From: Eubacteriales bacterium
GTDB taxonomy: Bacteria; Bacillota; Clostridia; Oscillospirales; CAG-272
Assembly (NCBI GenBank): GCA_045533435.1
Contig: JAZSHT010000068.1
Coordinates: forward strand, 1 to 53,655
Length of the DNA stretch: 53,655 nt
Reading direction: 5' to 3'
A program made the translations under genes and the position numbers. The notes under the pieces are model-generated. The model worked only from the letters and a program-made list of their open reading frames with translations. It was not told where the DNA came from and ran no database searches. Positions 1 to 53,655 of this stretch are shown one piece after another. The stretch's first letter is position 1; every line of letters begins with the position of its first letter.

Positions 1-437
1 CCCTTTTCAAATTTTCTTTTGTCAATTATGTACATCTGATTTGTTTTTGAAATCATAATTACATAGTTTTTACTTGTTACAACCTTTTTAATTACAGAAA
101 TATCAATAATAATAGGCGTGTCTTCCCCTAATCTGTGAATAATTTGTGTGTCGGTAACGGAAACATTAACCTCATATTCCTTGCCGTTATTTCTTTCCAT
201 ATCTCTCTTATATGGCACATTTTTGAAGTTGAAATACGATACTAATGTAATGATAAAGTAAAAGGCGAAAAAACAGGTTGCAGTCCAAGTATGTACAATA
301 ATGCTTCAAACCAAACAGATAATAACAAGACAATTAAGAATGATTTTAAATGGCGTTTTAAAGTATAAGTAATTTGCTAATTCACTATAAAATGCTTTAT
401 CTCTTGTATGTGCGCCTTCAAATAAAATTTCTTCCAT
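1..437 (-). pseudogene. YcxB-like membrane protein, 3' end outside window, interrupted by an in-frame TGA at codon 44 (306-308)
   Basis: Manual translation from ATG 437 (RBS AGGAG): MEEILFEGAHTRDKAFYSEL...VIICLV*SIIVHTWTATCFFAFYFIITLV...KKVVTSKNYVIMISKTNQMYIIDKRKFEKG. The frame is otherwise open to the window edge. Two TM segments plus a YcxB-like tail. Not in the ORF track. Confidence 0.6.
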
Positions 438-447
438 GTTTGTCTCC

Positions 448-852
448 TTAAAATAATTTAATAAACCCAATAATTAAAAATACAATGCTTGTAATACATA
501 CAATAAAGTCAAGAATTATAAGCTCTAATTCGCCTTCCTTCTTGCGTTCATTATTTTCTATTTGAGTTAATTTGTAAATTTCAAATTCGTGGGTTGACAT
601 CTGCTCCCAACCAAACCTTTTCCAAGTAATAATACGAAACAAAAAGAAACCCAGAAAAACGACACCTTCATATATAAAAATTAGTCCCATTATTTTTGCA
701 TTATCTTGATTTAAACCGCCAAATATTATACCACCAACGGTTAATATAGCAAAAATTATTGCAACCAAATAATATATTTTGTTTCGCCGTCTTAAATCCT
801 TTTCCCTTTTCGTTGTAAAATCGGGCAGCTTTGGTTTACCTTTAATTTCCAT
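448..852 (-). CDS. hypothetical membrane protein (3 predicted TM)
   Basis: 134-aa ORF with three hydrophobic stretches; overlaps the upstream gene in an operon-like arrangement. Confidence 0.75.
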   Translation of the reverse strand: MEIKGKPKLPDFTTKREKDLRRRNKIYYLVAIIFAILTVGGIIFGGLNQDNAKIMGLIFIYEGVVFLGFFLFRIITWKRFGWEQMSTHEFEIYKLTQIENNERKKEGELELIILDFIVCITSIVFLIIGFIKLF

Positions 853-1672
853 CGTCCTCGCTATTTAGTTTTTCTAAAAATTCCTTGGCAAGTGTGCCTA
901 AAACCGTCTTTGAAGCAATGTCGCAAACAGTCATAAATCTGTGTGTGCTTTCCATTTTATCTCCCAAAGCATACGCTGCAATACCCTTTAAGTAATTTAC
1001 AAAAGCAGATGCAATCTTATTATCGTCTTTAATGTTATCAAGTCGGGAAGCAAATTCTTTGATTTTTTCGCTATCCTCATTTGTAATGGCAAGTAAAAGA
1101 TTTATAACCGTATGACATTCCAAAATCCCCTTACGTTGCCTTTCATTTAATTTTGCATTTTTAGTCATAACTTGAAAATCAAATGCGGTTTTCTTAAAAT
1201 CCTCTAATTTTCCTGCAAAAAATTCACTTCTTGCTTTACCATATAAAGCGCTCAATTTGCTAAAAATCTTTTTCTCTCCAAATGCTTTTTTATCGTAGTA
1301 AATGGCGGTATCAAAGTCCCCTAAATAGAAATATGCGTTTGATAACATTCGATAAATAGGACCTCTTTCTTTTTCTAATGACGTTAGCATAATAAAATGC
1401 TTTCTTGCATCACATTCTATATAAAGTGCATTATAAATTGGGGTACTAACAAGTATGTACGCAAACAGTGATGCAAAAACGCCGACTGCAAAAAGAATAA
1501 TAAGTCCATAAGACCCGTCGGTGTCTATAATCACGTCTCCAAATATTTCGATATAAATCGGAGATGAAAGTAAAATACCTAAAATACAAACTACCGTCAA
1601 AACGATACATATAATTCTTCTTGTCTTAATCTTTTTAATTGCTCCGTTAAATTCCGTTGTGTTAATATCCAT
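842..1672 (-). CDS. membrane-anchored TPR-like repeat protein
   Basis: Two N-terminal TM helices, then helical repeats (AYFYLGDFDTAI; YLKGIAAYALGD); RBS AAGGGG. Confidence 0.7.
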   Translation of the reverse strand: MDINTTEFNGAIKKIKTRRIICIVLTVVCILGILLSSPIYIEIFGDVIIDTDGSYGLIILFAVGVFASLFAYILVSTPIYNALYIECDARKHFIMLTSLEKERGPIYRMLSNAYFYLGDFDTAIYYDKKAFGEKKIFSKLSALYGKARSEFFAGKLEDFKKTAFDFQVMTKNAKLNERQRKGILECHTVINLLLAITNEDSEKIKEFASRLDNIKDDNKIASAFVNYLKGIAAYALGDKMESTHRFMTVCDIASKTVLGTLAKEFLEKLNSEDDGN

Positions 1673-1783
1673 AAATGCACCCCTTAAATTTTCTTTACTA
1701 AATTATACCACCATTTATATTAAAATGCAACTAACCTACGGTTGCTTTTTGTGATATTTTTGTCAACCTACGGTTTACAAAAC

Positions 1784-1811
1784 AAAAAATAGCGACATGT
1801 GTCGCTATTTT
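1784..1811 (-). terminator. rho-independent terminator
   Basis: AAAATAGCGACA-TG-TGTCGCTATTTT inverted repeat at the stop of 1810..2061, with a U-tract on the minus strand. Confidence 0.75.
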
Positions 1812-2061
1812 AATATTCCGTTATACTGATTATTTCCCCATTTTCGTTTAAACGACATTCTATATTAGCGTTAGCGTTTTTTATAATTATCTCACTTGGC
1901 GGTTTTTCTATATGCTCATCAAGAAAATAATTTATGGCGCTTATACATTCGTTAAAGCTATTTAGGGTGTATTCCTTATAGCTGTCGCCACAGTATCCGC
2001 CAATATAAACATGGAATTTTCCATCCTCTTTAAGTTTTTTGATTAAGGACTCATTTAACAT
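1810..2061 (-). CDS. hypothetical protein
   Basis: 83-aa ORF with RBS GAGGTG and a downstream terminator. Confidence 0.65.
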   Translation of the reverse strand: MLNESLIKKLKEDGKFHVYIGGYCGDSYKEYTLNSFNECISAINYFLDEHIEKPPSEIIIKNANANIECRLNENGEIISITEY

Positions 2062-2165
2062 AATATCACCTCTTTACTATATCATACCATAAACTTGCCC
2101 GAAATTGTTGACATAAACTTAAAAAAATGATAAAATATTGCTATCAAATATTTTAGGAGTAAAAT

Positions 2166-2645
2166 ATGAAAATCGTAAATAAAGGCAACGGCGTTTTTAC
2201 CGTAGAAATGGAAAATGAAAACGATACAACCGTGCCAAAGAGCTTATTTTATAAAAGCGATGCTGAGGAAATAATCTTTCCCGAGGGAATAAAGGTTATA
2301 AATGATGAAGCAATGTGCTTTTGCTATTCTCTTAAAAAGGTATATTTACCATCAACAATAGAGCAAATAAAATACGGCATTTTTTATGGAATTTCCCAGC
2401 ATGCGATAACAATCTATTTTGACGGTAGCGTATCACGCTTTAAGAAAATTTCAAAACCATACAAGGAAATCATAACCGTTAATATCCCAGGCCCATACGA
2501 TGGCTATCCCTATTATATCACTGAAGGCTCATATAACGAGGAAAGAGAAGAAATGCGCTATTTCGATGCATTTTGCTCAGAAATAGAAGTAATTTGCAAC
2601 GATAACCAAAAGCTTTACTACGGCTATTCAAATAGTGGAAAATAG
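2166..2645 (+). CDS. BspA-type leucine-rich repeat (LRR_5) protein
   Basis: IIFPEGIKVINDEAMCFCYSLKKVYLPSTIEQI matches TpLRR repeats; RBS AGGAG; TTGACA-17-TAAAAT promoter upstream. Confidence 0.7.
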   Translation: MKIVNKGNGVFTVEMENENDTTVPKSLFYKSDAEEIIFPEGIKVINDEAMCFCYSLKKVYLPSTIEQIKYGIFYGISQHAITIYFDGSVSRFKKISKPYKEIITVNIPGPYDGYPYYITEGSYNEEREEMRYFDAFCSEIEVICNDNQKLYYGYSNSGK

Positions 2646-2661
2646 AATTAAGGAGTAAACT

Positions 2662-4401
2662 ATGAACTTTGAAATTAAAGGTAATCAATTTATAAAGGAC
2701 GGCAAGGAAATAAAGCTTATTTCCGGTGCAGTCCACTATTTTAGAAATATGAAGGATACTTGGCGTGATATTTTCAAGAAAATGAAAGCAATGGGACTTA
2801 ACTGTGTAGAAACCTACTGCGCTTGGAATATGCACGAAAAACAGCCTGATGTGTTTGATTTTACAGGAAATTACGATATAGCCGAGTTTGTAAAAACCGC
2901 CGAGAGCGAAGGACTTATGGTAATTGTCCGCCCAGGACCATATATCTGTGCCGAGTGGGAATTTGGCGGACTTCCTTGGTGGCTACAAACAATGGATGAT
3001 ATGGAAATCCGTTGCTCAAATCCAACCTATATGAACCGCTTTAAAATATACTTATCCCACCTTTTTGATGAAATTCGCCCACTGCTTTTCACAAACGGCG
3101 GACCAATCATTATGCTTCAATGCGAAAACGAATACGGCTACTATGGTGACGATAAGGAATATTTAAAATCACTTTATAATATCTACCGTGAGCTTGGCAT
3201 TGATGTGCCACTATTTACCTCAGACGGCACAGATACAAACTCACTTCTTGATGGCACAATAGAAGGCTGTATGCCAACATTAAACTTCGGCTCAAGAGTA
3301 GAGGAAAACTTCAAGGCTCACGATGAGCTTTTCCCAAATGCACCAAAAATGTGTATGGAAATGTGGAACGGCTGGTTTGATGCGTGGGGAGATGGCTTTC
3401 ACCATACAACCTCTGCCGAAAACTACGCCCAAGTAGTTGACGATATGCTTAAACGCGGCAGCCTTAATATGTATATGCTAATCGGTGGCACTAACTTCGG
3501 CTTTACAAGTGGCGCAAACCATTATGAATTATTTAAGCCCGATGTAACAAGCTACGATTATGATGCACCCCTTACCGAATGTGGCGACATTACACCAAAA
3601 TATATGGCGCTCCGTGAGGTAATTAAAAAATATGTAGATTACGACCTACCACCCGTGCCACAAAATAGAGAAAAGAGAGCATACGGCAAATTTACACTTA
3701 CCGAAAAAGCAAGTATTTTTGATAATCTTGATAACCTCTCCAAGCCAATTTTCTCAAATGTACCCAAATGTATGGAAGCATACGGTCAAGGCTATGGCTA
3801 TATCGCATATACAACCAAATTAAACCGTGATTACAATAACGCCGAATTGTTTATCGAAAGCCTTGGCGACAGAGCCCAAATCTACATAAATAGAGAATTA
3901 CAAGGCATAATGTATGTAAACGATAGCGATTTAAAAATGAAAATTACCGCTAAAAAAGGCGATACATTAACAATCCTTGTTGAAAATATGGGCAGAGCAA
4001 ACTTCGGCCCAAAAATGATGCGCAAAAAAGGCATCGCAGGCCGACTTCTCCTTGACGGTGGTAGAATTCACTTTAATTGGAACGCCTACCCACTTCCAAT
4101 GGATAACCTTGGTAAGCTAACCTACACCGATGCAGTAGTAGAGCCATCATGCTTCTTGCGTGGCACATTCACAGTAGATAAGGTAGCCGATACATTTATC
4201 TACCTTGATAACTTCAAAAAAGGCTTTGTCCTAATTAACGGCTTCAATATCGGCAGATATTGGGAAATCGGACCACAAAAGTCCCTTTATATCCCCGCAT
4301 CGCTCCTTAAAGAAGGCGAAAACGAAATTATCATCTTTGAGTCCGACGGACTAAAAGGCGACGCTAGCGTTGCGTTTTTAGACTATCCAACATTACAATA
4401 G
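2662..4401 (+). CDS. beta-galactosidase, glycoside hydrolase family 35
   Basis: Motifs SGAVHYFR, RPGPYICAEWEFGG, MLQCENEYG, TSYDYDAP and GRYWEIGPQ. Confidence 0.95.
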   Translation: MNFEIKGNQFIKDGKEIKLISGAVHYFRNMKDTWRDIFKKMKAMGLNCVETYCAWNMHEKQPDVFDFTGNYDIAEFVKTAESEGLMVIVRPGPYICAEWEFGGLPWWLQTMDDMEIRCSNPTYMNRFKIYLSHLFDEIRPLLFTNGGPIIMLQCENEYGYYGDDKEYLKSLYNIYRELGIDVPLFTSDGTDTNSLLDGTIEGCMPTLNFGSRVEENFKAHDELFPNAPKMCMEMWNGWFDAWGDGFHHTTSAENYAQVVDDMLKRGSLNMYMLIGGTNFGFTSGANHYELFKPDVTSYDYDAPLTECGDITPKYMALREVIKKYVDYDLPPVPQNREKRAYGKFTLTEKASIFDNLDNLSKPIFSNVPKCMEAYGQGYGYIAYTTKLNRDYNNAELFIESLGDRAQIYINRELQGIMYVNDSDLKMKITAKKGDTLTILVENMGRANFGPKMMRKKGIAGRLLLDGGRIHFNWNAYPLPMDNLGKLTYTDAVVEPSCFLRGTFTVDKVADTFIYLDNFKKGFVLINGFNIGRYWEIGPQKSLYIPASLLKEGENEIIIFESDGLKGDASVAFLDYPTLQ

Positions 4402-4590
4402 CCATTAGCTGCCAGCCGCCAGCAATTAGCGAGATTAGATAATTGCATTGTTGGGGGTAATTAGCTTAAAATGTTGTTACTTATATTATTTTTAAGAAAA
4501 TAAGCAAAAGCCTGTTCGTGCTTTTCGCGGTCTAATATTGCTGACTGCTGACCGCTAACCGCTGACGGCTTTTGCGACCGTAGGGAGCAA
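4400..4590. repeat. intergenic element with inverted heptamer-repeat arms (copy 1)
   Basis: Left arm AGCCATT-AGCTGCC-AGCCGCC-AGCAATT-AGC-GAGATTAGA (4400-4439). Right arm TCTAATATT-GCTGACT-GCTGACC-GCTAACC-GCTGACG-GCT (4531-4570). Followed by hairpin TTGC-GA-CC-GTA-GG-GA-GCAA. Confidence 0.75.
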
Positions 4591-4594
4591 TAAA

Positions 4595-5065
4595 ATGTCA
4601 ATAGAAAGAGTCAAAAAATATTTTAGCGAATTAGGCATAGAAAACAGAATACAAGAATTTTCCGTGTCAAGTGCCACAGTTGACCTTGCCGCACAAGCAC
4701 TAGGCTGCGAGCCATGCCGAATTGCCAAAACCATATCCTTTATGCTTGATAATCAAGCGGTACTAATAGTTGCCGCAGGAGATGCTAAAATAGACAACGC
4801 AAAATATAAAGCGTTTTTCGGTAAAAAAGCAAAAATGCTAACTCCCGATGAAGCAACCGCCTTAATCGGACATTCAGTAGGCGGCATTTGCCCCTTCGCC
4901 ACAAACGAAGGCACAAAAATCTACCTTGATGTGTCTTTAAAACGCTTCAAAACCATTTTCCCCGCCTGCGGTAGCAGTAATAGCGCAATCGAGCTAACAA
5001 TCCCCGAGCTTGAAAGCTATTCAAACTACATCGCTTGGATAGATGTATGCAAAAATTATCAATAA
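4595..5065 (+). CDS. YbaK/EbsC family aminoacyl-tRNA editing (deacylase) protein
   Basis: SSATVDLAAQALGCEPCRIAKT and GHSVGGICPF motifs. Confidence 0.9.
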   Translation: MSIERVKKYFSELGIENRIQEFSVSSATVDLAAQALGCEPCRIAKTISFMLDNQAVLIVAAGDAKIDNAKYKAFFGKKAKMLTPDEATALIGHSVGGICPFATNEGTKIYLDVSLKRFKTIFPACGSSNSAIELTIPELESYSNYIAWIDVCKNYQ

Positions 5066-5087
5066 ATTTGAGGCGAGAAAAGATTTT

Positions 5088-5636
5088 ATGGGAAAAATAT
5101 ATAGCAGATTAGCCTTAAAAGAAAGACTGTATATTTGTGAACAATTAGTACAAAAAACACCTGTAATTCAGATAGCACAAAATATAAAGCATAATATTTC
5201 AACTGTTTATCGTGAAATTCGAAGAGGAACGGTAAAAGGAAAGTACGATCCGTATTTAGCTGATGAAAAAGTCAAGGCTATTAATAGGTGCAAAGGAGCG
5301 AAAGGGATTATTTCAAAGGAAGTTGCTGAAATTATATCGCAGTTGATTTTGAATGAAGCTCTTTCACCTGAAAAAGTGATTATTCGTTTGCGTGAAATGA
5401 ACTTAAATTTTGAAGTTCCGACTTCAACAAGGACAATATATTCCGCTATTGACAAAGGGATTATCCCTAATGTTAGTAGAAGCGATTTACATAAAAATAA
5501 AACTACTACACATGTATTTTCTAACGGAATGATTAGAATACCAAAATGGATAATAGAAAAAACAAATATCAAGGATGGCGATATTGCTTCTTTCGAATTT
5601 GTTAATAATGAAATTATAATAAAGATAAAAAAATAA
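5088..5636 (+). CDS. IS30-type N-terminal HTH region fused to a C-terminal AbrB/MazE-like domain; no DDE domain
   Basis: IAQNIKHNISTVYREIRRG and SPEKVI...TRTIYSAIDKG resemble the IS30 transposase N-terminus. GMIRIPKWIIEKTNIKDGD resembles AbrB. Likely start is ATG 5088 after GAGG (track start 5043). Confidence 0.7.
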   Translation: MGKIYSRLALKERLYICEQLVQKTPVIQIAQNIKHNISTVYREIRRGTVKGKYDPYLADEKVKAINRCKGAKGIISKEVAEIISQLILNEALSPEKVIIRLREMNLNFEVPTSTRTIYSAIDKGIIPNVSRSDLHKNKTTTHVFSNGMIRIPKWIIEKTNIKDGDIASFEFVNNEIIIKIKK

Positions 5637-5680
5637 AAATGCCCTACAAGTGTAAATAAACACTTGTAGGCTCTTTTATT
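5636..5680. terminator. bidirectional terminator
   Basis: CCTACAAGTGT/ACACTTGTAGG stem between convergent genes. Confidence 0.7.
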
Positions 5681-6168
5681 TAATTGCTTTTTGCATACTC
5701 ATTTATAAGCTTTTGTACCTTCTCAAACTTTTCCTTGTCAAATTCGTATGCTTGTCTTTCCTTGACAAAATTTCCACTTCCACGCTTTTCAAAATCGTAT
5801 CGTGGAATTAACTGAATATGATAGTGATTTGCAGGGCCATCGCACATAGTGCACATATACACTCTTACGCAACCGTAAACATCTCTTATAATATTCATAA
5901 ACGCTTTTGCAAAACGAATAATCTTTTCGTTAATATAGTCGGGAGCCTCACTCATATCATGATAATGCTCAATAGTTGAAATACACATATGTCCCTTAGC
6001 TCTTGGATTTTTAGCAAAAAAGCATTCAATATCCTTGTCCTTGTAAATTACAATATCACTGTCATCGCCGTAAATTGCTCCGTTATGAGACCTGTTAAAG
6101 CAGGTAGGACAAATTCCCATGTCTGTAAGCTCCGCAGGAGTACATTTTAAAAGCTCGTTTTCTGTCAT
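5680..6168 (-). CDS. HIT family protein
   Basis: N-terminal CPTC, PRAKGH and HYHIQLIPR (HxHxQ variant). Confidence 0.85.
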   Translation of the reverse strand: MTENELLKCTPAELTDMGICPTCFNRSHNGAIYGDDSDIVIYKDKDIECFFAKNPRAKGHMCISTIEHYHDMSEAPDYINEKIIRFAKAFMNIIRDVYGCVRVYMCTMCDGPANHYHIQLIPRYDFEKRGSGNFVKERQAYEFDKEKFEKVQKLINEYAKSN

Positions 6169-7208
6169 AGCTTCACCTCATTTTTTAATACCTTAATAAT
6201 CGCCATTGCCATTGAATAAAAGCCCAAATCATTAGGATGACATGAGTCCACCGTGCCCTCATCATGGCAAATTTTCATAAGAGTCTTGCCATCAATAAAG
6301 TACACATTCTTATCCCCATTATCCCTTGCATTTTCATAGGTGCGCTTTATAATCTCACGCCTGATTTTTTCATCCTTAGTCAAATTATACTTCGGTCTTG
6401 ACATCATAATAATAGGCAAATTCATCTTTGCTTCCCTTATTTCCTTAAACATTCTTTCGTGTGTAGATTCTAAATGCTGGGTAGTCGGTGCATTATGGTC
6501 GTAATCGTACACAAAAGCACTCATATCAAGGGAACAAATGTAATGTGATATCTCTTTTTCCGCCCTCGCATTACCCGAAAAGCCAAGATTTATATGGTCA
6601 ACGCCAAGTCTTTGCGAAATTATCGCCTCATAAGCATTTCCAGGCCTTGAAGCGCAACCGCCTTGTGTAATTGATGAGCCGTAATATACAATGGGCTTAT
6701 CTATTTTATAACACTCTGCTTTTTCTATTTTCGCATTTTTTCCAACACCAATATAAAGCTCGTTAACATCACTATATAATGGAAAGTTAATTGTAATTTC
6801 ACGCATTTTCTTGCTACCAAACTCAATAACACCCTCATACCCATCATTTAACTCAAATGGCGGCACAAAAGAAGCATAGTATTTTTCACTTATATATAAA
6901 TCAAAGCCCGATGAGCCGGTCAACGCAAAATGTGGCATCTTACCAATATGGGACATTTTTGTATGTATAGCAATATATTTACTATCTGTCTTAAATTTAA
7001 CTCTGCCACCGGCAGTATTTGAATGTAGCCAATAAACACCCTCGCTTACACTCTTAGCCACATCCTCTTTCATTCTTCTAAATTTCCCATTCTCATAAAA
7101 AACACCGTAAACGCTAAACGGCTTATTTTTTACATCATAAAAAACAATATCACGCTTATTTAATTTGGTTTCCACCTTAAAATTTTTATCAATTTTTGAA
7201 ATATCCAT
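6165..7208 (-). CDS. SGNH/GDSL hydrolase with N-terminal GxDLY domain
   Basis: SGFDLY, YGSSITQG, NLGFSGNA and DSCHPND motifs. Confidence 0.9.
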   Translation of the reverse strand: MDISKIDKNFKVETKLNKRDIVFYDVKNKPFSVYGVFYENGKFRRMKEDVAKSVSEGVYWLHSNTAGGRVKFKTDSKYIAIHTKMSHIGKMPHFALTGSSGFDLYISEKYYASFVPPFELNDGYEGVIEFGSKKMREITINFPLYSDVNELYIGVGKNAKIEKAECYKIDKPIVYYGSSITQGGCASRPGNAYEAIISQRLGVDHINLGFSGNARAEKEISHYICSLDMSAFVYDYDHNAPTTQHLESTHERMFKEIREAKMNLPIIMMSRPKYNLTKDEKIRREIIKRTYENARDNGDKNVYFIDGKTLMKICHDEGTVDSCHPNDLGFYSMAMAIIKVLKNEVKL

Positions 7209-7256
7209 AATATCACCTCATATCCATTATAAAGCACAATCCTAAAAAAAGCAATA

Positions 7257-7286
7257 AAAAACTGTGTGCCGAAGCACACAGTTTTT
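7257..7286 (-). terminator. rho-independent terminator
   Basis: AAAAACTGTGTGC-CGAA-GCACACAGTTTTT. Confidence 0.8.
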
Positions 7287-7288
7287 AA

Positions 7289-8851
7289 TTATTTAGCTTG
7301 CTTTTTGCTAAGATACTTAATTAAGAAGATTGCACCAATGAAAATAGCAAGTGTAGCAACCCACATAATAATAGCACTAAGAACTCCGCCAAGTGATGCA
7401 CAAGCACCTGCGATTAAGTAAGAAATTACCGCAATACCTGCAACAAGTGAAGCATATGGCAACTGAGTATTAACATGCTCAACGTGGTTGCACTGCGCAC
7501 CTGCGGAAGCGAGAATTGTTGTATCTGAAATTGGGGAAATGTGGTCGCCAAATACAGCACCGCCAAGAGTTGCAGAAACTGTAATAAGCATAAGTGTTGT
7601 TACATTTGCGCTTCCACCTAAAAGTGTAACTGCAATAGGAACAAGAACGCCGAATGTTCCCCATGATGTACCTGTTGAGAAAGCAATTAAGCCTGCTAAA
7701 ATAAAGAATATTGCAGGGAAAATAAATTGTGGGAAGCTGCTGCCCTCAAGATTGTTTTGAACGAATGCTTGAGCATCAAGATATCCGCCTCTTGCACCCA
7801 TAATGCCTGAAATTGTCCAAGCAAATGTAAGAATAAGAATAGCAGGAACCATAGCCTTAAAGCCCTCTGTAAAGCTACCCATAATATCCTTAAAGGAAAC
7901 AACCTTAGTTACAATATAGTAAATTGCAATAATGAATAAAGCAATAATTGAACCGATAGCAAGAGACATACCTGCATCACAGTTAGAGAACGCCTCAATT
8001 ATATTTGCAGATTGAAGCTCTGTGTCAATAAGACCTGTATCCCAGTTGTAGAAGAAGCCTGTATAAATCATACCGCCAATACAACAAAGAATAAGAATAA
8101 TTACAGGAATTAAAAGATGCTTAACAGTTCCGCGTGGATTTGCTTGAATTTCCTCACCCTTTGAGCCATCGGACTCAACGCCTGAGTGAACGTCGCCTGT
8201 TGCTTCTGTCATATCATCGTTTTTCTTCATCTTACCAAAGTCAAACTTGAAGAAGCAAAGAGCAAATACCATTGCAATAGTTAAAAGTGCATAAACATTA
8301 AATGGAATAGTCTTAATAAACATAACAAGACCATTACCCTCAAGCTCGCCTGTAACTGCAGCCGCCCAGCTTGAAATTGGAGCGATAATACAGATAGGAG
8401 CAGCAGTTGCGTCAATAATGTAAGCAAGCTTGCTTCTTGATACCTTAAACTTATCTGTAACAGGACGCATAACTGAACCAACAGTTAAGCAGTTAAAATA
8501 GTCATCAACGAAGATAAGACAACCAAGACCTGCAGTTGCAGCAAGCGCGCCACCCTTAGTTTTGATTTTCTTTCCTGCCCAATCGCCGTAGGCTCTTGCG
8601 CCACCTGATTTTTGCATAAGAACAACTAAAATTCCAAGAACAACAAGGAATACGATAATAGGAACATTAGCTCCTACCTTTTCACTCATTACATTAAATA
8701 GAGTGAATAACGCCTTAAGCGGATTACCGCCGGCATACATCATAGCACCTACAAAAATACCAAAGAACAGAGAAATATAAACCTGCTTAGATATGAGTGC
8801 AAGAACTATGGCAACAATAGCGGGCAAAAACGCCCAAAATGTACCTTCCAT
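7289..8851 (-). CDS. NhaC-family transporter, probable lysine transporter (LysW-like)
   Basis: IFVDDYFN, TGTSWGTFG and GAVFGDHISPISDTTILAS motifs; many TM helices; preceded by a lysine riboswitch. Confidence 0.85.
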   Translation of the reverse strand: MEGTFWAFLPAIVAIVLALISKQVYISLFFGIFVGAMMYAGGNPLKALFTLFNVMSEKVGANVPIIVFLVVLGILVVLMQKSGGARAYGDWAGKKIKTKGGALAATAGLGCLIFVDDYFNCLTVGSVMRPVTDKFKVSRSKLAYIIDATAAPICIIAPISSWAAAVTGELEGNGLVMFIKTIPFNVYALLTIAMVFALCFFKFDFGKMKKNDDMTEATGDVHSGVESDGSKGEEIQANPRGTVKHLLIPVIILILCCIGGMIYTGFFYNWDTGLIDTELQSANIIEAFSNCDAGMSLAIGSIIALFIIAIYYIVTKVVSFKDIMGSFTEGFKAMVPAILILTFAWTISGIMGARGGYLDAQAFVQNNLEGSSFPQFIFPAIFFILAGLIAFSTGTSWGTFGVLVPIAVTLLGGSANVTTLMLITVSATLGGAVFGDHISPISDTTILASAGAQCNHVEHVNTQLPYASLVAGIAVISYLIAGACASLGGVLSAIIMWVATLAIFIGAIFLIKYLSKKQAK

Positions 8852-8893
8852 GATTTCCTCCTTAAATTTATTTTATTTTCATAATGGAAGCAT

Positions 8894-8926
8894 AAAAAAT
8901 CACGGTACTATCAAATACCGTGATTA
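8894..8926 (-). terminator. riboswitch expression-platform terminator
   Basis: Minus strand AATCACGGTA-loop-TACCGTGATT followed by a U-tract, between the aptamer and the RBS. Confidence 0.75.
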
Positions 8927-8940
8927 AAAAATCATAATAT

Positions 8941-9097
8941 CCAATAGCACTCCGCATAACCATGCGACAGTTATTACGATATTCTCGCAATACCCAAATA
9001 TGCTTCCTTGGGAAAAAGCATATTTTCGGCAAGTATTCCTTTACCACGCAAACTAAAACCCCATTTGCGCTTATCATAATACTCGCAACCTCTATTT
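8941..9097 (-). ncRNA. lysine riboswitch (L-box)
   Basis: Minus strand reads AGAGGTTGCG...AAAGGAATACTTGCCGAA...TTGGG...GAATA...ACTGTC...GGAGTGCTA, the conserved L-box segments in order, in the leader of a NhaC transporter. Confidence 0.9.
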
Positions 9098-9108
9098 TTT
9101 ATGAACAA

Positions 9109-9137
9109 AGTATAACATACGATTGTGTATTTGTCAA
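9109..9137 (-). promoter_or_regulatory. sigmaA promoter for the riboswitch leader
   Basis: TTGACA-17 nt-TATACT with extended -10 TG. Confidence 0.8.
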
Positions 9138-9139
9138 CA

Positions 9140-9553
9140 TTATAATGTAAAAACAGCACCAAATTTTGAAAATCTTTCAATGGGATAATTTTTACATACA
9201 CTAATAAACACTTGACTTTTTATTTTGGCTAATCTTTTAAGATACGGCGTTATATCAACACCTAAATCAATTCTATCGAAAACACCAAAAATGAATACGG
9301 GAGCATCAATATCCGATTTTTCTACACGCAAAATAAATTCTTCAAGATTTTTAATCATTAAATCGCCTTCGCTAAGCAGTAAACCATCCTTTTTTATGTT
9401 GCCTGTGGAAAGACAAAAATAATCATTTTTATACGCATTTACTATTTCATCAAGACATTTATCGGAATTATATCCGCAAAAAACATAAATACCGTTTTCA
9501 CTATAAAATTCAAATTCTTTGTTTACTTCATCACTGTATATGCGTTTAATCAT
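9140..9553 (-). CDS. hypothetical protein, possibly a degenerate ABC/SMC/RecF-type ATPase fold
   Basis: 137-aa ORF overlapping the deacetylase stop; remnants VFCGYN, LSEGD, PVFIFGVFDRID, QVFIS. Confidence 0.55.
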   Translation of the reverse strand: MIKRIYSDEVNKEFEFYSENGIYVFCGYNSDKCLDEIVNAYKNDYFCLSTGNIKKDGLLLSEGDLMIKNLEEFILRVEKSDIDAPVFIFGVFDRIDLGVDITPYLKRLAKIKSQVFISVCKNYPIERFSKFGAVFTL

Positions 9554-10244
9554 TTAGTAACACCTCACTGTTTGTACCGTATAAAATGTCATCATGTCCC
9601 GATAATTTTTTGCACACCGCCTCAAATTTCTCCCAAGAGATATATTCCGCATCCATTTCGTAGGAATGTCCCCAAATGTAGAGTAGAGAAGGCTCATCTC
9701 TGTCAAGAGATAAAAATCTGTCAACCACCTCATCAAGACAATCTTCAATATAGTAAACCGTAGGCTTAAATCTATATAAATTGTCCTGTAAATCAAAATT
9801 ATAGGTTGACTCAAGCCCCCTTGCAAATTTAACTCCCGTATTTTCCTTTATAATTTCAGCCACACGGTCATCGTTATTTTCTCCACCGCAAGGATAAGCC
9901 ATTGTTTTAACCTCATAACCGCAAATCTCACTTAAATTAAGTCGGTCCGTCTCAACCTGCCTTATTATTTCATCCTTTTCAAGGGAAGGCAAAAACGGAT
10001 GTGTTAGCGTATGCACCGCCACCTCGTGATTACCGTAAACCTCTTTAATTTTCTCCCTTGCAATCTTATCGTGGCGCACAATATGACCGTTTCTGTCAAG
10101 CGTGCCATCAAGACCTAAAAACTCCGAATTTAAATTAAATGTACATTTTAAGCCGTACTTATCTAAAATCTCAATTAGTCTTATATCCTGTGTAACACCA
10201 TCATCAAAGCTAAACGTTACCGCCTTTTTCTTGCCATTCCACAT
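9546..10244 (-). CDS. polysaccharide deacetylase (CE4/NodB family)
   Basis: TFSFDDG, HEVAVHTLTHP, AYPCG and WGHSYE motifs. Confidence 0.9.
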   Translation of the reverse strand: MWNGKKKAVTFSFDDGVTQDIRLIEILDKYGLKCTFNLNSEFLGLDGTLDRNGHIVRHDKIAREKIKEVYGNHEVAVHTLTHPFLPSLEKDEIIRQVETDRLNLSEICGYEVKTMAYPCGGENNDDRVAEIIKENTGVKFARGLESTYNFDLQDNLYRFKPTVYYIEDCLDEVVDRFLSLDRDEPSLLYIWGHSYEMDAEYISWEKFEAVCKKLSGHDDILYGTNSEVLLND

Positions 10245-10891
10245 TATTTTACATTCTCCTTAATTGATTTTATCACACATTCCGCAATCATTCTCATTCC
10301 GTCCTCATCGGGATGTAATCCGTCTGTCGTATTGTTGTAATAATTGTCATTTGCAAAATCGCTGCTAAATAAATCACATACGAAAAACTTATCCCCTGCC
10401 ACCTTAACGGAATTTTCAATAATCTCGTTAAACCTTATCGTTCTTTCCTTAACTGACGGATGTCTGTTTGGCATATTTATACAACATACAGTAGCACAAG
10501 GATGCTTTTCCTTTATAGTCAAAAGCGTTTTTTCATAATCACTTGCAAAAACATCATAGTCAATCATGCGCCCTAAATCATTAAGACCCATAAATACAAT
10601 TATAAAATCAGGCTCTGTGCCATCATCCCTTGATAAATAATTAACACGGTTAACTCCCGCTGCCTCTATGTCTCTGCCACTTAAATTGCCACCCGACCAG
10701 GAATTATTAACGCATAATTCAAGCCCAAATTCCTTCATAACCAAAGACCAGTATGTCTTTTCAAGAGGAAACGGCTCATCATAATAACAACGATTTCCCC
10801 AAATAGTAAAGTTTGCATTCTTATCGTTTGAAACACCCCAATATGTAGATACACTGTCCCCTAAAATTGATAACTTTTTTCCCTTTAACAT
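10244..10891 (-). CDS. SGNH/GDSL hydrolase
   Basis: LGDSVS, MGLND and DGLHPD motifs. Confidence 0.9.
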   Translation of the reverse strand: MLKGKKLSILGDSVSTYWGVSNDKNANFTIWGNRCYYDEPFPLEKTYWSLVMKEFGLELCVNNSWSGGNLSGRDIEAAGVNRVNYLSRDDGTEPDFIIVFMGLNDLGRMIDYDVFASDYEKTLLTIKEKHPCATVCCINMPNRHPSVKERTIRFNEIIENSVKVAGDKFFVCDLFSSDFANDNYYNNTTDGLHPDEDGMRMIAECVIKSIKENVK

Positions 10892-10978
10892 AAAATATCT
10901 CCTTAATTTTAAAACTTAATCTACTTTAATTATACATGCATGCGCATAAATTATCAACATTATTTTCCAAAAATAAAA

Positions 10979-11016
10979 CAAAAAACTCAGTCAAACCTAA
11001 GCGGTTCAACTGAGTT
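10979..11016 (-). terminator. rho-independent terminator after the four-helix-bundle/membrane gene pair
   Basis: AACTCAGT...ACTGAGTT stem with a U-tract on the minus strand. Confidence 0.6.
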
Positions 11017-11054
11017 CTAATTGTGAAAATTTGCATATTGCATTGATATCGAAT

Positions 11055-11501
11055 TCAAACGGGAGTGGCGTGGGATTCGCTTGGAGGGACATTGCTTGAA
11101 GTGTTCATTTTTATGTGTTTTGCGATAGATACGATTTCTAAAATAAAAATTACCAAATAATAAGCGTTCCATATATAGATGTTGACACCAAGTCCGCCTC
11201 CGATAAAAATCCCCATCGGTATAGCACCAAAAAGCAATATTGACAATATTGCATTGAAAATAGGATGGATTTTCATAAATACCTTTATTGCTGAAAGAAT
11301 GGCATCAATAAAATAGAAAATCAAACTGAAATAGGCAACTATCATTCCGAAAACCCAGAAAGCAAAAGATTTGCTGACACCTCCTTGTTCGCGGGCAGGC
11401 TCTGTTATCAAAGCAATAAATGAGCATATCATCAATCCAAAACTAATAAGACTTATGATTATTGCAAATATTGCTGCGCCTTTTGTAGATGTGTCTTTCA
11501 T
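11055..11501 (-). CDS. hypothetical membrane protein (4 TM)
   Basis: 148-aa hydrophobic ORF; RBS AAGGCGGTG; 20 nt downstream of the four-helix-bundle gene. Confidence 0.75.
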   Translation of the reverse strand: MKDTSTKGAAIFAIIISLISFGLMICSFIALITEPAREQGGVSKSFAFWVFGMIVAYFSLIFYFIDAILSAIKVFMKIHPIFNAILSILLFGAIPMGIFIGGGLGVNIYIWNAYYLVIFILEIVSIAKHIKMNTSSNVPPSESHATPV

Positions 11502-11521
11502 ATCCCCACCGCCTTTCTGGA

Positions 11522-11887
11522 TTATTTGTTACCTTGATTTGCATTTTGCTTCGCTGTTTGAATAGAACGGACAAGCAAGAATCTTATCGTCGAGCAATTT
11601 TTATCAAGAGATTTATATCTTGCCTCGTCTATATACTCACTTCTCCAAAGCATTTCAAGCCATTTACTTGTTTCATTTGTTTCCTTAAGTGCGATTTCAA
11701 GCTTTGCAATAAAATCGGCGCGACTATGAGCATATTTGCTTTCGGCAATATTTGCACAAATACTTGTCGCGCTTCTGCCGATTTGATTTGAGATAACGGT
11801 TTCGTGCTTTGAGCGTAACTCTTTTGTCAGCTTCAAAACTTCTACGGATAATTCCATAGACAGATTCCCGAGCTTATCCTCTTTCAT
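11522..11887 (-). CDS. four-helix-bundle protein (23S rRNA-IVS / S23 / Avd-like family, TIGR02436-like)
   Basis: Family signature QIGRSATSICANIAESKYAHSRADFIAKLEIALKETNETSKWL. Start is ATG 11887 (or GTG 11893) after AAGGTGG. Confidence 0.9.
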   Translation of the reverse strand: MKEDKLGNLSMELSVEVLKLTKELRSKHETVISNQIGRSATSICANIAESKYAHSRADFIAKLEIALKETNETSKWLEMLWRSEYIDEARYKSLDKNCSTIRFLLVRSIQTAKQNANQGNK

Positions 11888-11973
11888 AACCACACCACCT
11901 TTCTTAAACCAATTACATCATACTTTCGGTTAAAAATCAACTATCAATCAGTGAAACAATCAAACGACTACCG

Positions 11974-12164
11974 CTCCGTTTGCGCGAAGCGCAACATCGT
12001 TTACGCCGTAGGCGTAACATCATTTGCAACTTGTTGCAACATCATTTGAGGCGAAGCCTCAACCTCGTTCATTTGTGCCGCAAGCGGCAAAGATGTTCCC
12101 GCTTCGCTCGAAATGATGTTGCGTGTGCTATGCAAACGATGTTGTGCCTGACGGCACAAATGAA
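11974..12164. repeat. dyad-symmetric array of eight short hairpins with conserved CATCRT/AYGATG linkers
   Basis: Units TTGCGC-GAA-GCGCAA, TTACGCC-GTA-GGCGTAA, TTGCAAC-TT-GTTGCAA and TTGAGGC-GAA-GCCTCAA, each followed by CATCRT or CCTCGT. Then four units in the opposite orientation separated by AAGATG, ATGATG, ACGATG. Confidence 0.85.
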
Positions 12165-12197
12165 AAAATCCTGAAAGCATCGCTTTCAGGATTTTTT
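12163..12197 (-). terminator. terminator directly after tRNA-Gln
   Basis: AAAAAATCCTGAAAGC-ATC-GCTTTCAGGATTTTTT perfect inverted repeat. Confidence 0.85.
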
Positions 12198-12270
12198 GGC
12201 TGGGGATCTAGGGCTCGAACCCAGACATACAGAGTCAGAGTCTGCTGTGCTACCATTACACAAATCCCCA
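12197..12270 (-). tRNA. tRNA-Gln (anticodon CTG)
   Basis: Minus strand TGGGGAT...GCAGA-CT-CTG-AC-TCTGT...CTGGG-TTCGAGC-CCTAG-ATCCCCA-G-CCA; cloverleaf with encoded CCA. Confidence 0.97.
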
Positions 12271-12281
12271 ATGCGACAATG

Positions 12282-12310
12282 ATTATATCATAACAATAAG
12301 AAATTGTCAA
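12282..12310 (-). promoter_or_regulatory. consensus sigmaA promoter of tRNA-Gln
   Basis: TTGACA-17 nt-TATAAT with extended TG. Confidence 0.85.
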
Positions 12311-12437
12311 GAATTTTTTATAAATAATTTACCAACGAATAAATAATTTCAAGAATTCAAAATATTGCCAAGCTGTTTACAATCTGAATTTTGTGTGCTA
12401 TAATTGTATTAACGACATAACACAAGGAGAAATCGTT

Positions 12438-13949
12438 ATGAAAAAAATTATAAGTTCAGTATGTATTATACTTGCATTGATTATAGCATTATTTTCTTTT
12501 TCGTCTTGTCAACAATCTGACAAAAGTGATGAATCGGGAAGCTTATCGGATTCAGTAAGCGATAATCCTGACAATAAAACACAAGAGGAGCTTCTTCTTG
12601 AAATGAACGAGCTTGACAGAGCCGATGAATTAAGTAGGCTATCTGATATTGCCATGAGTGAAAAGCTTTCATATAAAACAACAATGATAGGAGAGATACA
12701 AACAACCTTACAGGGCGATGTTGTAATCGGCGAAATAAAAGGCGAGAGCGCATATTTATTTGGCAATACTGATGATTTTGTGTATCAAGAAAAGCTTGAA
12801 AGCACATCTAAGTATAAAGGCGAGGAAAGCGTTACGACCTTAATTGAAGGCTATCAAAATGGATATATGTATATTTACAATAAGAATGGTAGCATTACCA
12901 CCACCTTTAAATCTCCTATTACCAAGGATCAATATTTGCAACATATGAAGGATATGGAAGTGAAGACAGATTTTGAGCTTGATAGAGAAGGCTGCAAGGA
13001 AATTACTGCTCAAAGAAACGAAGACGGCACATGGACTATCACCTATGCTAAATTTACCGAGGAAAGATTAGAGCTTTTATTAAGTGAGCTAAAAAATCTT
13101 GATGAGCAGCTTGATGAATCGTATTTAATATCCGATGTGAAAATTGATATCAATATTATGAGCGATTTTGCTATAAAAAACGCCACAATGGAGTTTGAAT
13201 TCACAAAAAATAAAGACATAAACGGTAGTGCCACAACATTATCAGCGACCGAAAATACAGAAGGAAAAAACAAGCTTTACATAGAGATATCGTACGACTA
13301 TAACCCACTTACAGTAATGGAAGAAATAGATTTAGGTAGCATAAGATATAAGGAAGTGGAAGACCTCAGATATTACTACAACATCCAAAAGAAGCTTGAT
13401 GAGCTTAAAAATAGCGAAGAAGCGAAGGTCGTAATTGGAATTAAAAGCGATGTAGATTATAGAGGAATGGTTAGTGTAACGGAAGAAACAGACAACATTA
13501 CCTTTAAAAATAAAGACGGAAAGCTTGAATATGAAATTGAGTCAATGTCAAACAGAGGCAACTACAAGATTTTATATGCCAACGGCTACCAAGATCTTAT
13601 AGATGAAAGTGGCACTATGCAGCATGAAGCGGTAAGCGAAATGGAAGCAAGAGCATACCTTGAAAGCATGCTGGATGTGGCAGGATATAAAATCGATATT
13701 ATAAGAAATATTGAAAAGGTAAGTGACGGCGAATACATATTTACACTAAAGCCCGGCGATAGCTCGTACAAGGCTATTGTGGATGCGTACGGTGGACATG
13801 TCGAAGAAAGCAGCTCCACACTAACAATTAAATTGCTTAACGGCAAAATCGTGTACTACCATTACACATTTTACGCAGATGTATATTTAAGCACCGTTTC
13901 CTCATATATGGAAATGGATCAATCGGTTGTCTGCACATACGAATATTAA
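12438..13949 (+). CDS. hypothetical lipoprotein
   Basis: ATG 12438 after AAGGAG; MKKII signal with FSSC lipobox; Ser/Asp-rich linker; beta-rich body. Confidence 0.8.
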   Translation: MKKIISSVCIILALIIALFSFSSCQQSDKSDESGSLSDSVSDNPDNKTQEELLLEMNELDRADELSRLSDIAMSEKLSYKTTMIGEIQTTLQGDVVIGEIKGESAYLFGNTDDFVYQEKLESTSKYKGEESVTTLIEGYQNGYMYIYNKNGSITTTFKSPITKDQYLQHMKDMEVKTDFELDREGCKEITAQRNEDGTWTITYAKFTEERLELLLSELKNLDEQLDESYLISDVKIDINIMSDFAIKNATMEFEFTKNKDINGSATTLSATENTEGKNKLYIEISYDYNPLTVMEEIDLGSIRYKEVEDLRYYYNIQKKLDELKNSEEAKVVIGIKSDVDYRGMVSVTEETDNITFKNKDGKLEYEIESMSNRGNYKILYANGYQDLIDESGTMQHEAVSEMEARAYLESMLDVAGYKIDIIRNIEKVSDGEYIFTLKPGDSSYKAIVDAYGGHVEESSSTLTIKLLNGKIVYYHYTFYADVYLSTVSSYMEMDQSVVCTYEY

Positions 13950-13952
13950 ACA

Positions 13953-13984
13953 CTAAAAAACAACGCTTCGGCGTTGTTTTTTAG
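13953..13984 (+). terminator. rho-independent terminator
   Basis: AAAAAACAACGC-TTCG-GCGTTGTTTTTT. Confidence 0.85.
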
Positions 13985-14054
13985 TTGACATAGATTTGAA
14001 AATGTTATATACTTAATTTAAATCTATTATATGATATTACCACGGAGAAATTTT

Positions 14055-14552
14055 ATGGCACATTACGGAAAATTAATAGACCAAATATTAGATAATCAAG
14101 CGGAAATTGAGGAGCTTGATTTACCAAGTGGCGACTTCGTTGCAACAATAAGCAAGGGCACCAAAATTATATTTATATCATCAGCCATTGCAGGAATTAT
14201 ACTAGGTATAATTTTTAGGTATTTTGAGGGCGGTGCTTGGTTGAGTGCTTTATGCTTTGCGCTTTCCTTGGCAATTATTCTTTCTCTACCTACTTGGTTT
14301 TCATACAAAGGCTATATAAGCCGTGAAATAATGAGAGAGGAATACCTAATTGTATTTTTCAAGGTTATAAAAGAGGTAGAATGGAAGGATATCAAATTTA
14401 AAAAGCTAAAAAGAGACGAATACGGCGATATTAACACCATAAAATTCTACGACGAAAATATGAAAAAGCTTATGTCCTTTGATAAAGGAACAGTAGGCTT
14501 TACACGTATCGTTAAAATGGCGAAAAAAGGCTCAATAAAAGAGATTAAATAG
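14055..14552 (+). CDS. hypothetical membrane protein (2 TM plus basic C-terminal domain)
   Basis: Likely start ATG 14055 after GGAG (track 14031); TTGACA-17-TATACT promoter upstream. Confidence 0.7.
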   Translation: MAHYGKLIDQILDNQAEIEELDLPSGDFVATISKGTKIIFISSAIAGIILGIIFRYFEGGAWLSALCFALSLAIILSLPTWFSYKGYISREIMREEYLIVFFKVIKEVEWKDIKFKKLKRDEYGDINTIKFYDENMKKLMSFDKGTVGFTRIVKMAKKGSIKEIK

Positions 14553-14561
14553 GAGTTACTA

Positions 14562-15656
14562 ATGAAAAAAATAAAAAACTTTCAAAAGGGAATGGGCATC
14601 GGCGGTTGGCTTACCAACTACAAGCGCTTTAATGTTTTACCCAACGATAAAAGATTAGAAATAACCATCGGGGATATGGAGCATTTTGAAGAGTATATCA
14701 CAGAGTGTGATGTAAAAAACATAAAACAAATGGGACTTGACCATATTCGCCTTGGCTTTGACCAAATTGTGCTTGAGGAAAGCCCATACGTATATAGAAA
14801 ACGCATTTTTGAAATACTTAAAAGCTTTGTTTTCTGGTGCGAAAAGTACGATCTTGGTATAGTTCTCAATCTACATAAATCAATAGGCAATTACTGCGAT
14901 ATAGAGGAGGAAGTGTCGCTATTTGATAGCGAGGAGCTTCAAAATCGCTTCATTGCACTATGGTTGGAGCTTGAAAAAGCATTCTCAAATAAGCCGCAAA
15001 TTATGTTTGAGCTTTTAAATGAGGTAAGAGATATTGACCCTGAAAAATGGAACTGCCTTGCCGTGCGAACAGTTGATGCAATTCGCAAGCTAAACAAGGA
15101 CAGAAAAATCATTCTTGGCTCAACATGTTGGGGAAGAACCTTCAATTTAAAGGACCTTGTGGTTTTAGATGATGAAAATGTAATTTACACATTCCATATG
15201 TACGACCCAAGCGAATTTACACATCAAAAAGCTGTTTTGCATTGGACAAAGCTTTACTATAACAGAAAAATGACATATCCCTGCGATGATATTGAAAGGT
15301 ACAGAGATTATTACCGCCTGCTCTTTAATAGAGAGGATGCTTATAGCCACATTGAAAGAATGGATATTGAATATCTAAGAGAGCTTTTTGCTCCCGTTTA
15401 TGAGTGGATAGATAAGCACCCAGATAAAATTCTATGGTGCGGAGAGTTTGGCACAATCCGTCACGCCGATATAAATTCCCGCGAAAATTATATGAACGAT
15501 GTAATCAAGCTCTGCAAGGAATACGATATCCCATACTCTGTATGGAATTATCTAAGTACACCAAACGATGGCAATCGCTTTAGCTTAGTTGATGATGATA
15601 CACGAAAAATCCTAAGCGAAAGAATGTTAAGAATTATCAACGGGCAAGTTGAATAA
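14562..15656 (+). CDS. glycoside hydrolase family 5 (CelC-like, no signal peptide)
   Basis: GLDHIRL, FELLNEV (acid/base), TFHMYDP and WCGEFG (nucleophile). Confidence 0.9.
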   Translation: MKKIKNFQKGMGIGGWLTNYKRFNVLPNDKRLEITIGDMEHFEEYITECDVKNIKQMGLDHIRLGFDQIVLEESPYVYRKRIFEILKSFVFWCEKYDLGIVLNLHKSIGNYCDIEEEVSLFDSEELQNRFIALWLELEKAFSNKPQIMFELLNEVRDIDPEKWNCLAVRTVDAIRKLNKDRKIILGSTCWGRTFNLKDLVVLDDENVIYTFHMYDPSEFTHQKAVLHWTKLYYNRKMTYPCDDIERYRDYYRLLFNREDAYSHIERMDIEYLRELFAPVYEWIDKHPDKILWCGEFGTIRHADINSRENYMNDVIKLCKEYDIPYSVWNYLSTPNDGNRFSLVDDDTRKILSERMLRIINGQVE

Positions 15657-15658
15657 AT

Positions 15659-15846
15659 AGCAGCCAGCCGATAGCCGCCAGTCGTCAGAGAATAGTGGTT
15701 GAAGTGGTTGCAGTAAAGATTTTTGTAAAAAACATGATATTTATTACAAGACTATATCGCTTAAAAACGTTTTTTGAAACATCTGCGATATTCTAATCTT
15801 GCTGACTGCTAACTGCTGACGGCTGCTCGCTGTGAGTGAAGCGAAC
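15659..15846. repeat. intergenic element with inverted heptamer-repeat arms (copy 2)
   Basis: Left arm AGCAGCC-AGCCGAT-AGCCGCC-AGTCGTC-AGAGAATAG. Right arm TCTAATCTT-GCTGACT-GCTAACT-GCTGACG-GCTGCT. Then GT-GA-GT-GAA-GC-GA-AC. The right arm is nearly identical to copy 1. Confidence 0.75.
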
Positions 15847-15857
15847 TCCTGACCACT

Positions 15858-15903
15858 AATAACAAAAAACCATTGTCCGTCTGGACAATGGTTTTTTGTT
15901 ATT
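15858..15903. terminator. bidirectional terminator
   Basis: AACAAAAAACCATTGTCC-GTCT-GGACAATGGTTTTTTGTT between convergent genes. Confidence 0.85.
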
Positions 15904-17602
15904 TAACAAGATTTCTTCTAATCTTTCTTGTGGTTGTCTTTTCAAATGGCTCTTCTCTTATTTCAAGCTTATTGATGTGCTTGTAAGCAGCTAATTTCTT
16001 ATTGATTTTTGTAATTTCTCCGTTGATGTATTCGTAAATCGCATCACCCTCAAGATTTGATTTCTTGCATTCCTCTTCGTTAGGATAAACGATAGCAACG
16101 ATTTCAACATCCTTGGTTTCAGCATTTTCTCTGCCAACAACTACAACCTCTTCAATTTGTGAAATAGCCTCAAGATATTCCTCAATTTCCTCAGGGAATA
16201 CATTCTTTCCGCTTGAAGAAATAATAATATTTTTCTTTCTACCGGTGATGTAAAGGTATCCCTTTTCATCAATGTAACCGTAGTCGCCTGTTCTAAACCA
16301 ACCGTTATTAAGAACAGCTGCAGTTTGCTCAGGGTCGTTATAGTAGCCAAGCATTACATTATCGCCCTTAACAACGATTTCACCAAATGTATCATCGGCA
16401 TTTTCTTTATCGATAAACGCTTGCATACCTGGCATTAATTTGCCACATGATGTTGGATTGTATTCTGTAAGTGGAACAACTGAAATAAGTGGAGCACACT
16501 CTGTAATACCGTAGCCCTGTGAAACTTGAATACCAAAGCTTCTGAATTCATTAACTAATTCAGGCGCTAATGCTGCACCGCCAACGATGAAGTATCTTAA
16601 ATTACCACCAAATGCCTCGTGTACTTGAGCAAGAAGCTTTCTTCTTACATCAATATGAAGCTTCATTAAGAAGTTACTAATGTTAATACCCATTTTTAAC
16701 TTCTTGTCATTACCTTGCTTTTGAGCAGACTTCCAAATTGTCTTGTAAAGCTGATTTGCAAACATAGGAACAAGAGCTAAAACTGAAGGCTTAAATTGCT
16801 TAATATTCTTACCAACATACTTAATACCATCGCAAATATTTACAGTCATACCGTAAATCATTGGTGCTAAAATACCTGCTGACATTTCATAAGTGTGGTG
16901 GATTGGAAGAACAGATAATACAGAATCCTTTTCAGTTAAAACATTAAGCACGGGAATGATACCTGTAAGAACTGCGCAAACATTTTTCTCACAAAGCATA
17001 ACACCCTTTGATGTGCCTGTTGTACCTGATGTGAATAAAAGGATAGAAAGCTTTTCTGTATCATGGCAAAGCATATCATCAGGCGCGCCGTTTTCTTCGT
17101 ATAAATACTTGCCTAATGATAAAATATTGTTAAAGGTAGTATATTTTTCCTCTGTATAAGTTTCCTCAGGGTTAAGAGTAAAGCTGTTTTTGTCTGTCTT
17201 TATAAAGTATTCAACATTTGGAAGCTCGTTTCCTCTTTCCTCAAAAAGTGTTGAAAAATGATCTGAGTAAACAACAGCTGAAGCATCTGCAATATTGATA
17301 AACTTAATCATTTCATCAGGTAAAAGAAGTGGGTCAAATGGAACGATAATACCACCAGCGGTTACTACTGAAACATAAGTTGCAATCCATTGCACGCTTG
17401 TTTCGCCCATTACAATAACCTTCTTGCCCGCAATATTCATATGCTTAAAGGCGCATGTCATTTTCTTTAAAAGCTCATCCATTTCCCCGTAAGTAACGGT
17501 AATCTCTCCGCTTTTATTATTGAATCTATAAAGTGAATGGTCAGGTTGAATTTCTGCAACATCATGGTATAAGCCATATATGGTTGAAACCTTTTCTATC
17601 AT
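15899..17602 (-). CDS. long-chain fatty acyl-CoA ligase (AMP-binding family)
   Basis: FTSGTTGTSKG, GYGITE, FRTGD and GRKKNII motifs. Confidence 0.9.
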   Translation of the reverse strand: MIEKVSTIYGLYHDVAEIQPDHSLYRFNNKSGEITVTYGEMDELLKKMTCAFKHMNIAGKKVIVMGETSVQWIATYVSVVTAGGIIVPFDPLLLPDEMIKFINIADASAVVYSDHFSTLFEERGNELPNVEYFIKTDKNSFTLNPEETYTEEKYTTFNNILSLGKYLYEENGAPDDMLCHDTEKLSILLFTSGTTGTSKGVMLCEKNVCAVLTGIIPVLNVLTEKDSVLSVLPIHHTYEMSAGILAPMIYGMTVNICDGIKYVGKNIKQFKPSVLALVPMFANQLYKTIWKSAQKQGNDKKLKMGINISNFLMKLHIDVRRKLLAQVHEAFGGNLRYFIVGGAALAPELVNEFRSFGIQVSQGYGITECAPLISVVPLTEYNPTSCGKLMPGMQAFIDKENADDTFGEIVVKGDNVMLGYYNDPEQTAAVLNNGWFRTGDYGYIDEKGYLYITGRKKNIIISSSGKNVFPEEIEEYLEAISQIEEVVVVGRENAETKDVEIVAIVYPNEEECKKSNLEGDAIYEYINGEITKINKKLAAYKHINKLEIREEPFEKTTTRKIRRNLVK

Positions 17603-18060
17603 TTTTTATCAATCTCCTTATTTGTAATTTTATCAAGCTCTGTGTCAATGGCGTTTAAAACCTCATAAAATGTCTCAAGCTTTTTCACAGGCGTATTTTT
17701 GTTGATTTTGCGTATAAACTCGCTGATAAGATTATTTATAATTTTGCAAATCTCAATTCCACTATCGGTAAGTAAAAATTTGGTTTTGTATTTTCCTTGC
17801 TTAGGACCAATGTCTCTGCTAATATAATTTTTTTCCATAAGCTCGCTTGTTATACGGGAAACAAACGCCTTGTCAACTCCACAAACTCTTGAAAGCTCAG
17901 CAGAGGATAATCCTTCCTCGCTTTTCGCAAGCTGTAAAATGCACATAATATGTGCGCTTCTAATACCGTAAGGCTCCATTTTCGCATCAGCAAGCCTCTT
18001 AATGTTTTTTGAAATTCTTTCGGTGTATAATACGAATGGTACAAATCTTTCGCTTTCCAT
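17599..18060 (-). CDS. MarR family transcriptional regulator
   Basis: wHTH LSSAELSRVCGVDKAFVSR...LTDSG; ATGA overlap with the ligase gene. Confidence 0.88.
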   Translation of the reverse strand: MESERFVPFVLYTERISKNIKRLADAKMEPYGIRSAHIMCILQLAKSEEGLSSAELSRVCGVDKAFVSRITSELMEKNYISRDIGPKQGKYKTKFLLTDSGIEICKIINNLISEFIRKINKNTPVKKLETFYEVLNAIDTELDKITNKEIDKK

Positions 18061-18075
18061 TTAACCCTCCCTTGT

Positions 18076-18122
18076 GTTGACTTGTCAACCAATATTTTAC
18101 CACAAAAGGATGAATTTGTCAA
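18076..18122 (-). promoter_or_regulatory. sigmaA promoter with downstream palindromic operator candidate
   Basis: TTGACA (18122-18117)-17 nt-TAAAAT (18099-18094); palindrome GTTGAC-TT-GTCAAC at 18076-18089. Confidence 0.7.
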
Positions 18123-18325
18123 GTACATATAATATTGGCTATTTTAACAATAATTTCATGGTTAAAAAGAAAAAATACAACATATTCACAAAAAATAATG
18201 AAATTACATTTGTTATCACTTGCTTTAATAAAATCTATTTTGCTTTATAAACGAAATAATATGACATTATATATAGATATTTTAAGGCAACATTTTCTCG
18301 TTTTTTATTTTTTTGGAAAAATAGG

Positions 18326-18354
18326 TTGAATATATCCTAAAATTAGTGTATAAT
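18326..18354 (+). promoter_or_regulatory. sigmaA promoter of phd-doc
   Basis: TTGAAT-17 nt-TATAAT, overlapped by an imperfect palindrome TAGG-N10-CCTA. Confidence 0.7.
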
Positions 18355-18385
18355 AATATCAACGAATTTAAGGAGAGACTTTAAA

Positions 18386-18628
18386 ATGGAAATGAACTTA
18401 AAGAAAATCGTATCAATATCCGAGGCAAATCAAAACTTTTCCAAGGTTGCAAGACAAGCCGAAAAGGAAGGCGAGGTTTATATCTTTAAAAATAATAAGC
18501 CAAGATATAAGCTAATAGACCTTGAAAAGGACACAACAGTAGAAATGTCAGAAGGCGAAAAAATAGAATTTGTAGCAATGCGAGTTTTAAAGAAATATCG
18601 CGTTGCATTTGAGGAGCTTGCAAAATGA
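18386..18628 (+). CDS. phd: Phd/YefM family antitoxin
   Basis: IVSISEANQNFSKV...VYIFKNNKP; ATGA overlap with doc. Confidence 0.9.
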   Translation: MEMNLKKIVSISEANQNFSKVARQAEKEGEVYIFKNNKPRYKLIDLEKDTTVEMSEGEKIEFVAMRVLKKYRVAFEELAK

Positions 18629-18999
18629 TAAAATTAAGTAAAGAAAAGGTAATGCTTTTACACGAAATGTTAGCTAAGCAAACAGGTGGCTCAACCGGAA
18701 TAAGAGATACAGACCTACTTGAAAGCGCACTTGAGTCCGCATATCAAACATTCGGTGGACAAGAGCTATATCCAACAGTAGAGGAAAAGGGCGCATGGCT
18801 TGGCTATGCCTTAATATCTAACCACGCATTTGTTGATGGCAACAAAAGAATAGGAATGCTCTGTATGATGGTTTTCTTAGAATTAAACGGAGTTAGAATA
18901 AATCCAACTAACGAAAGCTTTTTTGAAACAGGCATAGGCGTAGCCTCAGGCAAGATGAAGTATGAGGACCTACTTCAGTGGATAAGAGAAAATAAATAA
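18625..18999 (+). CDS. doc: Doc (Fic family) toxin
   Basis: NHAFVDGNKRIG Fic/Doc motif. Confidence 0.92.
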   Translation: MIKLSKEKVMLLHEMLAKQTGGSTGIRDTDLLESALESAYQTFGGQELYPTVEEKGAWLGYALISNHAFVDGNKRIGMLCMMVFLELNGVRINPTNESFFETGIGVASGKMKYEDLLQWIRENK

Positions 19000-19033
19000 T
19001 ATTGAAAAAATAATTATATTGTGATATACTTAT

Positions 19034-19717
19034 ATGGATAAAATTTTAGAAGAAATAATTTTAAATACCGACACAGAATATAAGGACTTTCAAGCCAAGC
19101 TAATTCCAGGTATAAATAATATCTTAGGACTTCGCGGACCAATTGCAAAATCTATTGCTAAAAAGCATGCAAATACCGACACGGGAGAAGCTTTTTTAAA
19201 TAGCTTACCTCACACATACTATGATGAAAACCTAGTCCACGGCTATATGCTAGGCTTCTTAAAGTGTGATAATCAAGAGCTTCAAAATTATATTAAACGC
19301 TTTTTACCTTATGTGGATAATTGGGCAGTATGCGACAGTATGGTTTGCGGTCTTAAGAGATATTTTAAGGATAAAGAACTAGTATCAAGCTATATTTTTA
19401 ATTGCCTTAACAGTAATAATGTATATACTGTACGCTTTGGCATAGTGTCGCTTCTTTCTTATTATGTAAACGATACCTACATTGACAGGATTATAGAGGA
19501 AACACTAAAAATCAAAAGCGATGAATATTACATAAAAATGGCGATTGCTTGGCTATATAGCGTATGCTTAGTAAAGCAGTACAACAAAACATTAAAGGTA
19601 ATAGAAAATAAGCTTCTTGACAAATGGACACATAATAAAGCCATTCAAAAGTCAATTGAAAGCTTTAGAATTACAAAGGAGCAAAAGGAATATTTGCGTA
19701 CATTAAAAATCAAATGA
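19034..19717 (+). CDS. DNA alkylation repair protein (AlkD-like)
   Basis: DNWAVCD, YYIKMAIAW and HNKAIQKSIESFR motifs. Confidence 0.88.
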   Translation: MDKILEEIILNTDTEYKDFQAKLIPGINNILGLRGPIAKSIAKKHANTDTGEAFLNSLPHTYYDENLVHGYMLGFLKCDNQELQNYIKRFLPYVDNWAVCDSMVCGLKRYFKDKELVSSYIFNCLNSNNVYTVRFGIVSLLSYYVNDTYIDRIIEETLKIKSDEYYIKMAIAWLYSVCLVKQYNKTLKVIENKLLDKWTHNKAIQKSIESFRITKEQKEYLRTLKIK

Positions 19718-19724
19718 GGTAAAC

Positions 19725-20162
19725 ATGAAAGTTAAAATTAAAAAGCTAAATGAAAATGCAAAAATGCCAACATATGGCTCTCCATATTCCGCGGGCGCAG
19801 ATTTATATGCGTGCATTGATAATGAAATCACAATAGCACCGGGCGAAACCATGCTTATTAAGACAGGACTTGCAATGGAGCTTAGCTGCGGCTATGTGGC
19901 TTTAATTTATGCAAGAAGCGGTCTTGCTACAAAAAGAGGACTAGCTCCTGCCAATAAGGTTGGCGTTGTTGACTCTGATTACCGTGGCGAAATCATGGTA
20001 GCACTCCACAACCATTCAACCGTACCGCAAACAGTAAGCAAGGATGAAAGAATTGCCCAAATGGTAATCACTCCATACATCACAGCAGAATTTACCGAGG
20101 CTGACACGCTAAACGAAACAATTCGCGGAGAGGGTGGCTTTGGCTCAACAGGTAGTAAATAG
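19725..20162 (+). CDS. dut: dUTP diphosphatase
   Basis: SAGADL, ARSGLA, GVVDSDYRGE and RGEGGFGSTG motifs. Confidence 0.97.
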   Translation: MKVKIKKLNENAKMPTYGSPYSAGADLYACIDNEITIAPGETMLIKTGLAMELSCGYVALIYARSGLATKRGLAPANKVGVVDSDYRGEIMVALHNHSTVPQTVSKDERIAQMVITPYITAEFTEADTLNETIRGEGGFGSTGSK

Positions 20163-20201
20163 GATATAGGATATAGGATATAGGATATAGGGAGTAGGAT
20201 G
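20160..20201 (+). repeat. heptamer tandem repeat (TAGGATA)x4 plus two degenerate units
   Basis: TAGGATA x4 (20160-20187), TAGGGAG, TAGGATG; fills the whole intergenic space. Confidence 0.9.
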
Positions 20202-20822
20202 CAGAAGGTGAAAAAGAGCATTATAGCATTCATCCGTCATGGCGAAACAGATTGGAACACAAAGGGACTTATGCAAGGAAGGGATGATGTGCCACTTAAT
20301 GAAAATGGCAAAAATCAAGCAAAAAATGCAGCCATGTGTCTAAAAAACGCACTTGACAGATGTAATTTCAAATTTGATAAAATAATAACAAGCCCCCTTT
20401 CTCGCGCAAGCTATACGGCAGGGCAAATCGCAAGCGCAATAGAGCATGATGGTCTTATTTACGATGATAGACTTCTTGAAAGAGATTTTGGAATTCTCTC
20501 AGGCGGTCATTATGACAGATACAGTAAAGCTGTATTAGAGGACACCGATGAAAAATCGGTAGAAACCGTGCAAAGTCTCCTTGATAGGGTAAACTCTCTA
20601 ATTAAGGATAGCGTTCAACCAGGAGAAAATGTAATTCTTGTAACACACGGAGCTGTTTCAAGAATTTACGCAAGAAATGCCAAAAGAGCGGATAGAGTGT
20701 CTAAAATTGATATAGGAATGCTTGGTAATTGCAATATGGTCATATACTCCTATGATGGAGAAAGCATCCTTTTGCAGGATTATAATATTTCAACCAATGA
20801 ATTTAACGGAGATATTTTATGA
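20199..20822 (+). CDS. histidine phosphatase (phosphoglycerate mutase-like) family protein
   Basis: RHGETDWN, SPLSRA and VTHG motifs. Confidence 0.9.
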   Translation: MQKVKKSIIAFIRHGETDWNTKGLMQGRDDVPLNENGKNQAKNAAMCLKNALDRCNFKFDKIITSPLSRASYTAGQIASAIEHDGLIYDDRLLERDFGILSGGHYDRYSKAVLEDTDEKSVETVQSLLDRVNSLIKDSVQPGENVILVTHGAVSRIYARNAKRADRVSKIDIGMLGNCNMVIYSYDGESILLQDYNISTNEFNGDIL

Positions 20823-21523
20823 AAAAGATAATTTTAATCTTATCCCTTGTTGCATGTCTCATTTCCATTACGCTTTTGATGGGATGCGACCTTTACAATG
20901 AGGACTATGTATATGATGGCTCATCACTAATAGGTAAATGGATGGATGATGATTTAGACCCAAATTCCTACGATGTTTACGAGTTTGTTGATAATGAAAC
21001 TGTAATTTTAACAACCAACTGTCGCGGCATTGAGCTTGATAAATTAGAGGGCAAATACACCGTAACAGACAATAATCAAATCGTAATTCAATCAAAATTC
21101 GGCAAGGAATACATTCGTTTTTCAATCACCAAGAAGGGCAAATTAGTTCTTATAGTCCTTAACGATATGAACCTACCAGCCGAGGGCGAAAGAGTAATGA
21201 AAAAGTATGACCTTGACTATAACAAGGGCGAAAACAATCTTATCGGCACATGGAAAAGCCTTGACAACCCAAATGAAAAATTCATTTTTAATAGCGATTT
21301 TACAGGCAAAAGCGTAGGACTTTCCCAAAAAGGAGAGATAGTTGAATATAAATACTACTATTCCTACAAAAATAACGAGGTAAATATTATTATTGAATAC
21401 ATGATTGGATACGAGGAAATGGTGAAAACCTCTAAATTTAAAATTGAAAACAACATCCTCACAATGTACGGCGAGGACAAGGATGGCAAAAAAATCGAAA
21501 TAAAATTTGAAAGGGAAGTGTAA
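20819..21523 (+). CDS. hypothetical lipoprotein with two repeated beta-rich domains
   Basis: LMGC lipobox; SLIGKW and NLIGTW start two similar domains. Confidence 0.75.
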   Translation: MKKIILILSLVACLISITLLMGCDLYNEDYVYDGSSLIGKWMDDDLDPNSYDVYEFVDNETVILTTNCRGIELDKLEGKYTVTDNNQIVIQSKFGKEYIRFSITKKGKLVLIVLNDMNLPAEGERVMKKYDLDYNKGENNLIGTWKSLDNPNEKFIFNSDFTGKSVGLSQKGEIVEYKYYYSYKNNEVNIIIEYMIGYEEMVKTSKFKIENNILTMYGEDKDGKKIEIKFEREV

Positions 21524-22071
21524 TGGAGCTTTTTGAAAAGAAATTATCATCAAAGCAAATCTTTGACGGAGTTGTAGTTAAGCTTTTCGTTGATGATATT
21601 GAATTGCCAAATGGCAAAAAATCAATCCGTGAGATTGTAAGACACCCGGGAGCTGTGTGCGTAATTCCCGTTGATAATGATGAAAATGTAATAATGGTTA
21701 AGCAATTTAGATATCCATTTTCTGAGGTTTTACTTGAGGTTCCCGCAGGAAAGCTTGAAAAGGGCGAGGACCCCCTTGAAGCTGTCAAAAGAGAGCTTGA
21801 GGAGGAAAGCGGAGTAGTTGCAGGTAATGTTGAATATATAGGAACTATGTACACAACAGTTGCAATTTTAGATGAAAAAATTCATATGTATTTAGCAACG
21901 GATTTGACTTATCAAAATGCCCATCCCGATGCTGATGAGTTTTTAGAGGTTGAAAAAATTCCTCTTAAAACACTTGTTGACATGGTAATGGATGGCAAAA
22001 TTCCCGATTCAAAGACACAGATAGCTATTTTAAAGGCTGAAAAAATACTTGCATCGCGCAAAAATAAATAA
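21523..22071 (+). CDS. nudF: ADP-ribose pyrophosphatase (NUDIX)
   Basis: REIVRHPGAV, QFRYP and EVPAGKLEKGE...AVKRELEEESG motifs. Confidence 0.88.
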   Translation: MELFEKKLSSKQIFDGVVVKLFVDDIELPNGKKSIREIVRHPGAVCVIPVDNDENVIMVKQFRYPFSEVLLEVPAGKLEKGEDPLEAVKRELEEESGVVAGNVEYIGTMYTTVAILDEKIHMYLATDLTYQNAHPDADEFLEVEKIPLKTLVDMVMDGKIPDSKTQIAILKAEKILASRKNK

Positions 22072-22088
22072 TCAAAGCAGGTAAAGAA

Positions 22089-23102
22089 ATGAACTTTTTT
22101 AAATTAAGAAGAACAAAGATGCTTGATGATGCTGTTTTAGATCACAAGCCTCAAAGCATACTCACATTGCTTCTTATCTTTTATGTTGTATTTTTTGTAG
22201 GCGAGGTAATATCTAAAATTATCCTAACAATACCAAGCACAATTTGGATGCTTACCTATGATGGCTTCATTGATACAATAAGAGAATATACAGATTCAGT
22301 AGTGGCAGGCAATAAGGACGATAGTGCCGTAATTGAATTTATAAATGAAATGGTTTTAAATATGCCATCATGGCTAACTCTCTCTACGCTTATTTCATTT
22401 GTAGGACTTGGCGCTGCCGCAATTTTCTACTGTAAAAAATTTGAAAAAAGACCGCTATCCTCTATGGGAATTCGCAAAAAAGGAGCAATTACCGAATCAC
22501 TTTTAGGCTTGCTAATAGGCGGAGCGCTAATTTCACTAACCGTATTATTTGCATTTTTAACAGGCTCCATATCAATAAAACCAAACGGAAGCTTTGATTT
22601 TATGATAATTTTATTTTTCATAGGCTTTTTAATACATGCTTTTTGTGAAACAACACTTTTCTTTGGCTACTTTACAACGAGCATTGCAAGAGATTATAAG
22701 CTATCATTTGCAATAACAGTAGGTGCTGTGATGTTTTCACTTTTACACGGAAGCGCAGAGAAAGTAAGCTTTTTGTTGCTAATTAACACAATTCTCTTTG
22801 GCGCGCTTTTAGGCATATATGTATTCAAAAGAGGAGACATTTGGGGCGCGTTTAGTATTCTTGGTATGTGGAACTTTGCAGGCGGATGTATTTTCGGTGG
22901 TCAAGTAAATGGTGTTGATAAGATACCATCATTATTTATAATGGAAATTGATACTACAAAAGCTCTTGCCAACGGCGAAAGCGTAGGAATTGAGGGCGGA
23001 CTCTCTACAACGGTAGCTCTGCTTATTGCTTTTGCTTTGATATTCTTGCTTAAAACTAAAAAAGGCGAGGAATCGCTGTCAGATGCAACTGACTTTGAAT
23101 AA
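22089..23102 (+). CDS. CPBP (CAAX/Abi) family membrane protein with degenerate active site
   Basis: Multi-TM; FSLLH retained; FCETTLFFG in place of EExxFRG; LGMWN in place of HxxWN. Confidence 0.75.
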   Translation: MNFFKLRRTKMLDDAVLDHKPQSILTLLLIFYVVFFVGEVISKIILTIPSTIWMLTYDGFIDTIREYTDSVVAGNKDDSAVIEFINEMVLNMPSWLTLSTLISFVGLGAAAIFYCKKFEKRPLSSMGIRKKGAITESLLGLLIGGALISLTVLFAFLTGSISIKPNGSFDFMIILFFIGFLIHAFCETTLFFGYFTTSIARDYKLSFAITVGAVMFSLLHGSAEKVSFLLLINTILFGALLGIYVFKRGDIWGAFSILGMWNFAGGCIFGGQVNGVDKIPSLFIMEIDTTKALANGESVGIEGGLSTTVALLIAFALIFLLKTKKGEESLSDATDFE

Positions 23103-23219
23103 AATATAGAAAAATGTCAATATTTGTTTGTTTTTTTGGAAAATTATGCAAACAGTTATTGACATTTTTTATTTAAGTTGTATAATGAAGATGTAAAAAT
23201 AAAGAAGGGAGAGAGCGTT

Positions 23220-24068
23220 GTGAAGAGAATATTAGCCACACTTGTATGCATTTTAACCGTTGTAATGTTGCTTGCATCATGCAAAAATACCACAAACGAT
23301 TTAAAATGCATAGATATTCACTTAACTAGTGAAGAATATGCCTTTGCCGTTAATAAAAACGATGATGAGCTTTTAAATGAAGCAAATGAGCTGCTGAATA
23401 CAATAAAAGCCGACGGCACTCTTGATACCATAATAAATAAATACTTTTCAAACGATATCTCTAAAATAAAAACCTTTGATGGCGGCGAGGAGCTACCCTG
23501 TAAGGAGCAGCTTGTAGTTGCCACCCATTTGCCATTTTCTCCCTTTGAATATATGATAGGCGATAGATACTGCGGTATTGATATAGAAATTGCAGGGCTT
23601 TTAGCTAAAAAGCTAGATAGAGAGCTTGTTATAAAGGAATATGGCTTTGATGAAATAATTTCAGCGGTTGAAAATAAAGAGGCAGACATTGTAATGGCTG
23701 CGCTTACTGTATCAAATGACCGTATGGAAAAAATTGCTTTTACAAATTCATATTTTGAAGCATCTCAGATTATTGTGTCTAAGAAAACAGATACAACATT
23801 TGATAATTGTAAAACAACTGATGATGTTGTTAATATTCTTAAAAAAATGAATAAAAGCACTAAAATCGGCTATCAAAAGGATACAGTCTCAGGATATTAT
23901 GTGTGTGGCAATCAAAAAATGGGATTTATAGGCTTTAATACTAGCAATATTGGATATAATTCCGCATATGATGCAGCAAAGGATTTAAAAAACGGCAAAT
24001 TAGATTACATAATTGTTGATAGCGGACCTGCTAAAATGATAGTAAATCAATTAAATCAAGAAAAATAA
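23220..24068 (+). CDS. polar amino-acid ABC transporter substrate-binding lipoprotein (family 3), circularly permuted
   Basis: GTG start after GGAG; LASC lipobox; FSPFEY...GIDIEIA; the EEYAFAVNK...DGT..KYF block lies at the N-terminus. Confidence 0.85.
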   Translation: MKRILATLVCILTVVMLLASCKNTTNDLKCIDIHLTSEEYAFAVNKNDDELLNEANELLNTIKADGTLDTIINKYFSNDISKIKTFDGGEELPCKEQLVVATHLPFSPFEYMIGDRYCGIDIEIAGLLAKKLDRELVIKEYGFDEIISAVENKEADIVMAALTVSNDRMEKIAFTNSYFEASQIIVSKKTDTTFDNCKTTDDVVNILKKMNKSTKIGYQKDTVSGYYVCGNQKMGFIGFNTSNIGYNSAYDAAKDLKNGKLDYIIVDSGPAKMIVNQLNQEK

Positions 24069-24071
24069 TGG

Positions 24072-24103
24072 AAATAGCTCTGTTAAACAGGGCTATTTTT
24101 TTT
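24072..24103 (+). terminator. rho-independent terminator
   Basis: AAATAGCTCTGT-TAA-ACAGGGCTATTT followed by a T-tract. Confidence 0.75.
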
Positions 24104-24242
24104 GAAAAGTGAATATATTCACAATATTTGCATAATATTCAAAAATATTGAAAAAATATTCATAAAACTATTGACAAACCAAATTTTAGAGAGTATAATA
24201 TAGCAGTAAATAAAAAATATTTTAATTTTAGGAGAATACAAA

Positions 24243-25121
24243 ATGAAAAAAATTCTTTCACTTGCACTTACACTTGTAGTGCTTATAGGCTGCTTCGCTC
24301 TTATGTCCTGCGGCGGCAAGGATGACGAGTACGTAGCCTTGGATGCAACCGACCTTTTAGTTGAGGACTTCGGTATTGCAGTAACAAAGGGTAACACAGC
24401 TTTACTTAACGAGGTTAACAAGGTTGTTGATAAGTGGGTAAAGGACGGCACCATGACAAAGTATGTTGATTACTACACAGAGTACGCTAAGTTTACTGAG
24501 GGCGATGGCGTAGAGCCTAACGCTGACGGTCTTAAGACATCTTGGGACTTCGGCTCAGCAACAGAGGTAATCACAGTTTACACAGAATCAGGCTTTGCTC
24601 CATTTGAGTTTATGGCAGGCGGCAAGGTAATCGGCGTTGATATCGCTATTATGAGCGAGGTTGCTGTGAATATGGGTAAAAAGATTGAGGTTAAGGATAT
24701 TCTTTTTGACACTATCCCATTAAGCGTTCAATCTGCAACAGGCGATGCAGTAGGCGCGGCAGGTATGACAATCAATGCTGACAGACTTGAAATGGTTGAT
24801 TTTTCTAACGTTTATTATAGCTCAACTCTTGTTGTTGTTTCAAACAAGGATAAGTCCTATGCAAGCGTTAAGGATTTAGCAGGTCTTAAGGTAGGTGTTC
24901 AGGAAGGAACAAGCGGCGACCTTGTTATCTCAGCTGCTACAACTGCTGACGGATACACCTACGGTGAAGGTGAAGAAGCAGTTACTATTAAGGCAGAGGG
25001 CGTTACAGTTAGCCGTTATAAGCAGTACGCTCTTGCTCTTGCTGACTTGAAGGCTGGCAGAATTGATGCTATCCTTATGGATAAGCTCCCTGCGCAGACA
25101 ATGCTTGCAGTAGCAGACTAA
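24243..25121 (+). CDS. polar amino-acid ABC transporter substrate-binding lipoprotein (family 3), circularly permuted
   Basis: LMSC lipobox; FAPFEF, GVDIAI and VGVQEGTSG; EDFGIAVTKGN...DGT at the N-terminus; own TTGACA-17-TATAAT promoter. Confidence 0.9.
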   Translation: MKKILSLALTLVVLIGCFALMSCGGKDDEYVALDATDLLVEDFGIAVTKGNTALLNEVNKVVDKWVKDGTMTKYVDYYTEYAKFTEGDGVEPNADGLKTSWDFGSATEVITVYTESGFAPFEFMAGGKVIGVDIAIMSEVAVNMGKKIEVKDILFDTIPLSVQSATGDAVGAAGMTINADRLEMVDFSNVYYSSTLVVVSNKDKSYASVKDLAGLKVGVQEGTSGDLVISAATTADGYTYGEGEEAVTIKAEGVTVSRYKQYALALADLKAGRIDAILMDKLPAQTMLAVAD

Positions 25122-25134
25122 TTATATCAAAAAC

Positions 25135-25158
25135 GAGTGAGAGGCGAGCCTCTCACTC
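25135..25158 (+). other. strong intergenic stem-loop between the SBP and permease genes (mRNA stabiliser or partial terminator)
   Basis: GAGTGAGAGGC-GA-GCCTCTCACTC perfect 11-bp inverted repeat with a weak U-tract. Confidence 0.6.
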
Positions 25159-25195
25159 ATTTCAAGTTTTTGGAACGAAAAAGAACGAAAATAGG

Positions 25196-25921
25196 GTGAA
25201 TATGGATATTTTATTAGCAGCATCAATCATCAACCGTTTGAAAAAAGCGGTAATTGTGGATGATAGATGGAAATTATATTTAGAGGGACTTGGCAATACT
25301 GTTATCATAGCCTTAATTGCCGCGCTTATAGGAATAGTGATAGGCGTGCTATTTGCTATGGTAAACTATATTAACAAAAAGACAGGAAAGCTAAAGGTCT
25401 TAAGAATAATTGCAAATACTTACATAACTATAATCAGAGGTACTCCTGTGGTGCTTCAGCTTATGATTTTGTACTTTATAGTATTTGTATCATGGGATAA
25501 CGGACTTATGATAGGTGCAATAACCTTCGGTATCAATTCAGGTGCATACGTGGCTGAAATTGCAAGAGCTGGCTTTGAAAGCGTTGATGACGGACAGATG
25601 GAAGCGGGCAGAAGCTTAGGACTTTCCACATGGCAAACAATGTACCATATTATTATACCTCAGGCTGTGAAAAATTGCTTACCGCCATTATTCAACGAAT
25701 TTATCACGCTTGTTAAGGAAACAGCTATCGTTGGCTATGTTGGAATTATGGACCTTGGCAAAATTCCCGGACTTATCCAATCAAGAACATTTGATTATTT
25801 GTTCCCACTTTTAATTGCGGCGGTACTGTATCTTATTGTCGTATTAGGTCTTACAAAGCTGCATCACATTCTTGAAAAGAAGCTTTCAAAAAGTGACAGA
25901 GGAAGAGGAGGTAGAGCGTAA
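25196..25921 (+). CDS. polar amino-acid ABC transporter permease
   Basis: [16 protein letters not shown] and [10 protein letters not shown] motifs. Confidence 0.95.
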
Positions 25922-26685
25922 TGAAGCCACTAATTGAGGTTAAGGGTCTTCAAAAATCATTCGGTGATTTGAACGTTATAAGCGACATATCAACCTCTAT
26001 CTATCCCGGCGAAAAGGTAGCGATTATCGGAGCATCGGGAAGCGGAAAGAGTACGTTTTTAAGATGCCTTAACTGTCTTGAGGACCCAACAGGAGGACAG
26101 ATTATTTTTGAGGATGTTGATATTGCCGATCCTAAGGTTGATATCAATATTCACCGTCAGAATATGGGAATGGTATTCCAACAGTTCAATTTGTTCAACA
26201 ATAAAACAGTTCTTGAAAATATAATGCTTGCCCCCGTAACAGTTTACACGAAAAAGGCGGTTAAGGAAGGCAAAACAAAAGCGCAATTCAAGGAGGAGTG
26301 TCGCCAAAACGCACTTTCATTGCTTCGAAGAATAGGACTTGAGGATAAAGCAAACGTTTATCCGTCAACTCTTTCAGGCGGTCAAAAGCAAAGAATTGCT
26401 ATTGTAAGAGCTCTTGCTATGAACCCGAAGGTCATGCTCTTTGACGAGCCGACCTCAGCATTAGACCCAGAAATGGTAGGAGAAGTTCTTAACCTTATTA
26501 AAAAGGTTGCAGATGAAGGAATGACAATGGTAATCGTTACTCACGAAATGGGATTTGCTAGAGAGGTTGCTACAAGAGTATTATTTATGGACGAGGGTAA
26601 AATTGCCGAGGAAGGTACACCAACGGAAATTTTTGACAATCCAAAGAATCCAAGAACAATTCAATTTTTAAAGGCAGTTCTATAA
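25921..26685 (+). CDS. polar amino-acid ABC transporter ATP-binding protein (GlnQ-like)
   Basis: [30 protein letters not shown] and VTHEMGFA motifs. Confidence 0.95.
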
Positions 26686-26749
26686 TTTATTGACAAAGAA
26701 TAATTATTGTGCTAAAATGATTAAATAAATTACAAAGGAGGGACCTAGC

Positions 26750-27205
26750 ATGAGATATGAAAAATCCTGCGGAACTGTTGTTTTTCGCAAAACAAGAGGA
26801 AAATATGCAGTTTTGCTAATTAAAAATAAATATACTGACTGTTGGTCCTTTCCTAAGGGACATGTTGAAGAGGGTGAAAACGAGTACCAAACAGCCATTC
26901 GTGAAACCTTTGAGGAAACAGGCATTGAGGTTAAGATAGAAAACGGATTCCGTATGGAATCAAAGTATATGATAGGCAAAAAAAAGAATGTGGAAAAAAC
27001 GGTAGTCTATTTTACCGCGTTAACTACGCGAGCTTATGTTGTGCCTCAGCCTGAGGAAATCGCAGCGTTCAAATGGTTCTTTGAGGATGAATTTCCCTAT
27101 GACCATTCCTTTGAAAATGATAAGGTTATCTTTGCCGAAGCGTTAAGCTTCATTAAAAACCGCTTTGGCGACGCTAACAAAAAGGATTTAAAATTCGTTA
27201 AGTAA
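26750..27205 (+). CDS. NUDIX hydrolase (Ap4A hydrolase-like)
   Basis: EKSCG and WSFPKGHVEEGE...AIRETFEETG motifs. Confidence 0.88.
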   Translation: MRYEKSCGTVVFRKTRGKYAVLLIKNKYTDCWSFPKGHVEEGENEYQTAIRETFEETGIEVKIENGFRMESKYMIGKKKNVEKTVVYFTALTTRAYVVPQPEEIAAFKWFFEDEFPYDHSFENDKVIFAEALSFIKNRFGDANKKDLKFVK

Positions 27206-27212
27206 AAATTAT

Positions 27213-27243
27213 AGCCCTGATTTTTCTAAAATCAGGGCTTTTT
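27213..27243 (+). terminator. rho-independent terminator
   Basis: AGCCCTGATTTT-TCT-AAAATCAGGGCT followed by a T-tract. Confidence 0.8.
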
Positions 27244-27306
27244 ATTGACAAAGCGTGTGATATATGTTATTCTATATATGTATATACATATTATAAGGAG
27301 AAGAAT

Positions 27307-29295
27307 ATGAAAAAGAAATTTTTATTGGCTCTTACAATAGTAGCTATGCTTATATGCGTATTTGCTATTTCCGTAAGCGCTGAAAACAGAACAAGCATTT
27401 CTTATACCGATATAAACGGAGTAACACATAATGTTCCCGTTGTAAAGTATGAGGATGCAACCGCGGAAAGCGTAGCCGCCGTATTAAGCAACAACGCTAC
27501 CGTACAAGCTCGCTTTATTGATAACGGTGCATATTCCATTATTAAAGCAACTGACGGAAGCTTAACCGCTTATCCAACATGGTACTTAATTGAGCCGTCG
27601 GGAAACAATGAAAGCTATGTTGCAATCAGTGAAATTGAATATGGCTATGTAAACTCAAAATCTGACAAAACCTATAATAGAGGCGCAATGGTTTATGTTG
27701 AATTCCCACACGGAATGAATTACGCCCGTAATAATAGCGTATTCGGTAAGAAAAATAACGGTAATCCTTACGAGACCAATGTAACCGATATTTATTTACC
27801 GTCTACCTTAGTAGCGTTTGAATCTGAATGCTTTGCCGCAATGCCATACCTTAAAAATGTTTACATTGAGGCAGGAAACAGCATTACAAGTATTCCAAGC
27901 GGAACCTTTTCAAATTCAACCGTTGAATATATTCAGTTTGAAAATTTAACTGAGCTTGAAACACTTGACGGTGTTACCAACACAAAGCTAAAGGGAGACA
28001 TTGACCTTTCAAAAACCAAGCTAAAAACAATCAAGTCAAGCGCATTTAATCAATGTAAGAATATGGGCAAAATTACATTACCTGACACAGTTGAGGTAAT
28101 TGAAAATAGCGCCTTTGAAAACACAGGAAGCGCATATCTTGCAAGCCCATATCTACCTGCAAATTTAAAGAGCGTGGGTAAAAGATTCTTCGCTTATAAC
28201 GATAACCTTCTTGACACATATATTTTCCCAGTAGGCGTTACCTCAATCGGTGATGAGCCATTCCAAGACTCCAAGGTTTCAGGTGGACCTGAGGGCAAAA
28301 AGCTTAACCTTGTATTCTTAGGCGAGGTTACAGGAGTAGTATATCTAAATGGTAACGGACACCAAAAGCACGCCGAGGAGGTAACAGTTTACTTCGCTAA
28401 CAACACACTTGACCAATATAACAAAAACGGATTTTATGTAAAGCCATCTGGCTCATCATATACTGATGTTGAAAGGGCAATTAGAGTTGTGTTCTGCAAA
28501 GCAAATAATGCAGCTGACCTTATTTACTTAACAAACACAAACGGCTCAAATTGGCAAGAGGGCGAATTTGTAATGGACGGTCATACCCACCTTGGCTCAG
28601 CGGCGATTATACCGAATAACTGCGGAAACGACGGAAGCGAAACAGTATCCTGTGTAATTTGCGATAGTAGCATTGTAACCGTTCTTAAAGCAACCAACGA
28701 CCATAACTATATTGATGGTATTTGTAATGTATGCAAAAAATCACTTTGCCCAAGCGGAGCTGAACATTCTATGAAGCGCGTTGTTATATACGAAAACGGC
28801 TTTATGGCATCAGGCAGAATTACAGAAAAGTGCCAAAATGATGGATGCACATATGAAGTAAAGGAAAGCGACATTGATGCTATCTTTACATTTAAGGGCT
28901 ACTCTGCAAAAATAAACGGTAATAAAATCACAGTTAGCTATTTAGTAAATAATACAGCGCTAAAGACCTATGAGGAAGTAAACACCGTAGCTCTTAGATT
29001 TGGTGCAGTAGCAAGCGTAGCGCAGGGAACAGAAAACTCTCCAATTAGCGTAAGCGAAGGCGCTTTATCAGCAGAAAATAATGTTGTAATGGCTCAGGTC
29101 AACAACGCGTTTTCTGGCTTTGACTTTATCTTGAATGGTTTTTCAGCCGCACATTATGAAAAAGCCATTATTATGTGCGCATATGTGTTTGATGGAAGCA
29201 AGCTTTCCTATCTATGCATTAACGATAATAATATAGTAGGTCAATATGATTATGCTTATGCAATGACATTTAGCAAACACGCAACTGAAGAATAA
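27307..29295 (+). CDS. secreted BspA-type leucine-rich repeat protein with Cys/His-rich segment
   Basis: Signal peptide ending VSA; LRR_5 repeats (ITLPDTVEVIENSAF); H...C...CxxC units. Confidence 0.8.
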   Translation: MKKKFLLALTIVAMLICVFAISVSAENRTSISYTDINGVTHNVPVVKYEDATAESVAAVLSNNATVQARFIDNGAYSIIKATDGSLTAYPTWYLIEPSGNNESYVAISEIEYGYVNSKSDKTYNRGAMVYVEFPHGMNYARNNSVFGKKNNGNPYETNVTDIYLPSTLVAFESECFAAMPYLKNVYIEAGNSITSIPSGTFSNSTVEYIQFENLTELETLDGVTNTKLKGDIDLSKTKLKTIKSSAFNQCKNMGKITLPDTVEVIENSAFENTGSAYLASPYLPANLKSVGKRFFAYNDNLLDTYIFPVGVTSIGDEPFQDSKVSGGPEGKKLNLVFLGEVTGVVYLNGNGHQKHAEEVTVYFANNTLDQYNKNGFYVKPSGSSYTDVERAIRVVFCKANNAADLIYLTNTNGSNWQEGEFVMDGHTHLGSAAIIPNNCGNDGSETVSCVICDSSIVTVLKATNDHNYIDGICNVCKKSLCPSGAEHSMKRVVIYENGFMASGRITEKCQNDGCTYEVKESDIDAIFTFKGYSAKINGNKITVSYLVNNTALKTYEEVNTVALRFGAVASVAQGTENSPISVSEGALSAENNVVMAQVNNAFSGFDFILNGFSAAHYEKAIIMCAYVFDGSKLSYLCINDNNIVGQYDYAYAMTFSKHATEE

Positions 29296-29296
29296 T

Positions 29297-29329
29297 AAAA
29301 AATACTCAACCGCAAGGTTGAGTATTTTT
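29297..29329. terminator. bidirectional terminator
   Basis: AAAAATACTCAACC-GCAA-GGTTGAGTATTTTT. Confidence 0.85.
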
Positions 29330-29332
29330 GCT

Positions 29333-29878
29333 TTATTCGTCATCATCCTCATCATCACTAGGCTTAACAGGAATAGCCTTTGACATACAGCTTTCAATAT
29401 ATGATTTGAATTCATCATTCATTTCAACGATTATCATATCATACTTTCCTTCAAGCTGAAAAAGAATAATGTATTTATCCTTTGATAAAATACCGTGGCT
29501 AAAATCGTAATATCCTGTACCTGGATGCTTTTTTGAAATTTCACTTACAACTTCCTTAGTGTGCTTTTCAATCTTAACAATGTCGGAAATGAAGTAATAG
29601 CAAACATAGCTTCCGCGTCTGCCCATAGCTTTATTTACAAAAAACTCAAAGTCGGTTTCCTTTTCCTTTATAACATATGTAAATGTTATCATTTCACACT
29701 TAATAAGCAAGTAAACGCCTGATACCAAGCATGCAAAAGAGGAAAGCGTAAAAATAAGCTTCATTCCCTCAAATTCCAATGGATATAAAATAAATCCAAT
29801 AACAATGAGAGCAAGATATATTACTCTTATAATTCCCGCGCGTTTTTTGTGTGAGTATTCCATGATTTTATTTTCCAT
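29333..29878 (-). CDS. hypothetical membrane protein (2 TM)
   Basis: Likely start ATG 29878 after GAAAGGA (track 29926); acidic tail. Confidence 0.7.
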   Translation of the reverse strand: MENKIMEYSHKKRAGIIRVIYLALIVIGFILYPLEFEGMKLIFTLSSFACLVSGVYLLIKCEMITFTYVIKEKETDFEFFVNKAMGRRGSYVCYYFISDIVKIEKHTKEVVSEISKKHPGTGYYDFSHGILSKDKYIILFQLEGKYDMIIVEMNDEFKSYIESCMSKAIPVKPSDDEDDDE

Positions 29879-29949
29879 ATAAATCCTTTCAAATCCTTTA
29901 AAGCTAATAAGACAAAAGACACTCAAAGGAGTGTCTTAGTCATCTTAAA

Positions 29950-30135
29950 TTAAGCCTCTTCCTTAACGATGATTTGCTTATTGCCGTAGTAACCGCAAGC
30001 AGAGCAAACACGGTGTGTAAGGTTGTACTCGCCACACTTAGAGCACTTTACGATTGTTGGTGCTGTAAGCTTTGAGTTTTGTGATCTTCTTAAGTTTGTT
30101 CTTGAGTGAGACTGTTTTCTCTTTGGAACTGCCAT
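29950..30135 (-). CDS. rpmF: 50S ribosomal protein L32 (zinc-ribbon form)
   Basis: MAVPKRKQS...CSKC...HRVCSACGYY. Confidence 0.97.
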   Translation of the reverse strand: MAVPKRKQSHSRTNLRRSQNSKLTAPTIVKCSKCGEYNLTHRVCSACGYYGNKQIIVKEEA

Positions 30136-30168
30136 CTTATTATCCTCCTTAAGTGATAAACTTTATTT

Positions 30169-30681
30169 TTATTTTAATAACTTTAATAAATCTGCAAGTC
30201 GTGGGTCAACCTCTTTTATCGTGTGGCAATCGCATTGACTTTCGTTTAAGTTAGCACCGCACTTTGAGCAAATACCCTTGCAATCATCATCGCAAAGTAA
30301 TGTGTAAGGAAATTCAAGAAGTAAATCCTCAACTAACTCACGGTCAATATCAATAAGACCATTATTTACAATGATGTAGGAATCATCATCCTCATTTTGA
30401 AGTGTACCCTTAATTGCAACAGTTCTTGCGAAATCAAGAGTGAAAGTACCCTTAACTGTGTCAAGACATCTTGCACAATGTGAAGCGTAATCAATAGAGC
30501 ATGAGGCTTTAAGCACCATGTAGCCCGCATTGTCAGTAACACAACCGCTAACATTGATAGGAGCAGTAAACTCTACATCATCAGGTGGTAAAATAGGATT
30601 ATCGTCGCTGTTTTCAATGGTGTATTCAAAATCAATTTTTGAAAGCTTACCGTTGATAAGTGATGTAATATCTAATACCAT
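30169..30681 (-). CDS. yceD: DUF177/YceD family protein
   Basis: CARCL, LCDDDCKGICSKCGANLN and DPRL motifs; conserved position upstream of rpmF. Confidence 0.92.
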   Translation of the reverse strand: MVLDITSLINGKLSKIDFEYTIENSDDNPILPPDDVEFTAPINVSGCVTDNAGYMVLKASCSIDYASHCARCLDTVKGTFTLDFARTVAIKGTLQNEDDDSYIIVNNGLIDIDRELVEDLLLEFPYTLLCDDDCKGICSKCGANLNESQCDCHTIKEVDPRLADLLKLLK

Positions 30682-30818
30682 ATTGTCCCCCTGTTTTTTA
30701 CTTGCCTACCTATTATATATAACATTTTCTCATTTGTCAAGTATTTTTTTGAAAAAACTTGCATATTTGCAAAATATATGCTACAATAGTATAAAAATTG
30801 ACGGAAAGGAACATCAAA

Positions 30819-31565
30819 TTGGAAAATACTGTAAATAACAAAAATATAGATGACAAAAATAATAATGATGCTTTTGAAGATAAAGGAGCAAGCAAAATAA
30901 GCAGAATAATCAATATTTGCTTAACCGTTGCGCTTTTTACATTCATTGTAGCCTTCATGTTTAGACTTTGTCAAGCAGACCACAAGGAGCTAGAGGACAT
31001 TGTAATTACCGATAATTTTAAAGAAGCGTATGAAATTAGTACGGATATTCGCACTCATGTGGCAGGAAGTGAGTTTTCAGACAACGGTGCGCTTTACGCT
31101 TATTCTCTTGTCTATATTCCTGAGGCGCAGTACATGCAAATTACTGTAAGATATAATGTAAGACATATAAACGAGGTTTTAACTGCGTTAAATGAAAATG
31201 AGAAGCTTTTAAATGGCGAAAATGCAAGGAGCTTTACACTTGATGATATAAAAATCAGCTATACTTTAACTGATTCTAAAGAATTGGAATATTCTGTCAA
31301 AATTTTAGAAACAGAGGAAAAATTCAACTATAAATACGCCAAGCTTGAGGTAACAGGCATTGCTTTTGAGAATGTATCATTATACATAAATATGATGCTT
31401 GAAAACACCGAGGAAGCTGAAATTGAAATTAACGGCACACCAAAGAAAACCCTTATTTATAAGGAAGGCTCAAGCTATAATGCAGGCAAATTAGAATTTC
31501 ATAATAAGGATAATAAATATATTCCTTACAAGCTTTCAAAGGGCGAGCTAAGCCAGATTAATTAA
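30819..31565 (+). CDS. hypothetical single-TM protein
   Basis: TTG start after GAAAGGA (track 30798); one hydrophobic segment. Confidence 0.7.
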   Translation: MENTVNNKNIDDKNNNDAFEDKGASKISRIINICLTVALFTFIVAFMFRLCQADHKELEDIVITDNFKEAYEISTDIRTHVAGSEFSDNGALYAYSLVYIPEAQYMQITVRYNVRHINEVLTALNENEKLLNGENARSFTLDDIKISYTLTDSKELEYSVKILETEEKFNYKYAKLEVTGIAFENVSLYINMMLENTEEAEIEINGTPKKTLIYKEGSSYNAGKLEFHNKDNKYIPYKLSKGELSQIN

Positions 31566-31682
31566 GACATCTAACATCATACCCAAATTAAATATTTTGC
31601 ATAAAATGTTACTACATAGGTTTAATCTTACAAATACCTGTCAATAATACCTATGCAGATATGAAAAATGGGGAGTGATAAA

Positions 31683-32108
31683 ATGAATAGTATAAAGCGC
31701 GGCGATATTTTTTATGCAGATTTAAGTCCGGTTATCGGCTCAGAGCAAGGCGGACTTCGCCCCGTTTTAATAGTTCAAAATGATGTAGGTAATAAGTATA
31801 GCCCAACGGTAATAGCCGCTGCTATAACAAGCAGAATGACTAAATCAAAGCTACCTACTCATATAGATGTGCTTGGCGAGCATGTGGGACTTTCTAAGGA
31901 TTCCGTAATTTTACTTGAGCAAATCCGCACCCTTGACAAAAAGCGGCTCAAGGAAAAAATGGGTCATCTTGACGACAAGGTTATGAGCGAAGTGAACGAA
32001 GCAATAACAATCAGCTTCGGTCTTTCCACAAGAACATATACCGACACCGTGGAAAATGCAGAAATAATTCAAACCGCCACAGCAAATAATACAGCTATAT
32101 TAACCTGA
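31683..32108 (+). CDS. mazF: PemK/MazF (EndoA/NdoA-type) endoribonuclease toxin
   Basis: [34 protein letters not shown]...[12 protein letters not shown]; start after GGGAG. Confidence 0.93.
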
Positions 32109-32184
32109 CCTTGTGTCAGGTTTTTATATTGACTAAATTTGAAATTTGTGATACAATATATTAAGAAAATTTTGAGGTACATAT

Positions 32185-32907
32185 ATGAAATATCAAGAAA
32201 ATTATAATGTAAAATTTCACGATACAGATGTTAATGAGGTAATCGGCGTATCACAGCTTTTAAAGCTTATGCAGGAAACATCAATGCGCCATATGAGAGC
32301 AAGAAAGCCATCATATGAGGAGCTTTTTAATGACAAGAAAGCGTTTGTGCTTAGCAGCATAAGACTTGAAATTTATAATCAAATTTACGCCTATGAGGAC
32401 ATCGTAGCAAAAACATGGGCATGCCCAAGTCGTGGCTTTAGCTTCCTTCGTTCATATTCTATTGAAAAAAACGGAGAGATTATGGCAGAGGCCAATACCG
32501 CATGGGCGCTTATATCCACAGAGGCTAAAAGACTCTATAAGGTAACTGATGTAGATTTAAGTAATTATGACACAGAGGAAGCGTTAACCCTTGAAAATCC
32601 ACTAAGAATAAGAATACCAACCGAGGCTAAGCTATCCCTTGCAGGAGAATATACAGTAAGATATACGGACACCGACCTAAACGGCCATATGAATAATACA
32701 AACTATCCCGACATGCTTATAAACTGTATGGCAAACCCCGATAAAATGAGAGTGAAGTCCATAGCGATTTCATTTATAAGTGAAATTAAAAGAGGAGACA
32801 GCGTAAAAATTTACACAGTAAAAATTGATGGAAAGCATTATTTCCGCTCAGTAAAAGAGGACGGCAGCACCAATATTGAGGCTGAAATTATTACGGAAAG
32901 CCTTTAA
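32185..32907 (+). CDS. acyl-ACP thioesterase (double hot-dog)
   Basis: VKFHDTD and VRYTDTDLNGHMNNTNY motifs. Confidence 0.88.
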   Translation: MKYQENYNVKFHDTDVNEVIGVSQLLKLMQETSMRHMRARKPSYEELFNDKKAFVLSSIRLEIYNQIYAYEDIVAKTWACPSRGFSFLRSYSIEKNGEIMAEANTAWALISTEAKRLYKVTDVDLSNYDTEEALTLENPLRIRIPTEAKLSLAGEYTVRYTDTDLNGHMNNTNYPDMLINCMANPDKMRVKSIAISFISEIKRGDSVKIYTVKIDGKHYFRSVKEDGSTNIEAEIITESL

Positions 32908-33001
32908 CCATACGCTGCAAAAAATGTCAAATTTTTAGCGTTGACATTCATTAAAATATATGTTATCATTTTTACAAAGAATAAAAAAAGGAGTATTTAT
33001 T

Positions 33002-33232
33002 ATGTTAAAGATAATTTGCAAAAAATCCTACGATACCGATGCTTCAGAAATCGTTAAAAAGGTTACATACGGTAATTTTGGCGACACGGACGGCTACGAG
33101 GAAACATTATATGTTACATCAGATGGCTGCTACTTCCTTTATACAAACGGCGGTGTTGACTCTAAATATCCAAAGGAAGATATCAAAAGAATGTCAAAAT
33201 CAAAGGCAGAGGAATGGCTTAGTAATAACTAA
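33002..33232 (+). CDS. small hypothetical protein
   Basis: ATG 33002 after AAGGAG; TTGACA-17-TATCAT promoter at 32941; followed by a terminator. Confidence 0.75.
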   Translation: MLKIICKKSYDTDASEIVKKVTYGNFGDTDGYEETLYVTSDGCYFLYTNGGVDSKYPKEDIKRMSKSKAEEWLSNN

Positions 33233-33273
33233 ATAAAAAGAATGTCAAGCATGCGCTTGACATTCTTTTTATT
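33233..33273. terminator. bidirectional terminator
   Basis: AAAAAGAATGTCAAGC-ATGC-GCTTGACATTCTTTTT. Confidence 0.85.
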
Positions 33274-34462
33274 TATATTCCTTAGCTAATTTTTTAAATC
33301 CGGGAAGTGCGCCTAAAACAGTTTCCTTCGCTGTGCAGTATGCGATTCTTACATATCCCTTTACGCCAAAATCATCACATGGAACAACTAAAATTTCATG
33401 CTTTTTAGCTCTTTCGTAAAGCTCAAATGCATCGCCAGAAGGAGATTTTACAAATAGATAAAATGCGCCATCAGGCTTTACACAGTCAAAGCCGTAGGAT
33501 GTTAAATTATCATAAAGTAAATCGCGGTTTTCTTTATACGCCTCAATATTTACCTTAGCGTTTATGCACTTAGCAATTACCTGCTGAAATAAGCTTGGCG
33601 CGCATACATAACCAAGAGACCTTCCTGCGCCGCATACAGCTAAATAAATATCGCCACATTCTTCCATCTTAGGACATACAGCAATATATCCAATTCTCTC
33701 GCCTGGCAATGAAAGAGACTTAGAGAATGAATAACATACTAAGGTGTTATCATAGTAGTTCATTAAGTAAGGCACATTAACGCCTGAATAAACAAGCTCT
33801 CTGTATGGCTCATCGGCAATTAAATAAATAACTCTGCCGTATTCCTTGCTCTTTCTTTCTAGCACCTCACAAAGTGCTTTAATTGTATCCTCAGAATAAA
33901 CAACGCCACTTGGATTGTTAGGAGAGTTTACAATAATCGCCTTTGTGTTTTCATTGATTTTGCTTTCAAAATCCTTAATATCAATCTGTAATGTTTTATC
34001 CTCAGGCGCGCTTATAACAAGCTTGCCACCTGCATTTTCAACGAATACTCTGTACTCAGTAAAAAACGGAGCAAAAACGATAACCTCATCATTTGAGTTA
34101 TCCTCAATAACTGCTCTTAGACAGATTGAAAGAGAAGCCGCCGCACCACATGTCATATAAATATGATTAGGTGTAACACCGGCATTAAATCTTTCATTTA
34201 TGTTATTAGCAATAACGCTTCTTACAGTAGCATCGCCCTGAGCAGAGGAATAGCCGTGTAATAATACCGAGCTTTGTGTATCCAAAAGCTCCTTAATGGT
34301 TTCGTTTACTTCCTTTGGTGCAGGCACGCTTGGATTACCAAGGCTGAAATCAAAAACCTTGTCCTTGCCAATTTCCATAGCTCTTGACTTGCTATACTCA
34401 AAAATTTCACGGATAATTGAGCGCTTGCTACCAAGACCGTACATTTTTTTATTAAATCCCAT
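33269..34462 (-). CDS. PLP-dependent class I/II aminotransferase
   Basis: NSPNNPSG, DEPY and SFSKSLSLPGERIG motifs. Confidence 0.93.
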   Translation of the reverse strand: MGFNKKMYGLGSKRSIIREIFEYSKSRAMEIGKDKVFDFSLGNPSVPAPKEVNETIKELLDTQSSVLLHGYSSAQGDATVRSVIANNINERFNAGVTPNHIYMTCGAAASLSICLRAVIEDNSNDEVIVFAPFFTEYRVFVENAGGKLVISAPEDKTLQIDIKDFESKINENTKAIIVNSPNNPSGVVYSEDTIKALCEVLERKSKEYGRVIYLIADEPYRELVYSGVNVPYLMNYYDNTLVCYSFSKSLSLPGERIGYIAVCPKMEECGDIYLAVCGAGRSLGYVCAPSLFQQVIAKCINAKVNIEAYKENRDLLYDNLTSYGFDCVKPDGAFYLFVKSPSGDAFELYERAKKHEILVVPCDDFGVKGYVRIAYCTAKETVLGALPGFKKLAKEYK

Positions 34463-34470
34463 AATATCAC

Positions 34471-35280
34471 CTATAAACCAAGTAATTTACTTGCGTTTTT
34501 ATAAAAAATCTTATTTTCTATTTCTTTATCAAGACCAAAGGACTTGATTTTTTCTACATTTTCCTTAATATCGCTCCAAGGAGAATCGCTTGCGAATAAA
34601 ATTCTATCCTCTCCATGTCGCTTTATAAATTCCTTAAACATGCTTTCACTAACATAATTAAGCACATATGCAGTGTCTAAATAAACATCGAGTCCACATA
34701 GCATGTCAAGGGACTCGCCTAGCATTTCGTTACCGCCAAGATGCGCCAAAACAAGCTTATTATGCTTAACACGGTTAATAACGCTTTTCGTCATAGACGG
34801 CGTGCATTTTATAGGCTCTCCCTTAAATCCGCAATCATAGCCTGTGTGAGTAACAACAATTAAATCATATTCCTTAGCACATTCTAAAATACGAATATAT
34901 TTTTCATCATCAAAAAATGTCCCTTGATAATCAGGATGAATTTTAATGCCTGAAAATCCACTTTCCTTAATAAATCGCATTTTACTCTCAATGTCATCAC
35001 AGCTTGGATGAATACCACCAAAGGAAATAATTCTCTTTTTGCTATTTTTATATTGCTCGTTTATTTCCATAGCATAACGGTTAATGCTATCAAACTGTGT
35101 AGGATTTGTCATAGCAGGCAATGCAACAGAAATGTCAACGCCTGCTATTTCCATCTTTTCAAGTAACCCCGATGCTTTCCCATCGGAAAACGAAGGAATA
35201 CCACCCTTTTCCATTAAATAGCTAATAGTTTTATTTGCAATTTTGTCAGGAAAAATATGTGTATGAAAGTCAATTATCAT
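34471..35280 (-). CDS. amidohydrolase family protein (Amidohydro_2)
   Basis: DFHTH, GIKIHP, LAHLGG and LFASDSPW motifs. Confidence 0.9.
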   Translation of the reverse strand: MIIDFHTHIFPDKIANKTISYLMEKGGIPSFSDGKASGLLEKMEIAGVDISVALPAMTNPTQFDSINRYAMEINEQYKNSKKRIISFGGIHPSCDDIESKMRFIKESGFSGIKIHPDYQGTFFDDEKYIRILECAKEYDLIVVTHTGYDCGFKGEPIKCTPSMTKSVINRVKHNKLVLAHLGGNEMLGESLDMLCGLDVYLDTAYVLNYVSESMFKEFIKRHGEDRILFASDSPWSDIKENVEKIKSFGLDKEIENKIFYKNASKLLGL

Positions 35281-35708
35281 TGTAGTGTTGCAAGAAAAGC
35301 GCAGTCAAGTGTTTCAATATTGTTATCCGTTAGAAGATTATCTAATTTAACAGCATCAGAAGATTTTAATACAACATACGCTTGAGCACCCTCAATAGAA
35401 AGACCGTACATATATTCAATATTTATGCCGTTACTGTCGATAACCTTTAAAAGCGCCTGAAGGCTACCGGACTTGTGGGGAATTTTAATAATTGAAACAT
35501 CAGAAAGCAAGGAAGAAAAGCCGTTTTCCGAAAGCTTTTCCTTGCCTAAGGGCGCATTGTCAACAATAAGTCTTAATAAGCCGTATTCAGTAGTATCGGC
35601 AAGACTAAGTGAAAGAATATTTACATTACTTTCCTTAAGTACATTTAATACCTCGGAAAGACGACCGGTTCTGTTTTCAATAAATACAGTTAATTGCTTA
35701 GCAAACAT
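35277..35708 (-). CDS. tandem ACT-domain protein
   Basis: QLTVFIENRTGRL, SLADTTEYGLLRLIV and NIEYMY motifs. Confidence 0.9.
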   Translation of the reverse strand: MFAKQLTVFIENRTGRLSEVLNVLKESNVNILSLSLADTTEYGLLRLIVDNAPLGKEKLSENGFSSLLSDVSIIKIPHKSGSLQALLKVIDSNGINIEYMYGLSIEGAQAYVVLKSSDAVKLDNLLTDNNIETLDCAFLATLQ

Positions 35709-35774
35709 TTTTAAGTCCTCTTAAACTAAATTTCTTTTATCAATAACATCAGTAATGTAATACCACATAAACAA

Positions 35775-36344
35775 TCAATTATGCTCGTAGCCCTTTAAAA
35801 AGGCAATTTTGTTAATTTCTATTGTCTTTGGTGGAACAGTAGCCTCAATTACCTTTAACCATTCCTCTTTATCAAAGCCGATTGATTTAGAAGCAAAGCC
35901 CAAAACAACAGAGTTAAGTACCTTACTGTTACCAAGCTCAATGGCAATTTTTTGACCATCAATGGAAGAAGCATTATGCTTGCTTGAAAGCATCTCAATA
36001 ATATTTTCAGGATATTCCTTAGCGCCGATAACAACTGTCATAGGGTCAATTCTGCAATCATTTATAATCAATTTTCCATCAGGCTTTAAAAAGTGTGCAT
36101 ATCTTAATGCTTCAAGTCTTTCAAATGCAATAATAACATCTGTTTGACCCTCTTCGCAAACAGGCTCATAAACCTTATCGCCATATCTTACAAAGGTAAC
36201 AACGCTACCGCCTCTTTGTGCCATACCGTGTACCTCGGAAATCTTTACATCGTAGCCCGCCTCAAGTGCAACCTTACCGATAATTCGGCTTGTTAAAAGA
36301 GTGCCTTGACCGCCTACGCCTACAATCATTATATTTTTAGTCAT
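35775..36344 (-). CDS. iorB: indolepyruvate:ferredoxin oxidoreductase beta subunit
   Basis: GVGGQG and SEVHGMAQRGGSV motifs. Confidence 0.95.
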   Translation of the reverse strand: MTKNIMIVGVGGQGTLLTSRIIGKVALEAGYDVKISEVHGMAQRGGSVVTFVRYGDKVYEPVCEEGQTDVIIAFERLEALRYAHFLKPDGKLIINDCRIDPMTVVIGAKEYPENIIEMLSSKHNASSIDGQKIAIELGNSKVLNSVVLGFASKSIGFDKEEWLKVIEATVPPKTIEINKIAFLKGYEHN

Positions 36345-36345
36345 A

Positions 36346-38085
36346 TTATCTTTCCACCGTTTCTATTGCATTAAATTTACAGTAATTCTTGCAAAGACCG
36401 CAGCCGTTGCACATTGTAGCGTCAATCTTAATTGTGCCATCTGCATTCTTTGTAATTGCAGGACAACCAATCCTTAAGCACATACCACACTTTTTGCACC
36501 TTTCAGGCTCAGCCTTGCAGTAGTTAGGGAATTTTTGACCCTTAATAAGCACGCAAGGAGCTTTTGAAATAATTACTGTTAATGTATCGCTTGCAACGCT
36601 TTCCTTAATTGTCTTTTCAAGTAAATCAACATCAAATGCATCAACTGTAATAACAGAAGGCACACCGATAGCACGGCAAAGCTCTGCTAAATCAATAGCA
36701 TATGTTTCCTCTCCCTTTAATGTTTTACCAGTAGCCGCATGCTCCTGATGTCCTGTCATACCTGTTGTGCGGTTGTCAAGAATCATAACAGTCGCAGTTG
36801 ACTTGTTATAAACCATGTTAATAAGAGAGTTAATACCTGTATGTAGGAATGTAGAGTCGCCAATAACCGCAACCCAATTCTTAATATAGTCCTTGCCCTT
36901 AGCCTTTTCCATACCGTGAAGTGCTGAAATACTTGCACCCATACAAATTGTAGTGTCAACAACTCCAAGAGGAGCAACTGCACCAAGAGTATAGCATCCA
37001 ATATCGCCACTTGCATGGATTTTAAGCTTCTTTAAAACAGAAAATGTGCTTCTGTGTGGACATCCAGGACAGAGAATAGGAGGACGGGCAGGAGTATCCG
37101 CTTTCTCACTAACACAACCATCACAGCCAAATAATACTCTTCTTAAAAGATTAGCGCTGTATTCGCCTTGGCGTGTAAATACTTCCTTACCCTTTACATT
37201 ATATCCCCAAGCTCTAACCTGCTCCTCAATAACAGGCTCAAGCTCCTCAAAAATGTAAACTGTCTCAACCTGCTTAATAAAGCTATCAATAAGCTCCTTT
37301 GAAAGCGGATTAGTTAGACCAAGCTTAAGCACACTTGCATTAGGACAAACCTCTTTTACATACTGATATGCAATACCACATGTAATAAAGCCAATTTTTG
37401 TATCGTTAATTTCCATTTTGTTAATAGGGAACGAGGCTGCATCCTTAGCCATCTTTTCCTCTCTTGCTTCAACAGCTAAGTGTCTGCCAATAGCAGAAGC
37501 AGGCATCATAACATACTTAGGTACTTGTCTTTCGTATGGTTTATCCTCAATCTCTTTTCTATCACAAAGCTCAACTGCACTTTGTGAGTGAGCTAATTTA
37601 GTTGTAGTTCTTAAAATTACAGGAGTATCATATTTTTCGCTTAATTCATAAGCGTAAACCATAAAGTCCTTAGCCTCTTGGCTATCTGCAGGCTCTAAAA
37701 CAGGCACATGTGAGGCGCGACCAATCATTCTTGTGTCCTGCTCATTTTGTGAGCTTGCCATTCCTGGGTCGTCTGCTACAACAAATACAGAGCCGCCATT
37801 TACACCTGTATATGAAAATGTGTAAAGTGGGTCGGATGCTACATTTAAGCCAACATGCTTCATGCAAGCAAGGCTTCTTACACCTGAAATTGACGCACCA
37901 ATAGCAACCTCTGCCGCAACCTTTTCATTTGGCGCCCACTCAGTATAAATTTCATCATATTTAGCAAGATATTCACTAATCTCCGTGCTTGGAGTGCCAG
38001 GATATGCGCTTGAAAGCTTAACTCCTGCCTCGTATGCGCCTCTTGCAATGGCTTCATTACCTAACATTATAGTTTTCTTTGACAT
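36346..38085 (-). CDS. iorA: indolepyruvate:ferredoxin oxidoreductase alpha subunit
   Basis: YPGTPSTE, CPGCPHR, GDIGCY, GDSTF...N TPP motif and a C-terminal ferredoxin-type cysteine set. Confidence 0.95.
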   Translation of the reverse strand: MSKKTIMLGNEAIARGAYEAGVKLSSAYPGTPSTEISEYLAKYDEIYTEWAPNEKVAAEVAIGASISGVRSLACMKHVGLNVASDPLYTFSYTGVNGGSVFVVADDPGMASSQNEQDTRMIGRASHVPVLEPADSQEAKDFMVYAYELSEKYDTPVILRTTTKLAHSQSAVELCDRKEIEDKPYERQVPKYVMMPASAIGRHLAVEAREEKMAKDAASFPINKMEINDTKIGFITCGIAYQYVKEVCPNASVLKLGLTNPLSKELIDSFIKQVETVYIFEELEPVIEEQVRAWGYNVKGKEVFTRQGEYSANLLRRVLFGCDGCVSEKADTPARPPILCPGCPHRSTFSVLKKLKIHASGDIGCYTLGAVAPLGVVDTTICMGASISALHGMEKAKGKDYIKNWVAVIGDSTFLHTGINSLINMVYNKSTATVMILDNRTTGMTGHQEHAATGKTLKGEETYAIDLAELCRAIGVPSVITVDAFDVDLLEKTIKESVASDTLTVIISKAPCVLIKGQKFPNYCKAEPERCKKCGMCLRIGCPAITKNADGTIKIDATMCNGCGLCKNYCKFNAIETVER

Positions 38086-39386
38086 TATTTAATACCTCTT
38101 AAATCCTTTACTCTTTTTGCCTTACCCTCAAATCGTTGTAATGTGTTTGGAGATTCAAGCATAATTTTTGCATCAAGACCAAGCATAGTCTTTAATTTAT
38201 TCTTAACTGTTTTTGTGATTTTTTCAAGAACAGAGAAGGAGTCTGTTTCCGTAGCTAGCTCAACCTTAACCGTAAGCTTGTCAAGATAGCCTTCTCTTTC
38301 AAGAATAATTTCGTAGTGTGGACCTAACTCCTCAACACTTAAAATTACCTCTTCAATTTGGCTTGGGAATACATTTACACCACGAATCTTAAGCATATCG
38401 TCGCTTCTGCCCGAAAGATTTTCCATTCGGCAGAAGGTTCTACCGCATTTACACTTTTCATAGAAAAGACGAGTAATATCCTTTGTTCTGTATCTAATAA
38501 GAGGAATACCCTCTTTTTTAATACAAGTAATAACAAGCTCGCCCTTCTCGCCAATAGGAAGCACCTCACCTGTTTGTGGGTCAATAATTTCAGGAATGAA
38601 AAAGTCCTCATTTATATGCATACCGCAATGCTCAAGGCATTCGCCTGAAACACCGGGTCCCATAAGCTCACTCATACCGTAGTTTGAAGTGATCAAAATA
38701 TCCTTGCCCCAAGCTTTATGCATTTCCTCACGCATAGCATCTGTTAAAAGCTCACTACCTACAAGTGCAATCTTAACCTTTAAATCTCTCTCAGGTAGAA
38801 CACCCATTTCTCTTGCAACCTCTGCAAGTCTTAAAGCATAGGAAGGAGTTGCAACTAAAAGTGATGTTTCAAAATCCTTCATATACATAATCTGCTTTTC
38901 ACTGTTTCCTGTTGAAGATGGAACAATAGTAGAGCCAATGTTTTCAAGACCATAGTGAAGACCAAGCGCACCTGTAAACATACCGTAACCAAAACAAATT
39001 TGTGCCACATCTTTTGATGTTGCTCCACCCATACAAGCAATTCTTGAAACACATTCTGTCCATGTTTCAAGGTCGCCCTGAGTATATCCTACAACAGTAG
39101 GCTTACCTGTTGTACCACTAGAAGCATGTATTCTTACAAGCTCTTCCTTAGGCACAGCAAATAGCCCAAAGGGATAATTATCTCTCATATCCTGCTTAGT
39201 TACAAAGGGAAGCTTAGCTAAATCCTTTAAGGACTTTATGTCCTCAGGCTTTAGCCCTATATCATCCATTTTCTTTCTGTAAGCAGGCACCTTATTATAT
39301 ACACGATTAACAGTTTCCTGTAACCTTTCTAATTGAATTTTTTCAATCTCTTCTCTTGGAAGAGCTTCTTCCTTAGACCAAATCAT
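38085..39386 (-). CDS. paaK: phenylacetate-CoA ligase
   Basis: HASSGTTGKP, YGMSE, IRYRTKD and GRSDDMLKIRGVNVFP motifs. Confidence 0.93.
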   Translation of the reverse strand: MIWSKEEALPREEIEKIQLERLQETVNRVYNKVPAYRKKMDDIGLKPEDIKSLKDLAKLPFVTKQDMRDNYPFGLFAVPKEELVRIHASSGTTGKPTVVGYTQGDLETWTECVSRIACMGGATSKDVAQICFGYGMFTGALGLHYGLENIGSTIVPSSTGNSEKQIMYMKDFETSLLVATPSYALRLAEVAREMGVLPERDLKVKIALVGSELLTDAMREEMHKAWGKDILITSNYGMSELMGPGVSGECLEHCGMHINEDFFIPEIIDPQTGEVLPIGEKGELVITCIKKEGIPLIRYRTKDITRLFYEKCKCGRTFCRMENLSGRSDDMLKIRGVNVFPSQIEEVILSVEELGPHYEIILEREGYLDKLTVKVELATETDSFSVLEKITKTVKNKLKTMLGLDAKIMLESPNTLQRFEGKAKRVKDLRGIK

Positions 39387-39594
39387 AATGAACCAACCTT
39401 ATTTTCATTTAATATATTATATATATTTATATAAAGATAAAAAAATTATAGCACAATCAATTTGTAATGTCAACAATTCATTTGCTATTTTTTAAAATAA
39501 AATAGAAAAAATATACATATTTTATGTATAATTATTTACATTTTCTTGCAAATAATGTATAATAAACACAACGAAAGAAAGAGAGGATATAAAA

Positions 39595-40047
39595 ATGTTA
39601 GAAATAGGACAAAAAGCACCGAATTTTACTTTACCAAATAAGGACGGACAAATGGTATCACTTTCCGACTTTTTAGGAAAGAAGGTTGTTTTATACTTCT
39701 ACCCAAAGGATAATACCCCAGGATGCACAAGGCAAGCCTGCGCATTTGCAAGCCTTTACGATGGCTTCAAAGCAAAAAACATTCAAGTAATAGGAGTTAG
39801 CAAGGATAGCGTAGCATCTCATGTAAAATTTGCCGAAAAATATAGCCTTCCCTTTATTCTCCTTTCTGACACAGAATTAGCTGCCATCAAAGCATACGAT
39901 GTATGGCAGGAAAAGAAAATGTGTGGAAAAGTAGGAATGGGCGTAGCTCGTACTACATTTATAATAGATGAAAATGGCAATATCCAAAAAATAATGAATA
40001 AGGTAAAGCCCGACACTAACGCACAGGAGATTTTAGCGGAGCTATGA
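39595..40047 (+). CDS. bcp: thioredoxin-dependent peroxiredoxin (BCP/PrxQ)
   Basis: YFYPKDNTPGCTRQAC motif. Confidence 0.93.
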   Translation: MLEIGQKAPNFTLPNKDGQMVSLSDFLGKKVVLYFYPKDNTPGCTRQACAFASLYDGFKAKNIQVIGVSKDSVASHVKFAEKYSLPFILLSDTELAAIKAYDVWQEKKMCGKVGMGVARTTFIIDENGNIQKIMNKVKPDTNAQEILAEL

Positions 40048-40409
40048 TAAAAAAAGAAAATAGCTACTTAGACCAAGCGCTATCATACTTAGGCAAAGAG
40101 GTCCAAATTAAAATTGACCGACCAAAAGATAGCACCCACCCAAAGCACAAAAGCATCGTTTATCCCATAAACTACGGATATATTGACGGCGTTATGGGTG
40201 GCGACGGCGAGGAAATAGATGTCTATCTTTTAGGAGTAAATACTCCCGTTTTCGAATACACCGCCACAGTAATTGCCGTAATCCACCGCCTTAACGACAA
40301 CGAGGATAAATTAGTTGCCGCCCCTAAAGGAATGAGCTTTACTAAGGAGCAAATTTTAGCGGAAGTACATTTCCAAGAGCAGTATTTTCAAAGTGAAATA
40401 TTTATGTAA
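40044..40409 (+). CDS. inorganic pyrophosphatase-like protein (short family I type)
   Basis: YPINYGYI..DGEEIDVY and EDKLV motifs. Confidence 0.8.
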   Translation: MIKKENSYLDQALSYLGKEVQIKIDRPKDSTHPKHKSIVYPINYGYIDGVMGGDGEEIDVYLLGVNTPVFEYTATVIAVIHRLNDNEDKLVAAPKGMSFTKEQILAEVHFQEQYFQSEIFM

Positions 40410-40414
40410 AACAA

Positions 40415-40442
40415 AATCAGCAGACACTCAAATCTGCTGATT
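40415..40442. terminator. bidirectional terminator
   Basis: AATCAGCAGA/TCTGCTGATT stem between convergent genes. Confidence 0.65.
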
Positions 40443-40447
40443 CATTT

Positions 40448-41245
40448 TTATAGGTTAGAGATTCTTAAAATTCTTTCATAACAGGTATCTAAAAATTCCT
40501 TGCAGGACATTTTACTGTAATCCCCTATGCTTTGAAACACCTCAAGCATAAGAGTACCTGAGTAACCGTATTCATCAAGCTTTCTCATCATTTTTTCGTA
40601 ATCATAATTGCCATCAAAGGGAAGAAGATGTAAATCAAATTTTCCCTCTTTTTCCTCTAATTTACGGCTAAAATTGTCGTGAATATGAGTACAGCACACC
40701 TTGTTTGTAAATATATCTAACATTGATACGGTTTTAGTATAGCAATGCTCATGACCACAGTCAAAGCAGAATTTTACATTGTCCATTTTCTCATATCTAT
40801 CCATAAGACATGTTAAATTACCAAGCAGCCTTAAATTTTCAAATGCAAGTGTAACGCATTTTTCTTTTGCATATGATACAAGCTCATCATATCTTGATAG
40901 CCCCATATCATTTACAAAAGGGGGATTCCATCCGCTTGATACATGAGTGATAACATAAGGAATACCGCATATAGAAGCAGAGTCAATAGCTTCCTTCATG
41001 TAGCTAATAACCTCTGTATATCCCATACCACTTGTCCACATCTCATTTATATTATGAAAGGGCGCGTGTATAAAATCATAGGAAAGACCAAGCGCCTCTG
41101 CCTTTTCCTTTATTCTTTTAACCTCATTTAATCTATATTCACCGGTAAAAAACGCTTCAAACCCTGCCTCTTTAATTTTATCAAGGGCATCATAAGGCGT
41201 AACTCCCTCTAAGCATTCCGCTATTATACCAAGCTTTCTTTTCAT
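40448..41245 (-). CDS. sugar phosphate isomerase/epimerase (xylose isomerase-like TIM barrel)
   Basis: AFEN, FDCGH, HIHDN, HLLPFDG and LEV motifs; start after AAGGAG (track 41284). Confidence 0.88.
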   Translation of the reverse strand: MKRKLGIIAECLEGVTPYDALDKIKEAGFEAFFTGEYRLNEVKRIKEKAEALGLSYDFIHAPFHNINEMWTSGMGYTEVISYMKEAIDSASICGIPYVITHVSSGWNPPFVNDMGLSRYDELVSYAKEKCVTLAFENLRLLGNLTCLMDRYEKMDNVKFCFDCGHEHCYTKTVSMLDIFTNKVCCTHIHDNFSRKLEEKEGKFDLHLLPFDGNYDYEKMMRKLDEYGYSGTLMLEVFQSIGDYSKMSCKEFLDTCYERILRISNL

Positions 41246-41385
41246 AAGTGAACTCCTTAAAAATCTATAAAAGCATTTTACCACACAAAAAGCAAAAATT
41301 CAACAGATATATATCTTGTATTCATAAAATTTAAATGCTATAATAAAATCAAAGCAAGTATAAAATAAAGAAAGGATTTTCTATT

Positions 41386-43404
41386 ATGCAAGACAAAAAA
41401 ATCAAAAGAAGAAGCGAGAGCTTTTTCGGTATTCATTACGATTTTCACGCAAATCCAAACGACCCAACACAAGGCACAACATTAAAGGAAGAAGACATCC
41501 GTGAAATTTGCAAAGTAGTAAAGCCGGACTTTATTCAAATTGACTGTAAGGGACACCGAGGCTGGACCTCATACCCATCAAAATTAGGAAACTCCGTAAA
41601 CAAGTTTGATAAGGACACCCTTGCTCTTTGGCGTAAGGTAACCAAGGAAGAGGGAGTTGCGCTCTATATGCATTATTCGGGTATATACGATGTTAAATAT
41701 TGCTTAGAAAACCCCGAGCAATCCATATATAAGGCAGATGGCACATATTCCGATACCACCGTAAGATTAGATGGCAGATACGCTGATGACCTTTTAATCC
41801 CTCAAATGCTTGAGCTTATTGAGGACTATGAGGTTGACGGCATTTGGATTGATGGAGACTGTTGGATGGGCATTTGCGATTTTCGCCCCGAAACAATAGC
41901 TGATTTTGAAAAGGAAACAGGCATAAGCTTAAATGGCGAAATTCCATCAAGCCCCGAGCACAAATATTATCAAGAATACAGAGAATATTCAAGAGAGCTT
42001 TTCCGTAGATATTTAAACCATTATGTTGATACAGTACACGCAAAGCACCCCAATTTTCAAATTGCATCAAACTGGGCGTTTAGCGACCATATGCCCGAAA
42101 GAGTGTGCGCAAACGTGGACTTTTTATCAGGCGACTTAAATCCAAATGATAGCTTTAACTCCGCAAGATATGCCGCAAGAGCACTTGCTCAACAGGAAAT
42201 GCCGTGGGACTTAATGTCTTGGAATTTTAGAAATAACCTTGGCGGCAAAAATAATTATGTGCCAAAGCACCCTAACCAAATTATGCAAGAGGCAGCATCT
42301 GTAATCGCAGTAGGCGGAGCATACCAGGACTATATTCCACAGTATAGAGACGGCTCTCCTAATATGATTGAAACGAAAAACCTTGAGGGAGTGTCTGAAT
42401 TTGTAAGAAATCGCAAGGATTTTTGCTTCCGTGGTAAGATGATTCATCAAGCCGCATTGCTTCTTTCCACATACGATAGATATAGAGAGTCCACGCATCT
42501 ATTTTCAAGAACAGGCTTTGAAAGAGTAATGGGTGCTTGCGCCCTTCTTTGCGACATCGGTCAATCCCTTGAAATTGTCTGCGAGCATACTCTTGAAAAG
42601 TACATAAATGAATATAAAATGATAGTTATTCCCGAGCTTTACGAGGGACTTTCTAAGGACACCATAAAGCTTTTATATGACTATGCAAAAAACGGTGGCA
42701 AATTAGTTTTAATGGGCAAAAACACATGCAAGATTTTCGCACAAAACGAAAACGCACCATTTACAGTAACCGACATTTGCGAATTTATTGAGGACAAGGA
42801 AAAGGAAACCTTAAATGGACATGGCTCATTCTCTAAAAAGTATAAGCCATACCTATTTAATATTGATAATACCGAATACGGCGCACTCTTTTCCCCTTGC
42901 CAAATCAATGCACAAGGTAGCATTGAAGCATATGTAACTGAAAGAAACACCACCTTTAAAGCGCCCCTTTCAGTAACAACTGACTATGGCAAGGGCGCAA
43001 TTACCCTTATCGGCTTTGATATGGGTAGTCAATATTTAAAGGGCACACAGTATATGCAAAGAAAGCTTATGAAGCAAATCGCAAATAAGCTCTACGACCC
43101 AATAGTACGCATTGAAAATGTATGTGGCAGACTTGAAATCGTTAATCTTGATAAGGATAATAAGCTGATGATACAGCTTGTCAACTCAAACGGTAGCCAT
43201 GCAAATAATGACACCGCCACCGATGATTTAATCCCACCTGTATTAGACATCAAGCTCTCAATCCTTTTAGATAAAAAACCCGAAAAGCTTATTTTACAGC
43301 CACAGGGCAAGGAATTATCCTTTGAATATAAAAATTCACGCGCATATGTAAACATCAACCGCATCGACATCCATAGCGTAATCGAGGTTTGTGAATATCT
43401 TTAA
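41386..43404 (+). CDS. glycoside hydrolase, alpha-L-fucosidase-like (GH151/GH29-related TIM barrel plus GATase-like trimerisation domain)
   Basis: IHYDFH, DCKGHRGWTSYP and DGIWIDG; later YKMIVIPE...YAKNGGKLV trimerisation-type segment. Confidence 0.7.
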   Translation: MQDKKIKRRSESFFGIHYDFHANPNDPTQGTTLKEEDIREICKVVKPDFIQIDCKGHRGWTSYPSKLGNSVNKFDKDTLALWRKVTKEEGVALYMHYSGIYDVKYCLENPEQSIYKADGTYSDTTVRLDGRYADDLLIPQMLELIEDYEVDGIWIDGDCWMGICDFRPETIADFEKETGISLNGEIPSSPEHKYYQEYREYSRELFRRYLNHYVDTVHAKHPNFQIASNWAFSDHMPERVCANVDFLSGDLNPNDSFNSARYAARALAQQEMPWDLMSWNFRNNLGGKNNYVPKHPNQIMQEAASVIAVGGAYQDYIPQYRDGSPNMIETKNLEGVSEFVRNRKDFCFRGKMIHQAALLLSTYDRYRESTHLFSRTGFERVMGACALLCDIGQSLEIVCEHTLEKYINEYKMIVIPELYEGLSKDTIKLLYDYAKNGGKLVLMGKNTCKIFAQNENAPFTVTDICEFIEDKEKETLNGHGSFSKKYKPYLFNIDNTEYGALFSPCQINAQGSIEAYVTERNTTFKAPLSVTTDYGKGAITLIGFDMGSQYLKGTQYMQRKLMKQIANKLYDPIVRIENVCGRLEIVNLDKDNKLMIQLVNSNGSHANNDTATDDLIPPVLDIKLSILLDKKPEKLILQPQGKELSFEYKNSRAYVNINRIDIHSVIEVCEYL

Positions 43405-43527
43405 AATTCACAAATTATTTTAAAAAAACTACAAATAACACTTGAAAGTATTATTTTTGGTACATAACGATGTTTACATTTTGAATTATTTGTGTTACTC
43501 TTGAATAAAACAAAAGGAGTTATAATA

Positions 43528-44691
43528 ATGGAATATGCTATGTGGAAGGGCAAAAGAATTGCCGCGTCAGATTTCGCTGATTATGAAGAAGAAAAGAAGC
43601 TAAGAATAGCAAGCAGAAAAAGAGAAATAAAATGCTGTGATGCTGATTGTTCATCTAAATTCGTAAAATACTGTCACGGAGATGTAAAGGAACCATATTT
43701 TGCTCATTGTGAAAATATCAATTGTGACTATGCAAGGTATGAAAGTGAGATGCCTAAAGAAATTCACGATCTTAAAATGGCATTGTACAATCATTTTAAA
43801 AATAAAGGTTATAATGTTGAAATTGAAACCAAGGTTTTAAAAAAACATTACTCTCATATCTTAATTACATTGCCTAACGAGAAAAGAATCGCTATTGAAT
43901 TTTTAACGACAAAGGTTACGCCATCTTTAACGGATTGCTTAACAAAGGAATATGAAGAGTTAGGCGTAGAGGTGCAGTGGATTGTTGTGAGTGATAATAT
44001 TAAAGTGTGGGATGAACACAAAAATTCTTTTGCAAAAAGACATTCTTTAAACGAAACCAAAAACAACACATTGTTTATCGTACATCCTAAAACAAAAGAG
44101 ATTTTTCAATATAAGCTAGATTCTCAACAATATGTATATGGTGAAGAAAGTATAGATCTAATACACTTTGGATATCCAGATATATTTGAAAAAAGAGGAA
44201 AAATAGAAAATTTAATATTGGATAGAGGCACATTAACGCTGTCTGACTTTGGTCGATGTTATATGCAATGGGTTGGGGAAAAACAAGGAATATTTTCTAA
44301 AATAGTGGCAGAAAGAGAAAATAAAAAGAAAGAAATAGAAAAAGAAAAAGCACAACAACTAATTAATGAAAATAAGAAAAACAAAAGAGCAGAATATAGC
44401 AGAAGTGCTTATTCCGACAAAATATACGCCTATTTAAATAATAATTGTACAGATACGAGCCCTACAGAAGATAAAGGGAGAAAAGAAATGCGTGTTAGTA
44501 TGGAAGATAATTTGATGGGTGAAAAGATAATATACACATGTGGATTTGCTCCAAAATTTGGGGAAGTAATTAATCAAGCAAAAGACGAAAAAGGCAAAAT
44601 TTACATAGAAATAAAATTTGATGACGGCTCGTGCGAAGCAAAATCGTTAGAGGAATTAATAAAAAATAATCAAATTTTCTATAACAGATAG
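43528..44691 (+). CDS. CoiA-like protein (N-terminal Cys/His cluster plus PD-(D/E)XK-like nuclease domain)
   Basis: CCDADC...GDVKEPYFAH...C, HDLK..LY..F, IE, IAIEF and EVQWIV motifs; start after AAGGAG. Confidence 0.7.
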   Translation: MEYAMWKGKRIAASDFADYEEEKKLRIASRKREIKCCDADCSSKFVKYCHGDVKEPYFAHCENINCDYARYESEMPKEIHDLKMALYNHFKNKGYNVEIETKVLKKHYSHILITLPNEKRIAIEFLTTKVTPSLTDCLTKEYEELGVEVQWIVVSDNIKVWDEHKNSFAKRHSLNETKNNTLFIVHPKTKEIFQYKLDSQQYVYGEESIDLIHFGYPDIFEKRGKIENLILDRGTLTLSDFGRCYMQWVGEKQGIFSKIVAERENKKKEIEKEKAQQLINENKKNKRAEYSRSAYSDKIYAYLNNNCTDTSPTEDKGRKEMRVSMEDNLMGEKIIYTCGFAPKFGEVINQAKDEKGKIYIEIKFDDGSCEAKSLEELIKNNQIFYNR

Positions 44692-44739
44692 AAAAATGTT
44701 GCCAAGATATGCTAAACAAAGCAAAAACGAGGGAAATAT

Positions 44740-46185
44740 ATGCAAAACCTAAAAACAAAAATCGCAAAAGCCACCCCCTTTGAGGGCGCGCCCAAAATCA
44801 ACATGCCATCTATCATTGGCGCATCAAGTAAAAAGCCAATCCTATTTAGAGTGGCAGTTAGTGGCAAAAGACCTATTAAATATAGCGCTATCAATTTGCC
44901 CAAGGGCGTAACCTTAAATGGCAATATTTTAAGTGGCACGGTTGACACCGACGGTAATTACGAATTTACCCTAACTACTGAAAATGAAATAGGCAAGTGC
45001 GAAAAGAAAATCACACTTGAAATTAAGGACCAAAATATGTTAGTAACCCCACTTTTAGGCTTTACTACATGGAATGCCTTTGAGTCCGCGGTTACACAAG
45101 GCGATGTGGAAAATACCGCACAGCTTTTAGTTGATTTAGGTATTTCCGAATACGGCTATTCCTATGTCAACACCGACTCAGGATGGCAGTATAAATACGG
45201 CGGAAAATACGATGCAGTTATGCCAAATCCAAAGTTCCCAGATATGAAGAAAATGACGGATAAAATACACTCCCTTGGACTAAAATGCGGAATTTATGCA
45301 ACACCAATGCTCACCGCTTGGGGATGCCCTGATGAATACGAATCTATCCCGGGATGCACACAGGGCGAGCCGGATTACCGCTTTTCACTCTTAAATGGTG
45401 GTATCGGTACAGTTCACAAGGAACGAAATAATGCACTCCAATGGAACGAATGGGGCTTTGACTATTTAAAGTACGACTGGGCGCCCACCGACACAGTAAA
45501 TGCCGACTTAATGCGTAAGGAATTAGTGCAGTTGGACCGTGATTTTGGCTTCTGTGTAACAGTAAATGCAATTAAGGAATATGGAAGCTACTATTCTAAA
45601 TACTGTAACTCCTACCGTTCAAATCCCGACACACTCGGCAACTTTGATAACCTTGTAGCAATTTACGAAACATACTACAATTTTATTGACTATGTGTGCA
45701 AGGGACATTACTTTGACCTTGATATGCTTGATATTGGCACATGTAGGCTTCGTACACATTGGAATTCATTAACTGATGATGAAAAAATCATAGAATTTTC
45801 AATGCGCGCATTCTTAAATTCCCCAATTCAAATAAGCTCTCAGCTTGATAAAGCAACCGATTTTGAGCTTTCTATATATTGTAATGAGGAAATAATAGCA
45901 GTTAACCAAGATTGCGCCTTTAATACCGCAAGACCAATTGTTAGAATAAAGGAAGAAAACCGCTATCTTGACATTCTTGAAAAGCAACTTGAGGACGGAA
46001 GCTACGCCTATGCTATATTTAATCTTGGTCAAATCAATGAGAATATCGAAATCACAACAGAAAACAGCGTAATTCGCGACCTTTGGGCAAAGGAAGATAT
46101 CTCAAATATCAATAAAACATCTATTATAGTCCACCCACACACCACAAAAATTTTAAAGATAACCAACAAAGCCTCATTTAACTAA
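44740..46185 (+). CDS. alpha-galactosidase-like GH27 with N-terminal Ig-like (He_PIG) domain
   Basis: NLPKGVTL...SGT Ig segment; TPLLGFTTWN, YVNTDSGWQ, WGFDYLKYDW and DLDML motifs. Confidence 0.88.
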   Translation: MQNLKTKIAKATPFEGAPKINMPSIIGASSKKPILFRVAVSGKRPIKYSAINLPKGVTLNGNILSGTVDTDGNYEFTLTTENEIGKCEKKITLEIKDQNMLVTPLLGFTTWNAFESAVTQGDVENTAQLLVDLGISEYGYSYVNTDSGWQYKYGGKYDAVMPNPKFPDMKKMTDKIHSLGLKCGIYATPMLTAWGCPDEYESIPGCTQGEPDYRFSLLNGGIGTVHKERNNALQWNEWGFDYLKYDWAPTDTVNADLMRKELVQLDRDFGFCVTVNAIKEYGSYYSKYCNSYRSNPDTLGNFDNLVAIYETYYNFIDYVCKGHYFDLDMLDIGTCRLRTHWNSLTDDEKIIEFSMRAFLNSPIQISSQLDKATDFELSIYCNEEIIAVNQDCAFNTARPIVRIKEENRYLDILEKQLEDGSYAYAIFNLGQINENIEITTENSVIRDLWAKEDISNINKTSIIVHPHTTKILKITNKASFN

Positions 46186-46189
46186 AAAA

Positions 46190-46222
46190 GAAAGGATTGC
46201 TCTAAAAGAACAATCCTTTTTT
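46190..46222. terminator. bidirectional terminator
   Basis: AAAGGATTG...CAATCCTTT with A and T tracts. Confidence 0.7.
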
Positions 46223-46235
46223 ATATCAAAACAAA

Positions 46236-46361
46236 TCAATCTTCTGGGTCGCCTGAAAACATGTTGTAAATAGCCATAATTACCAATCCATAGATACCGA
46301 TTGTTGCAAAAAATTCAAAAGCCCAAACCAAAGTTCTTGGCACAATTCTTAATCTTTGCAT
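46236..46361 (-). CDS. 41-aa small membrane protein (not in ORF track)
   Basis: MQRLRIVPRTLVWAFEFFATIGIYGLVIMAIYNMFSGDPED*; RBS AAGGAG; own promoter; terminator downstream. Confidence 0.7.
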   Translation of the reverse strand: MQRLRIVPRTLVWAFEFFATIGIYGLVIMAIYNMFSGDPED

Positions 46362-46413
46362 AATCTCTCCTTAAAACAAAAAAATCTTTACTTAACTAGT
46401 AAAGTTCAACTAA

Positions 46414-46442
46414 ATTCTATCATTCAGTACTGTAAATGTCAA
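46414..46442 (-). promoter_or_regulatory. sigmaA promoter of the small ORF
   Basis: TTGACA (46442-46437)-17 nt-TAGAAT (46419-46414) with extended TG. Confidence 0.7.
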
Positions 46443-46565
46443 TAGAAAATTGAAATTATACAACAAATTATTTAATATATTTAAAAACTATTTTTCCTTG
46501 CAAAAAAAATGAAAATATGGTAAAATATATTACACTATTTTTATTACTGATATTAAGGAGCTATT

Positions 46566-47627
46566 ATGAATACAGAATTTCCAAAGGTAAAGCATAAGGT
46601 AATAGATTCTCATTTGCACTTTTACGACTCTCAAAGCGAGGATGGAGAATACTTTTTCCATTGCTTTGAGGATTATAGAAATGAAATGGGACTTGCGGGC
46701 ATCAATCTTTGCGCATTGCCATCTGGCTACGGCTGCGATGTAACAAGTAACATTATGTGCGCTGTATATAAAATGATAAATAAGGACACCTTCGCTCACG
46801 CAGGGCTTTTATACGATAAATACCCAATGAGCGACACATTACCCCCTGAAATGAGCTTTAAGACTCAGCTTGACGAGCTAGAAGAAATCGGCTTTGACGG
46901 AATTAAGCTAATTGAGGGCAAGCCTACAATGCATAGAACAATCGGCAAAAATCTTCTGAATTCTGCTTTTGAGGAATTTTTCAGCGAAGCCGAAAAAAGA
47001 GGCACTCATATTATTTTCCATGCAACCGACCCGATTGAATTTTGGACACAGGAGGGCTTAGACTATTACGGAGATAACACCTTCGCAACACACGAGGAAA
47101 TTTATAGACAGGTATATAAAATTCTTGAAAGCCACCCTAATTTAAAGGTTACATTCGCTCACTTCTTTTTTAAGTCCGAAACACCCGAGGACTTAATTGA
47201 GCTTTTTGAAAAATACCCCAATGTGTGTGTGGATTTAACCCCAGGATGGGAAATGTATCTCTCATTTTATAAGAACAAAGCATACTTTAAGGACTTCTTT
47301 ACAAAGTATTCAAAGCGCATCGTTTTAGGCACAGATGCATACTTTCCAAGACCAACCGAGTGTAGCATGTGGCTCGTTGATAGAGTATATCGCTTCATTT
47401 CAAGCCCTGATGTGGTAAAGGCCGTAGCCGACCGCTATGAGTCAGGACTTTGTATCCCCGATGAAGCAATTAACGATATTACTTATCGCAATTTTGAAAG
47501 AAGAGTTAGCGAGCATTCAAAAACAATAAACAAGCAAGCTTTAATAGCGTACTACGAAAAATACAAATACAAAATGACCGAAAAGGATATCGCTTTAATA
47601 GATTACACATTTTCAAAATACCTATAA
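46566..47627 (+). CDS. amidohydrolase family protein
   Basis: DSHLH, GIKL, TFAHF and LGTD motifs. Confidence 0.85.
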   Translation: MNTEFPKVKHKVIDSHLHFYDSQSEDGEYFFHCFEDYRNEMGLAGINLCALPSGYGCDVTSNIMCAVYKMINKDTFAHAGLLYDKYPMSDTLPPEMSFKTQLDELEEIGFDGIKLIEGKPTMHRTIGKNLLNSAFEEFFSEAEKRGTHIIFHATDPIEFWTQEGLDYYGDNTFATHEEIYRQVYKILESHPNLKVTFAHFFFKSETPEDLIELFEKYPNVCVDLTPGWEMYLSFYKNKAYFKDFFTKYSKRIVLGTDAYFPRPTECSMWLVDRVYRFISSPDVVKAVADRYESGLCIPDEAINDITYRNFERRVSEHSKTINKQALIAYYEKYKYKMTEKDIALIDYTFSKYL

Positions 47628-47656
47628 AGAGATATGATAGCAATTAATAACTAAAT

Positions 47657-47692
47657 AAGGCTGTTGCAAAATTATTAGCAACAGCCTTTTTT
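47657..47692. terminator. terminator hairpin between convergent genes
   Basis: AAGGCTGTTGC-N10-GCAACAGCCTT followed by a T-tract. Confidence 0.7.
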
Positions 47693-47763
47693 ATGTTCAA
47701 CTTTAAGAGCCGAGCGCATGAAATTTGCAGCTTACAACCACTTAAATTAAGAAAAATTCCATT

Positions 47764-50097
47764 TTAATCTAAAACTATACGAGAAGGCGCACGCCATACT
47801 GTAATTTTAGATGAAAGAAATTCGCTCTTTGAAATTCCCTCAAGGTCAGAAAGAGAGTTTACCTCTTTATCGTTAATGCCAACGATTACATCACAAGGCA
47901 AAATACCCTTTGACGATGCTTTTGCAAATTGGTCAACATCGCATACAAGCACACCGTTATGTCCTGCCGTAGCGTAAGCCGACATTTCGCCATCGGTTTC
48001 AATGTTTTTTAGCTTCATATCAAATAGGGTAATGATATTATACTTACTCTTTTTCTGACTTTGATTAATTTTTGGTAAAACAGGAGTTCTTGCAAGCTTT
48101 TTAAGTGGCTCATATCTTACGCCAAACTCACAAGGGAAGTTTTCAAAGCCATCAATTTTTGGAGAAATCACTCTATAATCGCCACGCCTTGCATTTTTGA
48201 AAATGCATTTTGTTTTTATGGAATTCTTATCCATGCCTGTGATTTTGTGTAGCTCAGGAGCTTTTTTAATACCCCTTGTATTTTTAGAATGTAACACATT
48301 GAAATCGATGCTTTTTCCGTAGCCGTGCTCCATTAAAATCGGCTGATATTCTGTGAAAATAATGTTATTTTCAACCACATCTCCGCTATTTTCATACCAT
48401 ACATGCATATGCACGGAGTTGTTTACCATTATGTTATTATGAACATATCGGTTAAAGCCCTCACGAAGCTTTATACCGCCATTTAAGCATAAATTATTGT
48501 ATATTTCATAATATGATGAGCCATCATCAAGGTCAATGTCCCAACCTCTGTCGCAACGGAATCTGCTATTTCTTATTATAGTCTTATCCAAACAGTCAAG
48601 CTTTACATACTTGGAAATTTCACGGTCTGAAATGTCGTATAAATGCCAATATCTATCACGACCCCAAGAGTTAAAGCTACCATGGTCGCCCGTTTCCTTA
48701 ACTGTGTCAAATATGTCGCATCCATCAATTAAATGACCGCCAAATGTACCTTCGGAAATATTTATTCCCGCACGGGATGCATCATAAATGCTTGTGTTTA
48801 TTACGCTTATGCCGTAGGACATTGAAATTTCAACGCCTGTCGCTTGCTTTTCAAGTGTGCCAACATGCTCAATTAAGCAATTTTCAACAGTACATTTTTT
48901 TGGATATTCATTACTCTTAGGTCCTCTTTTTTTATCAATATCAAGAAAGCTTTGACTATGTGTTGCATCAAAAAGTGGACTTCTTACGGAGCTTGGCTTG
49001 CCTACAAAGCAAATAGCACTTGCGCCAATATCCTTAAAATGGCATTTTGAAACAGTAATATTACTGTTTTTACCATCAACAAAAATGCCGTTTGTACCAA
49101 CATCAAAAAATGAGCATTCCAAAATAGAGCAGCTACTTGAATTTGTAAAATATATCGCTCCGCCTCTGTAAATTGCCCAGTCACTTCGTAAAAGCGACTC
49201 ATACTTAAGCATAAATGTTCTTTTCGCGCGTCTTATTTTAATATTTTCAACGCTTACATTTTTACATCCCTTAAATACGAAAAAGCTTGAATTTACACAA
49301 ATCTCAGCAGTATCTAAGCTGTGTCCTTTCTTTAAAATTACATAAACACGCTTATTTTCCTTGTCAAAATACCATTCCCCAGGCTCTGTCATTTCCTCAC
49401 GCACATTTTCAATGTACTTAAAGTCGGAGTGCATACCCATTTGCCTGTTATTTTGCCATCCGCCAATATAGGTAAGATTGCCGTTTTCATCCTTACCCGT
49501 TACCTCGTAGGAATAACCGCCCCAATTATGTAAATGCATTGCATGAATGTAAGCGCCTTTCGGATTTTTCCATTCATCCGCCTTTGTCTTTGATAAAACA
49601 TCTCTTGAAAAGCCACCGAAAATTTTCACATTAGGATTATATTTAGGAAAACGCGCCATTTGGTATTTTTCGCCGTTAATATAAAGCGCATCAGCATCAT
49701 ATTTCGTGCTTGCAGAAAATACTCCATTTCCCTCATCTACCCAGCTATCAACCTTTACACATCCTTGTATAACGGTGTTTTTCTCTCCGCGAATTACGAT
49801 ATTTTCACCCTTAACCATAATCGCATCAGTTAAATTGTAAACACCACTCTTTAATGAAATAACCGTTTTTTCGTTTTCTTTATTACAAACAAAGCCAATA
49901 TTTTTCTTACTCTTAATTAGCATTGAAAGTCTTGCATAAGAAAGCTTTTTGAAATATTCCTCTCGCTTTTTTGCCTCTTTTTTATTATTAAATACCTCAA
50001 AGTAGCAAAGACCTTCAGGAAGATTTTTACAAAGAAGCTCAGAGCATACTCCAAAGCCGTATTTTCTCTCATTTTGCGTTAAATAAGTATAAAACAT
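47764..50097 (-). CDS. right-handed beta-helix glycoside hydrolase (GH141-like) with C-terminal PDZ domain and degenerate N-terminal GIY-YIG-like segment
   Basis: ARFP, IENVREEMTEPGEWYFD, ETGDHGSFNSWGRDR and WDIDLDDGSS; C-terminal GILPCDVIVGIN PDZ motif; start after GAGGTGG (track 50109). Confidence 0.75.
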   Translation of the reverse strand: MFYTYLTQNERKYGFGVCSELLCKNLPEGLCYFEVFNNKKEAKKREEYFKKLSYARLSMLIKSKKNIGFVCNKENEKTVISLKSGVYNLTDAIMVKGENIVIRGEKNTVIQGCVKVDSWVDEGNGVFSASTKYDADALYINGEKYQMARFPKYNPNVKIFGGFSRDVLSKTKADEWKNPKGAYIHAMHLHNWGGYSYEVTGKDENGNLTYIGGWQNNRQMGMHSDFKYIENVREEMTEPGEWYFDKENKRVYVILKKGHSLDTAEICVNSSFFVFKGCKNVSVENIKIRRAKRTFMLKYESLLRSDWAIYRGGAIYFTNSSSCSILECSFFDVGTNGIFVDGKNSNITVSKCHFKDIGASAICFVGKPSSVRSPLFDATHSQSFLDIDKKRGPKSNEYPKKCTVENCLIEHVGTLEKQATGVEISMSYGISVINTSIYDASRAGINISEGTFGGHLIDGCDIFDTVKETGDHGSFNSWGRDRYWHLYDISDREISKYVKLDCLDKTIIRNSRFRCDRGWDIDLDDGSSYYEIYNNLCLNGGIKLREGFNRYVHNNIMVNNSVHMHVWYENSGDVVENNIIFTEYQPILMEHGYGKSIDFNVLHSKNTRGIKKAPELHKITGMDKNSIKTKCIFKNARRGDYRVISPKIDGFENFPCEFGVRYEPLKKLARTPVLPKINQSQKKSKYNIITLFDMKLKNIETDGEMSAYATAGHNGVLVCDVDQFAKASSKGILPCDVIVGINDKEVNSLSDLEGISKSEFLSSKITVWRAPSRIVLD

Positions 50098-50259
50098 AAT
50101 CCACCTCAAAAGCGTTTTTCTTAATTATATCGCGAAAGATAAATAAAGTCAATTGCACAACGCAAAAATAAGGTTTTAATATCATTTTTTCGACCAATGA
50201 TATTTGACATATAGTATTTTTCGTGCTATAATCAATTAAGAATTTAGCGAGGTGTTACT

Positions 50260-51813
50260 ATGAACAGAAAACTTTTAAGAGATAAAATATTAGGTTGCTT
50301 TAACGGCAAAAATGTAGGCGGAACTCTTGGCGCTCCCCTTGAAGGCAAAAACGGATTTTTTGACATCGAGTATTTTATCCAACCTAATATTGAAAATAAT
50401 CCAATGCCAAACGATGACCTTGATTTACAGATTTCCTCATTAAATGCCGTAAGAAGATATGGCAGAAATGTAAATTCGGAAATTTTAGCAGAATATTTTA
50501 ATATTTTCGTTAATCCAAGCTGGGCAGAATACGGCTTTGGTAAATCAAATTTAAGAAGAGGTATCCCAACACCAATTTCAGGCTACCACGCTAATGCATA
50601 TAAGGATAGCTGTGGCTCATTTATCCGTAGCGAAATTTGGGCATGCCTTTGCCCGGGACATCCCGACCTTGCAACTCGCTACGCATACTTTGATTCCTCA
50701 ATCGACCATGCAGATGAGGGAACCTATGGCGAGGTATTTTGGGCAGCTATGCAAAGTGCCGCATTTGTTGAAAACGATATTAAAAAGCTTATTGATATCG
50801 GTCTTAGCTATATTCCAAAGGAAAGTACACTTTATAAGGGCGTTACGCTTGTAATTGATTGCTATGAAAAGGGAAAAACCTACGAAGAAACAAGAGATAC
50901 CATTTTTAGAGAAGTAGCAGGTGCCTTTTCCTATCAACATACAAAGCTAAAGGACATCACTCTTACAGAGTATAACCCTGCACACGCAGGCTTTGATGCT
51001 CCCCAAAATATAGCAATCGCTATAATGGGCATGCTCTATGGAGAGGGCGATTTTGGTAAAAGTATGCTCCTTGCTGTAAACTGTGGCGAGGATGCCGATT
51101 GCACGGCAGGAAGCTTAGCAGCAACACTCGGTATTATTCTTGGAAATTCTAACCTTCCTGAAAAATGGATAAAGCCTATTAACGATGTAATCGTTACCGC
51201 AACTCTTAACACCTTGGATTACACTATGACAATGAATACACCGTTCTTTTTACCTAAATCCACACAGGAATTAGCAGATGAAATTATTCGTTGTATTCCC
51301 AAAATGCTAACCGCTGATGCATACGATATAACCGATAAGGGTCTAGAAGTATTCCCAAAAGAAGATTTTTACTGTAAGGACACCGAAGAAATTTATTACA
51401 AAGGCGCATTCGGTAACAGAGCAAAAGAGAATTTTAATACAACCGAACTTTTAAACCTACCCCATTATTCTATATTCAAGGAATTTTCACTATTTAAAAT
51501 TCAAGCAATTTATGAAAACGATTTCTTTTTTGAAAACGGAAAGGAAACCTCTGTTAAATTAAAAATTTACGATAACGGAGAATCAAAAATTCAGCATTGG
51601 CTCACTATTCGTGCTTATACAGTAGATGGTGTAGAAATAAAAGAAAAGGTTACCACAGCATCATTAAGTAATTGCAATGGCGACGTAACAGAGAAAACCT
51701 TCCACATTCTACCAACGAATATTGAAGGCGACAAATTTGACATTATTTTTGATATCTCAATGGAAGGCCACGCAAGCATGAACTTATTTAAAGTAAGCTT
51801 TTTTGCAAAATAA
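50260..51813 (+). CDS. ADP-ribosylglycohydrolase family protein
   Basis: GKNVGGTLGAPLE, NDDLD, IRSEIWA and GEDADCT motifs. Confidence 0.88.
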   Translation: MNRKLLRDKILGCFNGKNVGGTLGAPLEGKNGFFDIEYFIQPNIENNPMPNDDLDLQISSLNAVRRYGRNVNSEILAEYFNIFVNPSWAEYGFGKSNLRRGIPTPISGYHANAYKDSCGSFIRSEIWACLCPGHPDLATRYAYFDSSIDHADEGTYGEVFWAAMQSAAFVENDIKKLIDIGLSYIPKESTLYKGVTLVIDCYEKGKTYEETRDTIFREVAGAFSYQHTKLKDITLTEYNPAHAGFDAPQNIAIAIMGMLYGEGDFGKSMLLAVNCGEDADCTAGSLAATLGIILGNSNLPEKWIKPINDVIVTATLNTLDYTMTMNTPFFLPKSTQELADEIIRCIPKMLTADAYDITDKGLEVFPKEDFYCKDTEEIYYKGAFGNRAKENFNTTELLNLPHYSIFKEFSLFKIQAIYENDFFFENGKETSVKLKIYDNGESKIQHWLTIRAYTVDGVEIKEKVTTASLSNCNGDVTEKTFHILPTNIEGDKFDIIFDISMEGHASMNLFKVSFFAK

Positions 51814-51877
51814 AATGCTTCATAACCCACAAATACTACTTAATTTGAGCATTTAATAAACAGATTGGAGAACAAAC

Positions 51878-53494
51878 ATGTTAAGTCTTGAAAAATTTCA
51901 TTTCAGCGCAAGAAATTCCTTAATTTCTGTTGCAAAGGTAAATGAAAAAATAGTTTTACATTCACTTCATAACGGTGGAATGGTACCGCTTATGGAGCTT
52001 GACTATTCTGACACAACAACCGAAAGCTTTTTACCTTGGGAGCTTCAAGTAACTGAAAATAATAAAACACACAAAATGTGCCTATTCGGTAAGGATGGCA
52101 TTTGCTTTTCAGGAAAAGGAAAATCCCCTTGCTTTACCTATATCTATATGAAGGGAGTGTATAACGCAAACTATATTTATGAAGGAAAGAATATTTTAAA
52201 GCTTTGCGATTGCTTTACAAATACCTTCCATACCTTCAAAATTCATAAAGGCACCGTATCTCTTGATACAAAGGACAGTGAAAGAAGAATATACAAGGAT
52301 TACATAAAAATAACAATCCTGCCTGATGAAAACGGAGAGTATGAATTTACTATTCGCTTTAGCACAAGTGAGCAATCTGTTTATTCTGATTTAACATACA
52401 ACGAATATTCAGAAAACAGAAAAAACGAATATCTTGCTTGGGAAACAAAAATGAAATGCCAAAACGATGTTGATAAGTTATGTGCATATATCTTATGGAG
52501 TAATATCATATCAGGCGAAGGCAATTACGATAGAGATGCAATCGTAATGAGTAAATCGGGTATGTGCAAGCTTTGGTCCTGGGACAATACCTTTAATGCA
52601 CTTGATTTGGCAGACAAGGATTTTGAGCTTTCATATAATCAATTTATTTATCCGTATAGATTTATGGATAATCACGGCAGAACCCCCGATACAGTTACTA
52701 CCACAAATATGGAAAGAGCATTTGTGAAGCCCCCAATCCAAGGCTGGATTTATAAACAGCTTGTTAAACGCAACAAAAAATATGAAGATATTGAAGTTAT
52801 AGATGAGCTTTATTACTTTATGAAAAAGAATACAGATTGGTGGCTCAACTATCGTGGTAACACTCCTTGCTATTATCACGGAAACGATTCAGGCAACGAT
52901 AATGCAACATGCTTTGATAATACGGAAATTATTCAATCCCCCGATTTAATTGCATATTTGTCAGTACAATGTGATGTTTTATCACAAATGGCAGAAAAGC
53001 TTAATTTGTGTAGTGACGTTAGAATATACAAAATGCTATCAAACGAGCTTTTAGAAAAGTGCGTAACTCATTTTTGGGATGGAGAAATTTTTATCCGCAA
53101 CGGTATGACTGAGGAAATATACAGACCTCAAAGCTTAATGCCTTTAAGAATGATTGTTTTAGAGGATAAGCTTCCAACTGACATAAAGGAATACATACTT
53201 AATAAGCTTAAAAGCGATTTTTTATGCCCATACGGACTTGCAAGTGAATCTATACATAGTCCATTCTATACGCAAAACGGCTATTGGAGAGGACCGGCTT
53301 GGGGACCTGACCAAATTATATTTACTTTAGCACTTCGTAATATGGGCGAAACCCAAATAAGCGAAAGCATAGCATCAGGCTACAAAAAAGCAATAGAAAA
53401 ATCAGGCTTTTCTGAAAACCACGACCCAATAACGGGAGACTCATTAAAATGCAAAGCATACAGCTGGACCGCTAATGCTTATAGACTATTATAA
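51878..53494 (+). CDS. (alpha/alpha)6 glycoside hydrolase, GH63/MGH1-like
   Basis: WSWD, KPPI, NDSGNDN, YWRGPAW, GFSEN and YSWTA motifs. Confidence 0.82.
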   Translation: MLSLEKFHFSARNSLISVAKVNEKIVLHSLHNGGMVPLMELDYSDTTTESFLPWELQVTENNKTHKMCLFGKDGICFSGKGKSPCFTYIYMKGVYNANYIYEGKNILKLCDCFTNTFHTFKIHKGTVSLDTKDSERRIYKDYIKITILPDENGEYEFTIRFSTSEQSVYSDLTYNEYSENRKNEYLAWETKMKCQNDVDKLCAYILWSNIISGEGNYDRDAIVMSKSGMCKLWSWDNTFNALDLADKDFELSYNQFIYPYRFMDNHGRTPDTVTTTNMERAFVKPPIQGWIYKQLVKRNKKYEDIEVIDELYYFMKKNTDWWLNYRGNTPCYYHGNDSGNDNATCFDNTEIIQSPDLIAYLSVQCDVLSQMAEKLNLCSDVRIYKMLSNELLEKCVTHFWDGEIFIRNGMTEEIYRPQSLMPLRMIVLEDKLPTDIKEYILNKLKSDFLCPYGLASESIHSPFYTQNGYWRGPAWGPDQIIFTLALRNMGETQISESIASGYKKAIEKSGFSENHDPITGDSLKCKAYSWTANAYRLL

Positions 53495-53655
53495 AAACTA
53501 CAAGGGGATGTTGCAATAAGCACAGACCAAAAACAGACACATATCTCATAAAAAAGTTCTATTTGTATTTGAAAATATTCTTTAATGTTGAGAACTTGCA
53601 TTTTAGCAAGTTCTCTTCATTTTTATGTCTGTTTTTTAGACGCGAACACGGGCGG

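Follow-up and report, generated by a model that had tools for sequence, protein, structure and literature searches.

What is the compact module that lies at the 3′ end of a tRNA-Gln gene in an Eubacteriales bacterium (Oscillospirales, CAG-272), and do its parts belong together? The module is found in a 53,655-nt stretch of contig JAZSHT010000068.1 (assembly GCA_045533435.1; the whole stretch is referred to here as the window), where it combines an array of small hairpins with a gene for a four-helix-bundle (4HB) protein and a gene for a membrane protein. A preliminary description read it as a non-autonomous mobile cassette or a protein/structured-nucleic-acid system with variable cargo, in which an oligomeric protein may bind the adjacent hairpins. 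The association of array and gene, the variability of the cargo and the non-fixed nature of the block held in the present analysis, but the array proved to be neither specific to this locus nor a simple tandem.

The order of parts given for the minus strand in that description was recovered in full (Table 1). The first terminator hairpin begins at the 3′ end of the tRNA-Gln gene, and terminator stems are common to modules behind different tRNAs, including the outer part of this one, in the frame AAAAATCC..GGATTTTT. For the promoter ahead of the 4HB gene, the hexamers are readable in the sequence and the homologous position in relatives is TGnTATAAT, but it is absent from the list of the consensus scan because its second hexamer has a G at position 2. 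A conserved Shine-Dalgarno (SD) context, gaaaggtggtg, lies upstream of the 4HB gene. An Rfam search of positions 10500-12900 with E values up to 10 returned the tRNA alone, the other four rows being far below the gathering score. Contigs from bovine-gut metatranscriptomes (four runs from two studies, with DNA possibly present) cover the transmembrane (TM) and 4HB genes (11023..11895); they are 90-99% alike and therefore come from relatives. Three of these records stop at 11893-11895, a faint hint of an mRNA start near the predicted promoter. Cover is zero on the array and limited to one small stretch on the tRNA, and such missing cover is no evidence.

Table 1. Features of the module, in reading order along the minus strand
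Feature	Position	Strand	Basis and remarks
Promoter of tRNA-Gln	12282..12310	-	TTGACA-17-TATAAT with TG; 12/12 matches in consensus scan
tRNA-Gln, anticodon CTG, encoded CCA end	12197..12270	-	ARAGORN; Rfam tRNA, 56.6 bits
Intrinsic terminator hairpin AAAAAATCC...GGATTTTTT	12163..12197	-	Arms 12163-12178 and 12182-12197, 16 nt, 100% complementary
Whole array	11980..12159	-	Eight palindromic units, read from sequence
Half-array A	12090..12159	-	Units 1-3, TT-stem-loop-stem-AA, followed by linkers CATCGT / CATCAT / CATCTT
Array centre	12063..12089	-	Hairpin TGCCGcttgCGGCA and conserved spacer CAAATGAACGAGG
Half-array B	11980..12062	-	Units 5-8, four perfect hairpins, linkers ATGATG / ACGATG between them
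Promoter-like TTGATT-17-TGTAAT, TG upstream	11912..11940	-	Weak; read from sequence
4HB gene, TIGR02436 / PF05635, 121 aa	11522..11887	-	Profile matches
Cargo ORF, 148 aa, four TM segments, in no known family	11055..11501	-	Hydropathy count
Closing intrinsic terminator of module	10982..11018	-	Sequence scan

The eight palindromic units that had been described are present, six of them as perfect hairpins, but they do not form a simple tandem: the array consists of two opposed half-arrays around a centre. The linkers of half B ('atgatg') are the reverse complement of those of half A ('catcRt'), and the GNA loops of half B lie on the plus strand. In this genome the degenerate units are 2 (12135..12119) and 3 (12112..12096), the former being a perfect hairpin in relatives, and the central spacer CAAATGAACGAGG is almost invariant across 13 orthologous arrays. 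The structure of the array is far beyond chance. Folded alone as DNA, the array has a z score of -5.88 on the minus and -5.53 on the plus strand, and none of 200 shuffles was equally stable; RNA folding of the array together with the terminator gave -9.81 and -8.58. Double compensatory changes occur in 12 of the 47 consensus pairs in an alignment of window-class arrays. Among 942 hairpins oriented by linker, 561 have triloops, with 281 GNA against 16 TNC, and 687 are closed by a C-G pair. The loops are strand-specific GNA triloops with C-G closure, the signature of DNA mini-hairpins.

The 4HB protein matched both PF05635 (95.8 bits, E 2.3e-27, cut-off 33.8) and TIGR02436 (100.1 bits, cut-off 24), and it showed sequence similarity (E 1.6e-24) to PDB entry 2RLD, which holds five chains; solved relatives are pentameric. 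Stand-alone Avd-like or 'S23p' proteins of this kind are common, also inside cas, DISARM/BREX and housekeeping operons. The isoelectric point of the family has a median of 7.8 and ranges from 4.9 to 9.5. Residues Q35, S42, N46, E49, I65 and E72 are invariant and R38 is near-invariant (at least 90% conserved) in 30 sequences of the genus. Four of these residues (R38, S42, N46 and E49) make up an R-x3-S-x3-N-x2-E motif in the window's protein, and a GxxRxxxSxxxNxxE motif has been described for the family (Zhang and Ye 2013, PMC3936711). The ORF behind the 4HB gene had no Pfam or NCBIfam family match, and PADLOC returned nothing for either protein. In keeping with the variable cargo of the preliminary description, the gene behind the 4HB gene differs between loci, and the TM gene recurs in just two other loci among those fetched.

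The association of arrays with 4HB genes was quantified in a genus set of 81 of the first 83 Pfam matches listed outside the own genome, two matches cut by contig ends being left out. Among the genus matches listed, 31 of 74 4HB genes have a strict hairpin array at most 350 nt upstream; for other ORFs the count is 32 of 775 (odds ratio 16.7, calculated over kin that are not independent). Downstream, the count for 4HB genes is 4 of 81. Detectors blind to hairpins, which respond to tandem repeats of period 7 or to any 6-mer present three times at a spacing of 16-27 nt, place an array within the same upstream distance for 67 of 78 4HB genes and 52 of 775 other ORFs (86% versus 7%). The 4HB subfamily of the window has 583 relatives in one public-genome scan; for the best 80 of these, arrays were found upstream in 41 of 69 cases and downstream in 1 of 78. 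The link is therefore strong and directional, array then gene, and arrays and 4HB genes, whose co-occurrence the preliminary description had put up for checking, are not distributed independently.

What had been taken for a feature of one locus is one of 54 arrays of at least four hairpins in the own genome (G000), a 2.24-Mb draft that is 81% complete; three shuffles of it gave 1, 0 and 1. Of the 50 arrays that remain after merging, 46 fall outside ORFs as crudely called. Classes of arrays are set by the conserved 6-8-nt linker: members have the linker and the closing pairs in common, while stems vary between units and between arrays. A second, near-identical copy exists for only 13 of the 54. 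The same genome holds four 4HB genes, and no cognate 4HB gene was found in the 81%-complete assembly for the classes atttagc, atttacc, gcgatat, atttcgc and tatggaat. Two of the paralogues (C133 and C185) lie between protein genes, each enclosed by inverted heptamer arrays, and other 4HB copies of the genus are flanked by heptamers as well. Low-copy arrays are also present in genomes that have no 4HB gene on the same contig.

The 4HB gene is missing behind 6 of the 13 window-class arrays, and four of these six head other ORFs with the same promoter and ribosome-binding site (SD 'gaaaggYggtg'). Each of the three genomes in which the 'tatatcat' pattern matched 14 times or more (G000 with 28, G021 with 15 and G053 with 14) carries a C36-type 4HB gene of at least 91% identity, while G054, a close relative, has a 43%-identical 4HB gene of another class and a single match. 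Expansion of the tatatcat class alongside its cognate gene in 3/3 expanded genomes hints at action in trans. At a single locus, linkage means that descent alone would make gene and array vary together, so congruence between the two is uninformative.

Among the loci of the subfamily (best 80 of the 583 relatives), 56 of 69 have a tRNA gene on the same strand no more than 600 nt upstream of the 4HB gene, the median distance being 266 nt. The tRNAs upstream of subfamily loci are of 16 types, each CCA-ended and with a terminator within a few nucleotides. The 13 window-class arrays (67% mean column identity) are found behind tRNA-Gln (four), tRNA-Trp (two), tRNA-Cys, tRNA-Arg, tmRNA or no tRNA. Homologous modules at the 3′ flanks of different tRNAs and of tmRNA share 72-85% nucleotide identity between species; the module of G004, for example, lies behind tRNA-Cys, with a protein 93% and DNA 85% identical. 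The block is therefore not fixed. A search of the tRNA-Gln flanks in 19 genus genomes yielded no clean empty site for the window locus, and these flanks lack synteny with the GDSL, deacetylase and 518-aa genes, except for weak LIPO518 matches in two genomes.

Comparison of the close relatives G054 and G000 revealed that the 4HB gene is lost and arrays are left behind. At one site, G054 carries a 4HB gene between direct repeats of a heptamer array plus ribosome-binding site, and G000 has arrays only. At two further sites the arrays are of another class, a 4HB gene being present or absent beside them. The atttagc-class 4HB gene of G054 is absent from the corresponding site in G000. Moreover, in G007 an array is joined straight to the TM gene, and in G012 an array with promoter and a lipoprotein ORF lies behind tRNA-Gln. 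As had been noted, integrase, transposase and reverse transcriptase (RT) are lacking: profile searches of the window's contig gave zero matches to PF00589, PF00239, PF00665, PF01609, PF01797 and PF00078. Matches to tyrosine recombinase, serine recombinase and rve were confined to other contigs of the genome, the three PF00589 matches lying on contigs C132, C144 and C81. The suggestion that an HUH/RAYT nuclease or RT acts in trans found no match either, RAYT (PF01797), RT (PF00078) and DDE_Tnp_1 (PF01609) each scoring zero in the own genome, where 81% completeness leaves absence short of proof.

The pairing extends to other phyla. All four plasmid 4HB genes inspected, from cyanobacteria (Nostoc and Planktothrix), a spirochaete (Treponema) and a member of the Bacteroidota (Bernardetia), have tandem heptamers upstream and inverted heptamer copies downstream, the latter only partial in Bernardetia. 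Loci of Victivallales follow the order tRNA, terminator, bipartite array and 4HB gene. No published link of the 4HB family to repeats or tRNA flanks was found in the literature searched, most subscription journals lying outside it. This pairing of gene and repeat, which recurs across numerous gut bacteria as well as further phyla, points to a protein-and-repeat element that appears to be undescribed.

The reading that we favour, at a probability of roughly 45%, is that of a cassette with traits of both 23S rRNA intervening sequences (IVS) and REPINs, in which the 4HB oligomer putatively reads the repeated linkers. The locus would be one copy of a widespread composite cassette that lies immediately 3′ of the CCA with which a tRNA or tmRNA gene ends and is composed, in order, of a terminator, a bipartite mini-hairpin array, an outward promoter with conserved SD, a TIGR02436 4HB gene, variable cargo and a terminator. 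It would be related to the IVS in which this protein family is encoded, with the behaviour of a REPIN-type repeat population. We infer that the array works as DNA in single-stranded form, a different strand serving each half-array; there the palindromes would snap into very stable mini-hairpins and so line up the conserved 6-8-nt linkers for binding by the oligomeric protein. Hairpin-free tandem heptamers around other family members may be the same kind of site. Binding could control the cassette's own promoter, or aid copying or recombination of the array to new sites, and gene-less arrays would be derivatives akin to solo LTRs or MITEs.

Several observations were counted against this reading. 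Perfect stems are possibly kept by template-switch correction of quasi-palindromes and not by selection. No movement enzyme was found (0 matches for RAYT and RT in the 81%-complete genome), gene-less arrays far outnumber 4HB genes and include six of the 13 of the window's own class, low-copy arrays turn up where the contig has no 4HB gene, there are classes without a cognate gene in the assembly, the isoelectric points are not uniformly basic and near-identical second copies are few.

Some of these observations also speak for a different view, which we consider possible but rather unlikely: that the arrays are genome-wide REP/BIME-like structural repeats and a portable promoter/RBS platform maintained by the host, with the 4HB gene as their commonest, non-binding passenger, a selfish small ORF whose own function would lie elsewhere, e.g. 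on stable RNAs. The six window-class arrays without the gene, four of which drive unrelated ORFs from the same promoter and SD, the loci in G007 and G012, the ratio of 54 arrays to four genes in G000 and the classes without cognate gene all favour it, as does the acidic pI of some family members, including the heptamer-flanked C133 (pI 5.0) and C185 (pI 5.7). A passenger, however, is not expected to show the 86% versus 7% enrichment or a fixed order and distance. Against it also stand the recurrence of the pairing in other phyla, with the same protein family and very different repeats, and the tatatcat expansion with its cognate gene. Distinctly less likely is that the repeats act as an RNA leader or intercistronic element, the 4HB oligomer binding linkers or heptamers in the transcript for TRAP/CsrA-like translational control both of its own gene and of any others that bear the same array beside the ribosome-binding site. 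In operons, arrays do reach the SD with no recognisable promoter in between (L077, L086, L107 and L110; C64, C97 and C86), heptamer arrays with an SD module stand before the 4HB gene and again before the host gene that follows, and a preprint on Nostoc reports an influence of contiguous heptamers close to start codons on recF and recO expression (10.1101/2022.06.06.494920). The window and other tRNA-linked copies, in contrast, have a strong terminator before the array and a promoter after it. The sense strand shows no excess of G-U pairs over A-C mismatches (16 versus 11, and 10 versus 10 without one column). Furthermore, GNRA-type tetraloops (GTAA, GCAA and GAAA together) number 47 against the 281 GNA triloops, which with C-G closure have thermodynamics that suit DNA better than RNA.

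That the neighbourhood is accidental, or the array a misread CRISPR array, integron attC site or remnant of a diversity-generating retroelement, is hardly credible, even if the array is regularly spaced (period about 22 nt) and the protein family is related to Avd, as stated in the accessible text of PMC10053308. Chance is ruled out by the enrichment figures given above. Rfam returned the tRNA only, PADLOC nothing, and the genome no RT. A CRISPR array was rejected as the 'spacers' are palindromes of 11-19 nt and the 'repeats' 6-8 nt long, with zero PADLOC and Rfam matches; an integron cassette was rejected for want of a PF00589 match on the contig, and a diversity-generating retroelement for want of an RT in the 81%-complete genome and of a template/variable repeat pair.

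Among known systems, the nearest to the favoured cassette are the 23S rRNA IVS of Leptospira and Coxiella, in which an ORF of the same family (S23p/PF05635) is combined with inverted repeats in a stable-RNA gene. According to the accessible text of PMC4990558, the repeats fold into a large stem, the sporadic distribution of IVS suggests horizontal transfer, and an older idea assigns the ORF a role in mobility. The genes at C133 and C185 likewise lie inside inverted arrays. Unlike an IVS, the window copy lies behind tRNA-Gln and not in 23S rRNA, has both inverted halves upstream of the ORF, replaces a plain 28-bp stem by mini-hairpin arrays with conserved linkers, and possesses its own promoter and cargo. 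With REP/BIME and REPIN-RAYT systems it shares tens of short intergenic palindromes, several families per genome and inverted doublets; further likenesses are a protein gene in low copy number with repeats flanking it, and the persistence of those repeats once the gene is gone. Here, however, linkers are conserved and stems variable, the reverse of REP; units form arrays of 3-5 per half, unlike in REPINs; and the protein that accompanies them is a helical bundle of 120 aa where REPINs have an HUH transposase, whose profile PF01797 had zero matches in the own genome. Avd, a pentamer in solved structures, is encoded in systems that differ in having an RT and a template/variable repeat pair. As far as the available portion of PMC10053308 goes, Avd has a homologous four-helix-bundle fold and its gene lies beside a structured non-coding element. 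The MAEB motif of Burkholderia consists of one hairpin in 2-12 copies, joined by conserved linkers and placed ahead of genes, for which its authors considered protein-binding DNA, RNA and a repetitive element; its stem positions are conserved, in contrast to the window arrays, and the accessible sections report neither a bipartite inversion nor an associated protein gene (PMC1950547).

The short tandem repeats (STRR) of cyanobacteria offer a further parallel, as 4HB genes of Nostoc and Planktothrix are flanked by such heptamers and similar ones occur at C133 and C185; the short motif of the window differs in being spaced by hairpins and not placed head to tail. In the accessible part of the Nostoc preprint, contiguous heptamers lie near start codons and promoters and their binding partner is 'yet to be identified' (10.1101/2022.06.06.494920). 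The literature searched contained no published link of these heptamers to 4HB genes. A broad generalization, which we regard as doubtful, is that, throughout the bacteria, arrays of short dispersed repeats have TIGR02436 4HB proteins as their putative missing partners in trans, the two forming self-propagating elements of a new kind that home to the ends of stable-RNA genes. The arrays would comprise the hairpin-plus-linker type of gut Clostridia and the STRR-like heptamers of cyanobacteria, spirochaetes and Bacteroidota. A given paralogue would recognise one heptamer-like motif, its own, presented on single-stranded nucleic acid around an oligomeric ring. The homing targets would be the 3′ ends of tRNA and tmRNA genes or, for IVS, helices of 23S rRNA, and gene-less arrays would then fill intergenic space.

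We know of no function for stand-alone Avd-like or 'S23p' proteins and, to our knowledge, the tandem heptamers of cyanobacteria have from their first description onwards lacked a known binding partner. The directional pairing of 4HB genes and arrays gives both puzzles one concrete question, namely whether each protein binds its own repeat. If so, this would be a new protein-repeat system comparable to RAYT-REPIN, which would be one explanation for broken assemblies and spurious CRISPR calls in metagenomes of the gut and would constitute a portable terminator-array-promoter platform aimed at tRNA 3′ ends.

The cassette at 12310..10982 comprises the parts claimed for it in the preliminary description, in the claimed minus-strand order (table). 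Pairing of array and gene, a block that is not fixed and variability of its cargo also held up; a plain tandem array special to this locus did not, and the genome carries 54 arrays. Overall, the proposed interpretation is supported in part and has become a good deal broader. Judged by sequence, the encoded protein is a bona fide member of the four-helix-bundle (4HB) family TIGR02436/PF05635. The four-transmembrane (TM) ORF has 221 relatives, every one unnamed. The promoter-like element escaped the promoter scan because position 2 of its second hexamer is G.

Features of the tRNA-Gln locus in the window
Feature	Position	Strand	Remark
tRNA-Gln promoter, consensus	12310..12282	minus	consensus promoter scan
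tRNA-Gln(CTG)	12270..12197	minus	
Terminator hairpin, perfect, 16 bp; begins at CCA end of tRNA-Gln	12197..12163	minus	
Array, eight palindromic units	12159..11980	minus	
Weak promoter-like TTGATT-17-TGTAAT	11940..11912	minus	absent from consensus scan output
4HB gene, 121 aa, TIGR02436/PF05635	11887..11522	minus	
Four-TM ORF, 148 aa, without family	11501..11055	minus	
Closing terminator	11018..10982	minus	

All eight units are present, but as two inverted halves rather than a plain tandem. Each of units 1-3 is followed by a CATCGT, CATCAT or CATCTT linker. Units 5-8 have the reverse-complementary ATGATG or ACGATG between them, and the two halves are set apart by a hairpin at the centre and a conserved spacer. 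Folded alone as DNA, the array gave z values of -5.9 and -5.5 on the two strands and none of 200 shuffles was equally stable, so the observed hairpin array stands. Owing to the complementarity of the linkers, both the minimum-energy structure and an RNAalifold consensus built on 13 orthologous arrays pair them half to half while the units stay hairpins, a predicted ladder of four-way junctions. The linker-linker pairs are invariant across these 13 arrays and hence uninformative on pairing; the unit stems vary, and 12 of 47 consensus pairs still pair after changes on both sides. The motif GAGCG(A/T)AGCGA, which encloses a GCGNAGC mini-hairpin, recurs within arrays of many linker classes (own-genome contigs C35 and C106; loci L042, L044, L045, L050, L066, L070, L075 and L105) and takes the place of the normal hairpin in unit 3 of the window array (12112..12096; 6 of 13 orthologous arrays).

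A detector set to at least four units (perfect stems of 4 bp or more, loops 3-6 nt long, gaps 5-14 nt long) returned the 54 arrays of the 2.24-Mb draft genome, against 1, 0 and 1 in three block-shuffles. After merging, 46 of 50 lie outside crude ORF calls, mostly just past a gene end or just before a Shine-Dalgarno (SD) sequence. Arrays sort into classes (tatatcat, tatggaat/tatgtaat, atttagc, atttacc, gcgatat, atttcgc, catcat/cttcat and tcataac) whose members share no more than a linker of 6-8 nt and the closing pairs; within arrays, stems vary between units. Thirteen of the 54 are near-duplicates (at least 90% identity), one family having six copies. Exact three-linker patterns read backwards, a control, were counted 0 times in all 50 genus genomes. 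When arrays of at least three units from this genome and fetched loci L035-L200 were pooled and oriented by linker, 561 of 942 hairpins had triloops, 281 of them GNA and 16 the complementary TNC, and the closing pair was C-G in 687 of 942. The large excess of GNA over its complement indicates that one strand matters. Mini-hairpins of the d(GCGAAGC) type are unusually stable DNA hairpins, and GNA triloops with a C-G closing pair are, by analogy, the signature of such structures.

One 600-nt stretch of the window's own genome (G000:C2:500-1100) joins tatggaat, cttcat and tatatcat arrays, three linker classes in all, with CCCCTGT- and GACCAC-type heptamers in a BIME-like mosaic. Many arrays of this kind stand at contig ends and so probably break the assembly. 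At G000:C86:1870-1996, the SD of the downstream gene is base-paired to an anti-SD in the last array hairpin (TCTCCTTTCG-gagaa-CGAAAGGAGA), 3 nt ahead of the ATG, which suggests translational masking.

The proposed co-occurrence of array and 4HB gene was confirmed across the genus, where 45 of 50 genomes contain the family. In 16-kb stretches around 81 of the first 83 4HB entries from other genomes (two cut by a contig end were dropped), a strict array occurs within 350 nt upstream of 31 of 74 4HB genes with enough flank versus 32 of 775 other ORFs (odds ratio 16.7, kin not being independent), and downstream of 4 of 81. Hairpin-blind detectors gave 67 of 78 versus 52 of 775 upstream. The 4HB upstream regions inspected follow a uniform plan: n units bearing linker X, then a centre, then n units bearing X in reverse complement, followed by promoter and SD where the module follows a tRNA and terminator and directly by an SD where a protein gene precedes. 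In sequence, the linker classes resemble variations on a single motif; gtgaagt is found as a linker of hairpin arrays and, slightly varied, as a head-to-tail heptamer.

Both forms occur among the four PF05635 genes of the own genome: those of the window (contig C33) and contig C36 have a bipartite hairpin array ahead and a small membrane ORF behind, and those on C133 and C185 are enclosed by inverted tandem-heptamer arrays, the former (G000:C133:9300-10700) between dnaJ and prmA. In other genus genomes, copies are inserted into the recF-gyrB and gyrB-gyrA intervals or downstream of an rlmD-like gene, and, like the one at dnaJ-prmA, interrupt conserved strings of housekeeping genes. Beyond the genus, all four plasmid-borne 4HB genes inspected, taken from a tblastn list without regard to flanks (Nostoc punctiforme, Planktothrix agardhii, Treponema saccharophilum and Bernardetia sp.), have tandem heptamers upstream and inverted copies downstream, partial in Bernardetia. 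The Planktothrix gene (L202) lies between DISARM drmD and BREX pglX, and the Nostoc gene (L201) adjoins xisH/xisI. Victivallales loci show the order tRNA, terminator, bipartite cttcac/gtgaag array, promoter, 4HB gene.

A search of one genome per species, based on an alignment of the window's 4HB subfamily, yielded 583 relatives, the best 80 mostly from gut or rumen Clostridia and some from Victivallales (58-61% identity). Among these 80, 56 of 69 loci with enough flank have a tRNA on the same strand no more than 600 nt upstream, and an array lies upstream at 41 of 69 and downstream at 1 of 78. The nearest upstream tRNAs, of 16 types, all end in CCA; an A-tract/T-tract terminator comes next, no more than a few bases away, and at tRNA-linked loci the 4HB gene starts a median 266 nt further on. 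The same terminator stems and loops recur behind differing tRNAs, indicating that the terminator travels with the module.

The 13 window-class arrays lie behind tRNA-Gln (genomes G000, G054, G047, G013), tRNA-Trp (G063, G065), tRNA-Cys (G004), tRNA-Arg (G011) or, for one G007 copy, tmRNA; four have no tRNA in the available stretch. The tmRNA gene (L120, G007:C228; tag peptide DNNKVAMAA) is followed directly by the array, with no 4HB gene after it. Behind tRNA-Gln(CTG), only two other 4HB genes occur among 19 genus genomes, both of other linker classes. Since the arrays follow various tRNAs and tRNA-Gln mostly lacks a 4HB gene, the block is not fixed. Seven of the 13 are followed by a 4HB gene and six are not; four of these six head other ORFs with the same promoter and gaaaggYggtg SD, including a TM-gene homologue in G007. 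The ORF behind the 4HB gene is highly variable, in agreement with variable cargo; of all the loci fetched, only those of G054 and G007 yielded the TM gene.

In G054, close to G000, the entire 1400-nt module is 96% identical, and three other 4HB loci differ. At the first (L035), the G054 gene lies between direct repeats of a heptamer array plus SD module; G000 (C46:1160-1330) retains arrays only, the gene being gone, and all heptamer copies have changed in concert (GTCAGCG/GTCAGCC in G054 versus GTTAGCG/GTTAGCT in G000). At the second, inverted AGTGGTC-type arrays flank the G054 gene, and the G000 counterpart is a bipartite GGGTATA/GGGGACA array without a gene; at the third, gene and atttagc arrays in G054 correspond to a short attacata array in G000.

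Array-free tRNA-Gln 3' flanks in other genomes of the genus (L020, L022, L023, L026, L017, L024, L027 and L030) carry after the terminator a conserved structured stretch of ~150 nt, in two tandem copies in G020. Its first bases are the tRNA 3' end in reverse complement (tggctggggatctg...), and it includes ...ccaaaatcg-loop-cgattttgg... and ...gcttgcaagcgaaaggctagccgaag....

Only G000 (28), G021 (15) and G053 (14) have at least 14 matches to the tatatcat pattern, and each has a C36-type 4HB gene (at least 91% identity); G054, with one match, has nothing closer than a 43%-identical gene from another class. Expanded atttagc sets occur in G054 (70) and G002 (59), both with a cognate 4HB gene, and in G007 (66), with a close ggtaaat-class gene; for the 20 in G000, no cognate gene was found within the 81%-complete assembly. 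In several genomes the arrays number just one or two, and the contigs that carry them lack a 4HB gene. Action of the protein in trans on arrays, as read from these sequence patterns, is suggestive and no more.

In its working, the locus is by analogy most like a 23S rRNA intervening sequence (IVS) or a REPIN population, yet site and layout rule out the former, and variable stems and the lack of a RAYT in the 81%-complete genome the latter. A diversity-generating retroelement (DGR) was ruled out for want of a reverse transcriptase in the same assembly, and CRISPR-array and integron readings were rejected. A Coxiella IVS paper states that no function is known for the 4HB family and mentions an earlier proposal of a role for the ORF in mobility (PMC4990558), a DGR paper notes the relation to Avd (PMC10053308), and a cas-gene survey lists 18 family genes inside cas loci (PMC3936711). 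No link of the family to repeat arrays or tRNA flanks was found in the literature searched, subscription journals lying largely outside the search.

With a probability of about 0.45, we tentatively read the cassette as an IVS-like selfish module whose array would be recognized by its own protein. Many gene-less arrays, and linker classes without a cognate 4HB gene, count against this, as do the acidic pI of part of the family, the absence of any identified enzyme and the fact that linkage explains gene-array congruence; in addition, perfect stems need not reflect selection, since correction of quasi-palindromes could maintain them. We hold the main rival, in which the array is a host-kept repeat and promoter platform and the 4HB gene a passenger, to be rather unlikely. 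More doubtful still is a TRAP-like regulator acting on RNA, which fits the operon-embedded copies and a preprint on Nostoc heptamers (10.1101/2022.06.06.494920) but is at odds with the terminator-array-promoter order at the window locus.

If the cassette is a selfish module, the array would be read in single-stranded DNA, its palindromes folding into GNA mini-hairpins that bring the conserved linkers into line for putative binding by the oligomeric 4HB protein. Head-to-tail heptamers would be the same putative site without spacers, and the inverted halves would offer one readable half per strand. Binding may control the adjacent promoter or further the copying and recombination of arrays, and gene-less arrays would be left-overs or non-autonomous copies.

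Follow-up and report, generated by a model that had tools for sequence, protein, structure and literature searches.

The described systems that compare most closely with the locus reported here are the intervening sequences (IVS) of 23S rRNA that carry an S23p open reading frame (ORF), known from Leptospira, Coxiella, Xanthomonas and other bacteria. In the available portion of PMC4990558, the S23p ORF of a true IVS is described as enclosed by inverted repeats whose stem is cut by RNase III, and the whole unit as long suspected of being selfish or mobile. The same portion describes an S23p relative that forms a homopentameric toroid of unknown function and another relative, Avd, that is essential in diversity-generating retroelements, the family being otherwise without a known function. 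Avd proteins are characterized as basic, which fits nucleic-acid binding (PMC5758913, in excerpt). Genes of PF05635, the Pfam family of S23p, are reported within cas loci (PMC3936711, in excerpt). In the accessible text of Altae-Tran 2023 (PMC10910872), '23S rRNA IVP' appears in a figure legend on CRISPR-linked genes, and non-CRISPR interspaced arrays are described. S23p genes are common among bacteria.

Several classes of repeats are also relevant. The REP/BIME elements of enterobacteria and pseudomonads are extragenic, many-copy mosaics of palindromes with constant linkers, often located after terminators, in which few copies are linked to a protein and many are orphans. The REP palindrome is conserved, and its 5' end carries a conserved tetranucleotide head, GTAG. 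In the short tandemly repeated repetitive (STRR) heptamers of cyanobacteria, the words are contiguous and no hairpins are placed between them. A mechanistic analogy is offered by TRAP, a ring-shaped oligomer that binds (G/U)AG repeats in the trp leader, which are regularly spaced on a single strand and separated by spacers of free sequence. CRISPR arrays consist of near-identical direct repeats of about 23-50 nt and unique, non-palindromic spacers. TIGR-Tas arrays, as presented in the available part of bioRxiv 10.64898/2026.09.09.750476, are 'stem-loop arrays' of hairpin-defined units with little repeat conservation, located next to or inside the gene of a small nucleic-acid-binding protein. 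There, each unit holds two spacers of about 14 nt and box C/D, and the Tas protein has a Nop domain.

The stretch of DNA analysed here (the window, 53,655 nt, contig JAZSHT010000068.1 of assembly GCA_045533435.1) contains, at 11980-12164, eight short palindromic units with a period of 21-24 nt, four in each strand orientation (Table 1). Each unit is made up of a constant part of 6-10 nt and a variable palindrome of 13-18 nt, and the orientation is reversed at the array centre. Six of the eight units form perfect hairpins with stems of 6-7 bp and loops of 2-4 nt, two are imperfect, and all eight stems differ from one another in sequence. A previous sequence-only reading had given the unit coordinates, the words, the four-plus-four inverted layout, the loops and the perfect 13-nt inverted repeat (12068-12080 / 12152-12164), and all of these were found as described. 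Its statement that every stem pairs holds for six units, whereas unit 12096-12112 contains two mismatches and unit 12119-12135 contains two G.T pairs on the + strand. The 13-nt inverted repeat bounds the tRNA-side half, termed module R. The array consists of two modules, of which the tRNA-side one (12068-12164) recurs elsewhere as a unit, once without the other half. The halves of the window array point towards each other, while in most other clades they point apart.

Table 1. Features of the array and its surroundings (positions in the window; promoter predicted)
Feature	Position	Strand	Remarks
Gene-side half-array	11980..12068	+	four perfect hairpins, CATCRT-type word after each
Gene-side hairpin units	11980-11994, 12001-12017, 12024-12039, 12046-12062	+	perfect stems, 6-7 bp
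Words after gene-side units, in order		+	CATCGT, CATCAT, CATCAT, CCTCGT
tRNA-side half-array (module R)	12068..12164	-	four units, CATCRT-type words read on - strand
Words joining tRNA-side units			AAGATG, ATGATG, ACGATG; CATCRT-type word on - strand
Central palindromic unit	12076..12089	-	5' arm common to 13-nt terminal inverted repeat
Imperfect unit	12096..12112	-	two central mismatches; likewise imperfect in other genomes
Imperfect unit	12119..12135	-	two G.T on + strand (A.C on -); perfect stem in relatives
Hairpin unit	12142..12159	-	7-bp perfect stem, loop GTCA on - strand
Terminator-like hairpin	12163..12197		16-nt perfect arms, A-run on one side, T-run on the other
tRNA-Gln, anticodon CTG	12197..12270	-	ARAGORN; Rfam tRNA 56.6 bits; transcribed towards array
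Promoter-like site for S23p gene (predicted)	11912..11940	-	-35 at 11940-11935, 17-nt spacer, -10 at 11917-11912
S23p ('23S rRNA intervening sequence protein') gene, PF05635	11522..11887	-	ATG at 11887 after ribosome-binding site
25-nt direct repeat, copy 1	11880..11904	-	ribosome-binding site and start, before S23p ORF
25-nt direct repeat, copy 2	11494..11518	-	before gene of 148-aa membrane protein (11055-11501)

The array fills the gap between the terminator of tRNA-Gln and the predicted promoter of the S23p gene, and the start of that gene faces the array. The terminator-like hairpin abuts both the 3' end of the tRNA and the last partial linker of the array; in related arrays, a hairpin of different sequence occupies the equivalent position. 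The promoter was read by eye from the sequence, and the consensus promoter scan did not return that site. Its -10 element would be TGTAAT in the window and TATAAT in two related genomes (G004 and G007) in which the site is conserved. For the S23p gene, the ORF tool placed the start at a GTG (11893). The Pfam match to PF05635 has an E-value of 2.4e-27 and 95.7 bits (cut-off 33.8), and the closest solved structure is PDB 2RLD (E 1.3e-24, five chains). The protein belongs to a family of Avd-like four-helix bundles, has a pI of 9.1 and carries an RxxxSxxxNxxE motif. The sequence-only reading did not mention this PF05635 neighbour, which proved decisive. A Pfam scan of six neighbouring ORFs returned no Cas-like gene.

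The words are conserved in sequence, whereas the hairpins are conserved only as hairpins. In the CATCRT family, taken from relatives and public genomes, a perfect stem of at least 6 bp was found in 143 of 278 inter-linker segments among the matches listed, against 34 of 5560 shuffled ones. These 143 perfect units, again among the matches listed, have 50 distinct stem arms; by a hand tally of the same units, loops of the form G...A on the CATCRT strand occur in 84 (e.g., GAA in 29 and GCA in 17) and T..C loops in none. Relatives of the window array vary by gain and loss of whole units, by loop changes and by compensated stem changes. Module R (99-106 nt) could be aligned over at least 15 copies from relatives and public metagenome-assembled genomes (MAGs). 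In the 15-copy alignment, the local hairpins are paired in 88.3% of cells, compared with 31-45% when partners are slid by 1-3 columns. The unit at 12142-12159 is the best conserved of the family (helix 4, 97.1% of cells paired), and helix 3, corresponding to 12119-12135, is 95.2% paired with three pairs changed on both sides. Across the whole alignment, 14 cells are changed on both sides, part of which reflects replacement of whole units rather than stepwise compensation. A 14-pair closing stem formed by the terminal inverted repeat is 95.5% paired in the 15 copies, four of which carry a coordinated one-base insertion on both sides. The alignment consequently supports both the local hairpins and the repeat that closes the module. 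The proposal that structure rather than sequence is kept, with varying stems and a constant linker, is thus upheld, and the alternative of a one-off local duplication is not borne out: homologous arrays with compensated stem changes exist.

Searches against Rfam agree with the expectation that the array belongs to no described family. With E-values up to 10, no row touching the array reaches its gathering score; below threshold there are OrzO-P, with 24 bits against a gathering score of 60, and STnc420, with 18 bits against 70, and both scores are owed partly to the terminator hairpin at 12163-12197. Over 10500-13500, the tRNA alone passes the gathering threshold. A cluster of intrinsic terminators was also considered and rejected: no T-run follows any of the eight units, and the scan of 11400-12500 listed a single terminator-like site, at 11982-11961 on the - strand.

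The hairpin-and-word build, with a word specific to each clade, stands in front of S23p genes throughout Clostridia, and a tRNA or tmRNA gene often lies immediately before it. S23p genes were found in 36 of 41 genomes of the genus, with one to seven in each. In the commonest layout, based on one locus viewed per genome, a tRNA or other gene is followed by a long hairpin, a dyad array, a ribosome-binding site or promoter, and S23p, the word being specific to the locus. Of the 35 S23p genes examined in the genus, 18 have a dyad array upstream under a strict automatic criterion (at least five exact copies of a 6-mer, spaced by 15-35 nt and arranged as two inverted sets); in a sample drawn from across the class, 7 of 29 have one. 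Several further loci qualify by eye. Downstream of the same genes, which served as the control, the count is 0/35 and 0/29, i.e., 0/64, and among all ORFs of at least 100 aa in the assembly that contains the window (G000, 2.24 Mb, 81% complete) it is 10/2021. At 15 of 33 loci in the genus and 7 of 29 in the class, the end of a same-strand tRNA or tmRNA lies no more than 500 nt upstream of S23p. All four PF05635 genes of G000 stand in repeats: those on contigs C33 and C36 have hairpin-word arrays upstream, and those on C133 and C185 are flanked by inverted heptamer runs.

Repeat word and protein phylogeny are in close agreement. On a 33-protein IQ-TREE tree, 18 repeat labels require 18 changes, one more than the minimum of 17; shuffled labels average 25.8, and none of 200 shuffles goes as low. 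On a 61-protein FastTree tree extended to other bacterial families, 14 labels require 19 changes, against a minimum of 13 and a shuffled mean of 38.8, and again none of 200 shuffles is as low. S23p proteins with a common word cluster across different bacterial families. Neighbouring branches bear similar words, such as CATCAT, ACATCAC, CTTCAT and ACTTCAC, or GCTAAAT and GGTAAAT. Since kin share labels, this agreement indicates a stable coupling of gene and array and not, by itself, recognition; plain co-inheritance of a gene with its adjacent DNA would produce it as well. The array of the window is one member of a widespread class of repeats coupled to S23p genes. Exact word copies number two to six per half, commonly four, and therefore lend no support to a fit to the pentamer. 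In several other clades, the array abuts the ribosome-binding site, whereas in the window it lies upstream of the predicted promoter and is thus not obviously part of the mRNA. As its position relative to the promoter varies by clade, a single mode of action on DNA or RNA is not evident.

The explanation favoured here, which is held with middling confidence, is that the array may be the cis-acting repeat platform of an S23p cassette, in which the words would be a specific ligand, probably of S23p, and the hairpins neutral spacers. The repeated word (CATCRT within AA..TT) would be recognized in single-stranded DNA or RNA, with the oligomer of the adjacent S23p gene as its most likely reader. 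The hairpins, being neutral in sequence, would fold out of the way, so that successive words come to lie next to one another. By binding the array, S23p would then insulate or auto-regulate the cassette, and arrays without an adjacent S23p gene would be non-autonomous relatives, as REP/BIME are to RAYT. A multivalent protein-binding platform is, in this respect, our best mechanistic guess. The comparison with TRAP extends to the mechanism only: the fold is unrelated, and TRAP spacers measure 2-3 nt as opposed to hairpins of 13-18 nt.

The dispersal of the arrays has to be set against this explanation. G000 contains 57 arrays with three or more perfect hairpins each (202 units), compared with one array (3 units) in the block-shuffled genome. 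A more tolerant finder, in which units could be missing, was too noisy (202 loci, with 36 in the control), so that its orientation table was not used. The linker words of G000 fall into the families TATATCAT(CA), GYGATAT, (A)GGTAAAT(T), ATTCCATA, CTTCAT/CATCAT, GCTAAAT and GCGAAAT. Mosaic regions occur (e.g., C2:600-1000), and heptamer runs are present beside two S23p genes and also elsewhere. Only two or three of the 57 arrays are adjacent to S23p. The CATCRT family of the window is almost single-copy in G000; it was found in 13 of 41 related genomes, and a control read backwards gave none in any genome. Public MAGs hold at least 80 loci, and a true hairpin lies between two linkers in 36 of them among the matches listed, nearly all of which are titled gut Clostridia, Eubacteriales, Oscillospiraceae, Acutalibacteraceae or Ruminococcus. 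A general link between arrays and tRNA genes was rejected, as only 1 of 56 array loci in G000 lies within 150 nt after a tRNA (random mean 0.075); the tRNA link is confined to S23p-linked arrays.

These observations lend some weight to a different reading, which we regard as unlikely overall: the arrays would be selfish dispersed repeats, similar to REP/BIME or MITE elements, whose spread and turnover are autonomous, S23p would merely land beside them or be carried along, and no protein would read the words. Propagation could be due to a host or unassembled enzyme, or to slippage and recombination at identical words, with stems perfected by template-switch 'quasipalindrome correction'. The abundance of arrays in G000 is in line with this, as are their frequent location at contig ends and near-identical copies at five places. 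Whole units are gained and lost between relatives, and module R, with its 13-nt terminal inverted repeats, its coordinated indel in 4 of 15 copies and its one occurrence without the other half, also counts in favour of this reading. Unit pairs of AGGTAAATT appear in all-or-none bursts, with 38, 49 and 49 pairs in three genomes and none in the 38 others of the genus. G000 is the genome with 38 pairs, yet its S23p nearest to the sole GGTAAAT-linked S23p is only 48% identical to it; in G044, with 49 pairs, the nearest S23p has GCTAAAT words. No resident S23p that matches the AGGTAAATT arrays was thus found in either genome, and, as far as these incomplete assemblies show, dispersed arrays would need none. 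The orthologous site after tRNA-Gln holds a CATCAT array in G000, a GTGATAT array in G002, a TATATCATCA array in G012 and no array in G009 and G015. Three word families or none at one site count for selfish turnover and also for the favoured explanation, since they indicate that the array travels with the cassette and not with the site.

Against such autonomous spread, no likely agent was found in G000: searches of this 81% complete assembly gave 0 matches to the Y1 transposase domain (PF01797) and found neither a reverse transcriptase (RVT_1) nor TnpB. No target-site duplication was seen at the arrays. An empty-site search with 2.2 kb around an operon-internal array on C97 yielded hardly any DNA matches among 40 genomes of the genus, the species having diverged too far for such a comparison. 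Selfish spread leaves unexplained why the arrays are enriched about a hundred-fold directly upstream, and never downstream, of one small gene family, and why word and clade agree across bacterial families.

A second alternative, considered improbable, places the function at the RNA level. The array would be a processing or insulating element like the 23S IVS stem: in read-through RNA from the tRNA, the two halves would pair or the units would fold, and cutting by RNase III, or a block to exonuclease or polymerase, would part the stable RNA from the S23p message. Folding of 11960-12200 gives z-scores of -8.6 (RNA, + strand), -9.8 (RNA, - strand) and -8.1 (DNA, + strand), with 0 of 200 shuffles folding as well, which is well beyond chance, and the minimum free energy structure pairs half with half in one long imperfect stem instead of forming local hairpins. 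The proximity of S23p to same-strand tRNA and tmRNA genes counted above points in the same direction, as does the extension of the array to the ribosome-binding site in several clades and the place of true-IVS S23p ORFs between inverted repeats cut by RNase III (PMC4990558, available portion). However, conservation lies in the local hairpins, and mismatches abound in the long stem because the units of the two halves differ in sequence. In the window, a strong terminator lies between the tRNA and the array, and a promoter-like site between the array and S23p. Furthermore, hairpins of 5-8 bp are too short for RNase III. Single stem mismatches on the S23p-sense strand comprise 14 G.T, 5 A.C and 17 of other types, and the excess of G.T over A.C is a weak hint of an RNA; the two G.T pairs of the window, nevertheless, lie on the strand opposite the S23p message.

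Guide-RNA arrays of a CRISPR-like or TIGR-Tas-like kind are nearly excluded: constant and variable parts are regularly interspaced, TIGR arrays likewise lack repeat conservation and PF05635 genes are reported in cas loci (both in the source portions cited above), but the variable parts are self-complementary hairpins of 13-18 nt with loops of 3-4 nt, into which a spacer would not fit, the period is 21-24 nt, the two 14-nt spacer intervals and box C/D that TIGR needs are absent, and a search of G000 for the Nop domain (PF01798) gave 0 matches.

Membership in a described class was also considered. The near-identical repeats and unique non-palindromic spacers of a CRISPR array are absent, since the constant part measures 6-10 nt and the variable part is palindromic. 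Retrons and diversity-generating retroelements were set aside, as no RVT_1 was found in G000. The resemblance to REP/BIME that the sequence-only reading had suggested holds in part: the dispersed copies are fairly alike in being extragenic, many-copy and mosaic, with few protein-linked copies against many orphans. Membership itself fails, because the palindromes vary while the linker is constant, the GTAG head is lacking, and the search of G000 yielded no Y1 transposase. The array-linked gene encodes, instead of a RAYT, a four-helix bundle without known enzyme activity. Compared with a 23S IVS, with which it has in common PF05635, a stable-RNA operon and inverted repeats by the ORF, the window array lies outside 23S rRNA, after a tRNA gene and its terminator, with tRNA-Gln and protein genes as neighbours. 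Both halves of its dyad are upstream of the ORF rather than enclosing it as one stem, and it is a repeat of hairpin-plus-word units rather than one plain stem.

The layout outside Clostridia is closer to that of the classical IVS. All six S23p genes of one Nostoc genome and all four of one Flavobacterium genome have hairpin-free, inverted runs of 6-8-nt words on either side. Together with the loci on C133 and C185 of G000, they enclose the ORF in inverted repeats in an IVS-like manner. The Nostoc word runs are, presumably, like the STRR heptamers of cyanobacteria, and a tie between STRR and S23p is our own reading of these loci. On this basis, a broader proposal can be put forward tentatively, although we consider it rather doubtful: S23p/PF05635 proteins may be sequence-specific readers of short repeated words on single-stranded nucleic acid, each clade co-evolving with its own word. 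Clostridial arrays, STRR-like heptamer runs in cyanobacteria and Bacteroidota, and the inverted repeats of 23S IVS would then be three forms of one partnership that seeds entire genomes with orphan arrays.

If this proposal were true, it would describe a protein-repeat partnership comparable in scope to RAYT-REP and would provide a function for a protein family that has been without one for three decades. The cyanobacterial heptamer repeats may have the same explanation if the words are read by the protein. Each S23p clade is tied to a word that is easily synthesised, which opens the function of S23p to direct binding or reporter experiments. Arrays of this type escape repeat finders, CRISPR finders and Rfam because their constant part measures only 6-10 nt and the rest is conserved as pairing. 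Within one gut genus, they are present in dozens of intergenic regions and are a probable cause of breaks in assemblies. A full-text literature search returned no arrays of hairpins with a constant linker and no PF05635-tied repeats outside rRNA; the supplement of Altae-Tran 2023, lying beyond the accessible text of PMC10910872, may bear on novelty. The finding extends known kinds, namely IVS-type S23p cassettes and BIME-like mosaics, and is not categorically new.

A plasmid collection gave no match to the locus, and a phage collection gave one weak match (74%), covering part of the S23p gene only. Metatranscriptome contigs from four runs, compared with 11000-13000, extend over the genes of the membrane protein and of S23p, the tRNA and the right-hand gene; the array itself is represented by a single piece of 50 nt carrying 5 differences, and such contigs cannot show absence. 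In G000, the S23p ORF is flanked by the 25-nt direct repeats of Table 1. Direct repeats of the ribosome-binding site and start around the S23p ORF were found at 2 of 42 loci and are hence not general. Against the favoured explanation, the array and promoter of G007 stand as in the window, directly before the membrane-protein gene, and the S23p ORF is absent.

The S23p ORF (PF05635) of the window is bracketed by a 25-nt direct repeat that comprises the ribosome-binding site and the start. In a sister species (G007, locus L013), the array, the promoter, and the downstream gene are the same as in the window, and the S23p ORF is absent. The ORF looks to have been gained or lost via recombination at the duplicated leader. 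Apart from the window, a leader-type direct repeat around an S23p ORF was met only at locus L163.

Two further S23p genes in the window's own assembly (G000) are enclosed between inverted heptamer runs, CCCTATA-like on contig C133 and CCCCTGT/CCCCTAT-like on contig C185. Both resemble an intervening sequence, in which an ORF is enclosed by inverted repeats. Runs of GGTCAGT, GGTTAGC, and CCCCTGT are also found in many other intergenic regions of this assembly. Beyond the genus, all ten S23p genes examined in one Nostoc genome (within L229-L237) and one Flavobacterium genome (within L228-L235) carry inverted short tandem words on their flanks. These words resemble the cyanobacterial STRR heptamers, and STRR repeats may be tied to S23p genes in general.

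Within the genus, AGGTAAATT hairpin arrays amount to 38, 49, and 49 unit pairs in G000, G007, and the related genome G044, respectively, and to none in the 38 other genomes. Such an all-or-none distribution is what a lineage-specific burst produces. A mosaic of approximately 400 nt in G000 combines units from four or more linker families with heptamer runs and has no long ORF.

Hairpin-and-word arrays also adjoin the 3' ends of tmRNA genes (L023 and L201). In a related species (G009), no array is present at the tRNA-Gln site L019; approximately 200 nt from the complete tRNA-Gln gene, part of its 3' end is present a second time, the kind of trace that an element leaves on integrating at the tRNA. 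G000 also contains a distinct three-hairpin repeat of approximately 60 nt, with G/C-run stems, in six or more near-identical copies. Several of these copies are at contig ends, and the repeat probably represents the end of a multi-copy element that remained unassembled.

Positions of the repeats and loci described
Feature	Sequence	Position
25-nt direct repeat, copy 1	window	11494-11518
25-nt direct repeat, copy 2	window	11880-11904
S23p gene within heptamer runs	G000 C133	9700-10260
S23p gene within heptamer runs	G000 C185	7780-8300
Linker-family mosaic	G000 C2	600-1100
ORF-less sister locus L013	G007 C315	
tmRNA-adjoining array L023	G007 C228	1144-1705
tRNA-Gln locus L019	G009 C11	~1300-1330 and ~1507-1580 of the locus
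Three-hairpin repeat	G000 C13	2488
Three-hairpin repeat	G000 C35	18599
Three-hairpin repeat	G000 C94	8372
Three-hairpin repeat	G000 C137	1598
Three-hairpin repeat	G000 C147	5618
Three-hairpin repeat	G000 C169	110
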